A stretch of 64,000 nt of DNA, taken from the NCBI RefSeq assembly GCF_044704955.1, contig NC_091979.1, positions 54,436,001 through 54,500,000 of the forward strand, in the 5' to 3' direction. Origin of the DNA: Pristiophorus japonicus (lineage: Eukaryota). How positions within the stretch are numbered: the first letter of the stretch is position 1; every line of letters starts with the position of its first letter. The notes under the pieces are model-generated. The model had not been told where the DNA came from. It saw only the letters and a program-made list of their open reading frames with translations, and did not search any database. The position numbers and the translations under genes were made by a program. This document shows positions 1 to 64,000 of this stretch, in pieces.

Positions 1-268
1 ATGACTTCACGAGGCAATATATTGCACTTCAACTGTAGTGAACTTAGTCCGTTTAATAACTCCTGAGTGCTGTTCACACATGGTGGCCTGCCTTTTATAC
101 TAGGCCTGGCACACCTGTACAGGTAACCTACAAGTCTCCCACTGCAGTGCTCTCTGGTTGCACACCTTAGTGACCATACAGCTGGTGTACAAGTTTCCCA
201 TAGTAGTGCCCTCTGGTGGCACATCATATGTAATAGTACAAGAAGTAAACATGTCTGGATACATGACA
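1..268 (-). mobile_element. Probable LTR (Gypsy-type, cut by window edge)
   Basis: Ends in ...catgaCA. Shares ordered motifs (tagtcc..ttta, gagtgc, ggcct..cctt.tatac, ccctctggtgg) with the Gypsy LTRs at 23610 and 28641. Contains an internal ~60-bp duplication. Confidence 0.45.
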
Positions 269-356
269 GTAAATAGTTGGGGTCCCAGCACTGATCCCTG
301 CGGCACCCCACTGGTCACTGATTGCCAACCCGAGAATGAACCATTTATCCCTACTC
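269..356 (-). mobile_element. CR1 LINE RT fragment
   Basis: Translates [30 protein letters not shown] (CR1 RT motif). Confidence 0.85.
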
Positions 357-2289
357 TCCAGAATCTACAGAATCTGGCCATTTGGACCAACTGGTCTATG
401 CCTGTGTTCAAATTCCACACAAGCCTCCTCCACTCCAATGACCTCTTCTCACCCTGCTCCCTTATCCGTTTATTCCCTTCTCCCTCATATATGCTTGTTT
501 TCTACTGTTAAGAGTGAATAGTATTGAAATGGCCTGTGGTATAAGGTTTTGAAAATTCATTCCTTTCACCTGCAGTTTAGAGAAACCCCGGTCCCGGCGT
601 AAGGCTGCTTGGCAAACTAACGTTACATTTTTCAGGATTCAATTATATTATATAACAAAGGAACTTGGAACTCTGACTCCCAATACCAAAAAATCTGTCA
701 AGTAGCAATCTGCTGACGTAATCTCCTGACCAGCTGTGATTAAAAAGGAATTAAAGGTAAAAGAAAGGACAGTCCACATGAAGTCTATATTAAAATCTTT
801 ATTCCATCTTTTCTTTTATTCCTTGTGTTTTTCATTGTCACAGTCCAGCTTCTTAGGAGAGTGCAGTATAGCTTTGTGGACAGTGCGTGAAGCCACACTA
901 TGCTCAAAGTACACTGTGGGAACTAGGAGAAACCAGATTGAAAAATCATGATGGTGTGATGGGACAAAGAGAGGGTTGCTATCAAATACTTCTGTTGAAA
1001 AATCACAACATTACAAAGAATTATCATTAACACAGGGGTTCCCCATGGCTAGGTTCTTGTCATTTTGTTCTTTCTTCGTATCAATGACCTGATTTACTCA
1101 TTTTAACCCATTCCACAATTTAGCTGATCCACTCTACATTTATTAATTTCCTTCAGTCCCTCGGGCAGATAGTCTGCATTCTCACGGTGCAATGTCTGAA
1201 TCATTACAACTTGATCGTTTCCATGCCTTCGGTGGCCAGTCAGAATGCAGTTCCTTTCCATTTTTTAAATTTGCAATTTTTTCCCTGTCTCTTGTGACTC
1301 CAGCCACCAGCTACCTCCTCTTGCCTTTTAACAGTTGCACCCTAATAATCTTTATCTACTATTGTACTCACTGTCACACTCTGCCCTTCTACCACACGTG
1401 AGACTCTCCTCTCGTCCATTGCTGAAGCTGCCTCTATGAAATGTGGTTTTCTTATTTTAACTCAATGCCTCTTAGCGCTCTATAAAGTCCCACGTCTGGT
1501 ATGTTATTCTTGTATCTGGGGAAGCTCTTCTAACACTCCTCTAACACTGCTGGACAGGATGTAAGAAAAATCTAGTCACCTGATATGTGATCCCTCTTTT
1601 ACTCACTTCTAGACTTTAAGCTCTGTCTCTGTTTTATCAACACGGTGCTGGTCTGAACCTGCTCTCTTCTTCAACCTCTATTGCAGATATGGGGGTAGAT
1701 TTCCATCTTTGCACACAGGACACTGGAGGAAGCTGCTAATCGTGTTTTTCCTTCCCTGAGCTATTTGCATGGTGCCTGAGGAATTACAGGTGCAGACCTT
1801 GGGGGAAATTCAGGCATGGGCTTGTCCCCTGACTGGGTCTTTTTCCTCACCATCATGGAACGTTGAGTTTGCCTCTACTTCGGGCATAGGCTCAGTTACG
1901 TACATAGTACGGAGGTAATGAGTTTCTGAAAACTGTATGTTCTTTCTCCCCATGTATGCTCACAGTGGTAAAGTCAAGCCAGGTTGCAGCATCCTATTCT
2001 GACTTACTGTTTCCCATGACCTCAAAAATGTGGATGTCCTTGCCTCTCTGTCTTTCCTTATAGAATCTTCACACTTTCAAAACCCCAGCGTGGTATCACT
2101 TAACCACTTTATCCTTTACTTTTTTTTCAACATGGTAGTGTCTTGCTTATAGGTCCTTCAATTTAAAAAGCTTCTGTAACATTTTGCTTTCTCTTTAAAT
2201 ATTTATTTTCTGTTAAATTCTTTTCTGCCCTTCAAGGCATTGATTTCTTGGGGTATGGTTACCACAGGAACCTTGCCCAAGTGCCCATT

Positions 2290-2495
2290 ATTCATGTTTG
2301 AGCTTTGACAGTGATTGTTGGCATGCTTTACATGCATACTTACAGGAGATGAGGAGTCGAACGCTGGCTGTTATCCTCTCCTTAACCCAGGACACAGGAC
2401 ACTTGTCGTATCTTATAACTGCCCTGGCTTAGATCAGCTAACTCAGTGCAGACTGGTGATTTAACCCAGGACCTTCCTGGTTTGCTGGCTCAGTG
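2290..2495 (-). mobile_element. Old tRNA-headed SINE remnant
   Basis: agatcagctaactcagtgcagactggtgatttaacccaggaccttcctgg is a degenerate B-box head on the minus strand. A related sequence lies at ~7790-8100 (+). Confidence 0.4.
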
Positions 2496-2560
2496 ATGCA
2501 AAGGAAAAACCCAGCAGAATACCTTTTGCATATTTAATGATAGGAAAAATGTTTTGGGGG

Positions 2561-2719
2561 AGTTTCTAACCCAATAAGGGAATTAAGGGTTATGGGGAGC
2601 GGGCGGGTAAGTGGGGCTGAGTCCACGGCCAGATCAGCCATGATCTTGTTGAATGGCGGAGCAGGCTCGAGGGGCTAGATGGCCAACTCCTGTTCCTAAT
2701 TCTTATGTTCTTATGTTCT
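2561..2719 (+). mobile_element. CR1 3' end
   Basis: Near-identical to the 3' UTR of the CR1 at 34780-34931; ends in (ttcttatg)n tail. Confidence 0.9.
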
Positions 2720-2752
2720 AAGTGTAGTTTTGTGGAGGTGAATTAATGTATT

Positions 2753-4460
2753 ACATAGAATTACATAGTATTTACAGCACCAGTCCATGCCGGTGTTTAT
2801 GCTCTACACAAGCCTCCTCCCAGCCTTCTTCATTCATCCCCATCAACATATCCTTCTATTCCTATCTCCCTCATGTGTTTAACTAGCTTCCCCTTATAAG
2901 CATCTATGCTAGCCGCCTCAACTACTCCTTGAAGTTGTGAATTCTACATTGTAACCACTCTCTGGGTAAGAAGTTTCTCCTGAATTCCCTATTGGATTTA
3001 TTAGTGACTAGCTTGTGCTCATGGCCCCTAGTTCTGGTCTTCCCCACAAGTGAAAACGCTTTCTCTACGTCTACCCATCAAACACTTTCACAATCTTCAA
3101 GGCTTCTATCAGTTTACCCCTCAGTATTTTTTTCTAGAGAAAAGAGTCCCTGCCTTTTCAATCTTTCCTGATAGGTATAACCTCTCAGTTCTGGTATAAT
3201 TCTATTAAATCTTTTTTGCACCTTCTCCAGTGCCTCTATATCCTTTTTATAATATGGAGACCAGAACTGTGCACAGTTTGCCAAGTGTTGTCTAACCAAG
3301 GTTCTATACAAGTTCAACATAACTTTGAACATAAGAACATAAAAAAATAGGAGCAGGACGAGATCATTTGGTCCCTCGAGCCTGCTCTGCCATTCAATAA
3401 GATCATGACTGATCTCCACTTCCACTCCACTTTCCTGCTCTATCCCCATATCTCTTGATTCCTTTAATATCCAAACATCTAGCGTCTCTGTCTTGAATAT
3501 ACTTAACGACTATGCCTCCAAAGAGAATTGCAAAGATTCACCACCCCCTGAGTGAAGAAATTTCTCTTCATCTCAGTCATAAATGGCCGACCCCTTATTC
3601 TGAGACTGTGACCCCTGCTTCTCGACTCCCCAGTCAGGGGAAACATCCTCCCTGCACCTACCCAGTCAAGCCCTGTACGAATTTTGTATGTTTCAATTAG
3701 ATCACCTCTCTAAGCTCTAGACAATATAGACCTAGTCTACTCAATCTCACCTCATAGGACAATCTCTTTGAATCCTCCTCACAACTTACATTCCCACCTA
3801 GCTTTGTCTCATCAGCAAACTTGGATATATTGCATTTGGTCCCTTCATCCAAATCATTGATACAGATTGTGAATAGCTGGGGTGCAAGCACTGATCCTTG
3901 CCGTACCCCACTAATTACAGCCTGCCAACCTGAAAATCACAAGTTTACTTTGCTTTCCAGTTCTATCTCTCTAAAAATGAACCTCAGTGCTTTGTTTGCC
4001 TTTTTAATGGCCTTATTAACCTTTTAGTAATTTGTGTATCTGTACCCCCAGATCCTACTGTTCCTGTACCCAATTTGGACACTTGTTTTCCAAGGAGTAT
4101 GTGGCCTCCTTATTCTTCCTACCTTACACTTATCTATATTGATGTTCATTTGCCAATTACACACCCATTCTGCAGGTTTATTAATGTTTTCCTGTATTTG
4201 TCGCAGTCCTCCTCTGTATTAACTATACCCCAATTTGGTGTGTCCACAATTTTTGAAATTGTACTTTCAATCCTGAGTGTAAAAGGTGAACAACAGTGAT
4301 TCCAGCACCGATCCTTGTGAAACCCTACATTCCAACTTTTGCCAGTCTGAGTAACTACCATTACCCCCTACTATCTGTTTTTTGTTTTGTTGCCAGCTTG
4401 CTATCCATTCTGCTACCTGTCCCTTGACTCCACATGCTTTGACAGTCATGAGTCTACTAT
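2753..4460 (-). mobile_element. 5'-truncated CR1 interrupted by a second CR1 (about 3327-3937)
   Basis: ORF2 C-terminal peptides (LYRTLVRQHL..CAQFWSPYYKKDIEALEKVQ; KFADETKLGG). An internal aacataagaacata tail marks the nested copy. Confidence 0.85.
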
Positions 4461-5526
4461 GCGATGTTGAAGCTGAAGTACTCCAGACTGACTTTTGCTA
4501 CCAATGTAATTCAGCTCAGTAACTCCTCTCAGACAGTTCCTCTAATGATTTCATCAAAATTAACTGTTGCTGAACATTATTATTTTTTTTGGTTATTATT
4601 TATGTTGGTAATAATACTTTCTAATGGTTTACTTGTTAAGAGGTCCCAAATTTAGTGGTAATTTGGTTCTTTTAGCCAATCGTAACATGGAAAACCAATG
4701 TAATTCACCGCCGGTTACAGCTTCACCTGTGCTTGGATTGGAAGAGATTGCCCCTTAACAGCGCCAACCTATCCTACCTGCACTGCTGTCTTGTTTGTTC
4801 AATCACTCTGAGTGGCACTGTATGAATGAAATGCAAATCAAATACACTCAACTAAGTACGATATTTAGAAAAATTCTGAAATGATTGCAAGGAGTGGACA
4901 GATAGAAACAACACCATTTTAATTGTACTCAGATTCTGCATCAACAGAGTTGGTAAGTAGCAAGTTTAATCAGTGAGTAACAGCTGATAAAGATGGTGTC
5001 TATCTATCTTTATTAAGACATAAGATGAGTGAGGGTTGTTAAAATGTGAGAAATTGGCCCTGTGGAACAGGACTATTGCACAGATACTATGATGTCTATA
5101 TTGTGTCCCTGCAGACACAATATCCAGTAACAATACTCATCTGGGTAAAATAGCACAAGTGAACTGAGAGCAGAACTCTTTGTTCTAGTTCAGTGTCCAT
5201 CTGATCATTGCTAAAGTGCGTTGAAAATGCTTCCAAACCACAACTGGATTGCTTACAGCAGTCAGTCTGAACAAAACATCTGGGAAATACTTATGGCTTC
5301 GAAGTAGTCATGTGTAGTTTTGGGGTTAAGGGCCTTTTATATGTATTTGTGCAAACCACAGGGTGATGTAAATATTAGCGACTTGCATCTTAACGAATAA
5401 ATAACATTTCTCAAGGTTTGAATTGTGTCTCGAGATAACAGGTTGTATTACAGTTTGGGTCCGGAGTCTAGTCAGAAGAGCAAGATCTAAAATGTTTTTT
5501 TTACAGTTTAAATTCTCCATTTTCAG

Positions 5527-5700
5527 CTTGGTGGCTGACGTGGTGGTGTTCAATTCTGCATTTAACATGGAATCGTTCCTTGTGTCCATTGGCTCTTTCA
5601 TGAAGCTAATTCCTGATCATCGACCCAAAGAACTTGAGAAGCTCATCAGACCCAAGTGCCAAGTGCTGTATTTTCCAATCAGGTTTCCTGTCATTACCAG
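5527..5700 (+). CDS. GTDC1: Internal coding exon of glycosyltransferase-like domain-containing 1 (tRNA-queuosine mannosyltransferase, QTMAN)
   Basis: Acceptor ctccattttcag|C and donor CAG|gtcagt; 174 bp, phase 2-2. Peptide (C)[57 protein letters not shown](R) matches vertebrate GTDC1 as I recall it ([58 protein letters not shown]). No other GTDC1 exon was found. Confidence 0.93.
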
Positions 5701-7789
5701 GTCAGTATCTGGAACAAGCTGATATTTAAAGTTCACAAAAGAGCTAACATGAGCACAGTGATATTTTTTTGCTTTGTGTTTCTGTGCTTGTTTTCATATG
5801 TGGTAATTTGCTTTGCTCAAAACAAGAATTCATCTAGCGTAAGTAAGTTTGATGAATATGTAAGATTATTAGTGAAGCACTGGAACTGCCTATAGCCCTT
5901 TTTAAAGCCACAGTGTATTTTGGGGAATCATTTCTTTTGTCATTTGGAAGAGCTTTTTACCATATTGGGCAAAAATATAACGTATTAGGAAATATAATTT
6001 TTGTATAGAAGGAACAAACCTGAACATTTATTTGGGCTGCAGCCTACTCTTTTGTTACCTGAAGTACCTTATCCCTACAGTATATCATTTGAAATCAAGT
6101 ATTGAAAATAAGCCTATAGAAGTTGCAATTGGCCTAGGAGAACATTTTCTTCGAAACTGATAACCAAGTGTGCCAAATTCATGAAAAGAGAATGCCTTCA
6201 TTGATAATTGAATATAGGAGTGTTTGGCCCTTGTCCAAATTTGGTGATGTAAAATTGTGCTATTTTTCCATATGATATAGTTTACTAGTGATGAGAACTT
6301 TTATCCAATGGTTTGCACAGTTAGTAAGTTTAAGATAATTGCTTCCTGTGTTATTTGATCTATAGTCAAGGAAACAAGGGGCTGAGTTGCAAGACGTTTT
6401 TTTTAAAAAAATTGCAAAGATTTCTGGTTACCGTCTAATTTATTTTGCCTCACTGGAATTTTCATGTTTTTTAAAAAACACAGACAGCGTAGTAATATTG
6501 TAATCAAATAAGAACTTGGGATCAGCCACAACTGTGACACTGATTGATAGCTAATGCAAAACCTGACTTCAACTGTTGATGCACAAAAAAAATGATCGCC
6601 CCTCCCCCGAAAATAAGCACCAACTTTTCCAAAATGAGAAGCGAGTATATTATGTTTCACAAATGACATTATGATTGACCACATTAATATTCAATTTTTT
6701 CCTTTATAGGTGCAAAAACATTAAATGCTCATTCCGACAATGTATCATTTGTCACCATCAATACAATTAAGATTATAATGTAGTCTCACTTTCAACTCAC
6801 TTTCTTATTCCATGCGTGAGCATGGCATGCTATTTAAACTGCATTTGTGATAACGGTATAGAAGAGCTCATTTATCTCACTGTGAACAGTAAAGTATTAT
6901 TAGCCCAGTTTGTTTTAGTAATTATAAGCTGCTTAAGTCATTACTGTACAGTAATGGAATTCATTTGATTATACATATCAAAACTGAGATTGTAGTACAT
7001 TTGCATATTTTCTATTATCTAATGACATTCATCTACACCTGCAGAAACATTCCATATATAAGGTGACATCAAGTTTTCTTTCCAAAATGAGCATTGTTTT
7101 TTTAATCAGTCCATTTAGCCTTCTCGATGTTATCTGTGTAAAAGAGATTTGACATTGAAACAATTGAATCAGAATCAAGAATTGCATGATTAAAAATGTT
7201 TTCATGTCAAACGTTTAAGGCACTTGTCTTTGAAATGAAAATTAAGCCATTCTTTATGTCTGTGAACCCATTGAGGATCATCACCGGATATGATGTAAAT
7301 TGGGTCAGGGTTATTGCTGATTATCCCAGCGTACAACCCTCACAGGTGCATCGTGAGACTGTTAGTGTGGGTGTCATATGCTGCCTTTGAAGCTCCATAC
7401 ATCACGAAGCAGTTCCATCCTCTTGTATTACTTGACTTGAATTCTTCTGAAGACCTCAATATTGGCCATTAAAGGTTCTGAACACCATGCTGGCTATTTT
7501 GAAAGCCCCAACTAACACATTCTCTAGGCCTTAATCTTAACTGCAACTACTAACGTTAAAATTAAAATGTCTAGGAAAATCAAGTACAACTAACATCCAA
7601 AATTATAATTGTGTTTATTACATACAATTTTCATATTAAGATGGCAGTAGCTTCTGTTGTCTGTGATCATAGGATAGATTGTGTTTTCCCTTATTCATGG
7701 ATAGGGATAGGTTTATAATTGTAACAGCTCTTGTCTTATAGAATTAACATACTATATTGGGAAAGGTTCAGCCAAAGTCTTAATAGATA

Positions 7790-8100
7790 AAGGCACTGCC
7801 TGCTGTAATGCTAAGACATATAGACCAGAAGATTTCAGGTTTGATTGCTGGTTTGTGTGAGGTAGCATATCTTGTCCACAACTGATGTTGGCCTGCTTGG
7901 GTTAAGAGGGAAAAATTGTCCAGGGTTCCTAATATCCAATGATGGCACTGAAAGTGTGAAGGCAGATTGGCCTCAGCTCTGCCGACGCTCATTGTCTCAG
8001 GTGTGAAGAATGATCACTTAAGTAAAATCAACTCGATGAGCGCAAGGATCTGTAAACCAAGATCCAGTGCTTTCAAGGGAGAAAATTGGCAGATAAAGAA
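7790..8100 (+). mobile_element. Old tRNA-headed SINE remnant
   Basis: agaccagaagatttcaggtttgattgctggtttgtgtgaggtagc resembles the reverse complement of the 2290-2495 head. Confidence 0.35.
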
Positions 8101-8442
8101 GGGGAGGGGGGGAAATAGATACCATATAAAGAATCCCCACCTGAACTAAAAGAAATGGTATTTCTTCTTGGGTAGTATTTTGTTAATTCGATATCAGGAA
8201 AGCAATTATAATGTATCCATATTATATTTTTTTTTAAAAAAGAAGCGCAGCTTATCCTGAAAGAGAGCAGCCATGTTTCTCTCAGCAGTCAGGGTTCTTG
8301 AGGAATGTATCCCATGTACCTAGCTGCTCCTCTGACAAGGGTACTTCCTCCGCAAGTCTCTTTCATCCCCATACAATCTGAAAAGGAAGGTACAATCTGC
8401 AGTCTGTGCAAATCTCTCAGTAACTGAGAACATAAGAACATA

Positions 8443-10252
8443 GGGCCCAAGTTTCGAGCCGCGCCTAGAACGGCGCAGTCCCGACCTGGACGCCCGTTTT
8501 TCACGCCACAAAGTGCGCCTAAAAAAAACTTCCAAATTCTCCAGCTCCCCACAGGTCGTTTGCAGCTCGGCGCAGCGCAGCACGAGCTGTAGGGGGCGGA
8601 GCCAGGTCCCTGCGCTGAAAACAGTGCCAGGACCTCTGCACATGGGTGCTACAGTGGGCGCGCATGTGCAGTAGCTCCAGGCGCCCAAAACTGTGTGGGA
8701 GGGGCCAAAGCACGCAGCCCCTAGCCCTGGCCGAATGGCCTCACTGGGGCTGCGTGAATAAGGCTCCTCCCACGGCCAGATCCTGCTTCCTCCCGACCCG
8801 ACTCGACTCCTGCTTCCTCCCGACCCGACTCGACTCCTGCTCTCAGGACCGGACCCGACACCGACCCGACCCCCCGGACTGGACCCGACCCGACTCCCGC
8901 TTCCCCCCGCTTGCGGACCGGACCCGACACCGATCCAACTCCCGCTTCCCCACCCCCCCCGGACTGGACCCGACCTGACCTCCCTTCCCCCGACCTGACC
9001 TCCCTAACCCCGACCCGAACCGAACCGACCCGCGATCCCGACCCGACCCAATGCCACCTACCTGTAAATCTGGTGCCGGGGACAGGCCCTGCCCGAAGTC
9101 TTGGGTCCTGCCCGAAGTCTCGGGCCCGACCCGTTCAGCCTCCCTCCCCCTTCTCCTTCCCCCGCCCCCATCTCCTATCCCCCCCATCTCCTCCCCCCGT
9201 CCATCTCCTTCCCCTCCCAAAACCTCCCCCCCCCATCTCCTTCCCCCCCATCTCCTTCCCCCCCATCTCCTTCCCCCCCCATCTCCTTCCCCCCCCATCT
9301 CCTTCCCCCCCCATCTCCTTCCCCCCCATCTCCTTCCCCCCCATCTCCTTCCCCCCCCCCATCTCCTTCCCCCCCATCTCCTTCCCCCCCATCTCCTTCC
9401 CCCCCCATCTCCTTTCCCCCCTCTCCTATCCTCCCCTTGTTTCCCCCCTTTTTCTTCCCTCCTTCTCCTCCCCCCTTCCCCCTTCTCCTCCCCCACTTCC
9501 CCCTTCTCCTCCTCCCCCCCATCCCCACCTCCCCCTTCTCCCCCTTCCCTCCCTCTGCTCCCCCCCTCTCCCTCTACACCCCTCCCCTCTCCCTCTACAC
9601 CCCTCCCCTCTCCTTCTACACCCCTCCTCCCCCTCCCCTCGCTGTCAAAAACACAGACACTGACAGACAGAGAATGAGAGACACACACAGACAGATAGAG
9701 ACACTGACAGAGACACACTGGGGGGGGGGACATCCCAGCACGCTGTTGGAGGGCTTTCGGTGCTGCAGTCGGTAAGTAGAAAATGTTTTATTTATTGATT
9801 TAAAAACATTTTTTATTTCTTCTTAATTTTTTTTGATTGATTTATTGATGTTTTTATAATTTATTATTGATAATGGCTCTTTATTTGTAAAACTGAAGTG
9901 TTTAATGTTTGTAAACTTCCCTTTAAACCCCCCCCCCCATTCCCTACGCCTGATTTGTAACCTACGCCTGATTTTCTAAAGTGTAGATAAGGTTTTTTCG
10001 AGCGTACAAAAATCTTCACTTACTCCATTCTAAGTTAGTTTGGAGTAAGTTTTCACTGACGAAACTTTGAAAACAGGCGTAAGTGGCCGGACACGCCCCC
10101 TTTTGAAAAAAAAATTCTGTTCCAAAGTGAAACTGTTCTAACTGACTAGAACTGGAGCAAACTAAATGACGAGAATTTCGATTTCTAAGATGCTCCATTC
10201 TACACCAGTTGCTCCTAAAAATCAGGAACAAATCATGGTGAAACTTGGGGCC
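8443..10252. mobile_element. Non-autonomous PIF/Harbinger element (MITE)
   Basis: TIRs gggcccaagtttc / gaaacttggggcc, 3-bp TSD ATA; arms shared with the copy at 37712-39346. Confidence 0.85.
9140..9640. repeat. C-rich minisatellite (ccccccatctcctt)n inside MITE
   Basis: Tandem 15-16 bp units followed by low-complexity C/T sequence; source of the spurious Pro/Gly ORFs. Confidence 0.9.
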
Positions 10253-11308
10253 ATAAATAGGAGCAGGAGTAGGCCATTTGACCCCTCGAGCCTGCTCCGC
10301 CATTTAATAAGATCATGGCTGATCTGATCATGGACTCAGTTCCACTTCCCCGCCCTCTCCCCATAACCCTTTATTCCCTTTATTGCTCAAAAATATGTCT
10401 ATCTCCGCTTTAAATATATTCAATGACCCAGCCTCCACAGCTCTGGGGCAGAGAATTCCACAGATTTACAATCCTCTGAGAGAAGAAATTCCTCCTCATC
10501 TCAGTTTTAAATGGGCGGCCCCTTATTCTGAGACTATGCCCCCTAGTTTTAGTTTCCCCTATAAGTGGAAATATCCTCTCTGCATCCAACTTGTCGAGCC
10601 CTCTCAATATCTTATATGTTTTGATAAGATCACCTCTCATTCTTCTGAACTCCAATGAGTATTGTCTCAATCAACTCAACCTATCTTCATAAGTCAACCC
10701 CCTCATCTCCGAAATAAAGCTGGTGAACCTTCTCCGAACAACCTCCAATGCAAGTATATCCTTCCTTAAATACGGAGACCAAAATTGCACGCAGTGCTCC
10801 AGGTGTGGCCTCCCCAATACCCTGTACAGTTGTAGCAGGACATCTCTGCTTTTATACTCTATCCCTCTTGCAATAAACGCCAACATTCCATTTGCTTTCC
10901 TGATTACTTGCTGTACTTGCATACTAACTTTTTGTGTTTCATGCACAAGGACACCCAGGTCCCTCTGTACTGAAGCACTTTGCAATTTTTCTCCATTTAA
11001 ATTATAATTTGCTTTTTTACTTTTTCTGCCAAAGTGGATAACCTCACATTTTCCGACATTATACTCCATCTGCCAAATTTTTGCCCCATTTTGAGCTTCT
11101 GGTATACATTCCAACATGAATTGTACCACAGCTATTCACCAGGCACTATGTCCTAATATACACTGTCTGCAAAAAGGTTAAAAAGAAGTGCAGACCTGGA
11201 AATCTGGTATTTAAGAACATAAGAAATAGGGGCAGGAGTAGGCTATTTGGCCTTTCGAGCCTGCTCTGCCGTCCAATACGATCATGGCTGATCTGAGAAA
11301 GTTAGAGA

Positions 11309-11375
11309 TGCGATGGGAATTAAACCCAGGTCAACTACTTGGAAGGCAACCATGCTTACCACTGCACCACCTTCA
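11309..11375 (-). pseudogene. tRNA-Gly(TCC) pseudogene
   Basis: Minus strand reads ggtggtgcagtggtaagcatggttgccTTCCAAgtagttgacctgggtttaattccc, colinear with vertebrate tRNA-Gly-TCC. T-loop and acceptor stem are decayed. Abuts a CR1 tail at 11213-11295. Confidence 0.75.
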
Positions 11376-12051
11376 CAGAACTTTGCAGGGGAATGATTGG
11401 CTGGCTGTGAGTTACAAAGAACTAATGTAATTTCGATATCTTAAGTTGCAAGAGATTTCAGAGAAATTATGATCAGATCCTTAAAATGAATCTACCTGCT
11501 TAGTCTCACTCCCAGAAATGTGTTATTTATTCCGTACAGTTGTATACACAGCCTGTCGTATATACTTTTTTACATTTGATTTGAGTTTACTATTTTGATT
11601 GGTGTGCAGAGAATAGTGGAGTTGGCGTAACACAGGAACTAAAGTTAAATGGCATTAAGGTATTAGATTACTTGTGATGCCATTACTTTGAAATATTTTT
11701 CATGGTCTTTGTAGCTGGCATCATAATTGCAAACAGATGGTATTGTAAAAGTTCGATGGTTGTAATTGTTTTTAAAATGAAAATTTCCATACAGTTCTTA
11801 TTTAAATGTATCTGTCTGATGTGCAGTGAGCAGAACGTATGATGCGATACAACTTGTATGGCTAATTGTGTGGTTGGCTATGCCAGTAAGCCTGACACCG
11901 ATCAAGCGAGGGTGGCAGAGAAATGGGCAAGGAGACTTTGGGCCTGTTTTTCATCTGATGCGCAGACTACAATTCTGCAACCAGATTGTGTTTGTATGTT
12001 AGCTACATACTGCGGCCATTTGCCATGTTGTATTTTTATGTTCGTTACCTG

Positions 12052-13521
12052 GGGCTCAAAATTGGCCATGAGTTGCTCAGTTTTTTGGAGCAACTTGATT
12101 TTTCTGGAGTATCTTAAAAATCCACATTTTGCACATTCAATTTGCGCCAGTGTAAGTGAGTTAGTTAGGATTTTTTAGTTTAGTTTTTTTTTCAAAAGGG
12201 GATGTTACCAGCCACTTACGTCCGTTTTGGCCATTTAGACCACTTTGGCCAGCTAATAGTTACTCCAAACTAACTTGGGCCAGCTGCTAATGTGGCTGCT
12301 TGTGAAAACCCATGCGGAAAGTTAAGAAATCAGCACAGGTAGGTACATCGGAGGCCAGCAGAACTTAATGACTTGACTAAAGAATGTGAATAGGATCAAA
12401 CAGCTATATAGGACATCATATGACAAACTTCGCAAAGTTAATTTACTATGCAACAGAAGCATTCATGGAAGCTTAAACTACAAAAATAAAAGAAGTAAAA
12501 GATAGTTGAATTAAATTGCCCTAATCTCAACTAATTTAAACAACTATTTGTTTGCAATGATTATACTGGGCCAAAATTGAGCCCATATTATCTAAATAAA
12601 TAAGATATTCTCTCAGTGTTCCTCCGTCACTTATGTTCTTCTTTCACAATGGCACCAGGTAAATAGGTTTGACAAATGGTCACCACTATTCTCGACACAA
12701 AACATATTTACATAATTTTTTTTAAATATCCAAAAGTCCAAGAAAATGACAAGCCATTAAGAAAGTCCAAAAATAGCTACAGTGCATAAAATTTCAAACC
12801 TGAGGTCGATCGCACCGGAGGCCACTCAGCCAGGGCTAGGGGCGGGCATCGGGTCCCACACGTACAGCGGCTGCAGCAAGCTGTAACCAGATTTCTTCTC
12901 TCCTCTTCTCTTCTTCCACATAATATCACCGATGACCAGAGCAATCAGGGCGATGGCAGCAATCACAATTCCAACAATCAAATCGAGATTTGTTCCCTTT
13001 AGAGATCCTGGAGTCACTCGGAATGTCCCGTCCCCGTCTCGGTTCTTCACTCCTGTGTTGTCACTCTGCTCATACTGACAGGAATAGGTGGCTCCATCCT
13101 TGGATTCGATCTCAGCCCATCTTGTCCACTTGTAGGTTCTGTCGTGATCGGCTCGCGATTTCTCAGGAGGGTGACTTCGATATCACGAGGGTAAAAGCCC
13201 ATGACGAGGCAAGAGAGTTGGGTCGGTTTAATATTTGGCCACTCGGCCTGGGATAGGGGCAGAACGCAAATAGAGATGCTGGGGGCCAGGAGCTACTGCG
13301 CATGCGCACACACTCCAAAGCGCATGTGCAGACGTCCCGGCATTGTTTTCAGCGTGGAACGCTGACTCCGCTCCCGACTCGACTGGCCACGCTGCGCGAA
13401 AACCTGGGAGAGGCCGGACAGCAGCCAAAGTCGGGACATCCTTTTTCGGCGCTTGGAAACGTAGAAAAGCTGCGCAACTCGGGTGAGTGCACCAAAAATC
13501 GGCATGGGCCATTTTGAGCTC
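12052..13521. mobile_element. Harbinger MITE carrying a captured gene fragment
   Basis: TIRs gggctcaaaattggcc / ggccattttgagctc, TSD CTG; arms homologous to 16044-17145. Confidence 0.8.
12881..13235 (-). pseudogene. Processed MHC class I heavy-chain fragment (alpha3, TM, start of cytoplasmic tail)
   Basis: Minus strand: NIKPTQLSCLVMGFYPRDIEVTLLRNREPI / frameshift / DHDRTYKWTRWAEIESKDGATYSCQYEQSDNTGVKNRDGDGTFRVTPGSLKGTNLDLIVGIVIAAIALIALVIGDIMWKKRRGEKKSGY. Shows Ig C1-set CxxxGFYP and YSC motifs, a TM helix, WKKR stop-transfer and the tail Tyr; no introns. Confidence 0.9.
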
Positions 13522-15292
13522 CTGGCGAGGCCATTTGCCATGTTTTACACCAAGAATGTCCTGTAGTCCTTTAGCTCCCATTTATGATGGTAGCAACATT
13601 AAAGGTGCCTTCAGCCATTTTGGAGATTGCACTCTTTAAAAAGAACTAACATAGGAGCAGGAGTAGGCCATTTAGCCCCTCGAGCCTGTTTCACCATTCA
13701 ATGAGATCATGGCTGATCTGTATCCTTAATTCATCTACCCGTGTTGACTCCATATCTCTAATACCCTTGGCTATTAAAAATCTATCGATCTCCAATTTAA
13801 AATTAGTAATTGAGTTAGCATCTTTTTTGGGGAGAGAGTTCCACACTCCTACCATCCTTGGGTGAAGATGTTTTTCCTAACTTCTCTCCTGAATGGCCTG
13901 GGTCTGATTTTAATGTTATGACTTGTCCTAAACTCCTCCACTTGCAGAAAAAGTTTCTCTCTCTCAATCCTATCAATTCCTTTCAAATTTCTAAAAACCT
14001 AAATCTAATTGCCTCTTCATCTTCTATAATCCGGGGAATATAAACCTAGTTTATGTAATCTTTCCTCATAATCTAACCCTTGGAACCCGGTAACATTCTA
14101 GTGAATCTGTGCTGCATGCCTTCCAAGATATAACAGCTAGCATTCCATTAGCTATTTTGATTATTTTTTGTACCTGACTACTAAATTTTAGTGATCTGTT
14201 TACATGGACCCTTAAATCTCATTGGACCTACACTGTTCCTGACTTTTCACCATTTAAATAATACTCTGATCTATCCTTTTTTGGTCCAAAATGGATGACC
14301 TCACACCTACCTGTGTAGAAATCCATCTGTCACAGTTTTGCTCAATCATTTAATCAATCAATATCTCTGTAATTTTATACTCCCATCTACACTACTTACT
14401 ATACCACCAATCTTTGTGCCCTCAGCAAACTTGGATGTATGGCTCACTTGCATTATTTAAGCTATTAATAAATATAATGAATAATTGAGGCCACAGCACA
14501 GATCTTTGTGGGACATTACTAGTCACTTCCTTCTAATTCGAATATGCTCATTATCCCTACTTTCTATCTTCTACCGCCTAACCAATCTCCTACCTTCAAT
14601 TCCATGAGCATTAATTTTATCTAACAGTCTCTTATGTGGAATCTTATTGAATGCCTTCTGGAAGTCCTATAAACTGCATTCTTAGACAATTCCCTGTTTA
14701 CTACTTTATTTACTTCCTTAAGAAATTCAATTAGGTGTGTTAGACATGACCTACCCTTTACAAATCCATATCGGCTCTTTCGAATCAGCTCACATTTCTC
14801 CAAGTGCTCAGTCACTGTGTCCTTAATTATAGATTCCAATATTAAAATAAAAATAGAAAATGCTGGAAATACTCAGCAGATCAGGCAGCCTCAGTCGGGA
14901 GAGAAAAGTTTCAGGTCAATGACCATTCATCAGAACTGGAAATAGTTCGAGATGTAATAGGTTGTAAGCAAGTAGAGAGGCAGGGAAAGGGGGAGAGAAG
15001 GAAAGAACAAAAGGGAAGTTCTGTGATAGGGTAGAAGGCAGGAGTGATTGACAAAAGGGATGATGGTGCAAAGCAAAAGGGGATGGTAATGGGACAACAA
15101 AAGAATCAAAAGAGAGGTCTAGAGTAACTGAAAATGACAAAATCAGAATTATTACCAGCAAATGCTGTCCAAAAAAAATGGCAGCAGTGGTTATGAACTG
15201 AAATTACCGAACTCAGTGTTGAGTCCGGAAGGCTGTAAAGTGCCTAATTGAAAGATGAGGTGCTGTTCTTCGAGCTTCCGTTGAGCTTCATT

Positions 15293-15551
15293 GCAGAGTT
15301 GGTCCCCAGTCGTCTTGGTTAATCCTTGTTACTGGACCAAGATCTAGCTCTGTCAAACCCGTGTGGTGGCTGGTGTGCAACGGCCACCACACGTTTTTAA
15401 AAAAAATCCACGCACAGGCATCTTCCACCCTTCAAGATTTAGTTTGAGACCTGGAATTTTCGGTCCTTCATTGAAACCCTGTGAACTTTTTGACGTGGAA
15501 GCAAGTCATCCTCGATTCGAGGGACTACTTATGATGATGATGATGATGATT
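15293..15551 (+). mobile_element. SINE-like repeat with (TGA)n tail
   Basis: Second copy at 23284-23557; ends cgagggact..tatgatgatgatg; interrupts the Penelope remnant. Partner LINE uncertain (RTE-like tail suspected). Confidence 0.7.
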
Positions 15552-16043
15552 GCAACAGTGTAGGAGGCCAAGGACAGAGAGGTCAGAACGGAGAATTTAA
15601 ATGACAAGTGACTGGAAGCTCAAGATCATGCTTGCGGACTGAACGGAGGTGTTCCACAAAGTGATCACTGATCTGCGTTTGGTCACCCCCAATGTGGAGG
15701 AGACCACATCATGAACAGCAAATACACTATACCAAATTGAAAGAAGTACAAGTAAAGTGCTGTTTCACCTGGAAAGGTGTTGCATCTCCTGCACTTGCAT
15801 AGGAAGGTGAAGAGGGAGTGTTGGGCCTGATTGGGACTAGACCAGGGTGTCTTGGTGGGAACGTCCCTTTGGAAGTGGAGAAGGGTAGGGAAGATCTGTT
15901 TGGTGGTGGCATCATGCTGGAGCTGGTGGAAATTCCGATAACTCTGTCCTTAATTATAGATTCCAATAATAAAATAAAAACGTAAAATGCTGGAAATATT
16001 CAGCAGGTGAGGTAGCATCTGTGACCAGAGAAACAGAGTTTAT

Positions 16044-17145
16044 GGGCTCATTTTTGGACAGGAGTTGCTCTTTTTTTTGGAGTAACTTGGTTTTTCTGGC
16101 GTAACTTAAAAATCCCCATTTTGCACATTCAGTTTGCACCATTGTAAATGAGTTAGTTACGATTTTTTTCGTTTAATTTTTTTTCTCAAAAGAGGATGTT
16201 ACAAGCCACCTACGCCAGTTCTGCCCATTTAGGCAACTTTGACCAGCTAATAGTTACTCCAAATCTACTTAGGCCAGCGTATGTGGCCACTTCAGAAAAC
16301 CCTTACGGAGAGTTAAGAAATCAGCGCAGGTAGGTACATTTGAGGCCATTCGGCCTGGGGAAGGGGCGGGAAGGGAAGCGGAGAGGACCTGCACCTATAG
16401 TACCAAGACTTACAAAGCACTAACCCTTGGAAACAAAAAGTAATAAGCATTCAATAACACATAAAAAAATTGAAGTAAGTCCTACCTTCATCTTAAAACT
16501 CGGTCTGGGAAGGCAGCGGGCTGGCCGGAGGAGGCCACTCAGCCTGGGCTAGGAGCGGACAGGAGAACTGATAGTGCTCCTGTCTGAATGATTTCTATCA
16601 GTTCTCCTGCCCGCCTGCCCCTAGCCCTGGCCGAGTGGCCTCTCGGTGGGATTTCTAAGAGATCAATCGCACCGAGAGGCCAATCGGCCAGGGCTAGGGG
16701 CAGGCGGGCAGCAGAACTGATAAGTCTCCTGCCTGAATGATTACTATCAGTGCTCCTGCCTGCCTGCCCCTAGCCGAGTGGCTTCCCGGTGCGATTTCTA
16801 AGATTAAAGTGATTAAAGCTTCAAATCAACTACCCCTACTCACAACAACATTTGGCCGGCATCGGGTCCCACACAGCGGCTGCAGCAAGACATGGAGAGG
16901 CTGGGGGCGAGGAGCAACTGCACATGCGCGGACATTCCACTGTGCATGTGCAGACGTTCCGGCACTGTTTTCGGCGCAGGAAGCTGGCTCCACCCCCGAC
17001 TCGACTGTCCATGCTGTGTGACCACTGGAAGGAGGCCGGACAGTGGCCAAAGTGGGAAGAAATTTTTCGGCACACTTCTGAACGGAGAAAAGCGGCGCAT
17101 CTCTGGTAAGTGCGCCGAAAAACGGGCTGGGCCAAAATTGAGCCC
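16044..17145. mobile_element. Harbinger MITE
   Basis: TIRs gggctcatttttgg / ccaaaattgagccc, TSD TAT/AAT; splits a Penelope terminal repeat (cagagtt|aatgtttcagg). Confidence 0.85.
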
Positions 17146-18157
17146 AATGTTTCAGGTTGATGACCTTGCATCAGAACTTGAAAAAGTTAGAGATTCGAAT
17201 AGATTTCCCACAACAGATGTTAGACTAACAGGTCTATAGTTTCTTGGTTTCTCTCTCGCGCTTTACTTAAATAATGGAGTTGCATTTGAAATTTTCCAAT
17301 CTAAAGGGACAATATTTGAATCAAGGGATCGTTGGAAGACAATGGCTAAAGCATCTGCAATTTCTTCACCTACTTCCTTTAAAACCCTGGGGTGGAAACC
17401 ACCAGATCCTGGGGATTTTACAGTCTTTGGTGCCAATATTTTTTCTAATACTGTGTTCTTGCTTACATTAACTTTAGTATTAATTTTTTGTTAGCACTTA
17501 TGCCTGTTTTCAGTTTTGGCCTCGTTTTTGCATTATTTGGATTTATATTGTGCTTCCATATTTTCTCTATGTACCTTCTTGCCAGCTGCAATTTAAATAA
17601 TCACAACCACAATTCTGAAAATGGACATCCCAATGGGGTTTTCTCCCATTGCTTGTTTCTGAGAATCTGAGGGAGTATGAGAGCGAGGTGCATTCTCGCT
17701 CATGCTGTGTAACTTACCCAGTTCTCCCTCCTGAAACTCGCTCTGTTATCTACCCAAGGTGGCTGTATTAGTGCTGCAACTTGTTATTGTTGGAGTGGTG
17801 ACTTGGGACAATGTGAGGTGCTGGGAATTCTCTTTACTTGTAAGAAAAAAAAACAATGTTTGATAAATGCACTGTACTGTGTGTCATGAATGATTGATTG
17901 AGAGTGTGGAGAGAAAAAAACAACAGTAAGGAAAGGATTTCGCTAGCTCTGAGCTTGGATAGACTACATGTCTCTCAGACCCTTTATGCACTGTCCACAC
18001 AGAATTTGGAGGGCAATCTCATACTAATGAGTCAATGTGCCCCTCGTGGACTACTATACCCGCCTGTTCTAGAAATAGTTAAGACTGAAGATGGCAAAAG
18101 CACGGATGTGAGCTTTAGAAGGCCTGAGGTAATGGTGGATGTTCTATATTGTTCATA

Positions 18158-18245
18158 CGAAAGATCATCGACCTGAAACAATAACTCTGTTTCTCTCTTC
18201 ACAGATGCTGTCTGACCTGCTGAGTATTTCCAGCATTTTCTGTTG
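18158..18245. mobile_element. Solo Penelope terminal-repeat fragment
   Basis: Reverse complement of the repeat at 15985-16043 plus 17146-17175; further copies at 51320-51405 and 52735-53927. Confidence 0.7.
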
Positions 18246-19709
18246 TTAGAATACTTTTGGGCTTCAGTTGATTTTTAAAAAACTGGCCTCTATATATTTA
18301 TAGCTGTATATTGCCCAACTTTTAAAAAATGTTGCTCCAGCATTCAAAGTGAATGGTGAGCAACACGAAGAAGAAAATCGATAAATACAATATTTTAAAC
18401 TCCTGACATTTGAGTAGCCTTATTACTGTAACATTTATTTTTAAGTAACATTGCGGTGTGTGGGTTGAGAACTTTCAAAAGGTCAGCCCAAGTGTGAGGA
18501 AAATTCCCTGAACCTACTGACAGCTTGAAAGTTAAATATATATATTTTTTAATCAGCGTAACCTCGAAACCTACACATGGGTTAAGAGGAATGTTTCCCC
18601 CTAATTTATTTTGCGTGCATGGTCCCATTAATGGACTGCGCGGGCCATTCAAGGTTTCATGCATGTGCAAAATGTCCCACTGGAAAAAACAGTAAATCGG
18701 CCTGCATGGGACTTCCAGATAGCTGCACGACAGCGGGAATATTGTTAAATTAAATATTTTCAACCTTAAGACAAGGTTGGTGGCTTCCTCTTAATATTTA
18801 CAGATACTAATGTAAAAGTTAAAATAATTCAATTTGGGATGGGGTTCGATGAACCTCCCACCTCAAAATAATCTTCTTTGCTTCTCAATCTCCACTGTGT
18901 AGGTGAAGCTGCTATACTACTTTTTGAAAGCAACTGCACTTAACTTGTATTTAGGGCACAAACATTGGTATTTATAAAGAATTTACGAATCTAAAGTGTT
19001 TTGTAACGTGAACTCCAACTACAATAAAAAAAATACTGGCCTCTAAACTGGAAACAATTTCCAATAAAAATTAATTCCTGTCTTTCAACACCATGTCTGA
19101 TTGCCAAAAAACATTCTGTCCCCACCCCTCTGTTTATAAGCATGCATGTACACATGCACACAAATGGCAGATGTTAGAATAAACCCTTCTTGGTTCTTTT
19201 ATTATAATGCAGTTGTCTTAAGAGATTATTAATTATTAGGTAACATCAATTCTGGAAATAAATCTACATGGAATTCGGTTCAAAATCAAAGAACAAACTC
19301 TTGTAATAATCACGTGGGATGTCTTAATGTTTAAAGTGCAGTAAATTAGTCCCTCACTAAAAGACTCTCCAGCATACTGTGACCTCTATTGTAATATGTA
19401 TTGTTTATGGCTCCCTCACTGATAGAGAAGCCATATTAAAAAACACTCTGTGTGGCCCACCCATCACTATATCATGATTTTTATGACTCCCATGGGCTGT
19501 GTATATTGCAGTTGTATATACTGTCTTTGCACGGTAGAGTGTCTGGTTATAATTATCTAAATTATTTTAAACATTTTTTAGATAGCGTCCAACAATGTGA
19601 ATTAGGTAGGAGTGCCATATATATTAAATAAAATCTTCCACTACGTTGTACTTTATAAGAGTATTTAGGGTAATTTAAAATCCTGCAGTGATGTAGCATC
19701 CTCCAATGT

Positions 19710-20515
19710 GCATTTATTTGTTCTTGGGATGTAGACGACAATGACAAGGCCGCATTTATTGCCCACACCTAGTTGCCCTGAGAAGGTAGTGGTGAGCTGC
19801 AATCATTGTAATGATAGTGCTTTCGCAATTACATGGGCAATTCCAAAATTTTACACAGGGACGATGAATAAACGGTAGTATTTCTTCCGAGCCAGGGTGG
19901 CTTTTGACTTGGTGGGAAGGTAGGAGATGATGGTATTCCCATGCTTTTGCTGCTGTTGAGCTTCTTGATGGTGAAGTTCATTGGGATGGAGGTGCTTTCG
20001 AAGTAGTTACTGAGTTGCTGCACTGCTTCCTGTAGATTGAACATATTGCACTGGTGGTGGAGGGGATGAATATTAAGTCCAGTGCTGATAAAGTGAATTA
20101 CTTTTCCCAGGATGTTGTTGATCTTCATGAGTGTTTTTGAAGCTACAGCTACCCAGGCAAGTTATTAGTGTTCCATCATTATACTGAATTAAACTTTGTA
20201 GATGGTGGAGAGGATTTAGGCGGTCAGGAGGTGAGCCAGTCTCTGCCCTGATATTGTACCAATGGTCTTGATATGGCTGGTCCGGTTAAGCTTTTAGTCA
20301 GTGGTGACCCCCAGGAAATTGATAGTGGATGATATTGAAGGTCAGGGGAGGTAGTTGATGCATTTCTTGTTGAAAAATGTCATTGCCTGGCACTTGCATT
20401 CCATGAATATTACATGCTACTTGGCTGACGAAGCCTGGATGTTGTCTAGGTCCTGCTATAGACTGGCATGGGCAGCTTCATTATTGGCTTCATTACTCTG
20501 TGACTGGAGTGAACA
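19710..20515 (-). mobile_element. Old CR1/L2-group LINE 3' part (family of 47745-49508)
   Basis: Begins tttatttgttcttgggatgt..gcatttattgccca, the reverse complement of the 3' end at ~49450-49505. Confidence 0.65.
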
Positions 20516-20519
20516 CTGT

Positions 20520-23281
20520 AGTGGTTCATTCTCGGGTTGGCATTCAGTAACTAGTGGGGTGCTGCAGGGATCAGTGCTAGGACACCAGCTATTTACAATC
20601 TATATTAACGACTTAGGAACATAGAAAATAGGTGCAGGAGTAGGCCATTCTGCCCTTCGAACCTGCACCACCATTCAATAAGATCATGGCTGATCATTCA
20701 CCTCAGTACCCCTTTCCTGCTTTCTCTCCATACTCCTTGATCCCTTTAGCCGTAAGGACCATATCCAACTCCCTCTTGAATATATCTAACGAACTGGCAT
20801 CAACAACTCTCTGCGGAAGAGAATTCCACAGGTTAACAACTTTCTGAGTGAAGAAGTTTCTCCTCATCTCGGTCCTAAATGGCTTACCCTTATCCTTAGA
20901 CTGTGACCCCTGGTTCTGGACTCCCCCAACATCGGGAACATTCTTCCTGCATCTAACCTGTCCAGCCCCGTCAGAATTTTATATGTTTCTAAGAGATCCC
21001 CTCTCATTCATCTAAATTCCAGTGAATACAGGCCCAGTCTATCCAGTTTCTCCTTATATGTCAGTCCTGCCATCCCAGGAATCAGTCTGGTGAACCTTCG
21101 CTGCACTCCCTCAATAACAAGAACGTCCTTCCTCAGATTAGGAGACCAAAACTGAATGCAATATTCCAGGTGAGGCCTCATCAAGGCTCTGTATAGCTGC
21201 AGCAAGACCTCCCTGCTCCTATACTCAAATCCCCTCGCTATGAAGGCCAACATGTCATTTGCCGCCTTCACCGCCTGCTGCACCTGCATGCCAACCTTCA
21301 GTAACTAATGTACCATGACACCCAGGTCTCATTGCAACTCCCCTTTTCCTAATCTGCCGCCATTCAGATAATATTCTGCCTTCGTGTTTTTGCCACCAAA
21401 GTGGATAACCTCACATTTATCCACATTATGCTGCATCTGCCATGCATTTGCCCACTCACTAACCTGTCCAAGTCACCCTGCAGCCTCTTAGCATCCTCCT
21501 CACAGCTCACACTGCAACCCAGCTTACTGTCATCTGCAAACTTGGAGATATTACTCAATTCCTTCATCTAAATCATTGTAAATAGCTGGGGTCCCAGCAC
21601 TGAGCCCTGCGGCACCCCACTAGTCACTGCCTGCCATTCTGAAAAGGACCCGTTTATCCCGACTCTCTGCTTCCTGTCTGCCAACCAGTTCTCTATCCAC
21701 GTCAATACATTACCCCCCATATCATGTGCTTTAATTTTGCACACCAATCTCTTGTGTGGGACCTTGTCGAAAGCCTTTTGAAAGTCCAAATACACCACAT
21801 CCACTAGTTCTCCCTTGTCCACTCGACTAGTTACATCCTCAAAAAATTCTTGAAGATTTGTCAAGCATGATTTCCCTTTGATAAATCCATGCTGACTTGG
21901 ACCGATCCTGTCACTGCTTTCCAAATGCGCTGCTATTTTATCTTTAATAATTGATTCCAACATTTTCCCCACTACTGATGTCAGGCTAACCGGTCTATAA
22001 TTCCCCGTTTTCTCTCTCCCTCCTTTTTTAAAAAAGTGGTGTTATATTAGCTACTCTCCAGTCCATAGGAACTGATCCAGAGTCGATAGACTGTTGGAAA
22101 ATGATTACCAATGCATCCACTATTTCTAGGGCCACTTCCTTAAGTATTCTGGGATGCAGACTATCAGGCCCTGGGGATTTATCGGCCTTCAATCCCATCA
22201 ATTTCCCTAACAATTTCATGACTAATAAGGATTTCCTTCAGTCCCTCCTTCTCGCTAGACCCTCGGTCCCCTAGTATGTGTCTTCCTTCGTGAAGGTCGA
22301 GGTTCACCTCTCCGGGCACATTGGAAGAAGGGACTGAGTGTAATGTAGCCAAGTTTGCTGATCATACAAAGATGAGAGGAAAAGCAATGTGTGAGGAGGA
22401 TGCACAAAATCTGCAAAAGGACATAGACATGCTAAGTGAGTGGGCAGAAATTTGGCAGATGGAGTATAATGTTGGAAAATGTGAGGTCATGCACTTTGGT
22501 AGAAAAAAAATCAAAGAGCAAGTTATTATTTAAATGGAGAAAGATTGCAAAGTGCTGCAGTACAGCAGGACCTGGGGTTACTTGTGCATGAAACACAAAA
22601 GGATAGTATGCAGGTACAGCAAGTGATCAGGAAGGCCAATAGAATCTTGGCCTTTATTGCAATGGGGATGGAATATAAAAGCAGGAAAGTCTTGCTACAG
22701 TTGTACAGGGTATTGGTGAGGCCACACCTGAAATACTGCGTCCTGTTTTGGTTTCCATATTTACGAAAAGTTATACTTTTGCTTTGGGGGCAGTTCAGAG
22801 AAGGCTCACTCGGTTGATACTGGGGATGAGGGGGTTGACTTATGAGGAAAGGTTGAGTAGGTTGGGCCTCTACTCATTGGAATTCAGAAGAATGAGAGGT
22901 GATCTTATCGAAACATATAAGATTATGAGGGGGCTTGACAAGGTGGATGCAGAGAGGACGTTTGCACTGATGGGGGAGACCAGAACTAAAGGGCATGGTC
23001 TTAGAATAAGGGGCCGCCCATTTAAAATGAAATGAGGAGAAATTTCTTCTCTTTGAGGGTTGTAAATCTGTGGAATTCGCTGGCTCTTACAGAGCTGTCA
23101 AAGCTGGGACATTGAATAAATTTAAGACAGAAATGGACAGTTTCTTAAACGATAGGGTTATGGGGAGTGGGCCGGGAAGTGGAGCTGAGTCCATGATCAG
23201 ATCAGCTATGATCTTATTGAATGGCGGAGCAGGCTCGAGGGGCCGTATGGCCTACTACTCCTCCTATTTCTTATGTTCTTA
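20520..23281 (+). mobile_element. 5'-truncated CR1 split by an antisense CR1
   Basis: RT reads ...[10 protein letters not shown] at 20614 and resumes LEEGTECNVAKFAD at 22321; tail at 23281. Confidence 0.9.
20617..22295 (-). mobile_element. 5'-truncated CR1
   Basis: RT peptides in ORFs 21568-21972, 22028-22219 and 21008-21289 (QHGFIKGKSCLTNL, YLDFQKAFDKVPH). Confidence 0.93.
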
Positions 23282-23283
23282 AG

Positions 23284-23557
23284 TGTGCACACTAGGTCAG
23301 TGCAGCAGAGCAGGTCTCCAGTCGTCTTGGTTGACACTTGCCACTGGACCAAGACCTAGCTCTGTCAAATCTATGTGGTGGCTGGTGTGCAACGGCCATC
23401 ACGTTAAAAAAAATCCGCGCACAGACATCTTCCACCCCTTCAACATGTAGTTCGGGACCTGGAATATTAGGTCCTTCATTGAAACACCTGTGAACTCATC
23501 CTTTTTTGGCGTGGAAGCAATTCATCCTTGATACGAGGGACTGCCTATGATGATGAT
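23284..23557 (+). mobile_element. SINE-like repeat with (TGA)n tail
   Basis: Homologous to 15293-15551. Confidence 0.7.
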
Positions 23558-23609
23558 GTGTAAGCTAACAGGCCCACTCATGACTTTATGATGCAGGGTC
23601 GATCATAAG

Positions 23610-23819
23610 TGTTACGTCTTGAATAAAGAGTCAGACTAGATACTGCAAGCTCAAAGTAAGATGTGACCATAGTCCTTTACTACAGATCTGAGTGCCTCTC
23701 CAGCCTGTGAGGCCTCCTTATATACAGGTGCTTCCAAGGGATTATGGGATCCCTTGGAACTCCAGGGGATAAGTCCTCTGGTGGTTAGACATGGTATTTA
23801 CAGGTTTACATACAAAACA
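23610..23819 (-). repeat. 3' LTR
   Basis: Direct repeat of 28641-28832; adjacent to the polypurine tract. Confidence 0.93.
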
Positions 23820-25374
23820 ACACCCTCCCCCCCCCCCCAAAATAAAAGTCAATAGTATAACTATTTACAATGTGAGTCGATCTGGGGCCTTCCTTTCCCT
23901 GGTTGATCGTCTCTGTGCAAATGATGGTTTTGGTGAGTCATTTGTTCGGCCCTTGCTGGGCTGCTGTGCAGCTGGCCTTGCTGGGCTGCTGGATGTGATG
24001 AGTCCTGCTAGGCTGCTGCGGGTGATGGGTTCTGCTTTGTGATCAACCGCTGGGTCGGATGCCACTTGTGTGTGTTGGAGGGTCGAAAAAGGTGGAGTCT
24101 ATTGTGGATTGTTCTGTATAGTCTGTAAATCTGAGTTTGGTTTGGTCCAAGTGTTTCCTGCAGATGAGTCAATTTGAGAGTTTGACCACACTCTACTCCC
24201 CTCTTTGGCCAAAACAGTGCCAGGAAGCCACTTGGGACCTTGTCCACAGTTCAACACAAATACAGGATCATTTATCTCAATTTCATGTGACACATTTGCG
24301 CGATCATGATATGTATTCTGTTGAAGCCGCCTGCTCTCTACCTGTTCATGTAGATCAGGGTGGACTAACGAGAGCCTTGTCTTTTCATGAGCAGTTCAGC
24401 GGGAGGGGCCCCAGTGAGCGAGTGGGGTCTTGTGTGGTAACTGAGCAGGTCTCGGGATAAGCGAGTCTGCAGTGAGCCTTCAGTTACCCTTTTCAAGCTC
24501 TACTTGATTATTTGAACTGCTCGTTCTGCCTGACCATTGGACGCTGGTTTAAACGGGGCAGATGTGACATGTTTGATCCCATTGCGGGTCATGAACTCCT
24601 TGAACTCGGCACTGGTAAAGCACGGCCCATTGTCACTTACAAGGACATCAGGCAGGCCGTGCGTGGCAAACATGGCCCATAGGCTTTCAATGGTGGCAGC
24701 GGACGTGCTTGCCAACATTATCACACGTTCAATCCATTTGGAGTACGCATCTACAACCACTAAGAACATTATTCGCAAGAATGGGCCTGCATAGCCGACA
24801 TGGACCCTGGACCACGGTTTGGAGGGCCAGGACCATAAACTTAGTGGCACCTCCCTGGGTGCAATGCTTAACTGTGAACATGTATTACATTTGTGCACGC
24901 AGGACTCTTAAGTCTGCATCGATACCGGGCCACCGCACGTGGAATCTGGCTATTCCTTTCATCACTACGATGCCTGGGTGGATGCTGTGGAGATCACCAA
25001 TGAAAGTGTCTCTGCCCTTTTTTGGCACCACTACCCGATTACCCCATAGGAGGCAGTCTGCCTGTATAGACATTTTATCTTTGCGCCGCTGGTACGACTT
25101 TATTTTTTCCTGCATCTCTAACGGGACACGAGACCAACTCCCGTGGAACACAGTTTTTTTAACTAAGGACAGTAAGGGGTCCTGGCTCGTCCAGGTTCTA
25201 ATCTGTCGGGCGGTAACAGGTTTTTGCTCACTCTCGAATGTTTCTGTTACCATAACTAAATCTGCAAGCTGTGCCATCTCCACCCCGGTGGGGGGCAATG
25301 GCAGCCTACTGAGAGCATCGGCACAATTTTCTGTGCCTGGCCAGTGGTGGATGGCATAGTTGTATGTGGACAAC

Positions 25375-25737
25375 GTCGCTTCTCGGCCTTTTGGCTAAGA
25401 TCATGCGTAACTGACCTGACAGGGGAGTAGCCACCATGACCTCCGGGTGGTTCTCCCTGGATCAGGAAGGTATATGCTTGCTTTTTTGGAAACAGGAGGT
25501 GGGTGGGGTGGCTTGACCCATCCACCTCCACGGAGGTGTGTGGGGGACCTGACCCATCCACCTCCATGGCACGAACCTGGTATTGCAGTACTTCCAGGAA
25601 CGGTGCAGTGGCTCTAGGCCTTTTGGCTAAGAGCATTGGCGCAGAGTGATCCTTGGCGTGTGCAAGGTGACCTCTGGCGTTTGTGATTTGACAAAGAATT
25701 GGAACGATTGGCTACGAATTTCAAAAAAAAAAAAAAA
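25375..25737 (+). mobile_element. Chimeric U2/U1 snRNA-derived SINE-like element, copy 1
   Basis: U2 5' end (tcgcttctcggccttttggctaagatca), U1-like segment (actgacctgacaggggag..ccatga..ggtggttctccc), U2 3' half (tttttgga..acctggtattgcagtacttccaggaacggtgca), second degenerate U2 5' end, unique tail, A15. Confidence 0.85.
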
Positions 25738-25754
25738 CGTGAGCACCCATCTCC

Positions 25755-26099
25755 CCTTTTGGCTAAGATCATGCGTAACTGACCTGACAGGGGAGTAACC
25801 ATGACCCCAAAGTGGTTCTCCCTGGATCAGGACGGTGGTTCTCCTATGCTTTTTGGAAATAGGAGGTGGGTGGGGTGGCTTGACCCATCCACCTCCACGG
25901 AGGTGTGTGGGGGGCCTGACCCATCCACCTCCATGGCACGAACCTGGTATTGCAGTACTTCCAGGAACGGTGCATTTGGCTCTAGGCCTTTTGGCTAAGA
26001 GCATTGGCGCAGAGTGATCCTTGATGTGTGCAAGGTGACCTCTGGCGTTTGTGATTTGACAAAGAATTGGAAAGATTGGCTACGAATTTAAAAAAAAAA
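25755..26099 (+). mobile_element. Chimeric U2/U1 snRNA-derived SINE-like element, copy 2
   Basis: Same architecture, 5'-truncated by ~12 nt, with poly(A). Flanked by an 18-bp TSD aacgtgagcacccatctc (25736-25753) / aacgtgagaacccatctc (26098-26115). Confidence 0.85.
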
Positions 26100-28640
26100 C
26101 GTGAGAACCCATCTCTGGATGTGGGCCGATGCATTCATTTTTATCCACTTGCTTTCAGAAAAGAGGGATATAAGCAAATTTGAGCTCGAACAGATAATGA
26201 TGCATTTTCTTTACCCCGTAAACACATGCTAAGGCTTCTTTTTCGATCATATTGTAGGCCCTTTCGGCTTTAGATAGACTTCTGGATGCATAAGCAACTG
26301 GTTGCAATTTCCCAAACTCATTAGCTTGTTGCAATACACACCCGACCCTGTACGTCAACGTGTCATATGGTAGTACCAAATGCTTACATGGATCGTACAA
26401 CACAAGTAATTTGTTTGAATATAACAGCTTCCTAGCTTTCTCAAAGGCATTTTCTTGGCTTTTGCCCCATACCCATTCATCTCCTTTACGCAGTAAAGAG
26501 TGCAGGGGTTCTAACAATGTGCTAAGACCCGGTAAGGGGTTTCCAAAATAATTCAGGAATCCTAGAAATGACCGCAGCTCCATTACGTTCTGTGGTCTCG
26601 GTACGTTCTTGATTTCCTTCGTCTTCGAATCGGTGGGCCTGATGCTGTCTGCCGCGATTCTTCTCCCCAGGAACTGCACTTCAGGCACCAGGAAAACGCA
26701 CTTCGAGTGTTTTATCCTGAGCCCCACACGATTGAGCCGACTAAGAACCTCCTCCAGGTTCTGCAGCTGCTCGACGGTGTCCTGACCTGTAACCAAGATG
26801 TCGTCCTGGAAGACCACGGTGCGCGGGACCGACTTCAACAAGCTTTCCATGTTCCTCTGGAATATCGCCGCGGCCGATCGAATCCCAAACGGGCATCTGT
26901 TGTAAATGAAGAGACCTTTGTGGGTGTTGATGCAGGTGAGGCCTTTCGATGATTCCTCCAGCTCCTGCGTCATGTAGGCCGAGGTCAAGTCCAGCTTCGT
27001 GAACGTTTTCCCTCCCGCCAGCGTCACAAATAGGTCGTCTGCCTTCAGTAGCAGGTATTGATCCTGCAGTGAGGAACGATTAATAGTTACTTGGTAATCA
27101 CCACAGATTCTGATGGTGCCATCTCCCTGGAACAATCGGACTGACCCATTCATTGAATTTGATCGGGGAAATTATGCCCTCTCATTGCAGCTGTCCAGCT
27201 CGATCTCCATCTTCTCTCTCGTCATGTAAGGTATCGTTCTCGCCTTGTGATAGATGGGTGCGCCCCCGGAATCAAATGGATCTGCACTTTTGCTCCTTGG
27301 AACTTCCCGATGCCTGGTTTGAACAGCGAGGGGAACTTGTTTAGGACCTGGGCACATTAGGTGTTGTCGATGGATGAAAGCGCTTCGATCTCGTCCCAGT
27401 TCCAGCGTATCTTTCCCAGCCAGCTCCTGCCGAACAGCGAGGGGCCATTGCCCGGTACCATCCAGAGTGGTAACTCGTGCACCGCCCCATCGTAGGATAC
27501 CTTTACGGTAGCACTGCCGATTACGTGAGTCAGTTCCTTTGTGTACGTTCTCAGTTTAATATGAATGGGAGTCAGTTCTGGCCTTGAAGCCTTGCAAAAA
27601 CCACAATTTATCGAAAATCTTTTTGCTCATTATTGACGGGCTTGCACCCGTGTCCAGCTCCATCGACACAGGGAGTCCATTTAATTCAACCTTCAGCATT
27701 ATCGGGGGACACTTTTGTGGTAAATGTGTGCACCCCATATACCTCTGCCTCCTCGATCTGAGGCTCTGGTTCGTCGTGATCCACCGTGGATCTATCCTTC
27801 TCTGCAACATGGTGGTTTGCAGGATTAGCAGGGTTTGCAACTCGCCTGCACATACATTGGAGATGTCCCATTGTTCCACAGGCCTTGCAAACGTATGCTT
27901 TCAAGCGGCATGAATGGAAACGATTATCACCCCCGCAGCGCCAACAAGGTGTTAATGGCCTTGTATTCACCACCCTTGTTGGTGGACTCTGCGGACGTGC
28001 AACTGCAGGCGTGTAAGTCCTGACTTGTACATTTAGATTCTTTGTTCACAGTACTTGCAGCGGCCTTCGTGTGCTGAGAAATTTGTTTGGTATTTTCACT
28101 GGTGGCGATAAACGCCTGGGCTATCGCCATGGCTTTACTCAAGGTTGGGGTCTCTACAGTCAAAAGTTTGCGAAGTATCACTTCATGGCCAATGCCAAGT
28201 ACAAAGAAGTCCCTGAGCATGTGCTCCAAGTGTTCTTCAAATTCGCAATGTCCTGCAAGGCGCCTTAGCTCGGCGACGTAGCTCGCCACTTCCTGGCCTT
28301 CAGACCTCTTGTACATGTAGAACCAATACCTCGCCATCAGAATGCTTTCCTTCGGGTTTAGATGCTCCTGGACCTGTGTGCACAACTCATCGTACGACTT
28401 GTCTGTGGGTTTCGCTGGAGCGAGCAGGTTTTTATGAGGCCATATGTTGGCGCCCCGCAGACGGTGAGGAGGATCACCCTTCGTTTGGCAACGTTCGCTT
28501 CTCCTTCCAGCTCGTTGGCCACGAAGTATTGGTCGAGTCGCTCCACGAAGGTTTCCCAATCACCTCCCTCAGAAAATTTCTCCAGGATGCCCACGGTTCT
28601 CTGCATTGTTGTGGTTCGTCATTTGTATCTCATCGCCAGT

Positions 28641-28832
28641 TGTTATGTCTTGAATAAAGAGTCAGAGTAAGGTGTGACCGTAGTCCTTTATTACAGATCT
28701 CAGAGTGCCTCTCCAGCCTGTGAGGCCTCCTTATATACAAGTGCTCCCAAGGGATTGTGGGATCCCTTGGGACTCCAGGGGATAAGCCCTCTGGTGGTTA
28801 GACATGGTATTTACAGGTTTACATAAATAACA
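28641..28832 (-). repeat. 5' LTR
   Basis: Direct repeat of 23610-23819 lacking ~20 bp; adjacent to the PBS. Confidence 0.93.
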
Positions 28833-30669
28833 GTAAGACCATAAGAAATAAGAAATACGGCCCCTCAAGCCTGCTCCGCCATTCAATAAGATCATGGCTG
28901 ATCATCGACCTCACCACTTTCCTGCCCGATCTCCATATCCCTTGATTCCACTCGAGTCCAAAAATCTATCTATCTCAGCCTTGAATATACAGAGACTCAG
29001 CATCCACAGCCCTCAGGGGCAGAGAATTCCAAAGGTTCTCAACCCTCTATGAAGAAATTCCTCCTCATCTCTGCCTTAAATGGCATACCCCTCATCCTGA
29101 GACTGTGCCCCCCAATTCTAGACACTCCAGCCTCTCAGCATCTACCCTGTTAATCCCCGTCAGAATCTTGTGTGTCTCAATGAAATCAACTTTCATTCTT
29201 CTAAACTCCAGAGAATATAGGTCCATTCTACACAGTCTCTTATCATAAGACAGCCCTCTCATCCCAGGAATCAAACCAGTAAACCTTTGTTGCACCGCCT
29301 CCAAGGCAAGTATATCCTTCCTTAGATAAAGAGACCAAATCTGTGCACAGTACTCCAGGTATGGTCTCACCAAAGTCCTGTATAATTGTAGCAAGACGTC
29401 CTTACTCTTATATTCCAATCCCCTTGCAATAAAGGACAATGTGTCATTTGCCTTCCTTATTGCTTGCTGTATCTGCATGTTAGCTTTCCTCTGAACATCA
29501 TCATTTAAAAGTTTCTCACCGTTTAAAAAATATTCTGTTTTTCTATTCTTCCAACCAAAGTGAATCACCACACATTTCCCTACATTATATTCCCATCTGC
29601 CACCTTACTGCCTACTCACTTAGACTACCTATATCCCTTTGCATACTCTTTGTGTTCTCTTCACAGTTTACTGTCCCACCTAGCGGTCCCTTCATCTAGG
29701 CCATTAATATAGATTGTAAATAGCTGAGGCCCCAGCACTGATCCTTGCGGCACCCCACTAGTTACAGCCTGCCAATCTGAAAAAGACCCATTTTATCCCT
29801 ACTCTCTGTTTTCTGTCCATTAACCAATCCTCTATCCATGTTAATATCTTACCTCCAATCGCATGAGCCCACATCTTGTGTAATAACCTTTTATGTGGCA
29901 CCTTATCGAATGCCTTTTAGAAATCCAAATATACTACATCCACTGGTTCCTCTTTGTCTTACCCTGCTAGTTACATCCTCAAAAAATTCAAATAAATTTG
30001 TCAAACTTGATTTCCCTTTCATAAAATCATGTTATGATTTTGTAAGTGCCCTAATACCACTTCCTTAACAATTGATTCCAGTATTTTCCCGACTAATGTC
30101 AGGCTAACTGGCCTGTTGTTCTCTGTTTTCTCTCTCCCTTCTTTCTTGAATAGTGGTGTTACATTTGCTACCTTCCAATCTGCTGGGAGTGTTACAGAAT
30201 TTAGGGAATTTTGGAATATCAAACGAATGCATCCACTGTCTCTGCAACTACCTCTTTTAGAACTCTAGGATGTAGGCTGTAGGTCCCTGGGGATTCGTGG
30301 TGAGTCGGAGAGGCTTGGGCGGTGTGTCAGAGAGGCCAATAAAAAGTCCCAAAGCGTCGCTGAGGCTCGGGAGTTCATGGTGAGTCGGAGAGGCTCGGGA
30401 GGTGCGTCGGAGAGGCCTATAAAAAGGCCCAATGCGTCGCTGAGGCTCGGGAGTTTGTGGTGAGTCGGAGAGGCTCGGGAGGTGTGTCAGAGAGGCATGC
30501 TTGTGCAGCTACAGGGAGAAGGCAAAAAAGTAGAAAGAAATTGAAAGGTGACATCACAGCCAAGGGGGTAAGTGATTAGCTGGTGATTGGTAAGTAGTTT
30601 CTCTTTTTCTTTATCAGTAAGTAACCTTTTAACATTGTTGCCCAATTAAGTTAATCCAAGGGTTAAGTC

Positions 30670-31615
30670 ATGACAGGAGAGCTCGGACACGTGTTATGCT
30701 CCTCCTGTACTATGTGGGAACTCAGAGACGCTTCCGGTGTCCCTGACGACTACGTGTGCGGGAAGTGCATCCGCCTGAAGATCCTCACAGACTGTATTGC
30801 GGCACTGGAGCTGCGAGTGGATGAACTCTGGAGCATCCACGATGCTGAGAATGACGTGAATAGCACGTTTAGCGAGTTGGTCACACCGCAGGTAAAGGGT
30901 ACACAGCCAGATAGGTCACCCGTTCCTTATCTGGCTGTGTCCCTTGCGGTCATCCCACTGCAAAACAGATACACCGCTTTGAGTACTGTTGAGGGGGATG
31001 ACTCATCAGGGGAAGGCAGCAGCAGCCAAGTTCATGGCACCCGCGGAATCAAATGGATCCAGTGGGTGGCTCTGCTGCACAGGAGGGCAGGAAAAAGAGT
31101 GGGAGAGCGCTAGTGATAAGGGATTCAATTGCAAGAGGAATAGATAGGCGTTTCTGCGGCTGCAACCGCGACTCCAGGATGGTATGTTGCCTCCCTGGTG
31201 CAAGGGTCAAGGATGTCTCGGAGTGGGTGCAGGACATTCTGAAAAGGGAGGTTGAACAGCCAGTTGTCATGGTGCACATAGGTACCAATGATATAGGTAA
31301 AAAAATGGGATGAGATCCTACGAGACGAATTTAGGGAGCTCGGAACTAAATTTAAAAAGTAGGACCTCAAAAGTAGTAATCTCAGGATTGCTACCAGTGC
31401 CACGTGCTAGTCAGAGTAGGAATCGCAGGATAGCTCAGATGAATACGTGGCTTGAGGAGTGGTGCAGAAGGAAGGGATTCAAATTCCTGGGGCATTGGAA
31501 CCAGTTCTGGGGGAAGTGGGACCAGTACAAACCGGACGGTCTGCACCTGGGCAGGACCGAAACCAATGTCCGAGGGGAAGTGTTTGCTAGTGCCGTTAGG
31601 GAGGAGTTAAACTAA
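30670..31615 (+). pseudogene. CR1 ORF1 (zinc finger, coiled coil, SGNH esterase), frameshifted
   Basis: CSSCTMW..YVCGKC; LVIRDSIARG, CCLPGARV, HIGTND and PDGLHL motifs spread over three frames. Confidence 0.88.
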
Positions 31616-32029
31616 TATGGCAGGGGGATGGGAACCAATGCAGGGAGACAGAGGGAAACAAAATGGAGACAAAAGCAAAAGACAGAAAGGAGATGAGTAA
31701 AAGTGGAGGGCAGAGAAGCCCAAGGCAAAAACCAAAAAGGGCCACTGTACAGCAAAATTCTAAAGGGTCAAAGTGTAATAAAAAGGCAAGCATGAAAGCT
31801 CGGTGCCTCAATGCAAGGAGTATTCAGAACCCAGGAGAGGGCTCTGAGCTAGTTAGAGTGGGTGAGAACTCAGATGAACAGGACCCCAAGAAATAATGCA
31901 GGAGGCAACAGAGCAGAGTAGCACTGGGGTAAGTGTAAACCACAAGGTGATGGGAAGGGACAATATTTATGAATATAAAGGGGGTGCAGGAGGGGTCAAA
32001 ACTAAAAATCATGGTTTAAAAACTAGTAT

Positions 32030-34837
32030 TAAAACACTCTACTAAACGCATGCAGCATTCGAAATAAAGTAAATGAGTTGACGGCACAAATCATTACAAA
32101 TGGGTATGATTTGGTGTCCATTACAGAAACGTGGTTGCAGGGGGGCCAAGACTGGGAATTAAACATACAGGGGTATCTGACGATTCGGAAAGATAGACAA
32201 GAAGGGAAAGGAGGTGGGGTAGCTCTGTTAATAAAGGATGATATCAGGGCAGTTGTGAGAGACGATATTGGCTCTAATGAACAAAATGTTGAATCATTGT
32301 GGGTGGAGATTAGAGATAGTAAGGGGAACAAGTCACTGGTGGGCGTAGTTTATAGGCCCCCAAATAATAACTTCATGGTGGGGCAGGCAATAATCGAGGG
32401 AATAATGGAGGCATGTGAAAAAGGAACGGCAGTAATCATGGGGGATTTTAACCTACATATCGATTGGTCAAATCAAATCGCACGGGGTAGCCTTGAGGAG
32501 GAATTCATAGAAGGCAGACGGGATTGTTTCTTCGAACAGTATGTTACAGAACCTACAAGGGAGCAAGCTATCTTAAATCTGGTCCTGTGTAATGAGACAG
32601 GAATAATAAACGATCTCCGAGTAAAAGATCCTCTCGGAATGAGTGATCACAGTATGGTTGAATTTGTAATACAGATTGAGGGTGAGGAAGTAGTGTCTCA
32701 AACGAGCGTACTATGCTTAAACAAAGGGGACTACAGTGGGATGAGGGCAGAGTTGGCTAAAGTAGACTGGAAACACAGACTAAACGGTGGCACAATTGAG
32801 GAACAGTGGCGGACTTTTAAGGAGTTCTTTCATAGTGCTCAACAAAAATATATTCCAGTGAAAAAGAAGGGCGGTAAGAGAAGGGATAACCAGCTGTGGA
32901 TAACGAAGGAAATAAGGGAGAGTATCAAATTAAAAACCAATGCGTATAAGGTGGCCAAGGCTAGTGGGAAACTAGAAGATTGGGAACATTTTAAACGACA
33001 GCAAAGAGTGACTAAGAAAGCAATAAAGAAAGGAAAGATAGATTACGAAGGTAAACTTGCGCAAAACATAAAAACAGATAGTAAAAGTTTTTACAGATAT
33101 ATAAAACGGAAAAGAGTGACTAAAGTAAATGTTGGTCCCTTAGAAGATGAGAAGGGGGATTTAATAATGGGAAATGTGGAAATGGCTGAGACCTTAAACA
33201 ATTATTTTGCTTCGGTCTTCACAGTGGAATACACAAAAACCATGCCAAAAATTGCTGGTCATGGGAATGTGGAAAGGGAGGACCTTGAGATCATCACTAT
33301 CACTAGGGGGGTAGTGCTGGATAGGCTAATGGGCCTCAAGGTAGACAAGTCCCTTGGCCCTGATGAAATGCATCCCAGGGTATTAAAAGAGATGGCGGAA
33401 GTTATAGCAGATGCATTCGTTATAATCTACCAAAATTCTCTCGACTCTGGGGAGGTACCAGCGGATTGGAAAGCAGCTAATGTAACACCTCTGTTTAAAA
33501 AAGGGGGCAGACAAAAGGCAGGTAACTATAGGCCGGTTAGTTTAACATCTGTAGTGGGGAAAATGCTTGAAGCTATCATTAAGGAAGAAATAGCGGGACA
33601 TCTCGATAGGAATAGTGCAATCAAGCAGATGCAACATGGATTCATGAAAGGGAAATCATGTTTAACTAATTTACTGGAATTCTTTGAGGATATAACGAGC
33701 ATGCTGGATAGAGGTGTACCGATGGATGTGGTGTATTTAGATTTCCAAAAGGCATTCGATAAGGTGCCACACAAAAGGTTACTGCAGAAGATAAAGATAC
33801 ACGGAGTCAGAGGAAATGTATTAGCATGGATCGAGAATTGGCTGGCTAACAGAAAGCAGAGAGTCGGGATAAATAGGTCCTTTTCGAGTTGGAAATCGGT
33901 GGTTAGTGGTGTGCCACAGGGATTGGTGCTGGGACCACAACTGTTTACAATATACATAGATGACCTGGAAGAGGGGACAGAGTATAGTGCAACAAAATTT
34001 GCAGATGAGACAAAGATTAGTGGGAATGTGGGTTGTATAGAGGACACAGAGAGGCTGCAAAGAGATTTATATAGGTTAAGCGAATAGGCTAAGGTTTGGC
34101 AGATGGAATACAATGTCGGAAAATGTGAGGTCATCCACCTTGGAAAAAAGAACAGTAAAAGGGAATATTATTTGAATGGGGAGAAATTACAACATGCTGC
34201 GGTGCAGAGGGACCTGGGGGTCCTTGTGCATGAATCCCAAAAAGTTAGTTTGTAGGTGCAGCAGGTAATCAGGAAGGCGAATGGAATGTTGGCCTTCATT
34301 GCGAGAGGGATGGAGTACAAAAGCAGGGAGGTCCTGCTGCAACTGTACAGGGTATTGGTGAGGCCGCACCTGGAGTACTGCGTGCAGTTTTGGTCACCTT
34401 TCTTAAGGAAGGATATACTAGCTTTGGAGGGGGTACAGAGTCGATTCACTAGGCTGATTCCGGAGATGAGAGGGTTACCTTATGATGATAGATTGAGTAG
34501 ACTGGGTCTTTACTTGCTGGAGTTCAGAAGGATGAGGGGTGATCTTATAGAAACATTTAAAATAATGAAAGGGATAGACAAGATCGAGGCAGAGAGGTTG
34601 TTTCCACTGGTCGGGGAGACTAGAACTAGGGGGCACAGCCTCAAAATACGGGGGAGCCAATTTAAAACTGAGTTGAGAAGGAATTTCTTCTCCCAGAGGG
34701 TTGTGAATCTGTGGAATTCTCTGCCCAAGGAAGCAGTTGAGGCTAGCTCATTGAATGTATTCAAATCACAGATGGATAGATTTTTAACCAATAAGGGAAT
34801 TGAGGGTTACAGGGAGCGGGCGGGTAAGTGGAGCTGA
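32030..34837 (+). pseudogene. CR1 ORF2 (APE endonuclease and reverse transcriptase) with in-frame stops
   Basis: 669-aa open stretch 32078-34087 (ITETW, GDFN, SDH, QHGF, DFQKAFD, FADE); TAG stops at ~34085 and ~34253; same frame continues to 34837. Confidence 0.93.
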
Positions 34838-34931
34838 GTCCACAGCCAGATCAGCCATGATCTTGTTGAATGGCGGAGCAGGCTCGAGGGGCTAGATGGC
34901 CTACTCCTGTTCCTAATTCTTATGTTCTTAT

Positions 34932-36235
34932 GATCAGTCGAAGTCAGCATGGATTTATGAAAGGGAAATCATGCTTGACAAATCTTCAGGAATTTTTTGA
35001 GGATGTAACTAGTAGAGTGGACAAGGGAGAACCAGTGGATGTGGTGTATTTGGACTTTCAAAAGGCCTTTGACAAGGTCCCACATAAGAGATTGGTGTGC
35101 AAAATGAAAGCACATGGTATTGGGAGTAATGTACTGATGTGAATAGAGAATTGGTTGGCAGACAGGAAGCAGAGACTCGGGATAAACAGGTCCTTTTCGG
35201 AATGGGAGGCAGTGACTAGTGGAGTGCCGCAAGGCTCAGTGCTGGGTTCCCAGCTCTTTACAATATACATTAATGATTTGGATGAAGGAATTGAGTGTAA
35301 TATCTCCAAGTTTTCAGATGACACTCAACTGGGTGGCGGTGTGAGCTGTGAGGAGGATGCTCAGAGGCTGCAGGGTGACTTGGACAGGTTAGGTGAGTGG
35401 GCAAATGCATGGTCGATGTCGTATAATGTGGATAAATGTGAAGTTATTCACTTTGGGGGCAAAAACACGGAGACAGAATATTATCTGAATGGCGGCAGAT
35501 TAGGAAAAGGGGAAGTGCAACGAGACCTGGGTATCCTGGTTCATCAGTCATTGAAAGTTGGCATGCAGGTACAGCAAGTGGATAAGAAGGCAAATGGCAT
35601 GTTGGCCTTCATAGCTAGGGGATTTGAGTATCGGAGCAGGGAGATCTTTCTGCAATTGCACAGGGTCTTGGTGAGGCCTCACCTGGAATATTGTGTTCAG
35701 TTTTAGTCTCCTAATCTGAGGAAGGACGTTCTTGCTATTGAGGGAGTGCAGCGAAGGTTCACCAGACTGATTCCAGGGATGGTTGTACGGACATATGAGG
35801 AGAGACTGGATCAACTGGGCCTTTATGCACTCGAGTTCAGAAAGATGAGAGGGGATCTCATAGAAACGTATAAGATTCTGACGGGATGGGACAGGTTAGA
35901 TGCGGGAAAAATTTTTCCGATGTTGGGGAAGCCCAGAACCAGGGGACACAGTCATAGGATAAGGGGTAGGCCATTTAGGACTGAGATGAGGAGAAACTTC
36001 TTCATTCAGAGAGTTGTTAACCTGTGGGATTTCCTGCTACAGAGAGTTGTTGATGCCAGTTCATTGGATATATTCAAGAGGGAGTTAGATATGGCCCTTA
36101 CGGCTAAAGGGAACAAGTGGTATGGAGAGAAAGCAGGAAAGGGGTACGGAGGTGAATGATCAGCCATGATCTTATTGAATGGTGGTGCAGGCTCGAAGGG
36201 CCGAATGGCCTACTCCTGCACCTATTTTCTATGTT
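34932..36235 (+). mobile_element. 5'-truncated CR1 of another subfamily, directly after the previous tail
   Basis: RT peptides in ORFs 34870-35142, 35155-35706 and 35746-36159; ttttctatg tail. Confidence 0.92.
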
Positions 36236-37424
36236 TTGCCAGCTTTCAGTTCTATTAGTTTCTCTATTTTTTTTTTTCTACATGTATTAATTACATTAAA
36301 TTCCTCACCCTCATTCGACCCTCAGTTGCCCACTAATTTAGATATGCTTTTGGCATCTTCTACTGCGAAGGGCCGAATGGCCTACTCCTGCACCTATTTT
36401 CTATGTTTCTATGTTTCTATGTTTCTATTTGTTTAAAGTTTCTGCCATTTCCTTATTCCCCATAATAATTTCTCCTGTCTCACCCTCTAAGATACCAACG
36501 TTTAATTTTGCTACTTTCTTCCTTTTCACATACTTTTTGAAGCTCTTACAATCTGTTTTTATATTTCTTGCTAGTTTTCTCTGTCTATTTTTTCTCTCGA
36601 TCAATTTTTTGGTCATTCTTTGCTGGTTTCTGAAACACTCTCAATTATCAGGCTTACTACTACTCTTCGCAACATTATAATCATCTTTCAATCTAATGCT
36701 ATCCTTAACTTCTTTAATTCGCCACGGATGGATCACTTTCCCGTGGAGTTTTTGTTTCTCAATGGAATGTATATTTGGTGAGAATTATGAACTATTTCTT
36801 TAAATGCTAGCCACTGCTTATCTATTGCCATACCTTTTAATCTATCTTTCCAATCTACCTTAGCCAACTCGCCCTTCATACCTATGTAATTGGCTTTATT
36901 TAAATTTAAGACTCTAGTTTTGGACTTGGGCAACTCACTCCCAAATATAATGTGAAATCCAACATATTATGATCACTCTTCCCTAGAGGATCCCTTACTA
37001 TGAGATTGCTAATTAACTGTCTCATTACACAAAACATGATCTAAAATAGCCTGTTCCCTGATTGGTCCCATGACTTATTGTTCTTGGAAACTCCTGAATG
37101 CATTCCATGAACTACCTTTGCCAATTTGATTTGTCTAGTTTATATGAAGATTAAAGTCCCCCACGATTATTGCATTACCTTTGTTACGAGCTCCTACTAT
37201 TTCTTGATTAATATTCTGTCCAACGGTATAGCTACTGTTCGGGAGCCTATATACTACTCCTACCAGTGTTTTCTGCCCCATATTATTCCTTATCTCCACC
37301 CATATCGATTCTACTTCCTGATCTACCGAGCCAAAATCCTTTCTCTCTCCTTCCTTATGTCATCCTTTATTATCAGGGCTCCCACCCCACCTTTTCCATT
37401 CTGCCTGTCTTTTCAAAATCATTA

Positions 37425-39480
37425 ATAAAGCAACTGTAGATGTTTTGGTCAAGGACACTACCTTGGGGAACTTCAACAGCAATGCCCTGGGGTTGCGATG
37501 ACTGGCCTCTGACAATAACAAAGATCTTCCTTTTCATCAGTTATAACTCCAGCTATTGGAGAGTTTCCCCTTGACCATTGACCTCAGTTTTGCTGGGCTC
37601 CTTGGTGCCATTCTAGATCAAATGCTGCATTGATGTCCAAGGACAGTTACTCTCAGCTCTCCTTCGGCATTCAACTCTTATTTCCATGTCTGGATCAAGG
37701 CCTGGCATATGGGGCCCAAGTTTCCACACGCGCCTAGAACGGCGCAGTCCCGACCTGGACGCCCGTTTTTCGCGCCACAAAGTGCGCCTAAAAAAATCCT
37801 CGGTATTCTCCACCTACCTGCAGGTCCTCTGGCCCTCGGCGCAGCCAGCACGAGCTGTGGGGGGGCGGAGCCAGGTCCCTGCGCTGAAAACAGTGCCGGG
37901 ACCTCTGCACATGCGCGCTACAGTGGGCACGCATGTGCAGTAGCTCCAGGCGCCGAACTGTGTGGGAGGAGCCGAAGCACACAGCCCCTAGCCCTGGCTG
38001 AATGGCCTCACTTGGACTGTGTGAATAAGGCTCCTCCCACGGCCAGCTCCTGCTCCCCCCCCCCCCCCCGACCAGACCAGACCCGACACTCGCTCCCCCC
38101 TGCCTCCGGACAAGACCCGACACCCGCTCCCCACCCCCCCCCGCCTCCGGACCAGACCCGACATCCGCTTCCCCCCCCGACCCGACCCGCGCTCCTGTTC
38201 CCGCTCCGCCCCCCCCCCAACCCCCGACTGGACTCGACCCGACCCGCGCTCCTGTTCCCGCTCCCCGACCCGACCCGACCCGCGCTCCTGTTCCCGCTCC
38301 CCGACCCGACCCGACCCGCGCTCCTGTTCCCGCTCCGCCCCCCCCCCAACCCCCGACTGGACTCGACCCGACCCGCGCTCCTGTTCCCGCTCCCCGACCC
38401 GACCCGACCCGCGCTCCTGTTCCCGCTCCCCGCCCCCCCCCCCCCCCCCGACTGAACCCGACCCGACCCGCGCTGCCCTCCTGTTCCCGCTCCCTGCCTG
38501 GACCCGACCCGACCCGCGCTCCTGTTCCCGCTCCCCGATTGGACCCAACCCGACCCGCGCCCCCGACCCGACCCGACCCGACCCCCCCCCCCCCCCCACT
38601 GGACCCGACTCCCGCTCCCGGACTGGATCCGACCTGACCTCCCCCCCTCCCTCTCTCTGGTCCCCCCCCCTCCCTCTCCCTCTCTCTTTCCCCCCCCCCT
38701 CTCTCTCTCTCCCCTCCCCTCGCTCTCTCTCTCCCTCTCTCCCCCCCCCCACCCCCCCCGACCCGAACCGAACCTCCCCGACCCGACCCAACCCAACGCC
38801 ACCTACCTGTAAATCTGGTGCTGAGGACGGGCCCTGCCCGAAGTCTCGGGCCGGCCCGTTCAGCCTTCGAATCCCGAAAGGCCTGCCTGAAGCACTTTCA
38901 CACAGGTAGGAAGATGGTTTATTTAATCTTTTCTTTGCTTATAAATGTTTATTCAAGTTGGATTTATTTGTATAAGTATAAATAAGGATTTATTATAGAA
39001 TTTAATGACTTCCCTCCCCCCCCCCCCACCTCGTTCTGGACGCCTAATTTGTAACCTGCGCCTGATTTTTTAATGTGTAGAACAGGTTTTTTCAGTTCTA
39101 CAAAAATCTTCACTTGCTCCATTCTACTTTAGTTTGGAGTACGTTTTCACTGTGGAAACTTTCAAATCAGGCGTCAGTGGCCGGACACGCCCCCTTTTGA
39201 AGAAAAAATTCTGTTCCAAAGTAGAACTGTTCTACCTGACTAGAACTGCAGAAAAAAAAATGTGGAGAATTGCGATTTCTAAGATAGTCCGTTCTCCACC
39301 AGTTGCTCCTAAAAATCAGGCGCAAATCATGTGGAAACTTGGGCCCATGGTCTGGAGCCAAGTGGTTGCGGTGAAAACTGAACTGAACTTCAGTGAACAG
39401 GTTTTTTGTGTTACTTTATGGGACTATTGGTAACGCCTTCCGTCACTTTGCTGACAATTGGGAGGAGACGATTCGGGCAC
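37425..39480 (-). mobile_element. Old LINE fragment (family of 47745-49508) split by a MITE
   Basis: Joined flanks of the MITE match the reverse complement of ~48220-48360. Confidence 0.6.
37712..39346. mobile_element. Harbinger MITE with C-rich minisatellite core (~38040-38790)
   Basis: Perfect TIRs gggcccaagtttccaca / tgtggaaacttgggccc; perfect TSD ATG. Confidence 0.92.
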
Positions 39481-41125
39481 TAATTGGCTAGTTTGTCAGA
39501 GTGGCAGGGCAAGGGTTGACACTGTAAATTTCTCATGTGATAAGCTGCACTTTTGAGGGCCTGGGTGGATAGTTGGGGGAGCGGAATAGCAAGGAAAAAT
39601 CTGAGTGTTATACATCAAACCTTTCTCCTGCAATTTCCTGTCAGCAAATGTGCATAGCAGCTTTTTGAAGTTTTGAAAAGATCTTGGAGAAATTAAAGGA
39701 AAAGTGCATAATATCTCTCCCTTGCCAAAACATCATCATGTATTGAATTGTAGCAGGACATTAATTATGAGAAAGTAAGGCAAGGGTCTCTTGGCATTAT
39801 GAACATCATTAATGATCAAGGAGTACTAGTTATATCGGAGTCATAAAAAGACAATATTGTGAGGTAGGCAGAGTATTATTTTCATAGCCAATGAGATTAC
39901 TCCACTGCTATGCTGCACCCTGATTTGTAGCGTCAATTGTGAGATGGAATGGCAGTGATGAGGAAAATAAAAATTATAGGAAATGTAGGTGGCAATTGAA
40001 GCTGACATTAGTTGTGGAGGTTCCATTGAGTGACATGCTGAGGGTTTGATGAGCAAGTGGGGGGGAATCGAGATAGATCTTAAGGATAGACAGGGCATGT
40101 ACCTTTGTGTCTATGTTCGGTCAAAGTATGGCCGCAGACCTAGTACAGGAGAAAACGGTTAATATTCTTGGTGCAGTGAAGTAATTTCTGGAATAACTGA
40201 AGTTTATGCTGAAGGATGGCCTTCACCTGAACTGCAATGGTGCCAATGCATTTGCACGGCTAAATAGCAGTGTAGTAGACTTTGGTCTCAAACATCAATG
40301 AGACAAATAACTAGTTAATCTAGATTTTGGTAGTGTTTGAAGAAAGAATCGTGGTCAACACATCGGGAGATCTGCGTGTTTGTTTCTAATAGTGCCATGA
40401 TATCATTAATGCCCCTCTGAGCCACTGGAATAGGAAAAAAATATGTCAGTTTAATGTGCTCTTTTAAGCCGACAATGGCATAGGAGGCACAAATGCTGCA
40501 TTGCAAGATACCGTGATATTTGTGTGTGTCTGATTGAGTAAAAGGGGACATGACAAAACATGGACAGGATGGTACTAGTCCTGAGCGTGTTGGAGGCATT
40601 TTGCTTCATATCATCAATGCTGTTACAGGCACTGATGTCCACGGAGGCCTCCTCAAAGTGAGTCAAAGATTTCAAATTTCTCGGGCTCTCCTGCTGTTCA
40701 TATCATGTGCCCTCCTGTTGATCAAGCTGAGGTACTGTAAGCCGAAGGAGCACAGTGACAGACGTGTGCCCAATGTGTAGCACATTCTGTGCGTCAGTAG
40801 CTGGCCATGAATCCGGCAACTAGTGATTTGATGTGTTAAGCCCCTAAAAGACGTCATTGTGCCAAGGGTTTCACTTGCAAGTTGCAGCTTGCATTACTGT
40901 GCTGCTGGAGTGTGAACATGTAGGGTAAGTAATGATCCAGGTGTAAATTGTTCCAAGGTTTTGATATGGACCCGATTTTAAAATATTGATTCTGAACATT
41001 AGCTGCATGCATATTTGGGCCATCTGCATGACATGATACTGTGATAGAATTGTATCTCAGTAGCTTTTGTATGATCTGCCTCTACATGTTCTTCATGCAG
41101 CAACACCTCCACATACATGTATATA

Positions 41126-41257
41126 NNNNNNNNNNNNNNNNNNNNNNNNNNNNNNNNNNNNNNNNNNNNNNNNNNNNNNNNNNNNNNNNNNNNNNNNNNN
41201 NNNNNNNNNNNNNNNNNNNNNNNNNNNNNNNNNNNNNNNNNNNNNNNNNNNNNNNNN
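41126..41257. other. Assembly gap
   Basis: Run of N. Confidence 0.99.
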
Positions 41258-42754
41258 TGTGTTAGTGCAGTGGTCTTACTTTATAATACTTTTGTGTGAA
41301 GGATTCCTGTTTATTCAAGCAATTAAGAAGACATGGCCCAGTAATGTGTATCTTTTGAATGAGATCAATCTTTGTAAAAATTATAAACTAGAAAATTGTC
41401 CCTTTTTCATTCACATTATATTGATGAACTACAATTGGTAAATATGAAATTTAGTGTAATATAAACTGATGAAGTATTGCTTATAAAAGCACAGTACCTA
41501 TCATGGTGCAATATAGCTGAATGTAATTGCAGCTATGAAGCTCGCAATTATAAACATCGATTATCCAGATTTTAAGTCCACTGCACTTGTCAATGAAAAA
41601 TTCCAAGAAGCAAATCTTGATCGCACATAAAGCTAGGTATTTATCTCTCCAGTTGTCACTAGGAGACGTTTCTTCTGTTTTATGGAATATTAAATCAAAG
41701 GCACCCCATAATTAATTTTTGTTTCTCTCAATGAAGCAGAAGTAAAATAACATATCCTAGAGAGGAAAAGATTCCCAGCTAGATAAATTGTGAAGATGTA
41801 TATTTATAATGAAGGGTAATAACTAGAATTTCCCAATTTGTATACTTTATAATGCTGACTGCCTAGTTACTAATTCTATGATTTGTTAGGATTAGAAACA
41901 AATTTCAAAGTGGGTCAGTGTAATAGATATTTTATTTAAATTCTTCTTTATTTGGGCAACCTATGCACACTTTAAAAATAGCTACACTTGACAAAAAGAA
42001 ATCTAATGCTAAACTTTTGTTCTGTTATCTCACACTAGGCACAGTTCTGTGTGACCTGCTCCTGTGTCTTATAAAGCCCCCAGAGCTTGAAAAAAATACC
42101 ATTAATTCATTTTTCCCTCTACTTTCAATTTTCAACTACTTTCAATTTCCCACTACCTTCAATCAGTTAAATGCTTCAATCTCATGTCTTGGCAATAAAC
42201 TGGAGGACCCAAGAACCCTTATTAATGTCAAAACTGCCCTTTTCAGGGCATAGAACAGACACGTTTTAATAAAAACTGTAACAAGGTGCTCAGCTGTCTA
42301 GTTGGTACTATAAAGAAAATATTCTAGAGAACTATAAACACCGAAAATAATTAAGCTAAAAAGAATTATTTCTTAAAGAAAAGCTGCTTAATCTATATTA
42401 GTGCCTACCCCAGAACCAAGAAATATCTCATTAGAGTCCTTGGGCTGGAAATTCGGTTGTGCTGTGCCTCTGTTGGCGCCTCTGCCGGGAAATTTGGTGC
42501 CGCATTTGCGATGGCACAAAACACTACTGCCTCTATCTCTACTTTCATTCAGGTCATGACGTCAGTTGTCGTGCAACATCCCGCTAGCGCCCCGGTCGCA
42601 AAATTAGGTTGATCCGCCTCATTTAGTATCTGACCCGAATCATGCCTGAGAAACCAGGCGGTTCCGCCTTCCATTGGCGCTATCTGCAGCGTATTTAATG
42701 AGAGGGGGAATCATAAATCGGAGGGCACATTGAGCTCAACATTTTCGCACAGCA

Positions 42755-44978
42755 CATAGAAACATAGAAAATAGGTGCAGGAGTAGGCCATTTGGCCCTT
42801 CTAGCCTGCACCGCCATTCAATGAGTTCATGGCTGAACATGCAACTTCAGTACCCCATTCCTGCTTTCTTGCCATACCCCTTGATCCCCCTAGTAGTAAG
42901 GACTGCATCTAACTCCTTTTTGAATATATTTAGTGAATTGGCCTCAACAACTTTCTGTGGTCGAGAACTCCACAGGTTCACCACTCTCTGGGTGAAGAAG
43001 TTTCTCCTCATCTCGGTCCTAAATGGCTTACCCCTTATCCTTAGACTGTGACCCCTGGTTCTGGACTTCCCCAACATTGTGAACATTCTTCCTCCATCTA
43101 ACCTGTCTAAACCCATCAGAATTTTAAGCGTTTCTACAAGGTCCCCTCTCATTCTTCTGAACTCCAGTGAATACAAGCCCAGTTGATTTAGTCTTTCTTG
43201 ACTAAAGGTCATTCCCGCCATCCCGGGAATCAGTCTGGTGAACCTTCGCTGCACTCCCTCAATAACAAGAATGTCCTTCCTCAGGTTAGGAGACCAAAAC
43301 TGTACACAATACTCCAGGTGTGGCCTCACCAAGGCCCTGTACAACTGTAGCAACACCTCCCTGCCCCTGTACTCAAATCCCCTCGCTATAAAGGCCAACA
43401 TGACATTTGCTTTCTTAACCGCCTGCTGTACCTGCATGCCAACCTTCAATGACTGATGTACCATGACACCCAGGTCTTGTTGCACCTCCCCTTTTCCTAA
43501 TCTGTCACCATTCAGATAATAGTCTGTCTCTCTGTTTTTACCACCAAAGTGGACAACCTCACATTTATCCACATTATACTTCATCTGCCATGCATTTGCC
43601 CACTCACCTAACCTATCCAAGTCGCTCTGCAGCCTCATAGCATCCTCACAGCTCACACTGCCACCTAACTTAGTGTCATCCACAAATTTGGAGATACTAC
43701 ATTTAATCCCCTCGTCTAAATCATTAATATACAGTGTAAACAGCTGGGGCCCCAGCACAGAACCTTGCGGTACCCCACTACTCACTGCCTGCCATTCTGA
43801 AAAGTACCCATTTACTCCTACTCTTTGCTTCCTGTCTGACAACCATTTCTCAATCCATGTCAGCACACTGCCCCCAATCCCATGTGCTTTAACTTTGCAC
43901 ATTAATCTCTTGTGTGGAACCTTGTCGAAAGCCTTCTGAAAGGCCAACTATACCACATCAAATGGTTCTCCCTTGTCCACTCTACTGGAAACATCCTCAA
44001 AAAATTCCAGAAGATTTGTCAAGCATGATTTCCCTTTCACAAATCCATGCTGACTTGGACCTATCATGTCACCTCTTTCCAAATGCGCTGCTATGACATC
44101 CTTAATAATTGATTCCATCATCTTACCCACTACCGATGTCAGGCTGACCGGTCTATAATTCTCTGTTTTCTCTCCCTCCTTTTTTAAAAAGTGGGGTTAC
44201 ATTGGCTACCCTCCACTCGATAGGAACTGATCCAGAGTCAATGGAATGTTGGAAAATGACTGTCAATGCATCCGCTATTTTCAAGGCCACCTCCTTAAGT
44301 ACTCTGGGATGCAGTCCATCAGGCCCTGGAGATTTATCGGCCTTCAATCCCATCAATTTCCCCAACACAATTTCCCGACTAATAAGGATTTCCCTCAGTT
44401 CTTCCTCCTTACTCGACCCTCTGACCCTTCTTATATCCGGAATGTTGTTAGTGTCCTCCTTAGTGAATACCGAACCAAAGTACTTGTTCAATTGGTCCGC
44501 CATTTCTTTGTTTCCCGTTATGACTTCCCCTGATTCTGTCTGCAGGGGACCTACATTTGTCTTTACTAACCTTTTTCTCTTTACATATCTATAGAAACTT
44601 TTGCAATCCGTCTTAATGTTCCCTGCAAGCTTCTTCTCGTACTCCATTTTCCCTGCCCTAATCAAACCCTTTGTCCTCCTGTGCTGAGTTCTAAATTTCT
44701 CCCAGTGTCCGGGTTCGCTGCTATTTCTGGCCAATTTGTATGCCACTTCCTTGGCTTTAATACTATCCCTGATTTCCCTTGATAGCCACGGTTAACCCAC
44801 CTTCGCTTTTTTATTTTTATGCCAGACAGGAATGTACAATTGTTGTAGTTCATCCATGCGGTCTCTAAATGTCTGCCATTGCCCATCCACAGTCAACCCC
44901 TCAAGTATCATTCACCAATCAATCCTAGCCAATTCACGCCTCATACCTTCAAAGTTACCCTTCTTTAAGTTCTGGACC
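42755..44978 (-). mobile_element. 5'-truncated CR1
   Basis: ORF2 segments 42847-43947 (366 aa), 43948-44130 and 44153-44746; aacatagaaacatag tail. Confidence 0.95.
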
Positions 44979-45055
44979 ATGAGTGAACCTCTGACTTTAA
45001 ATCTGAAGAAGTATCTGCCATTACAGGGTCCTTACAGCTTGAGTGAAATAATTTA

Positions 45056-45452
45056 ATGGGTGCAGTACTAGTTCGGCAGCATCGCTACTCCATGCTCTGG
45101 TTCGGCGACGTGAAGATAGAAGGACTCTTGGCTATGCAGGGCCACGAATGAGGAGAGGCTGCGGAAGTCTGGACAGGAGGTTTTACCCGTTCCCCCCCCC
45201 CCCAACAAGTTTACAGGCAACAACACTCATCTCAGGAGAAGGATGCACTTCCAAGAGGAAGTGTTGAAAGAGATATGCCATCTCCCACAGGCAGATCTTA
45301 AGCCTCAAGTCGGGAGCAGGAGAACGAGGAACAGGAGCCTGGCGAGGTCCCGAATGGCCAGCCACACCAAGAGGAGCACCATCCATGGAGGAGGCAGCAT
45401 GGTAATGCTGCCAGTGCAAGAGCCATACGTCAGCAGCTCATAATGCATCGGG
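45056..45452 (+). pseudogene. Harbinger transposase N- and C-terminal remnants, catalytic core deleted
   Basis: MGAVLVR.., RRMHFQEEVLKEICHLPQADLKPQ (N-terminal RxRF..E...IC.LL..DL.P motif) joined to an acidic tail EQENEEQEP..ASARAIRQQLI. Confidence 0.6.
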
Positions 45453-47744
45453 TCTCTTGAATGGAGGAAGCTGAGGGATGCAGCTAATACTGACTGTGCT
45501 ATGTGCCACCATGATGACACATCTCCGTTAAAGTCATACTCAAGACGCCAATGCAAAACAGTCAAAGTAAAATTTTATTAATGACATCAACATAGTCGCC
45601 TCAAACACCACAACCAAAGCCCTTCCTAGCAAGTAACAAAACAAAAACACAATGTCCCATTGGAAGACCTTCAATGAAATTAAACATATGGACAAAGGCC
45701 CCTTCCGTTAGTCATCCCACAGCAGCATCCATGTAGCATATTAGGCACACACACTCAACAATAAATGGTGTCACACAATGCGATGACATATTTAGAGCCA
45801 GTATTTACATGATGAGGACATCTGTGCATGATGGGTAAAGTCCTCAATCAGACTGTTGCTGACATTTCCCACCCCTCACCTTTACCCTCCTCCCACACCT
45901 AGTGCTGCTCCACAATGTGGCCTCAGTGCCTACAGCAACGCTGCTTGAGGTCTGCTGTGTGTGAGGGGCAGACAGTACAGATGGCCGAGCAGGACGCCCT
46001 GGACCAGCTCTGGGCCTGGAAGGCCAGGCTGCAGACTCCACCGCCTCAGCATCGGCAGCAGCAGTCTGGGATGGCTCTGGTGTAGACTATGGCAGAGGCA
46101 GAGTGGCAGTGGTGGGAGCCAGAATGCTGTCATCTTGAGAAAGGACAGTACCTTCCATTTCCAGCGGCCCACTGCCACTAACCCAGGGCAGAACGTCAGC
46201 AATGTGAGCACACATTGCTAGCCTGCTTTGGCACAGTCACTTCCCCGTCGGACTGTGGAGAACACAGAGAGGATGGCAGCAGTCAGTGTGTCCATAGCAT
46301 CACTCTGCAACTGAGTCAGAGCACACTGAGCCTGAAACGCAGCAGTTTGCGAGTTCATGCCAGCAATAACTGACAGCATCAATCATAAAGTCCTTGCGTG
46401 GCTTGGACCTGTGATGCGATTGCTGCTGGCCACGTCTTCCATGGCACGCAAATTCCTTCTGGGACTCCACTATCACTTGTTGGGCCCATTTCCCTCTGTA
46501 AGCGGAAAAGATGGGCTTGGGATCTATTGTGGGCTTCGGAGCATGTGCATTTCATCTTGCATTTTAGCGCTGAGGTTTTCAGTTGCAGTGCCGAGCACAG
46601 ATGGGAACGCCTGATTTAGGGCCCCTTTTCATCCAGCTGCAATTCAATCAAATCGAAGGTGCAAACTTTTGGAGGGCGCTATATTTGCCGCCCTGCCATG
46701 AACAACGCTGCAAACTGGCTGGAATTTCCAGCCCAAGTACCTTAACTCCAAACAAAATGGAGCATTGTACCTTGGTTGAATCCTTAGACTCTGACTCTGG
46801 CAAAGAAAGCAAACATGTCATAATGCACTGTCGGGGTGTGAGCACTGATCTATTTGCCCAGGCGAGCTCCAGTCCCAGCCATAAGAAACACGGCGATAGA
46901 TATACATCTTCCAGTAAGAGAAGTAATACAGACATACAGTTGTCTGCAATTTTCAGGGATTGATCTCTGGTGTAACCATGCTGATGAGGTTCAAGTGCAT
47001 GGATCTGTAACTACAGAAAATTAAGCTGAGAGGATGGCTACTTCAACTTGCTTCAAACGTTGTAAGAAGTGCAACACTTAACTCACGACTGCAAACAGAT
47101 ATCAGAAGTGTTCATGCTGTGTCTCTCTAAAGCATTATTCTGTTGTCAAATTTACTAAGGAATTTCAAGTCAAACTTGCTAGCTTACAATTAACAAGATA
47201 TTGATAAAGAAAGAACCTCCAAAAACAATGTTAAAAGCATAACAAAAAAAAAACGTGTTCCCTGGAAATCTGAGGATTTACAGATTGCAGTACACAGAAA
47301 AGTGGTATGGTAGAAATCAGCTCCACATTTACAGAAGTATTTAATGCTTGTGCACATTAGGTAATAACGTTGTCCGTCTTGGGGATTCTATAGTCCAGGT
47401 TCCTCCAAATTTTTCATTAGCTGCTCCTTATGAATTTATAGGGATTTCCTAAGGCCATCTCTCTCTGGGCCACAGAGTAACGGAAGAAAACTCCGAAGAT
47501 AGAATGAATGTGTCGAGTTCACCAACATTCATCAGAACATCAGGCAGATGCTACAGTATCCATTATGGGACACTAATCCGAGCTACCTGAATGGGAATCC
47601 ATATGTTTGAACATCTTGGATTGCAGGACATATGTGCAAGTGTTATCTATGCCTGCACAGCAAGGCACCATACACATTGGGCAGGGCTTGTTCATCTTGG
47701 GGCTTGATCAATCAGAATCTTTTCCATCAAAATGTCTTGCCATT

Positions 47745-49508
47745 AATTGAAGACCAAATGCAGTCTGTGATACTCCAGCAGCAGGTGCCAGTACATAACC
47801 ATCTTCAGCCAGAAGTGCTGTGGAATATCCATAATAGGCCTCCTCCTGAGGTCCCCACCACCACAGAAGCCAGTTTTCAGCCAATTCGATTCACTCCACG
47901 TGATATCAAGAAGTGGCTGAACGCAGTGCATATAGCAAAGGCTATGGGCTTCGACAACATCCCAGCTGTAGTGCTGAAGACGTGCTCCAGAACTAGCCGC
48001 GCCTCTAGCTAAGCTGCCTCTAGCCAAGCTGTTCCAGTACAGCTACAATACTGGCATGTACCCGACAATGTGGAAAACTGCCCAGGTATGTCCTGTCTAC
48101 AAAAAGCAGGACAAATTCAATCTGGCCAATTACCGCCCCATCAGTCTACTCTCAATCATCAGTAAAGTGTTGGAAGGTTTCGTCGACAGTGCAATCAAGC
48201 GGCACTTACTCACCAACAACCTGCTCACCGATGCTCAGTTTGGATTCCGCCAGAACCACTCGGCTCCAGACCTCATTACAGCCTTGGCCCAAATATGGAC
48301 AAAAGAGCTGAATTCCAGAAATGAGGTGAGAGTGACTGCCCTTGACATCAAGGCAGCATTCGACCGAGTGTGGCATCAAGGAGCCCGAGTAAAATTGAAG
48401 TTAATGGCAATCAGGGGGAAAACTCCACACTGGCTAGAGTCATATCTAACACAAAGGAAAATGGTTGTGGTTGTTAGAGGTCAATCATCTAGCCCCAGGA
48501 CATCACTGCAGGAGTTCCTCAGGGCAGTGTCCTCGGCCCAACCATCTTCAGCTGCTTCATCAATGACCTTCCCTCCATCAAAAGGTCAGAAGTGGGGATG
48601 TTTGCTGATGATTTCACATTCAGTTCCATTCGCAACTCCTCAGAAAATGAAGCAGTCCATGCCAGCATACAGCAAGACCTGGATGACATTTAGGCTTAGG
48701 CTGATAAGTGGCAAGTAACATTCACGCCACACAAGTGCCAGGCAATGACCATCTCCAGCAAGTGAGAGCCTAATCACCTCCCCATGATATTCAACAGCAT
48801 TACCATCGCTCAATCCCCCACCATCAACCCATCAACATCCTGGGGGGTCACCATTGACCAGAAACTTAACTGGCCCAGCCACTTAAATACCGTGGCAACA
48901 AGAGCAGGTCAGAAGCTGGGTATTCTGTGGCGAGTGTCTCACCTCCTGACTCTCAAGCCTTTCCACCATCTACAAGGCACAAGTCAGGAGTGTGATGGAA
49001 TACTTTCCACTTGTCTGGATGAGTGCAACTCCAACAACACTCAAGAAGCTGGATACCATCCAGGACAAAGCAGCCCACTTGATTGGCATCCCTCCATCAC
49101 CTTCAACATTCACTCCCTCTACTACCGACGCACCATGGCTGCAGTGTGTACCATCTACAAGATGCACTGCAGCAACTCGCCAAGACTTCTTCGGCAGCAC
49201 CTCCCAAACCCGCAACTTCTACTACCTAGAAGGACAAGGGCAGCAGGCGCATGAGAACACCATCACTTGCAAGTTCCCCTCCAAGTTACACTCCATCCTG
49301 ACTTGGAAATATATTGCCGTTCCTTCATTATCACTGGGTCAAAATCCTGGAACTTCCTCCCTAACAGCGCTTTGGGAGTTCCTTCACCACAAGAACTGAA
49401 GTGGTTAAAGAAGACAGCTCCACTACCACCTTCTCAAGGGCAATTGGAGATGGGCAATAACTGCTGGCTTCACCAGCGATGTCCACATCCCAGGAACGAA
49501 TAAAAAAA
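47745..49508 (+). mobile_element. 5'-truncated CR1/L2-group LINE
   Basis: [50 protein letters not shown]; short A tail. Confidence 0.9.
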
Positions 49509-49519
49509 CATATTGGAGT

Positions 49520-50066
49520 CAAGGGTTGGGTAGTGGAGCGGGAGCTGGGGGGGCGTCGGGCAGCAGAGCGGGAGCTGGGGGGGGGTCGGGCAGCGGAGCG
49601 GTGGTTGGGGGAGTGGGCAGCGGAGCGGGAGCTGCGGGGGCTCGGGCAGTGGAGCGGGTGCTGGGGGGTTGGGGGGGGGAGTGAGAGAGTGTGAGCTGAA
49701 CAGGGGAGGAAGCTGGAGCCCACAGCCAGAGCAGGAGCTGAAGAGGAGGGAGGTGCAGTCTGATCTTCACCGCCCCAGTGAGCTTATTCGGCCAGAGCTA
49801 GGGGTGGCGTGCTTCGGGCCCCTCCCACACCGTTTCGGGCGCCTGGAGCTTACTGCACAAGCGCGGCCACTGCAGCGCGCATGTGCAGAGGTCCCGGCAC
49901 TGTTTTCAGCGCAGGGACCTGGCTCCGCCCACCACAGCTCATGCTGCGCCGCGCCGAGGGCCTGGATCGACCTGAGGGAGTGGAGCATACCGAGGTAAGT
50001 TTTCGGCGCAGTTTTGAGCGCGGAAATCAGGCGTGGCTTGCGGGGCGCAGCCCGAAACTTGACCCC
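49520..50066. mobile_element. Truncated Harbinger MITE (one arm plus G-rich repeats)
   Basis: Reverse complement of the arm at 8443-8760; ends gaaacttgacccc. Confidence 0.75.
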
Positions 50067-51155
50067 ATTGTGACTACGGCTCAAAGGCCGTAACTGTAAA
50101 ACTAGATTCTCCATTTAGCCTTTGATGAAGTTGTTTTTGGAAGTAAATTGGAGAGATTGTTAGAAACCTTAAGAACCAAGCACCGAACCTTTATGGCACA
50201 CTCTCCATTATAGATACCTGATCATCTGAGCTGAAACAGTCCTTTGGTATTGGGGGTAACTGAACATGTTCTTCCTGAGCAGCAATTAGGCATTCTGTGG
50301 TGTTGCTTCATTAATCTCAAGAAGTCAGGTGGGCTCAGTCCATACATGATTGAGACAGAAACGATTGCCAATCTTCAAGTTGAGATTAGATAGGTAAATG
50401 AAGGAAAGGGGTGAAGGGATATGATTATAAGGTGGATAAATGTAATCAGGATTGTTTGCTCGTGTGGTGGCTAAACACTGACTGGTTGGGCTGAATGGTC
50501 TGTTTGTGGAACTTCTGTGTATTTCTATGTATGCAGCAGTGTGGCATAAAAGGTACTGCTTGAACCAGCAAAAGGTTCCAGTATACTTATCTCTATTGTG
50601 TGGCTTGTGAGCATGGTGTTGTCGATCAGCAGCAATATCCTGGATGAAATGCCTGCTTGAAGAAAAAAGTCTCACTTCCTGGCAGATGAGCAATCGCAAC
50701 AAAACTGCTCCATCCCCTTTTCACAGCCCAATACTTGAGTTTATAAAGAGAACACAGCTTTCTGGAAAGAACCCATAACTTTCTGGAAAGAAAGTGTGAA
50801 TGGCTACCTGTTGGCTGTCTGTTCCTTAACTGCTCAATTGCCAAATCAAGCAACCTGGCTTGTTTGTTGTAGAAAGTGCCTTGTCTCCTGCATTCTCGTG
50901 AAAAATCAGGTGAGAATGCCAATTCCCATAGCTGTCTATGATAATGCATATTTCCTCAATTACCATTAAATATCACTTATTTGAGACAAAAGGAGAGTCT
51001 AAATCACACTATTTACAGAGCTATAAGGAATAGCAGGTGGCAGTCCTGGTCGATGTAATGTGCGCATTCCACCTGGGCTGACTGTGCTCCATTGTGCAAT
51101 AACCAGTTTAAAGCAATCCTATTGCAAACCTTTATAAAGAAAGATACAAAATAAA

Positions 51156-51307
51156 GGCTGGAAATTTCTGCAGAGCTGCTCTTGCTCCATTGTCGTAACT
51201 TCGTCAGATGTGCGGCAGAAGTCCTGTACTGCGCACAAAAAGGATTTGTGCCCAAACTCCGGTGAAGTTACGACAGTGGAGTGCGTGCAGCTCTGAAGAA
51301 ACTGGCC
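51156..51307. mobile_element. Short hairpin-type MITE
   Basis: ~35-bp inverted arms cagagctgc..ctccattgtcgtaacttc / gaagttacgacagtggag..gcagctctg. Confidence 0.6.
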
Positions 51308-51785
51308 TTCTGACAGTTATGACGAATGGTCATCAACCAGAAACATTAACTCTGTTTCTCTACAGATGCTACCTGACCTGCTGTGTTTCCAGCATTTTCT
51401 GTTTCTATTACTGTAAATAGACCATCTTTTTACATTCACCTAAGGTTAAGAATACTACAAAATTAGTGAAACATGTGCAATTTATAAAGGTACATTTATG
51501 TGTAGTTTAAGTGGGTTTTTTTCAAGACAGTTGGGCCAATCTTCGGAAGCTAACTCCCTCCAACCTTTTCTATGGCAGAGTCTCCTACTGTATTCGTAAT
51601 GCACATTATTTCAAATCTCAGACTTCATTGCTGCAAAAGATAGCTTTGCTAGTGCACAAGGATAATATAGAAGATTTTGGAAGTTTATCAATCCATTTTT
51701 GCTTAATGCTCTTTCAAGTTGGGGTTCAGCATGAACTCAGGTAATACTTTAGAATTAGTGGAGGATACTCCTTGACAGTGAAGTA

Positions 51786-52179
51786 CAGGTTGAACCTACC
51801 TTATCCGGAACCCTCTAGACCAGGCCTGTTCCGAATGAAGGATATTTCCGGATAAGGGGAGGTCACATGTAACCTCACCTTATCCGGAAATATACCTCAT
51901 TCGGAATAGACCAGGTCCCAAGGGTTCCGGAGGGGAGGTCACATGTGCTGTGGGTGAGGGTGTGGGGGGGACGGTTGATGAGGGAGGGAGGAGGTTGGCG
52001 GGCCAAATGGGCCTGGCAGTCCCCCAAGATGTTGTCGGGCCCCGAAGTTGGGTAAAGTTCTTTTTCATTGATATGTAAATTAATTTGTCATTGATATTTT
52101 TCACCGACTGCGTTGTGCACATGCGCCACCTGGGAATGGTTCCGGATAAGGGAGTTACGGATAATGGAGGTTCAGCCTG
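51786..52179. mobile_element. Tc1/mariner-superfamily (Tigger/pogo-like) MITE
   Basis: TA|caggttgaacct..ttatccg ... cggataatggaggttcagcctg|TA; subterminal ttatccggaa repeats. Confidence 0.8.
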
Positions 52180-52833
52180 TACAAGTTTATTTTAAATTTG
52201 TGCCGACTGCTACAAAGAATTACATTAAATCAGGCATTCCTCAAATACGATCATACACAGTACAGGTAACTCAAACTGGATACATGTTATCCAAACATTA
52301 AATTTAGATGTACCAAACCATTATACAAAATTTCTCAACCAGGCATAATATGTACATATATTATCCTGATCTGTGCATCAAATTTACCCAAATTATTCAT
52401 GTTTTATTGTTCACTTCACTGAATATTGTCAGTCCAGTACATATCAGTCATGTTTCACATAACGATAAGTTCTTGCAAAGATCGTAATTTGTACAATAAA
52501 GCATTTAACCTCAGATTCACTTGCAGCATGTGAGTAAATGGGTAGAAAATGCAAACATTACAAACTGGTCATGTTGTTTTACATAAATGGTCCATAGATA
52601 TTTGATCCAAGCATAGCATTACTTTGCAAACAAGTTATGTCTTTATCAGGCTTCAGCTATCTCGAAATTCTTAAATATCTTTCATACCCATTCTGAGAAA
52701 CATTTGCCCCAAAGTACATTGTAGTTTTTATTGAAGCAAAAGCAAAATACTGCAGATGCTGGAAATCTGAAATAAAATGCTGGAAATACTCAGCAGGTCA
52801 GGCAGCATGTGTGGAGAGAGAAAGAGAGTTAAC

Positions 52834-53894
52834 GGGCCCAAGTTTCCACATGATTTGCGCCTGATTTTTAGGAGGAACTGGTGGAGAACGGACTATCTTA
52901 GAAATCGCAATTCTCCACATTTTTTTTTCTGCAGTTCTAGTCAGGTAGAACAGTTCTACTTTGGAACATAATTTTTTCTTCAAAAGGGGGCGTGTCCGGC
53001 CACTGACGCCTGATTTCAAAGTTTCCACAATGAAAACGTACTCCAAACTAACTTAGAATGGAGCAAGTGAAGATTTTTGTAGAACTGAAAAAACTTGTTC
53101 TACACATTAAAAAATCAGGCGCAGGTTACAAATTAGGCGTCCAGAACGAGGTGGGGGGGGGGGGAAGAGAAGTCATTAAATTCTACAATAAATCCTTATT
53201 TATACTTATACAAATATTATACAAATAAATCCAACCTGAATAAACAGTTATAAGCAAAGAAAAGATTAAATAAACCATCTTCCTACCTGTGTGAAAGTGC
53301 TTCAGGCACGGAGAATGCTGCAGTCAGCCTGAGGCGCCCATTCTTCCCACGGTGGGGGGGAGGAGGCGCCCGTTCTTTCCCGTGGGGTGGGGGAGGAGGC
53401 GCCCGTTCTTTCCCGCCGGGGGGGGGGGGGAGGAGGCGCCCGTTCTTCCCGCTGGGGGGGAGGAGGCGCCCGTTGTTTTCCCGGGGGGGTGGGAGGAGGC
53501 GCCCGTTGTTCCCGCGGGGGAGGGGGGAAGGAGACAGTGAGAAGGCTGCAAGTGCTGATGTGCTGATGGCAATGTGCTTTTATTAAAAAATGTTCAAAAA
53601 TTAAACAGCTACAAAGAACTACAAAAATGGCCGAGTGCCAATGTTTCCTTCACACTGCGCGTGCGCGAACGCTCCAACGCGCACGCGCAGCGTTGCCGGC
53701 AGGAAAAAAACTAATTTAAATAGTACCCGCCCCCTCCCACTTACAAAATCGGCGCGAGTGTAGGCTCCGCCCCCCTGGGCGCCGCGCCAGGCAGACAAGG
53801 AGCTGCAGGGCGCGCCAGAATCGCAAGTTTTTTTTCCGGCGCCGTTTTAGGCTCGGAGGGGCGCCCGTTTTTTATCGTGTGGAAACTTGGGCCC
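52834..53894. mobile_element. Harbinger MITE
   Basis: Perfect TIRs gggcccaagtttccaca, perfect TSD AAC; splits a Penelope terminal repeat (52735-53927). Confidence 0.92.
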
Positions 53895-55421
53895 AACATT
53901 TCAGGTCAATGACCTTTCGTCAGAACTGCTTTTATTGTATTGTTTGTTTCGTATAAGCCTATCATAAAGTTGATTGCCGGGTTGGTCACAGCAGCGTTGA
54001 TAATATAGCTTTCACCTTTAACAGAGGGGGGAAGCTCTCGAGGTTAAAATGCATTTATACAATTGGTTTCTAAACATACATTCTGTCCCAAAAAACAGAT
54101 ACATGCTGTATGTCATCTCAGCCCTGAACAAAATGCTTGAGTAGAGTCTGAAAGGACTAATGTTGCCTATGACAAAAGACCTTGAAACTCTGGCTAAAGA
54201 GAATGTTCTTTTGTACGTTATCCATGTAGGCAAGGTTGTTTTATCAATTAGAATTTGAAACTTTGACAAGGTCTAATATAATATGAAATAACTGTTGACA
54301 GGAAGTGTTACTGAGAGATGATGCAGGCTTTTTAAAAATAAGGTACAGTCAGAGTTAAGATTCTTCCCGTTTCTATTGTTTTAGCTGGTATAATCAGGAG
54401 ACAAAAAAAGACAAAATCCTAACCACTGAGAGCATATCCTGTAGGATGTTCCATCTTCTTCACTGAACTACTTAAACATCCACTTTCCGACCTATATCTT
54501 TGTTAAACAGAAAATCCAGTTGTAAAATCAACATATTGTATTTAATTATTCTCCCTGAAGTTAGTCAGTTCCTCAGTACTGTGAAATAGATGGCATTCAG
54601 TTTGGCTGCCAAAGGATATGAGGGCATGGAGTTTTCGCTCGATTTTGCTGGGTTTTTTTGCTGTAATTCCCGCGAAATTAGCATAACCGGCGCAAAAGAT
54701 TGCGGAATTTTAAGCGCAATTTGCGTTCAACGCATATCAAGTTTCAGCGATCTTTTGCACTAGTTTTAAAAACATTGCATGAGAAGCACGTCCCACCCAC
54801 CAAAACTGGCCATGCCCCCAGAGTGAATTAATCACCTTTGGGAGTTTCTGCTAATTGCACTCGTTTGCAGGACTTCGAAGGGGCTCAAAAAATTAAGCTG
54901 GAACTTTTGGGTGTAAGGACATTAATTGGTACATTTTGAACAGTTTTGAATTATTTTTTGTTTAATTTACTAAGGTACTCACTACTCTACCCCAATCTAA
55001 CCAGAAAATAGTTTTATATAATTTTTTTAATAGTCAATTTCAGTAATTTCAAATCCGATTACTCACAGGTGGTGGATTCACACCAGGGCTAGAATTTCCT
55101 ATCAGCCCGCCAGTGCCCAATCGCCGCCCAACAGACTGCTAAGACTGGGAAGATTATCGCTGGCGAAAACTTTCCCCTCAAAAAATAAAAAAAATCCGTC
55201 GAGCAAAAAACATGGGCCTTGCACCCCATTCTGGTCGAAAAAGTGCAATTTAGGGTCGATTGGGTGGTTCGTAAACAAGATGGGTAAAAAATAACATAAA
55301 TCAATAAAAATTTACCTCGGTTTTTCTGGTGTTGGGCTCTGCGGGTTGGGCCCAACACCAGAAAAACATTAAAAACAATTTTTCAAAAAACATTAACAAA
55401 AAAATATTCCGAAGACACTTT

Positions 55422-56883
55422 GGGCCCAAGTTTCCACATGATTTGCGCCTGATTTTTAGGAGCAACTGGTGGAGAATGGACTATCTTAGAATTCGCAATT
55501 CTCCACATTTTTTTTTCTGCAGTTCTAGTCAGGTAGAACAGTTCTACTTTGGAACATAATTTTTTCTTCAAAAGGGGGCGTGTCCGGCCACTGACGCCTG
55601 ATTTGAAAGTTTCCACAGTGAAAACATACTCCAAACTAAAGTAGAATGGAGCAAGTGAAGATTTTTGTAGAACTGAAAAACCTGTTCTACACATTAAAAA
55701 ATCAGGCGCAGGTTACAAATCAGGCGTCCAGAACGAGGTGGGGGGAGGGGGGGGAAGGGAATTCATTAAATTCTACAATCAATCCTTATTTATACTTATA
55801 CAAATATTATACAAATAAACCCAAGCTGAATAAACATTTATAAGCAAAGAAAAGATTAAATGAACCATCTTCCTACCTGTGTGAAAGTGCTTCAGCCAGG
55901 GAGAATGGTGCAGCAAGCCTCACAAAACGAGGGAGCCGACCAAACGTGGGCGGGGGGGAGGGAGCCGACCGAACGCGGGCGGGGGGGAGGAGGGAGCCAA
56001 CCGAACGCGAGCGGGGGGGAGGAGGAGGGAGTCGACCGAACGCGGGCGGGGGGGGGAGGAGGAGGGAAGGGAAGGGAGCCGACGAACGCGGGGGGGGGTG
56101 GAGGGAAGGGAGCCGACGAACGCGGGAGGGGGGGGGGAGGGAAGAGAGCCGACCGAACGCGGGCGGGCGGGAGGGAGCCGACCGAACGCGGGGGAGGGAG
56201 GGAGCCTACCGAACGCGGGGGTGGGGCGGGGGGAGGGAAGGGAGCCGACCGAAGGTGGGGGAGGGAAGGGAGCCGACCGAACGCGGGCGGTAGGGAGGGA
56301 GCCGACCGAACGTGGGGGGGGAGGGAGGCAGTCGACCGAACGCGGGGGGAGGGGGGGGGGGGGGGGAATGGAGCCGTTCCAGACGGCTGGCGGGAAAGAG
56401 AGAAGGCTGCAGGAAGCCTCAGCAATTGAGGAGCCATTTCCCGACGGCAAAAGGGGGAGGTCGTCGGGAAACGGCTGCCTCAACTTTCTGAGGCTTCCTA
56501 CACCCTTCTCATTGCTACAAGAAGCCTCTGTGCTGATGGCAATGTACTTTTATTAAAAAAATTTCAAAAACTAAACAGCTACAAAGAACTACAAAAATGG
56601 CCGAGTGCGAATGTTTTTTTCACACTGAGCATGCGCGAACGCTCCAACGCGCACGTGCAGCGTTGCCGGCAGGAAAAAAAATAATTTAAATAGTACCCGC
56701 CCCCTCCCACTTACAAAATCGGCGCGAGTAGGCTCCGCCCCCCCTGGGCGCCACGCCAAGCAGACAAGGAGCTGCAAAGCGCTCCAGAATCGCTCGTTTT
56801 TTTTCCGGCGCCGTTTTAGGCGCGAAAAACGGGGGCCCAGCTCGGAGGGGCGCCCGTTTTTTATCATGTGGAAACTTGGGCCC
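55422..56883. mobile_element. Harbinger MITE with G-rich minisatellite core (~55930-56370)
   Basis: Perfect TIRs gggcccaagtttccacatgat; arms nearly identical to 52834-53894; TSD not preserved (TTT/CAT). Confidence 0.88.
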
Positions 56884-57096
56884 CATAAAACTAAATCACC
56901 ACAACACATTTTTAAAATAATTAGTAAAAAAACAGTTACTAACCTTTTTCTTGCAGAGGTACTTAGCTACCGCCCAGCTCCGCTCATCCTCATGGTTGCT
57001 TTTAAAAATAACTTACCTACGGGTCATTGCTCAGCCAAATATCGCGGCAGTGCGATTTGCGGACAGTGCACGCCGGCGGTCTGCTCCCCAGGGGTA

Positions 57097-57625
57097 CAGG
57101 TGCGACGTCCAAAATCCGGAGTTCCGGAATGTTCCGGACACCGGGCAAATCCGTGGCAGGGTCGTCCGGAAACCGGAAAATGTTTCAAATCCAGACCCCC
57201 CCCCCGGTTCCAGCTGTCCGACCTCCCCCGGCTTCCGGCCACCCGACCTCTGGCTGTCCAGCCTCGGCCTGACCCCCTCTGGCAGCCAGACCTCCTCTGA
57301 CCTCCACCCGACCCCCGCATCCAGCCGACCTCTTGCGGCCCGACCGACATCCCCAGCCTTGGCCCAACTCACCCCCCCCCACCCAACCGACATCCCCGAC
57401 CTCTGGAGGCCCGACTGACCCCCCCCCCCCCCCCCACCACCTCAGGTGGCTCGACTGACCTCCCTGGCCCAATTTCCGGCTGCCTGACCTCCACCCACCG
57501 CCACGGCCTGACCAACCACCCCCACCCCCACCTATTTCCCTTGGCCCAGGCAAAGCCGTTACAAAATCCGGAAATACCCGGAAGGGCCTCGCTCCCGAGG
57601 TTTCCGGCTTTCGGACGTCACACTG
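57097..57625. mobile_element. Tigger/pogo-like MITE
   Basis: TA|caggtgcgacgtccaaaatccgga ... tccggctttcggacgtcacactg. Confidence 0.7.
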
Positions 57626-59473
57626 TCCCTCGAAACTCAAGACATTTTCACTCACCTGATTACCGCCCATAATGGCCAATATTGCCCAGAAACTGGCCGG
57701 TAAACCATTGGAAATTCCAGCCCACAGAGATTTTAAATGCATATTTTTTGTGATAAACCATTATCAGCCGTATTAATCAAACTTACCATTCTTAAATTTA
57801 TCAAGGAATATTTATAAAGCAAATTTAAAAAAAACAAAATGACTGTTTAAAACGCTGCTCGATTTCACTGGTTCATGGCAGATTTTGCATTCGGGGTCTT
57901 GCAAATGATTTCAGCGGAAACTGGGGGATGGGGAAACACTTGTTGAAATGGGCGCAATTTGCACCAGAAACGCCAGTTGCACCTAATGTGGAAATTCTAC
58001 TCTGTTGAATGAGTGAGTCCAACAGAATTACATAATATCAATAATGTCATGAGTGTATCGTGAAGTGAACTCTTCTGCTAGATGATGTAACTAAAGGGAT
58101 CCACTCTCCCAGTATTTTTAAACTATGATTCTAGTTAGTATCCATGATTCTTGCAAATAACTACTGTTTATGTAACATGTAAATTAAAAATTAAATTCCA
58201 ATGATGGGGCAGGTAATGTTTGTCAATTAACAGTAGTGTGTATCATTTATTAAAGTTTTTTATTGAGAAATTAAGGCCAAGAGCCAATACGCATATTGCA
58301 GGACAGAATGAGGTAAATTTTGAATTCGTGATTGGGTAATGCCAAACTTGGGTTTTAAAAGCTTGAAGACTGAGGAAGGCAGCAAAGATAGAGAGGCAAG
58401 GAGTTCCCTGGTTTTGAGGATCTGAGACAGAATGGGTTACAACAGGAGATTTATCATGAGTTTTGATTTTAACACATTTGGGAGGGATATAGCGAGGAAG
58501 AAGAGTATGTCAGACTGCTTGAAGCTTAGAAGGAACATGAAAGCAAAGCTTGGAGGGGCATTGAACATAGTACTATTAATTAATGAGAAAGACAAGGTTA
58601 TGATGATAAGGTTGGAGGCTGAAAGTGCAAGACAAATTGTGTATTAAGTGATGAGCCATTTCTTGTATTCCATCCAAGACTGCAAGAAAGGTACTAGAAG
58701 AGCCTCTTCAAATATGGTAACAGTGTTGGATGGATTTGAAAGTTAACTTGAGAATTAAAAGTTGCCGAGGAAAAGATGTGTTAGGTGCACAACTTCAATA
58801 GAAGAGATGTGGGCATCGGAGAAGAAAGTGAGACCAGGAATGTTGATAAATGAAAAAAATCTAAGGGTGGAGCCATCAAAGTAAAAGGTTCAAGCTGTTG
58901 ATTAGACTTGAGAGGACTTGGAGAAATCAAGATGTAATGAATCAGTATTGTAGGAGGACTGAAGATTGAGAGTACTGAGGGTGTAAATTCTGAAGGAAGT
59001 TGATTAATATAGAGTGGATAGCATTAAATTAAGAAATTGAGATGATGAACAAAGGATTGGAACACCAGGAGAGAATATTCTAAGTGTTGAGCTGTGGTTC
59101 TGAGCCCCCTGAGGTGGTTAAGAATGTTAGCAGCTCATTTAAAAATAATTATCAAAAAGGGGAAAACAAGAGTCCTATGTAATAGGTCTGTGAGACTAAT
59201 AATTTTATCGTACAGTAACTCTTAAGAAAAGCTGAAGAATGTCGTTCTTCACAGTTAATGACCTGCTAACTGTTGCATTCTCAGAAATCTCATGTTTCAA
59301 AACTACACATTCTTGTGATTTCATTAGTGTGTCTTTAATTATTGAAAAAAGGCATTCTCCTATTTTTTAATGAATGAGAAAATTTAAGGACTTTGTAAAC
59401 AAAAGGCATGTTGTAGAATCCACATCAGTTTTCAGGTAGCAAATTGCTACTAGATCAAAATGCCCAGTGACTA

Positions 59474-60240
59474 AGAACATAAGAATTAGGAGCAGGAATA
59501 GGCTATACAGCCCCTCGAGCCTGCTCTGCCATTACATAAGATCATGGCTGATCATTGACCTCAATTCCATTTTCCTGCCCTATCCACACTAATTCACAAC
59601 ACTCTGAGTGAGGAAATTCCTCCACATCTCGGTCTTCAGTGGCCGACCCCCTATCCTGAAATTATACCCCCTAGTTGTAGACTCTCCATCCAGGGGAAAC
59701 AACCTCTCAGCGTCTACCCTGTCAATCCTCCTCAGAATCTTATATGTTTCAATGAAATCACCTCTCATTCTTCTAAACTTCAGAAAGCATAGACCCAAAC
59801 TATTCAATCACTTCTCCTAGGACAACCCTCTCATCTCAGGAATAAATCTAGTAAACCTTTGTTGCACTGCCTCCGAAACAAATATATCCTTCCTTCAATA
59901 AGGAGACCAAAACTGTGCACAGTACTCTTGGTGTGGTCTCGCCAATGCCCTGTACAATTGTTGCAAGACTTCCTTACTGTTGTACTCCAACCCTTTAGCT
60001 ATAAAGGCCAACATGCCATTTGCCTTCCTAATTGTTTGCTGTACCTGCATGCTAGCTCTATGTTTTTTGTACTAGGACATCCAAATCTTTCTGAACACCA
60101 ACATTTAATAGTTTCTCACCATTTAAAAAATGTTCTGCTTTTCTATTCTTCCTATCAAAGTGAATAACCTCACAATACCCCACATTATTGTCCATCTGTT
60201 ACCTTATTGGCCACTCACTTAACCTCTATATCCGGCTGCA
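59474..60240 (-). mobile_element. 5'-truncated CR1
   Basis: Tail aagaacataagaattaggagcagg; peptide FRRMRGDFIETYKILR. Confidence 0.88.
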
Positions 60241-61234
60241 AGCTCTTTGCAGGCACTAAAAGTAGTGTCACAGTGCTTGTAATGTTGAAAACCCTGGGTG
60301 AAGATTAGTAGAATATTGATGCTATATTTGCCATTTAGTCTTGTGTTTTGACCAGCAGTTGTTTTGAGGTTGCCTGTGCCCTCCACTTGGGGGAAGTTTT
60401 GAATTAAGTACAGTTTATTTTCATTTGTGTCATTCAATGCCAAATAACAAGCTGGTACTGGGGAAAGGGTTACACTAACAATCATTAAACACCGTGTAGC
60501 TGAAAGAGCTTTCAATGAAATAGATTGTATTTTAGATCTGTTGGATGAAAAATTATTTATAATTCCGATTTGGATTGTGAAAAATGAGGAGATATTTTAA
60601 CGATCTTTAGATTTTAGTCTTTTCATACTAGCTGGTACATTGTTGCCGTCTGCCCTTTTTATTTTATAATTTCCTTGTGGCGGGGAATGCTAAATTATGA
60701 TCTTTGTCCAAAACAGGTATGCAGTTTCAGAAAACAACAATCATACTTATTATTTAGTATAAACATAAACGTATATATTATTCCTATTTGTTTGGCATTT
60801 TTCTGCTCTTCCTCTTGCTCTGCAAACCACTCACCAGTGAACTAATTTCAGTATATTCATTTAACGCATGAATAGATATGGTATTAAATACATTAATACA
60901 GATGTACCCTCAACTGCAAGTTTTAAACATTACCTAAAACTGAAGTATTTTGTGTGAGTAGCAAAATGTAGCATTGTGATGATATGGCAGATCTCTGTGC
61001 ACATTCCTGTGATGCACTGTAAAAAGAAAGTACTGGCATAATGCCTTACTGTGACTGCTCCACCTTACGGGTCAAATAGTTCTGCTTTCTCTTTAATGTG
61101 GAGTTTGTTCATTTTAGCAAAAAGCAAATCTTATTCTCTGGAACAAAATGTTGTAATATATTATTGCACAGTGTGCTTGGCTATGAATCTTGTTCAGGGC
61201 AGGTGTGTTTTGAACTCATACTCCCACATTCATT

Positions 61235-61946
61235 GGCCCAGAAATTGGGTACTGCCCCATAACTCTTGCGAGGTGCGAGACTTTGCACTTGGTGCAGAAA
61301 TCTCACCCCTCAAGATAAATTGGGGTCATCGCCCCCGAAAGGAAATGGAGCGCTAAATCAAGCGCTCCACTTCCTGGGGCAGGAGCGGGGTGCACAGCTC
61401 AGCAGCGCTACGCATTGGGCTGCGTAGCGCTGCCCCGTACGTGGGCTCTTCTCTGAATTAAAGGGAAGGGCCCAAGCTGTATACTCTGCATACGAGGAAC
61501 CCACCTACCTAGACTACGGGGAGTGGGGGTGCCACGCGATCAGCCCTGCACATAAGCAGAATGCTGAGCTGAGCAGTCACGGCACCGAGCCCGCGACCAA
61601 AGCGTCACCGGAGCGGGAAGCGAAATGGAAAGTTTTTTTTCAGCAGCTGCTGGCCACCTCCCCATTAAATTTTGCCCCGGTAGCGGCAGGCCGCTGGGTA
61701 CACGTCCCCTGAAGATGTCTCTGTTATCACCCAGCGCAGCTTCAGGGGGATGAAACCCAATTTACTTGCTGGGGCGCTAATGGTGCGATGCAGATGGCGA
61801 TAACGCACGATCCCCAGACGCAGGAAATCGTAGTGCAGCGTCGCCACTAAACTCCCACAGAATTTAGCGGGAGTCGTTAGCGGCGCTGCGCCCGGTTGCA
61901 AAGTCATTTGCGCACCATTAGCGCTAACGCACCCAATTTCTCTCCC
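61235..61946. mobile_element. Harbinger-type MITE
   Basis: TIRs ggcccagaaattgggt / acccaatttctctccc; flanks ATT/ATG; empty site present in the paralogous segment at ~63090. Confidence 0.75.
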
Positions 61947-62451
61947 ATGGTTTTTAAAGAAAAATCCCAACATGAGCCTTTTTCATTGCTGTCTCAGCTA
62001 GGAATGAGACCTTGAAATGATGTTGTGCAGGTATTGGCTTTAAGAGTTTGAATGCAATTCCGTCAAGAGGTTGCAATCAAGGATGAGCAAATGAGATTGG
62101 CCAGTGGTGAATTGGCATTAGGGCCTACCTCAAGGTACGGCAGTGTCTGACATCTGTTTGGCACTCACCTTAATGACCCAGCCAAAACCGAGAGGTTGCT
62201 GTGTGGGGAATTGTAAATACAAACATATCCTTCCGATCTGTGCAGCAGATTGATGGCACTGACTACCATTTAGAATTCATTCCGAGACAGATCTTTTTTA
62301 ACAAAAAAAAGTTGATGTATTTTTCAGTTGAATTTAAATCTTTGAAAAACTTGTATTTTCAGCATTTGCTTTCAGTAACGCGTAAAATCTGCAGTTGAAG
62401 ATACACACCTGTATGAATGTATTTCGTGCAATATCTATTTATTTATCAAAT

Positions 62452-62600
62452 GAACATAAGAACATAAGAAATACGAGCAGGAGTAGGCCATCTGGCCCCT
62501 CGAGCCTGCTCTGCTATTCACTAAGATTATGGCTGATCTGAACTTGGGCTCAGCTCCACTTCCTTGCCCGCTCCCCATAACCCTTGACTCCCTTGAATCC
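62452..62600 (-). mobile_element. CR1 3' end
   Basis: gaacataagaacataagaaatacgagcaggagtaggcc. Confidence 0.85.
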
Positions 62601-62809
62601 AAAATAAATATACTGAAATTAGTTGACAAGCCATTTTAATTGGAATTCAGGGAATCTGGGCTGGGAGAGTTGTGCAACAGAAAAACATGTTCCAGCCGTA
62701 TTGATCTGTTATTGTGTGACGATTAAAGAAAACAATGGCACCATTGTTAACTGCAAATGAACATTGCAGGAACAATAAGCATAACTTTTTATATCTGTTC
62801 TTTTCTACA

Positions 62810-63205
62810 GTATTTTGTGTGAGTAGCAAAATGTAACATTGTGATGAATTGGCAGATCCCTGTGCACATTTCTGATATGATGCATTGTGAAAATAAAATA
62901 CAGGCATAATGCTTCACGCTCATTGCTCCACCTTAGGGATCAAATAGTTCTGTTTTGTCTTTAATGTGAAGTATGTTAACTTTTTAGCAAAAGCAAAGTT
63001 TTATTCCATGAAATTATGCTGTAATCACAGTGCACTTGTCTATGAATCTTGTTGAGGGCAGGTGTGTTTTGAATGCACACTCCCAAACTCATCTTTTTGA
63101 AGCAAAATCCCAACACAAGCCTTTTTCACTACTGCGTCACCTAGCAATGAGGGCCTTGAAATGATGCTGTGCAGATATTAGCTTAATGTGTATGTATGCA
63201 ATTCC
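62810..63205 (+). repeat. ~400-bp diverged direct repeat of 60945-61234 plus 61947-62061
   Basis: Colinear from gtattttgtgtgagtagcaaaatgta to atgcaattcc. Confidence 0.85.
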
Positions 63206-63410
63206 TTTGTTCACCAATTTAACTCCGTTCAAATAGCAGCCTAAGGAATTTGCTCATTTTCACACAGCATGATTTCAAGGCTAAAGCGTATTATTATATT
63301 GATATCTTACTCTGTATTGATATATAAAAAAGGACCCCACTATGCGCAGACCCAAGACTCATCTTTGCCCTCATTTCCAAATTACTACACGGTGCAGTAA
63401 TAAAGAAAGA

Positions 63411-63726
63411 AAAAACTTGCATTTATATAGTGCCTTTCACAACCTCAAGATGTCCCAAAGTGCTTTGCAGCCAATGAAATATTTTTGAAGTGTAGTCACT
63501 GTTATAAGGAGGAAATGCAGCAGCCAATCAGGATTCCAGGAGGTAATGACCAGAGTTTTAATAATGTTTGTTGAGAGATAAATATTGGCCAGGACCTCTG
63601 AGAAACTCCTCTGCTTGTCTTTGAAATAGTGCCATGGGATCTTTAGTGTCCACCTGAGAGGGCAGACGAGTTCTCAGCTTAACATCTCACCCGAAAGTTG
63701 ACACCTCTGACAGTGCAGCTCTCCCT
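63411..63726 (-). mobile_element. Deu-domain SINE (SacSINE1/AmnSINE1-like)
   Basis: aacttgcatttatatagtgcctttcac..gccatgggatcttt..tccacctgagagggcagac..cacctctgacagtgcagc matches the DeuSINE core and tail as recalled. Confidence 0.75.
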
Positions 63727-64000
63727 TGTAAGTGGTTTCTCTTAGGTGTTTTCGAAGCACCCCCATTTTACAATAGTTCTAATGCTGGGAATTATTACTG
63801 TACGGAACAGACGAATGAGTCTGGGGTGGGTACCTTGGTCCGAGTATCGGCAATGCTTTTATTAAAGTTAAAACACACACCTGCACCGAGTAAAACCACA
63901 CACACCCTGGTGTGTAAAACAAACAAATGCAGTACAATACACAGTGTGGCCTGTCTAAACAGGCCCCTAACGCGAAGTACCCACGTCTAAAACACCTCCC
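63727..64000 (-). mobile_element. Probable LTR interrupting the DeuSINE (runs off window)
   Basis: Abrupt start with TGT; tttatt (minus-strand AATAAA) ~130 bp in; the other end is not visible. Confidence 0.35.

What the first reader, a model, noticed from the sequence alone, without database searches (positions are those of the whole stretch)
25371..26115. Both snRNA-SINE copies hit the same nucleotide of Gypsy pol: candidate site-specific parasite of an LTR retrotransposon
Seen: each poly(A) is followed by the same target, cgtgag(c/a)acccatctc. Copy 2 has an 18-bp TSD and copy 1 only a ~5-bp overlap (aacgt). The copies differ by several indels in the U1 part, which argues against local duplication. 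Removing them restores the pol peptide ASAHIQRWVLTLSTYNY between RNase H and integrase. Known: tandem re-insertion at one nick is typical of target-primed reverse transcription by sequence-specific Tx1-clade LINEs, and crocodilian SINEU prefers a Mariner target via Tx1 elements. Inference: a Tx1-like LINE and this SINE target a conserved coding motif of Mag-type Gypsy elements, disabling them.
Basis: partly seen in the sequence, partly recalled or inferred. Interest (0 to 1): 0.88.

Follow-up and report, generated by a model that had tools for sequence, protein, structure and literature searches.

The report
Two snRNA-SINE copies in one Gypsy site
Two separate copies of a short mobile element built from spliceosomal U2/U1 RNA pieces landed at the same nucleotide of an old, already broken Gypsy retrotransposon in a shark-like genome. 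This fits a jumping-gene enzyme that re-cuts a preferred site, but I could not test whether the family aims at Gypsy elements in general, and untested scan notes suggest it does not.

Summary
Two poly(A)-tailed U2-U1-U2-U2 mosaic retroposons (25377-25737 and 25755-26099, + strand) lie head to tail. Each is followed by cgtgag(c/a)acccatctc, and they sit inside the pol gene of a minus-strand Gypsy element (23611-28832). The Gypsy flanks abut cleanly at the motif QRWVLT|LSTYNY.

The copies differ mostly in the U1 module (17/80 against 8/241 positions, p=2.5e-6), and copy 2 is 5'-truncated. They are therefore two insertions, not a local duplication. Tandem copies with a target duplication between them are what Kojima 2015 describes for crocodilian SINEU-3, mobilised by site-specific Tx1 LINEs.

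The wider claim, a dedicated parasite that disables Gypsy elements, was not tested:
- The protein and metagenome routes found no other copies.
- A second hit in the A-tail of the first copy would give the same picture.
- This Gypsy copy carries its own frameshift and stops.
- Notes from this scan (unchecked) place the same SINE family in CR1 LINEs, a satellite, its own kind and beside a U2-headed Tx1 LINE, never in Gypsy.
- Tx1 families that prefer LTR retrotransposons are already published.

The scan had noted this family, and this very stretch, before. Modest interest.

The parts
23611..28832 (-). Ty3/Gypsy LTR retrotransposon, the host of the insertions. It is about 4.5 kb without the SINEs, and its frames are degenerate.
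   Evidence: LTR pair found. Pfam finds aspartyl protease, RVT_1, RT_RNaseH_2/RT_RNaseH and rve in that order on the minus strand. Possible 5-bp duplication ataag / gtaag.
23611..23819 (-). LTR at the low-coordinate end (the 3' LTR in element sense). It starts tgtta and ends aaca, and carries a 20-bp indel relative to the other LTR.
   Evidence: 11 mismatches in 189 aligned positions plus 2 indels against 28641-28832.
28641..28832 (-). LTR at the high-coordinate end (the 5' LTR in element sense).
26155..27153 (-). Open reading frame for the RT and RNase H part of pol. It ends in a stop and frameshift about 10 codons before the insertion site.
   Evidence: RVT_1 2.7e-21, RT_RNaseH_2 5.2e-26; frames.
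24500..25370 (-). Pol segment downstream of the site: the STYNY...ADALSRLP linker, the integrase zinc-binding region and the integrase core. Stops interrupt it.
   Evidence: rve 5.3e-15 in 24500-24898; translation with stops; homologues carry PF17917 and PF17921.
25372..25376 (+). aacgt, the short duplicated target left of copy 1 (3-5 nt; the t may instead be U2 position 2).
   Evidence: Read directly.
25377..25737 (+). SINE copy 1, full length. Modules: U2 positions ~3-29, U1 5' part, U2 3' half with an internal duplication, U2 ~7-29 again, a ~90-nt unique 3' domain, then A15.
   Evidence: Rfam U2 57.5 bits over 25375-25613. Alignment.
25736..25753 (+). Middle copy of the Gypsy target, (aa)cgtgagcacccatctc. 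This is the upstream half of copy 2's target-site duplication.
25755..26099 (+). SINE copy 2. It is 5'-truncated by about 10 nt, carries a different U1-module variant and ends in A10. The tctc microhomology lies at its 5' junction.
   Evidence: (U2 34.6 bits, U1 21.9 bits).
26098..26115 (+). Right copy of the target, (aa)cgtgagaacccatctc, which continues into Gypsy pol.

Best explanation
Two separate RNA copies of a SINEU-like retroposon (a U2/U1 snRNA mosaic with a unique 3' domain and a poly(A) tail) were inserted one after the other by target-primed reverse transcription. Both used the same bottom-strand nick (5'-...GCTCACGTT^GTCCAC-3' on the minus strand) in a resident, ageing Gypsy copy.

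The most likely enzyme is a Tx1-type LINE (L1 superfamily) whose endonuclease prefers certain sequences. The recognised bases lie downstream of the nick, so they survive, and are even duplicated by, each insertion. The site can then be cut again, giving a head-to-tail pair with the target between the copies. On this reading the Gypsy pol motif is one landing pad among several, not the family's dedicated target, and any harm to Gypsy is incidental.

Shown: two independent insertions, one shared 3' junction, a clean target, and a nick context that is not T-rich.
Inferred: the Tx1-type partner, the sequence preference, and the order of events.
For: - Both copies share the same 3' junction, and a 16-18-nt duplication lies between them.
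- Differences concentrate in the U1 module (p=2.5e-6), copy 2 is 5'-truncated, and its 5' junction shows microhomology. Together these indicate separate retrotransposition events from different source variants.
- The Gypsy flanks abut with no loss against homologues.
- The nick context CACGTT^GTCC is not the TTTT^AA type cut by generic L1 endonucleases (the L1 site is from established knowledge).
- Kojima 2015 reports 'tandem SINEU-3 insertions sandwiching a TSD', made by sequential insertion through site-specific Tx1-Mar LINEs. The same paper reports snRNA heads on Tx1 LINEs and two Tx1 families that prefer LTR retrotransposons.
- Unchecked leads from this scan: a 5.6-kb Tx1-clade LINE with the same U2 head, interleaved with four SINE copies; further tandem pairs of the family in a CR1 LINE and in its own kind; and other Tx1 families in this genome stacked at single sites.
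Against: - Only one locus was examined, and the two hits are not independent. An insertion into the A-tail of the first copy by an unspecific enzyme gives the same structure.
- No partner LINE and no other copy of the SINE or of this Gypsy family lies in the window.
- The two target duplications differ in length (3-5 nt against 16-18 nt), whereas SINEU-3 mostly shows one fixed duplication.
- The order of the two insertions cannot be determined.
Confidence: 0.5

Rival explanations
1. Generic insertion plus an A-tail effect. The first SINE copy landed here by chance. The second was primed in the T-run opposite the first copy's poly(A) tail, as Alu elements often land in older Alu tails. This mimics 'the same nucleotide' without any sequence-specific enzyme.
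For: If copy 1 came first, a nick anywhere in its A15 tract with a top-strand cut after catctc yields exactly the observed A-run + cgtgag...catctc duplication. A-tail insertion is well known for L1-driven SINEs (established knowledge). Per scan notes, stacking occurs in several different host repeats, which would fit a tail-driven effect that does not depend on the target.
Against: Whichever copy came first used a nick context that is not T-rich (CACGTT^GTCC). An enzyme drawn to T-runs is therefore not indicated. Copy 1 keeps the longer tail (A15 against A10). If copy 2 came first, copy 1 hit a place with no A-run. The share of stacked loci among those the scan noted seems high for a chance tail effect, but that count is unchecked.
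Confidence: 0.28
2. A dedicated Tx1-like LINE and this SINE are specific for this conserved motif of Gypsy pol. Most copies sit there, and the insertions serve to knock out Gypsy elements.
For: There is a double hit at one nucleotide with a duplication between the copies. The target lies in a motif conserved at protein level among Ty3/Gypsy elements (QRWALTL..Y.Y). There is precedent for Tx1 families that prefer LTR retrotransposons.
Against: Scan notes, which I did not check, put other copies of this SINE family in CR1 LINEs (one single copy, one tandem pair), a satellite, another repeat, its own kind and beside a Tx1 LINE. No note mentions Gypsy. This Gypsy copy has its own frameshift and stops and about 6% LTR divergence, so disabling is not shown. 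A DNA-reading enzyme would see only one Gypsy family, not a protein motif.
Confidence: 0.1
3. Hitch-hiking. The double insertion happened once in an ancestral Gypsy copy, and this locus is a later retrotransposed copy of that already-filled Gypsy.
For: Non-autonomous, broken LTR elements can be copied in trans. The Gypsy is short (4.5 kb without the SINEs).
Against: Outside the U1 module the two SINE copies differ by 2.5% (6/239), against 5.8% (11/189) between the LTRs. That is the opposite of what is expected if the SINEs were older than this integration, though the difference is not significant (p=0.13). No second filled Gypsy copy was seen.
Confidence: 0.05
4. Local duplication. One insertion was doubled by unequal crossing-over or replication slippage between its target duplications.
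For: The arrangement is head to tail with the repeated target in between.
Against: Copy 1 has 10 more 5' nucleotides than copy 2 and lacks the full duplication on its left. The U1 modules differ by 12 substitutions and 5 gap columns in 78 nt, while the rest is 97.5% identical. The tails also differ.
Confidence: 0.03

Closest known systems
SINEU-3 / SINEU-1 / SINEU-2 with Tx1-Mar LINEs of crocodilians (Kojima 2015, PMC4494074)
   Same: Short poly(A) retroposons whose heads come from U2 and/or U1 snRNA, with snRNA pieces added repeatedly at the 5' end. Tandem copies with a ~16-nt target duplication between them, inside another transposon and often in antisense orientation. The proposed driver is a site-preferring Tx1-clade LINE that may carry the same snRNA head.
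   Different: The host lineage is a shark-like fish, not a crocodilian. The target here is a Gypsy pol coding motif, not Mariner-N4_AMi. The module order is U2-U1-U2-U2. No sequence comparison with the crocodilian consensus was possible. Target preference is documented there with hundreds of copies and here with a single locus.
Tx1-8_Crp and Tx1-4_AMi (Kojima 2015)
   Same: [quoted passage not shown] Tx1-4_AMi also has a U1-derived head.
   Different: The paper text I read gives no insertion position inside those LTR elements. No LINE of this kind is present in the window.
Keno (Tx1 clade) and Utopia, the U2-gene-targeting LINEs (PMC4640811)
   Same: They explain how a LINE or SINE can acquire a U2 head. 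They make precise 3' junctions and occasionally insert in tandem.
   Different: Their target is the U2 gene itself, with downstream U2 starting at nt 39. Here the U2 fragments end at about nt 29 and the target is not U2. I saw no convincing similarity between the Gypsy target and the U2 site.
Alu-in-Alu-tail insertions driven by mammalian L1
   Same: Head-to-tail SINE pairs in which the second copy's duplication starts in the first copy's A-tail.
   Different: The L1 endonuclease cuts TTTT^AA. The underlying site here is CACGTT^GTCC, and the SINE has a long unique 3' domain typical of LINE-tail-dependent SINEs.

Membership tests
SINEU (snRNA-headed SINE) | 5' head derived from U1 or U2 snRNA | tested here: met
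   Rfam U2 scores 57.5 bits (gathering score 46) on copy 1 and 34.6 bits on copy 2. The U1 match is weak at 21.9 bits against a cut-off of 69.5. A second U2 7-26 fragment is present.
SINEU (snRNA-headed SINE) | Short non-coding retroposon with a 3' tail and target-site duplication | tested here: met
   The copies are 361 and 345 nt, with A15 and A10 tails and duplications of 3-5 and 16-18 nt.
SINEU (snRNA-headed SINE) | Dispersed multi-copy family | tested here: inconclusive
   Only the two adjacent copies lie in this window. Other copies are known only from unchecked scan notes.
SINEU (snRNA-headed SINE) | Sequence relationship to the published crocodilian SINEU consensus sequences | not testable with these tools
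   No Repbase sequences are on hand.
Elements mobilised by target-specific Tx1-clade LINEs | More than 20% of copies flanked by one kind of sequence (criterion of Kojima 2015) | not testable with these tools
No copies were found in the protein or metagenome collections.
Elements mobilised by target-specific Tx1-clade LINEs | Precise shared 3' junction, and tandem copies with the target duplication between them | tested here: met
   Both A-runs are followed by cgtgag.acccatctc. This rests on n=2 at one locus, so the two cases are not independent.
Elements mobilised by target-specific Tx1-clade LINEs | Partner LINE with the same 3' tail and the same target | not tested
   BLAST of the SINE against the window finds only the two copies. 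A candidate LINE is known only from scan note s1-877533.
Ty3/Gypsy LTR retrotransposon (the target) | LTR pair, and pol order protease - RT - RNase H - integrase | tested here: met
   LTRs. Pfam order on the minus strand.
Ty3/Gypsy LTR retrotransposon (the target) | Membership of the Mag lineage | not tested
   No lineage-level phylogeny was made. The best protein hits are 40-48% identical unnamed fragments, including mussel and coral entries.
Generic L1-type (TT/AAAA) insertion | T-rich bottom-strand nick site | tested here: not met
   The underlying Gypsy site reads CACGTT^GTCC on the nicked strand. For the later of the two insertions, an A-tail site cannot be excluded.

The most novel reading that the evidence does not exclude
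A shark Tx1-type LINE and its snRNA-mosaic SINE are truly specific for one nucleotide position in the RNase H-integrase junction of a Gypsy family. That would make them a retroelement living on the coding sequence of another retroelement. Their filled and empty sites would give a natural record of conflict between a LINE/SINE pair and an LTR element.
Probability: 0.12. Interest if true: 0.6.

Novelty: new member of a known kind. Interest (0 to 1): 0.33.

Why it matters
If the family, or one of its LINE partners, really prefers this Gypsy site, that would extend two things from crocodilians to cartilaginous fish: the SINEU/Tx1 system, and the habit of Tx1 elements of using other transposons as safe landing pads. 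It would also provide a defined 16-18-nt target for testing how Tx1 endonucleases read DNA.

As it stands, the locus is a clean textbook example of repeated target-primed insertion at one nick. It adds a data point for a shark SINEU-like family that I did not find in the paper library. It does not show targeting of Gypsy elements.

Tried and rejected
1. Read laying. I also withheld the equivalent snRNA-like parts of copy 2, and used only the unique 3' domain and the Gypsy flanks.
2. Protein route to other Gypsy copies. The 161-aa piece just downstream of the site found 73 relatives, the best at 48% identity. This Gypsy family and this genome are therefore not in that collection, and filled or empty sites could not be fetched.
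3. Metagenome scans with two pieces of the SINE 3' domain. The first found nothing. The second gave one hit, L001, which is an unrelated chance match.
4. Search of the scan's notes by sequence with the 3' junction. It was blank.
5. Comparison of the Gypsy target by eye with the U2 site used by Keno and Utopia (nt 39 onward) and with the crocodilian SINEU-3 duplication AGGTTCCCATCAGCAT. The only overlap is the hexamer CCCATC, at a different distance from the nick. I estimate the chance of such a shared hexamer at about 3-4%, after the fact, so I do not count it as evidence.
6. Dating. SINE-pair divergence against LTR divergence trends towards younger SINEs but is not significant (p=0.13).
7. 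Paper searches for shark SINEU or shark Tx1 literature found nothing relevant.
8. I built no joined or repaired pol frame. The two flanks were translated separately.
Full report
**What is there.** Window 25377-25737 and 25755-26099 (+ strand) hold two copies of a ~360-nt poly(A)-tailed retroposon. Rfam places a full-length but internally rearranged U2 snRNA on each copy. Copy 1 scores 57.5 bits, above the gathering score of 46, and copy 2 scores 34.6 bits. There is also a weak U1 match (21.9 bits) and a second short U2 fragment covering positions 7-26. The module order is:
- U2 about 3-29
- the 5' part of U1
- the U2 3' half (Sm site to 3' end) with an internal duplication
- U2 about 7-29 again
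- a unique ~90-nt 3' domain
- the A-run

So the head is U2 first, and not only U1 as the title suggests. An Rfam 'Prion_pknot' hit on the minus strand is an artefact of the duplicated ccatggaggtggatggg motif.

**The host element.** The pair sits antisense inside a Ty3/Gypsy element on the minus strand, 23611-28832.
- The LTRs are about 192-209 bp (tgtta...aaca) and differ at 11 of 189 aligned positions plus two indels.
- Pfam finds protease, RVT_1, RT_RNaseH_2/RT_RNaseH and rve in the canonical order.
- The right flank translates to ...ASAHIQRWVLT. The left flank translates to (L)STYNYAIHHWPGTENCADALSRLP....
- Against intact homologues (...SRMQRWALTLLGYEYDLLYRPG...ADALSRLP), the two flanks abut with nothing missing. 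Those homologues carry PF17917 (RT_RNaseH) before the site and PF17921 (integrase zinc-binding) after it.

However, this pol is broken independently of the SINEs. The RNase H frame ends in a stop and frameshift at about 26155-26160, some ten codons upstream of the site, and the integrase part has several stops. I translated the flanks separately and built no joined frame.

**The junctions.** Each A-run is followed by cgtgag(c/a)acccatctc, at 25738-25753 and 26100-26115.
- Copy 2 is bracketed by this 16-nt string, or 18 nt with two ambiguous A's, with one mismatch.
- Copy 1 is bracketed only by aacgt against (aa)cgt.
- Copy 2 lacks the first ~10 nt of the element, and its 5' junction shows tctc microhomology plus one extra c.

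The nick that primed reverse transcription lies on the minus strand within ...GCTCACGTT^GTCCAC..., give or take two nucleotides. This is not the T-rich TTTT^AA site of generic L1 endonucleases (the L1 site is from established knowledge).

**Independent events.** The copies are 93% identical overall, but the differences are far from even. There are 17 of 80 columns in the U1 module against 8 of 241 elsewhere (p=2.5e-6). Add the different 5' ends, tails and duplication lengths, and local duplication is excluded. The two copies came from different source variants.

Hitch-hiking on an already-filled Gypsy is unlikely but not excluded. Outside the U1 module the SINE pair differs by 2.5%, against 5.8% between the LTRs. 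That is the wrong direction for older SINEs, but p=0.13.

**What the double hit does and does not show.** Either order of events reproduces the structure.
- If copy 2 came first, copy 1 later hit the same nucleotide in the upstream duplicate. That place has no A-run, so this order needs sequence preference.
- If copy 1 came first, copy 2 either re-used the intact target or was primed anywhere in copy 1's A15 tract. The outcomes are identical.

The 'same nucleotide twice' is therefore not two independent observations. What favours a sequence-preferring enzyme is the nick context of the underlying site, which is not T-rich, and the close match to the literature. Kojima 2015 describes 'tandem SINEU-3 insertions ... 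sandwiching a TSD', made by sequential insertion. That paper also reports a 16-nt duplication, Tx1-Mar LINEs sharing the target, and Tx1 LINEs carrying U1 or U2 heads.

**The genome-wide claim.** I could not test it.
- The look-up of sequencing runs found six runs of one organism, kept as contigs only.
- The protein collection has no close relative of this Gypsy, with 48% the best identity.
- Two metagenome scans with the unique 3' domain gave nothing and one chance hit.
- The window holds no other SINE copy, target-like site or Gypsy copy.

The only wider information is the scan's own notes, which are unchecked. The same SINE family is reported in these settings:
- a CR1-like LINE (s1-874486)
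- a tandem pair in a CR1 LINE (s1-874479)
- a satellite (s1-877522)
- another repeat (s1-876458)
- head to tail in its own kind (s1-877412, s1-877220)
- four copies interleaved with a 5.6-kb Tx1-clade LINE with the same U2 head (s1-877516, s1-877533)

No note mentions Gypsy. Other Tx1 families of this genome are reported stacked at single sites in CR1 and in a solo LTR. If these leads hold, Gypsy pol is not the family's general target. Stacking in several kinds of host repeat is then the family's habit.

**Most likely mechanism.** A Tx1-type LINE supplies an endonuclease with a sequence preference that reads bases downstream of the nick. Each insertion leaves those bases in place, and the target duplication copies them, so the site can be cut again. 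The snRNA-mosaic RNA is copied in trans through its LINE-like 3' domain and A-tail. The Gypsy motif is one landing pad among several. 'Disabling' of Gypsy is not shown, because the hit copy has its own lesions and diverged LTRs.

**Comparison and novelty.** The system works like crocodilian SINEU with Tx1-Mar. Membership in SINEU by architecture is met: snRNA head, tail and duplication. Homology to the published consensus sequences and the copy number could not be tested. I found no paper on shark SINEU.

[quoted passage not shown] Even if true, the idea would be a new variant of a known habit. What is actually established here is a new member of a known kind. The scan had already noted this family on other DNA, and this same stretch as s1-878437.

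Noticed in passing
window 25518-25569 and 25885-25936 (minus strand): Rfam 'Prion pseudoknot' hits (31.2 bits, below the gathering score of 39). They are caused by the duplicated ccatggaggtggatggg motif in the U2-like stem region of each SINE copy, so they are false positives.
   Followed up: partly
window 25738-25753 compared with the paper PMC4494074: The target duplication here (cgtgagcacccatctc) and the crocodilian SINEU-3 duplication (AGGTTCCCATCAGCAT) share the hexamer CCCATC, at different distances from the nick. ACCCATC also occurs twice inside each SINE copy. This is probably chance (roughly 3-4% for the hexamer by my estimate), but it is worth checking once many flanks are available.
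   Followed up: partly
window 32078-35706 (+): A LINE with a 669-aa ORF carrying an AP-endonuclease domain and RVT_1, followed by an internal ~1.3-kb duplication (33632-33931 against 34945-35244, and similar pairs). Related, more diverged LINE fragments flank the Gypsy at 20611-23284 and 28855-30295. I did not assign its clade (CR1/L2 or L1/Tx1).
   Followed up: partly
window 30289-30528: Three tandem units of 80 bp (88% and 61% identical to the first), just outside the Gypsy element.
   Followed up: no
window 11312-11370 (-): A tRNA-like match just above the Rfam gathering score (31.1 bits against 29). It may be the head of a tRNA-derived SINE.
   Followed up: no
window 41126-41257: A run of 132 N (an assembly gap or masked stretch). 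I left it as it is.
   Followed up: no
window 25404/25405 and 25636/25637 (and 26004/26005 in copy 2): Both U2 5' fragments inside the SINE stop at the same U2 position (about nt 29, after GA(T/G)CA). According to PMC4640811, U2-targeting LINEs leave downstream U2 starting at nt 39. The statement in earlier scan notes that the modules are joined 'exactly at the U2 position that U2-targeting elements cut' may therefore need rechecking.
   Followed up: partly
L001 2532-2551: Metagenome contig VFSW01073095.1 matches 20 nt of the SINE 3' domain exactly, but it is otherwise unrelated coding-like sequence. This is a chance hit.
   Followed up: yes

Follow-up and report, generated by a model that had tools for sequence, protein, structure and literature searches.

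A candidate SINEU-type family in a cartilaginous fish: two U2/U1 snRNA-headed, poly(A)-tailed elements in tandem within a Gypsy pol gene

Are two adjacent stretches of U2- and U1-like sequence within a retrotransposon gene of Pristiophorus japonicus snRNA genes, the product of a single accident of reverse transcription, or members of a mobile family, and how did they come to lie side by side? To our knowledge, SINEU elements are the only class of SINEs with heads derived from RNA polymerase II (pol II) snRNAs, and they have been published from a single reptile order. We analysed a 64,000-nt stretch of contig NC_091979.1 (assembly GCF_044704955.1, positions 54,436,001–54,500,000 of the forward strand), referred to below as the window, in which a sequence-only reading had divided the locus into U2, U1, tail and poly(A) modules; all of these modules were recovered, with boundaries displaced by a few bases at most. 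The locus (25375–26115) contains one composite element twice, head to tail, and the two copies, A and B, have their modules in the same order: U2 nt 1–35, the U1 5′ end with stem-loop I, the U2 3′ half, a decayed U2 head, a tail and poly(A) (Table 1). Including the tails, copy A is 363 bp long (25375–25737) and copy B 346 bp (25754–26099). Copy A begins at U2 nt 1, to within 1–2 nt, and copy B is 5′-truncated by approximately 12 nt, its first base corresponding to about U2 nt 12–13. Pairwise alignment gave an overall identity of 92%, and TRF described the whole pair as a 367-bp unit present in 1.9 copies at the same identity. U2 stem-loop III is doubled in both copies (TRF period of 36, two units); on the minus strand of the doubled loops (25518–25569 and 25885–25936), sub-threshold matches to the Rfam family Prion_pknot are an artefact of GGTGG repeats. 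Open reading frames within the element are short and differ between A and B, and CpGs persist. A protein-level search with the open minus-strand frame of the element (25412–25612) gave no match, a blank to which we give no weight. The RNA corresponding to 25411–25722 folds as separate hairpins (z = −4.4 relative to dinucleotide shuffles), three of which lie in the U2 3′ half of copy A in the minimum free energy structure. The unique tail matched no Rfam family and contains no AATAAA, and further copies or fragments of the element were absent from the remaining 63 kb of the window.

The snRNA identity of the modules was assessed with Rfam covariance models. The U2 call made from the letters alone was borne out by the U2 model (RF00004), which aligned to copy A end to end (model positions 1–192, 25375–25613) with 57.5 bits, above the gathering score of 46; copy B scored 34.6 bits at 25744–25980. 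In the alignment of copy A, U2 nt 1–35 are nearly unchanged, nt 36 to approximately 87 are replaced, and U2 resumes from the Sm site onward. The U1 call was upheld in part: in copy B the U1 model (RF00003) matched with 21.9 bits (E = 0.0034 in a 1-kb search; gathering score, 69.5), covering model positions 1–48, that is, the 5′ end and stem-loop I, with high posterior probability, and the U1 module of copy A, cut at 25411 and searched alone, gave no match. The score falls far below the gathering score, which is expected when a module represents a third of the U1 molecule. On this sub-threshold covariance match in one copy, the case that the replaced block is U1-derived is good but not strong.

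The inner U2 head was recognized separately, as a local U2 match to model positions 7–26 in copy B. Pairwise alignment showed it to be more decayed than the outer head, in agreement with the earlier claim that the inner U2 5′ end is the more diverged of the two. Both heads carry the same two non-canonical bases, A30T and U32C, which suggests that the source of the outer head may have been a relative of the element instead of a real U2 gene or RNA. In Rfam numbering, nt 35 is the last position of the outer head, or nt 38 should one GUA of GUAGUA have been lost, and the inner head can be aligned to approximately nt 38. Derivation of the tail from a decayed U1, or from the outer U2–U1 head by copying, was rejected, as similarity beyond the U2 head was no better than in shuffled sequences.

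The pair sits antisense within a Ty3/Gypsy-like pol gene encoded on the minus strand, and the reading frame of this host gene defines the insertion site. On the minus strand, the far flank (26100–26174) ends ...SESKWIKMNASAHIQRWVLT, the host translation ending ...ASAHIQRWVLT, and the near flank (24885–25376) reads T-LSTYNY, continuing the ...IQRWVLT of the far flank. The same host 16-mer, CGTGAG[C/A]ACCCATCTC, abuts both poly(A) tails; because it codes for QRWVLT of the host on the minus strand, it is host sequence and not part of the element. Removal of the insert together with one 16-mer restores a continuous host frame, ...IQRWVLT / (T)LSTYNYAIHHWPG..., with no host base missing. Copy B has a 16-bp target-site duplication (TSD); at its 5′ junction, the end of the target and U2 nt 7–10 share a TCTC microhomology. 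Copy A reaches U2 nt 1–2 and has a duplication of only 2–3 bp. The 16-mer target did not occur elsewhere in the window, and by eye the Gypsy target bears no visible likeness to the U2 site of Keno (nt 30–50).

Table 1. Features of the tandem pair and its host gene (positions in the window)
Feature	Position	Strand	Description and evidence
Host pol after the insertion	24500–25373	−	Begins (T)LSTYNYAIHHWPGTENCADALSR..., then integrase core; Pfam rve on 24500–24898
CG(T), sole target duplicate left of copy A	25374–25376		First 2–3 bases of the 16-mer; T may equally be U2 nt 2
Outer U2 head, copy A	25375–25409	+	U2 nt 1–35: stem-loop I and start of branch-point region; Rfam U2 positions 1–35, posterior probability ~1
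Probable U1 module, copy A	25407–25481	+	5′ end and stem-loop I, solid to ~25466, then short junction of uncertain origin; copy B equivalent aligns to Rfam U1; hairpin fold
U2 3′ half, copy A	25482–25607	+	Sm site TTTTTTGG, stem-loop III twice (25495–25566), stem-loop IV, 3′ end ...ACGGTGCA; Rfam U2 ~95–188; TRF
Inner decayed U2 head, copy A	25608–25651	+	~U2 nt 2–38; local U2 match in copy B equivalent; alignment to outer head
Unique tail, copy A	25652–25722	+	~70 nt; Rfam blank; no significant similarity to U1 module
Poly(A), copy A	25723–25737	+	15 A
Host 16-mer between copies, left TSD of copy B	25738–25753		CGTGAGCACCCATCTC; minus strand reads RWVLT
Copy B body	25754–26089	+	Architecture as copy A, 5′-truncated, TCTC microhomology at junction; covariance models and pairwise alignment
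Poly(A), copy B	26090–26099	+	10 A
Host 16-mer after copy B, right TSD	26100–26115		CGTGAGAACCCATCTC; 1 mismatch to left TSD (15/16 identical)
Host pol, RT and RNase H part	26116–27153	−	Pfam RVT_1, RT_RNaseH_2, RT_RNaseH (26155–27153); upstream of the insertion in the host's reading direction

In target-primed reverse transcription, the nick made first, in the bottom strand, is where the poly(A) end of the new copy joins the target. Here each poly(A) tail is followed directly by the C of CGTGAG, and tails that abut the identical host base imply that the bottom strand was cut twice at one phosphodiester bond, 5′-...CTCACG^TTGTCC-3′. Two successive events of target-primed reverse transcription would account for this arrangement, the second re-using the target that the first insertion had regenerated, and the machinery would be a site-selective, APE-type LINE of the Tx1/Keno kind. 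Either order of events would fit the layout: B may have inserted first and A then entered the intact left copy of the target, or A may have come first and B then entered the target 3′ of the tail of A. Kojima (2015) attributes tandem SINEU-3 insertions of the same-site type to Tx1 LINEs that select their sites, LTR retrotransposons being among the targets of some of them (PMC4494074). We consider it probable that A and B belong to a non-autonomous family of poly(A)-tailed retroposons of the SINEU type, likely mobilized by a Tx1/Keno-like LINE.

A Tx1-type LINE was not found in the window, and the three LINE reverse transcriptase fragments present there are CR1-like or related. LINE fragments were located at 32078–34087 (+), 42847–43947 (−), 48056–48718 (+) and 22321–23035 (+), none with a U2 head; one of them carries both APE and reverse transcriptase, and the reverse transcriptase at 48 kb is just 33% identical to it, which indicates that the window contains two or more LINE families other than Tx1 (CR1-like and a relative).

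The differences between the copies bear on whether A and B were inserted separately. In the U1 module (25410–25481), A and B are 84% identical without gaps and 78% with gaps, whereas the other 240 alignment columns, comprising the U2 3′ half, the inner head and the tail, are 96–98% identical, a clustering that is significant by Fisher's test with gaps (p = 3e-6) and without them (p = 3e-4). The module differs between the copies by an indel of 3 nt, by a block of 6 nt within the U1 loop and, at the U1/U2 junction, by replacement of a segment. Because they are concentrated in the U1 module, A and B look like two source variants and not like the products of a local duplication, and on this comparison of sequences we think it quite probable that they represent independent insertions of two source variants. 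The main competing explanation is that a single full-length element inserted with a 2–3-bp duplication and that 362 bp, from about U2 nt 11 in the element through the first 16 bp of the 3′ flank, were later duplicated locally in tandem by slippage or unequal exchange at TCTC. This scenario predicts exactly the layout observed, A–16-mer–B–16-mer with no 16-mer to the left of A; the TCTC it calls for is present at U2 nt 7–10 and at the end of the 16-mer, and the 1.9 units that TRF detects are in keeping with it. However, uniform later decay does not predict block replacements and indels clustered in the U1 module while the rest stays at 96–98%, and pairs that sandwich a TSD are a documented product of SINEU mobilized by Tx1 (PMC4494074), so that we regard a local duplication as unlikely. 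Were it correct, the element would still be a SINEU-like retroposon, and the argument that derives a site-selective LINE from the shared site would fall.

All internal junctions are common to A and B, which suggests that the pair are copies of a propagating template and not one-off chimeras. The abundance of element 31-mers in sequencing runs was also considered. Apart from the probable source sample, three runs of the same organism from another study (109–165 million letters each; library types not given) contained 56–72% of the sampled 31-mers, and one run of a second organism held 31% of them. If these were shotgun libraries, coverage would be far below 1×, so that a single-copy locus would rarely be assembled; the same small runs could instead be reduced-representation or RNA libraries. 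The shares of 31-mers in small runs and in the second organism are, in this light, hints of many copies. They speak, as does the appearance of A and B as different variants, against a one-off chimeric retropseudogene, in which a single template switch by a LINE reverse transcriptase among U2, U1 and another RNA would have been followed by local duplication and no family would exist. Chimeras formed by template switching on snRNAs, with poly(A) and TSDs, are known (PMC4494074), and the window contains just the two adjacent copies; even so, we judge this origin improbable. A functional variant snRNA gene, from which a U2-like or hybrid Sm-class RNA would be expressed, is very improbable: the Sm site and 3′ stem-loops are kept, the fold lies well below shuffles and the Rfam U2 score exceeds the gathering score, but U2 is discontinuous, with U1 sequence in place of nt 36 to approximately 87 and a broken branch-point recognition sequence, poly(A) tails and target duplications are present, the 5′ flank is antisense Gypsy pol coding sequence with no snRNA promoter, and copy B has no 5′ end. 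The poly(A), the TSD and the Gypsy pol flank accord with the proposal of the sequence-only reading that these are snRNA-headed, polyadenylated retroposons of the SINEU type. We also rejected an insertion of the Keno/Utopia type in a U2 gene, because the downstream flank is the Gypsy 16-mer and not U2 from nt 39 onward; only the upstream head (nt 1–35/38) fits such an insertion, as a relic that the RNA has retained.

A search of metagenomes with a 21-mer of the tail matched 31 loci, probably by chance: they belong to one AT-rich (approximately 31% GC), largely non-coding repeat of another organism. The overlap of this repeat with the tail amounts to an exact 24-mer, or at most to 39 nt at 90% identity, and the repeat has no snRNA modules and no poly(A). 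The matching loci (L001–L031) lie on JGI contigs Ga0209489, Ga0209700, Ga0099824/5 and Ga0123340, and the matches extend past the 21-mer slightly further than expected.

The closest known counterparts are SINEU-1, -2 and -3, the snRNA-headed retroposons of crocodilians (Kojima 2015, PMC4494074), which had already been named as the precedent when the locus was first read. As in SINEU, the element described here takes its 5′ region from U1 and U2 snRNA, is shorter than 500 bp, non-coding and 3′-polyadenylated, has no promoter of its own, and shows integration of the LINE type, as seen in the 16-bp TSD and truncation of copy B and in the restored host frame. The resemblance extends to details. 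Stacked U2/U1/U2 heads precede a short old U2 head and a unique tail, as in SINEU-1C/H; SINEU-2 likewise joins a U1 5′ part to a U2 3′ part; partial duplications occur within snRNA modules, and internal oligo-T runs exclude pol III. The variation between A and B at the U1 loop and U1/U2 junction has its parallel in the subfamilies of SINEU-2, which vary at these same places (PMC4494074), and tandem insertions within another transposon likewise sandwich a 16-bp TSD. Unlike SINEU, the element keeps nearly the whole U2 3′ half, with stem-loop III doubled; its target is a Gypsy pol motif, in contrast to Mariner-N4_AMi for the crocodilian SINEU; and its host genome is a different, non-crocodilian one. 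It is also akin to U6–L1 chimeric retropseudogenes, in which an snRNA was joined 5′ to another RNA by template switching and which carry poly(A) and TSDs (PMC4494074), but those are independent one-off events with individual junctions, whereas the two copies here share every junction. A search confined to papers found SINEU reported from crocodilians only and no paper linking SINEU or snRNA-derived SINEs to cartilaginous fishes. In our reading, the pair probably represents a new SINEU-type family. The sequence-only reading does not mention the Gypsy host, nor that both insertions share one site in tandem, that copy B is truncated, that stem-loop III is duplicated or that differences between A and B cluster in the U1 module. 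New from this window are the tandem insertion at a single nick in a Gypsy pol motif, the two probable source variants and the interpretation of the U2 heads set out below.

The RNA of the element would be a mosaic of U2 (1–35), U1 (1 to approximately 60), U2 (approximately 88–187, with stem-loop III doubled), an old U2 piece (approximately 2–38), the tail and A(n). Internal T6/T5 and T4 runs mean that this RNA cannot be a pol III product, and transcription would probably be by pol II from outside the element. Neither U2 head ends more than 3 nt from the nt 38/39 site of the U2-targeting LINEs Keno and Utopia. Insertions of Keno (Tx1 clade) and Utopia leave U2 nt 1–38 upstream, and the downstream U2 begins at nt 39 (PMC4640811); the heads described here end at nt 35–38. 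Keno is of the APE type with poly(A), tandem insertions in the target have been reported for Utopia-1_NVit (PMC4640811), and the Tx1-Mar elements, which are partners of SINEU, group with Keno and have heads of U1 or U2 (PMC4494074). Unlike the autonomous Keno and Utopia, which reside in real U2 genes, the element is non-coding, approximately 350 bp long and situated in a Gypsy pol. The U2 heads were most likely gained by a progenitor that occupied a Keno-type site (nt 38/39) in a U2 gene and whose transcription began at the U2 promoter; such a position would account for the exact start at U2 +1, for heads ending at nt 35–38 and for transcription without an internal promoter. The A30T and U32C changes common to the two heads are not simply reconciled with this reading. 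For the U1 piece and the U2 3′ half, the most likely origin is a switch of template onto snRNAs, the mechanism that Kojima proposed for SINEU (PMC4494074), and the junctions between the U2 3′ end and the inner head, and between the outer head and U1 nt 1–3, look like reverse transcriptase template switches at the 5′ ends of RNAs. The idea that the family grew by serial 5′ additions does not stand as the sole account, since acquisition at a Keno site fits the U2 heads at least as well; the assignment to a SINEU-like family is retained. More tentatively, SINEU-type elements might be a recurrent by-product of Keno-like, U2-targeting Tx1 LINEs, with master copies in U2 genes transcribed by pol II and with independent origins in cartilaginous fish and crocodilians, a possibility to which we attach limited confidence.

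A second family in a distant vertebrate, with U2/U1 stacking, repeated insertion at one site in tandem and, probably, a LINE partner of the same kind, would show that this design arises repeatedly. The family appears young (A and B are 96–98% identical outside the U1 module and CpGs are kept), which makes it a place to seek master copies. If true, co-transcription from a Keno site would answer the question posed by Kojima (2015) of how promoter-less SINEU are transcribed. Because full-length copies exceed the Rfam U2 threshold, U2 genes would be over-counted in annotations of this species unless the family is masked.

Several other repeats were noted in the window. A tRNA-like Rfam match (31.1 bits) at 11312–11370 (−) lies at the edge of a repeat, D4, with approximately nine copies in the window (for example, 20614–20720), and is probably the head of a tRNA-derived SINE. 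G-rich or C-rich minisatellites with units of approximately 15–41 bp occur at 9133–9605, 38055–38800, 53317–53527 and 55917–56380, and some of their motifs are common to distant sites. The segment at 39015–39346 is 98% complementary to those at 52834–53165 and 55421–55680 (arms of 260–330 nt, 13–16 kb apart), and the segments at 52834 and 55422 are 97% direct copies of each other; the complementary arms either arose very recently as repeat copies or mark the ends of a large inverted structure.
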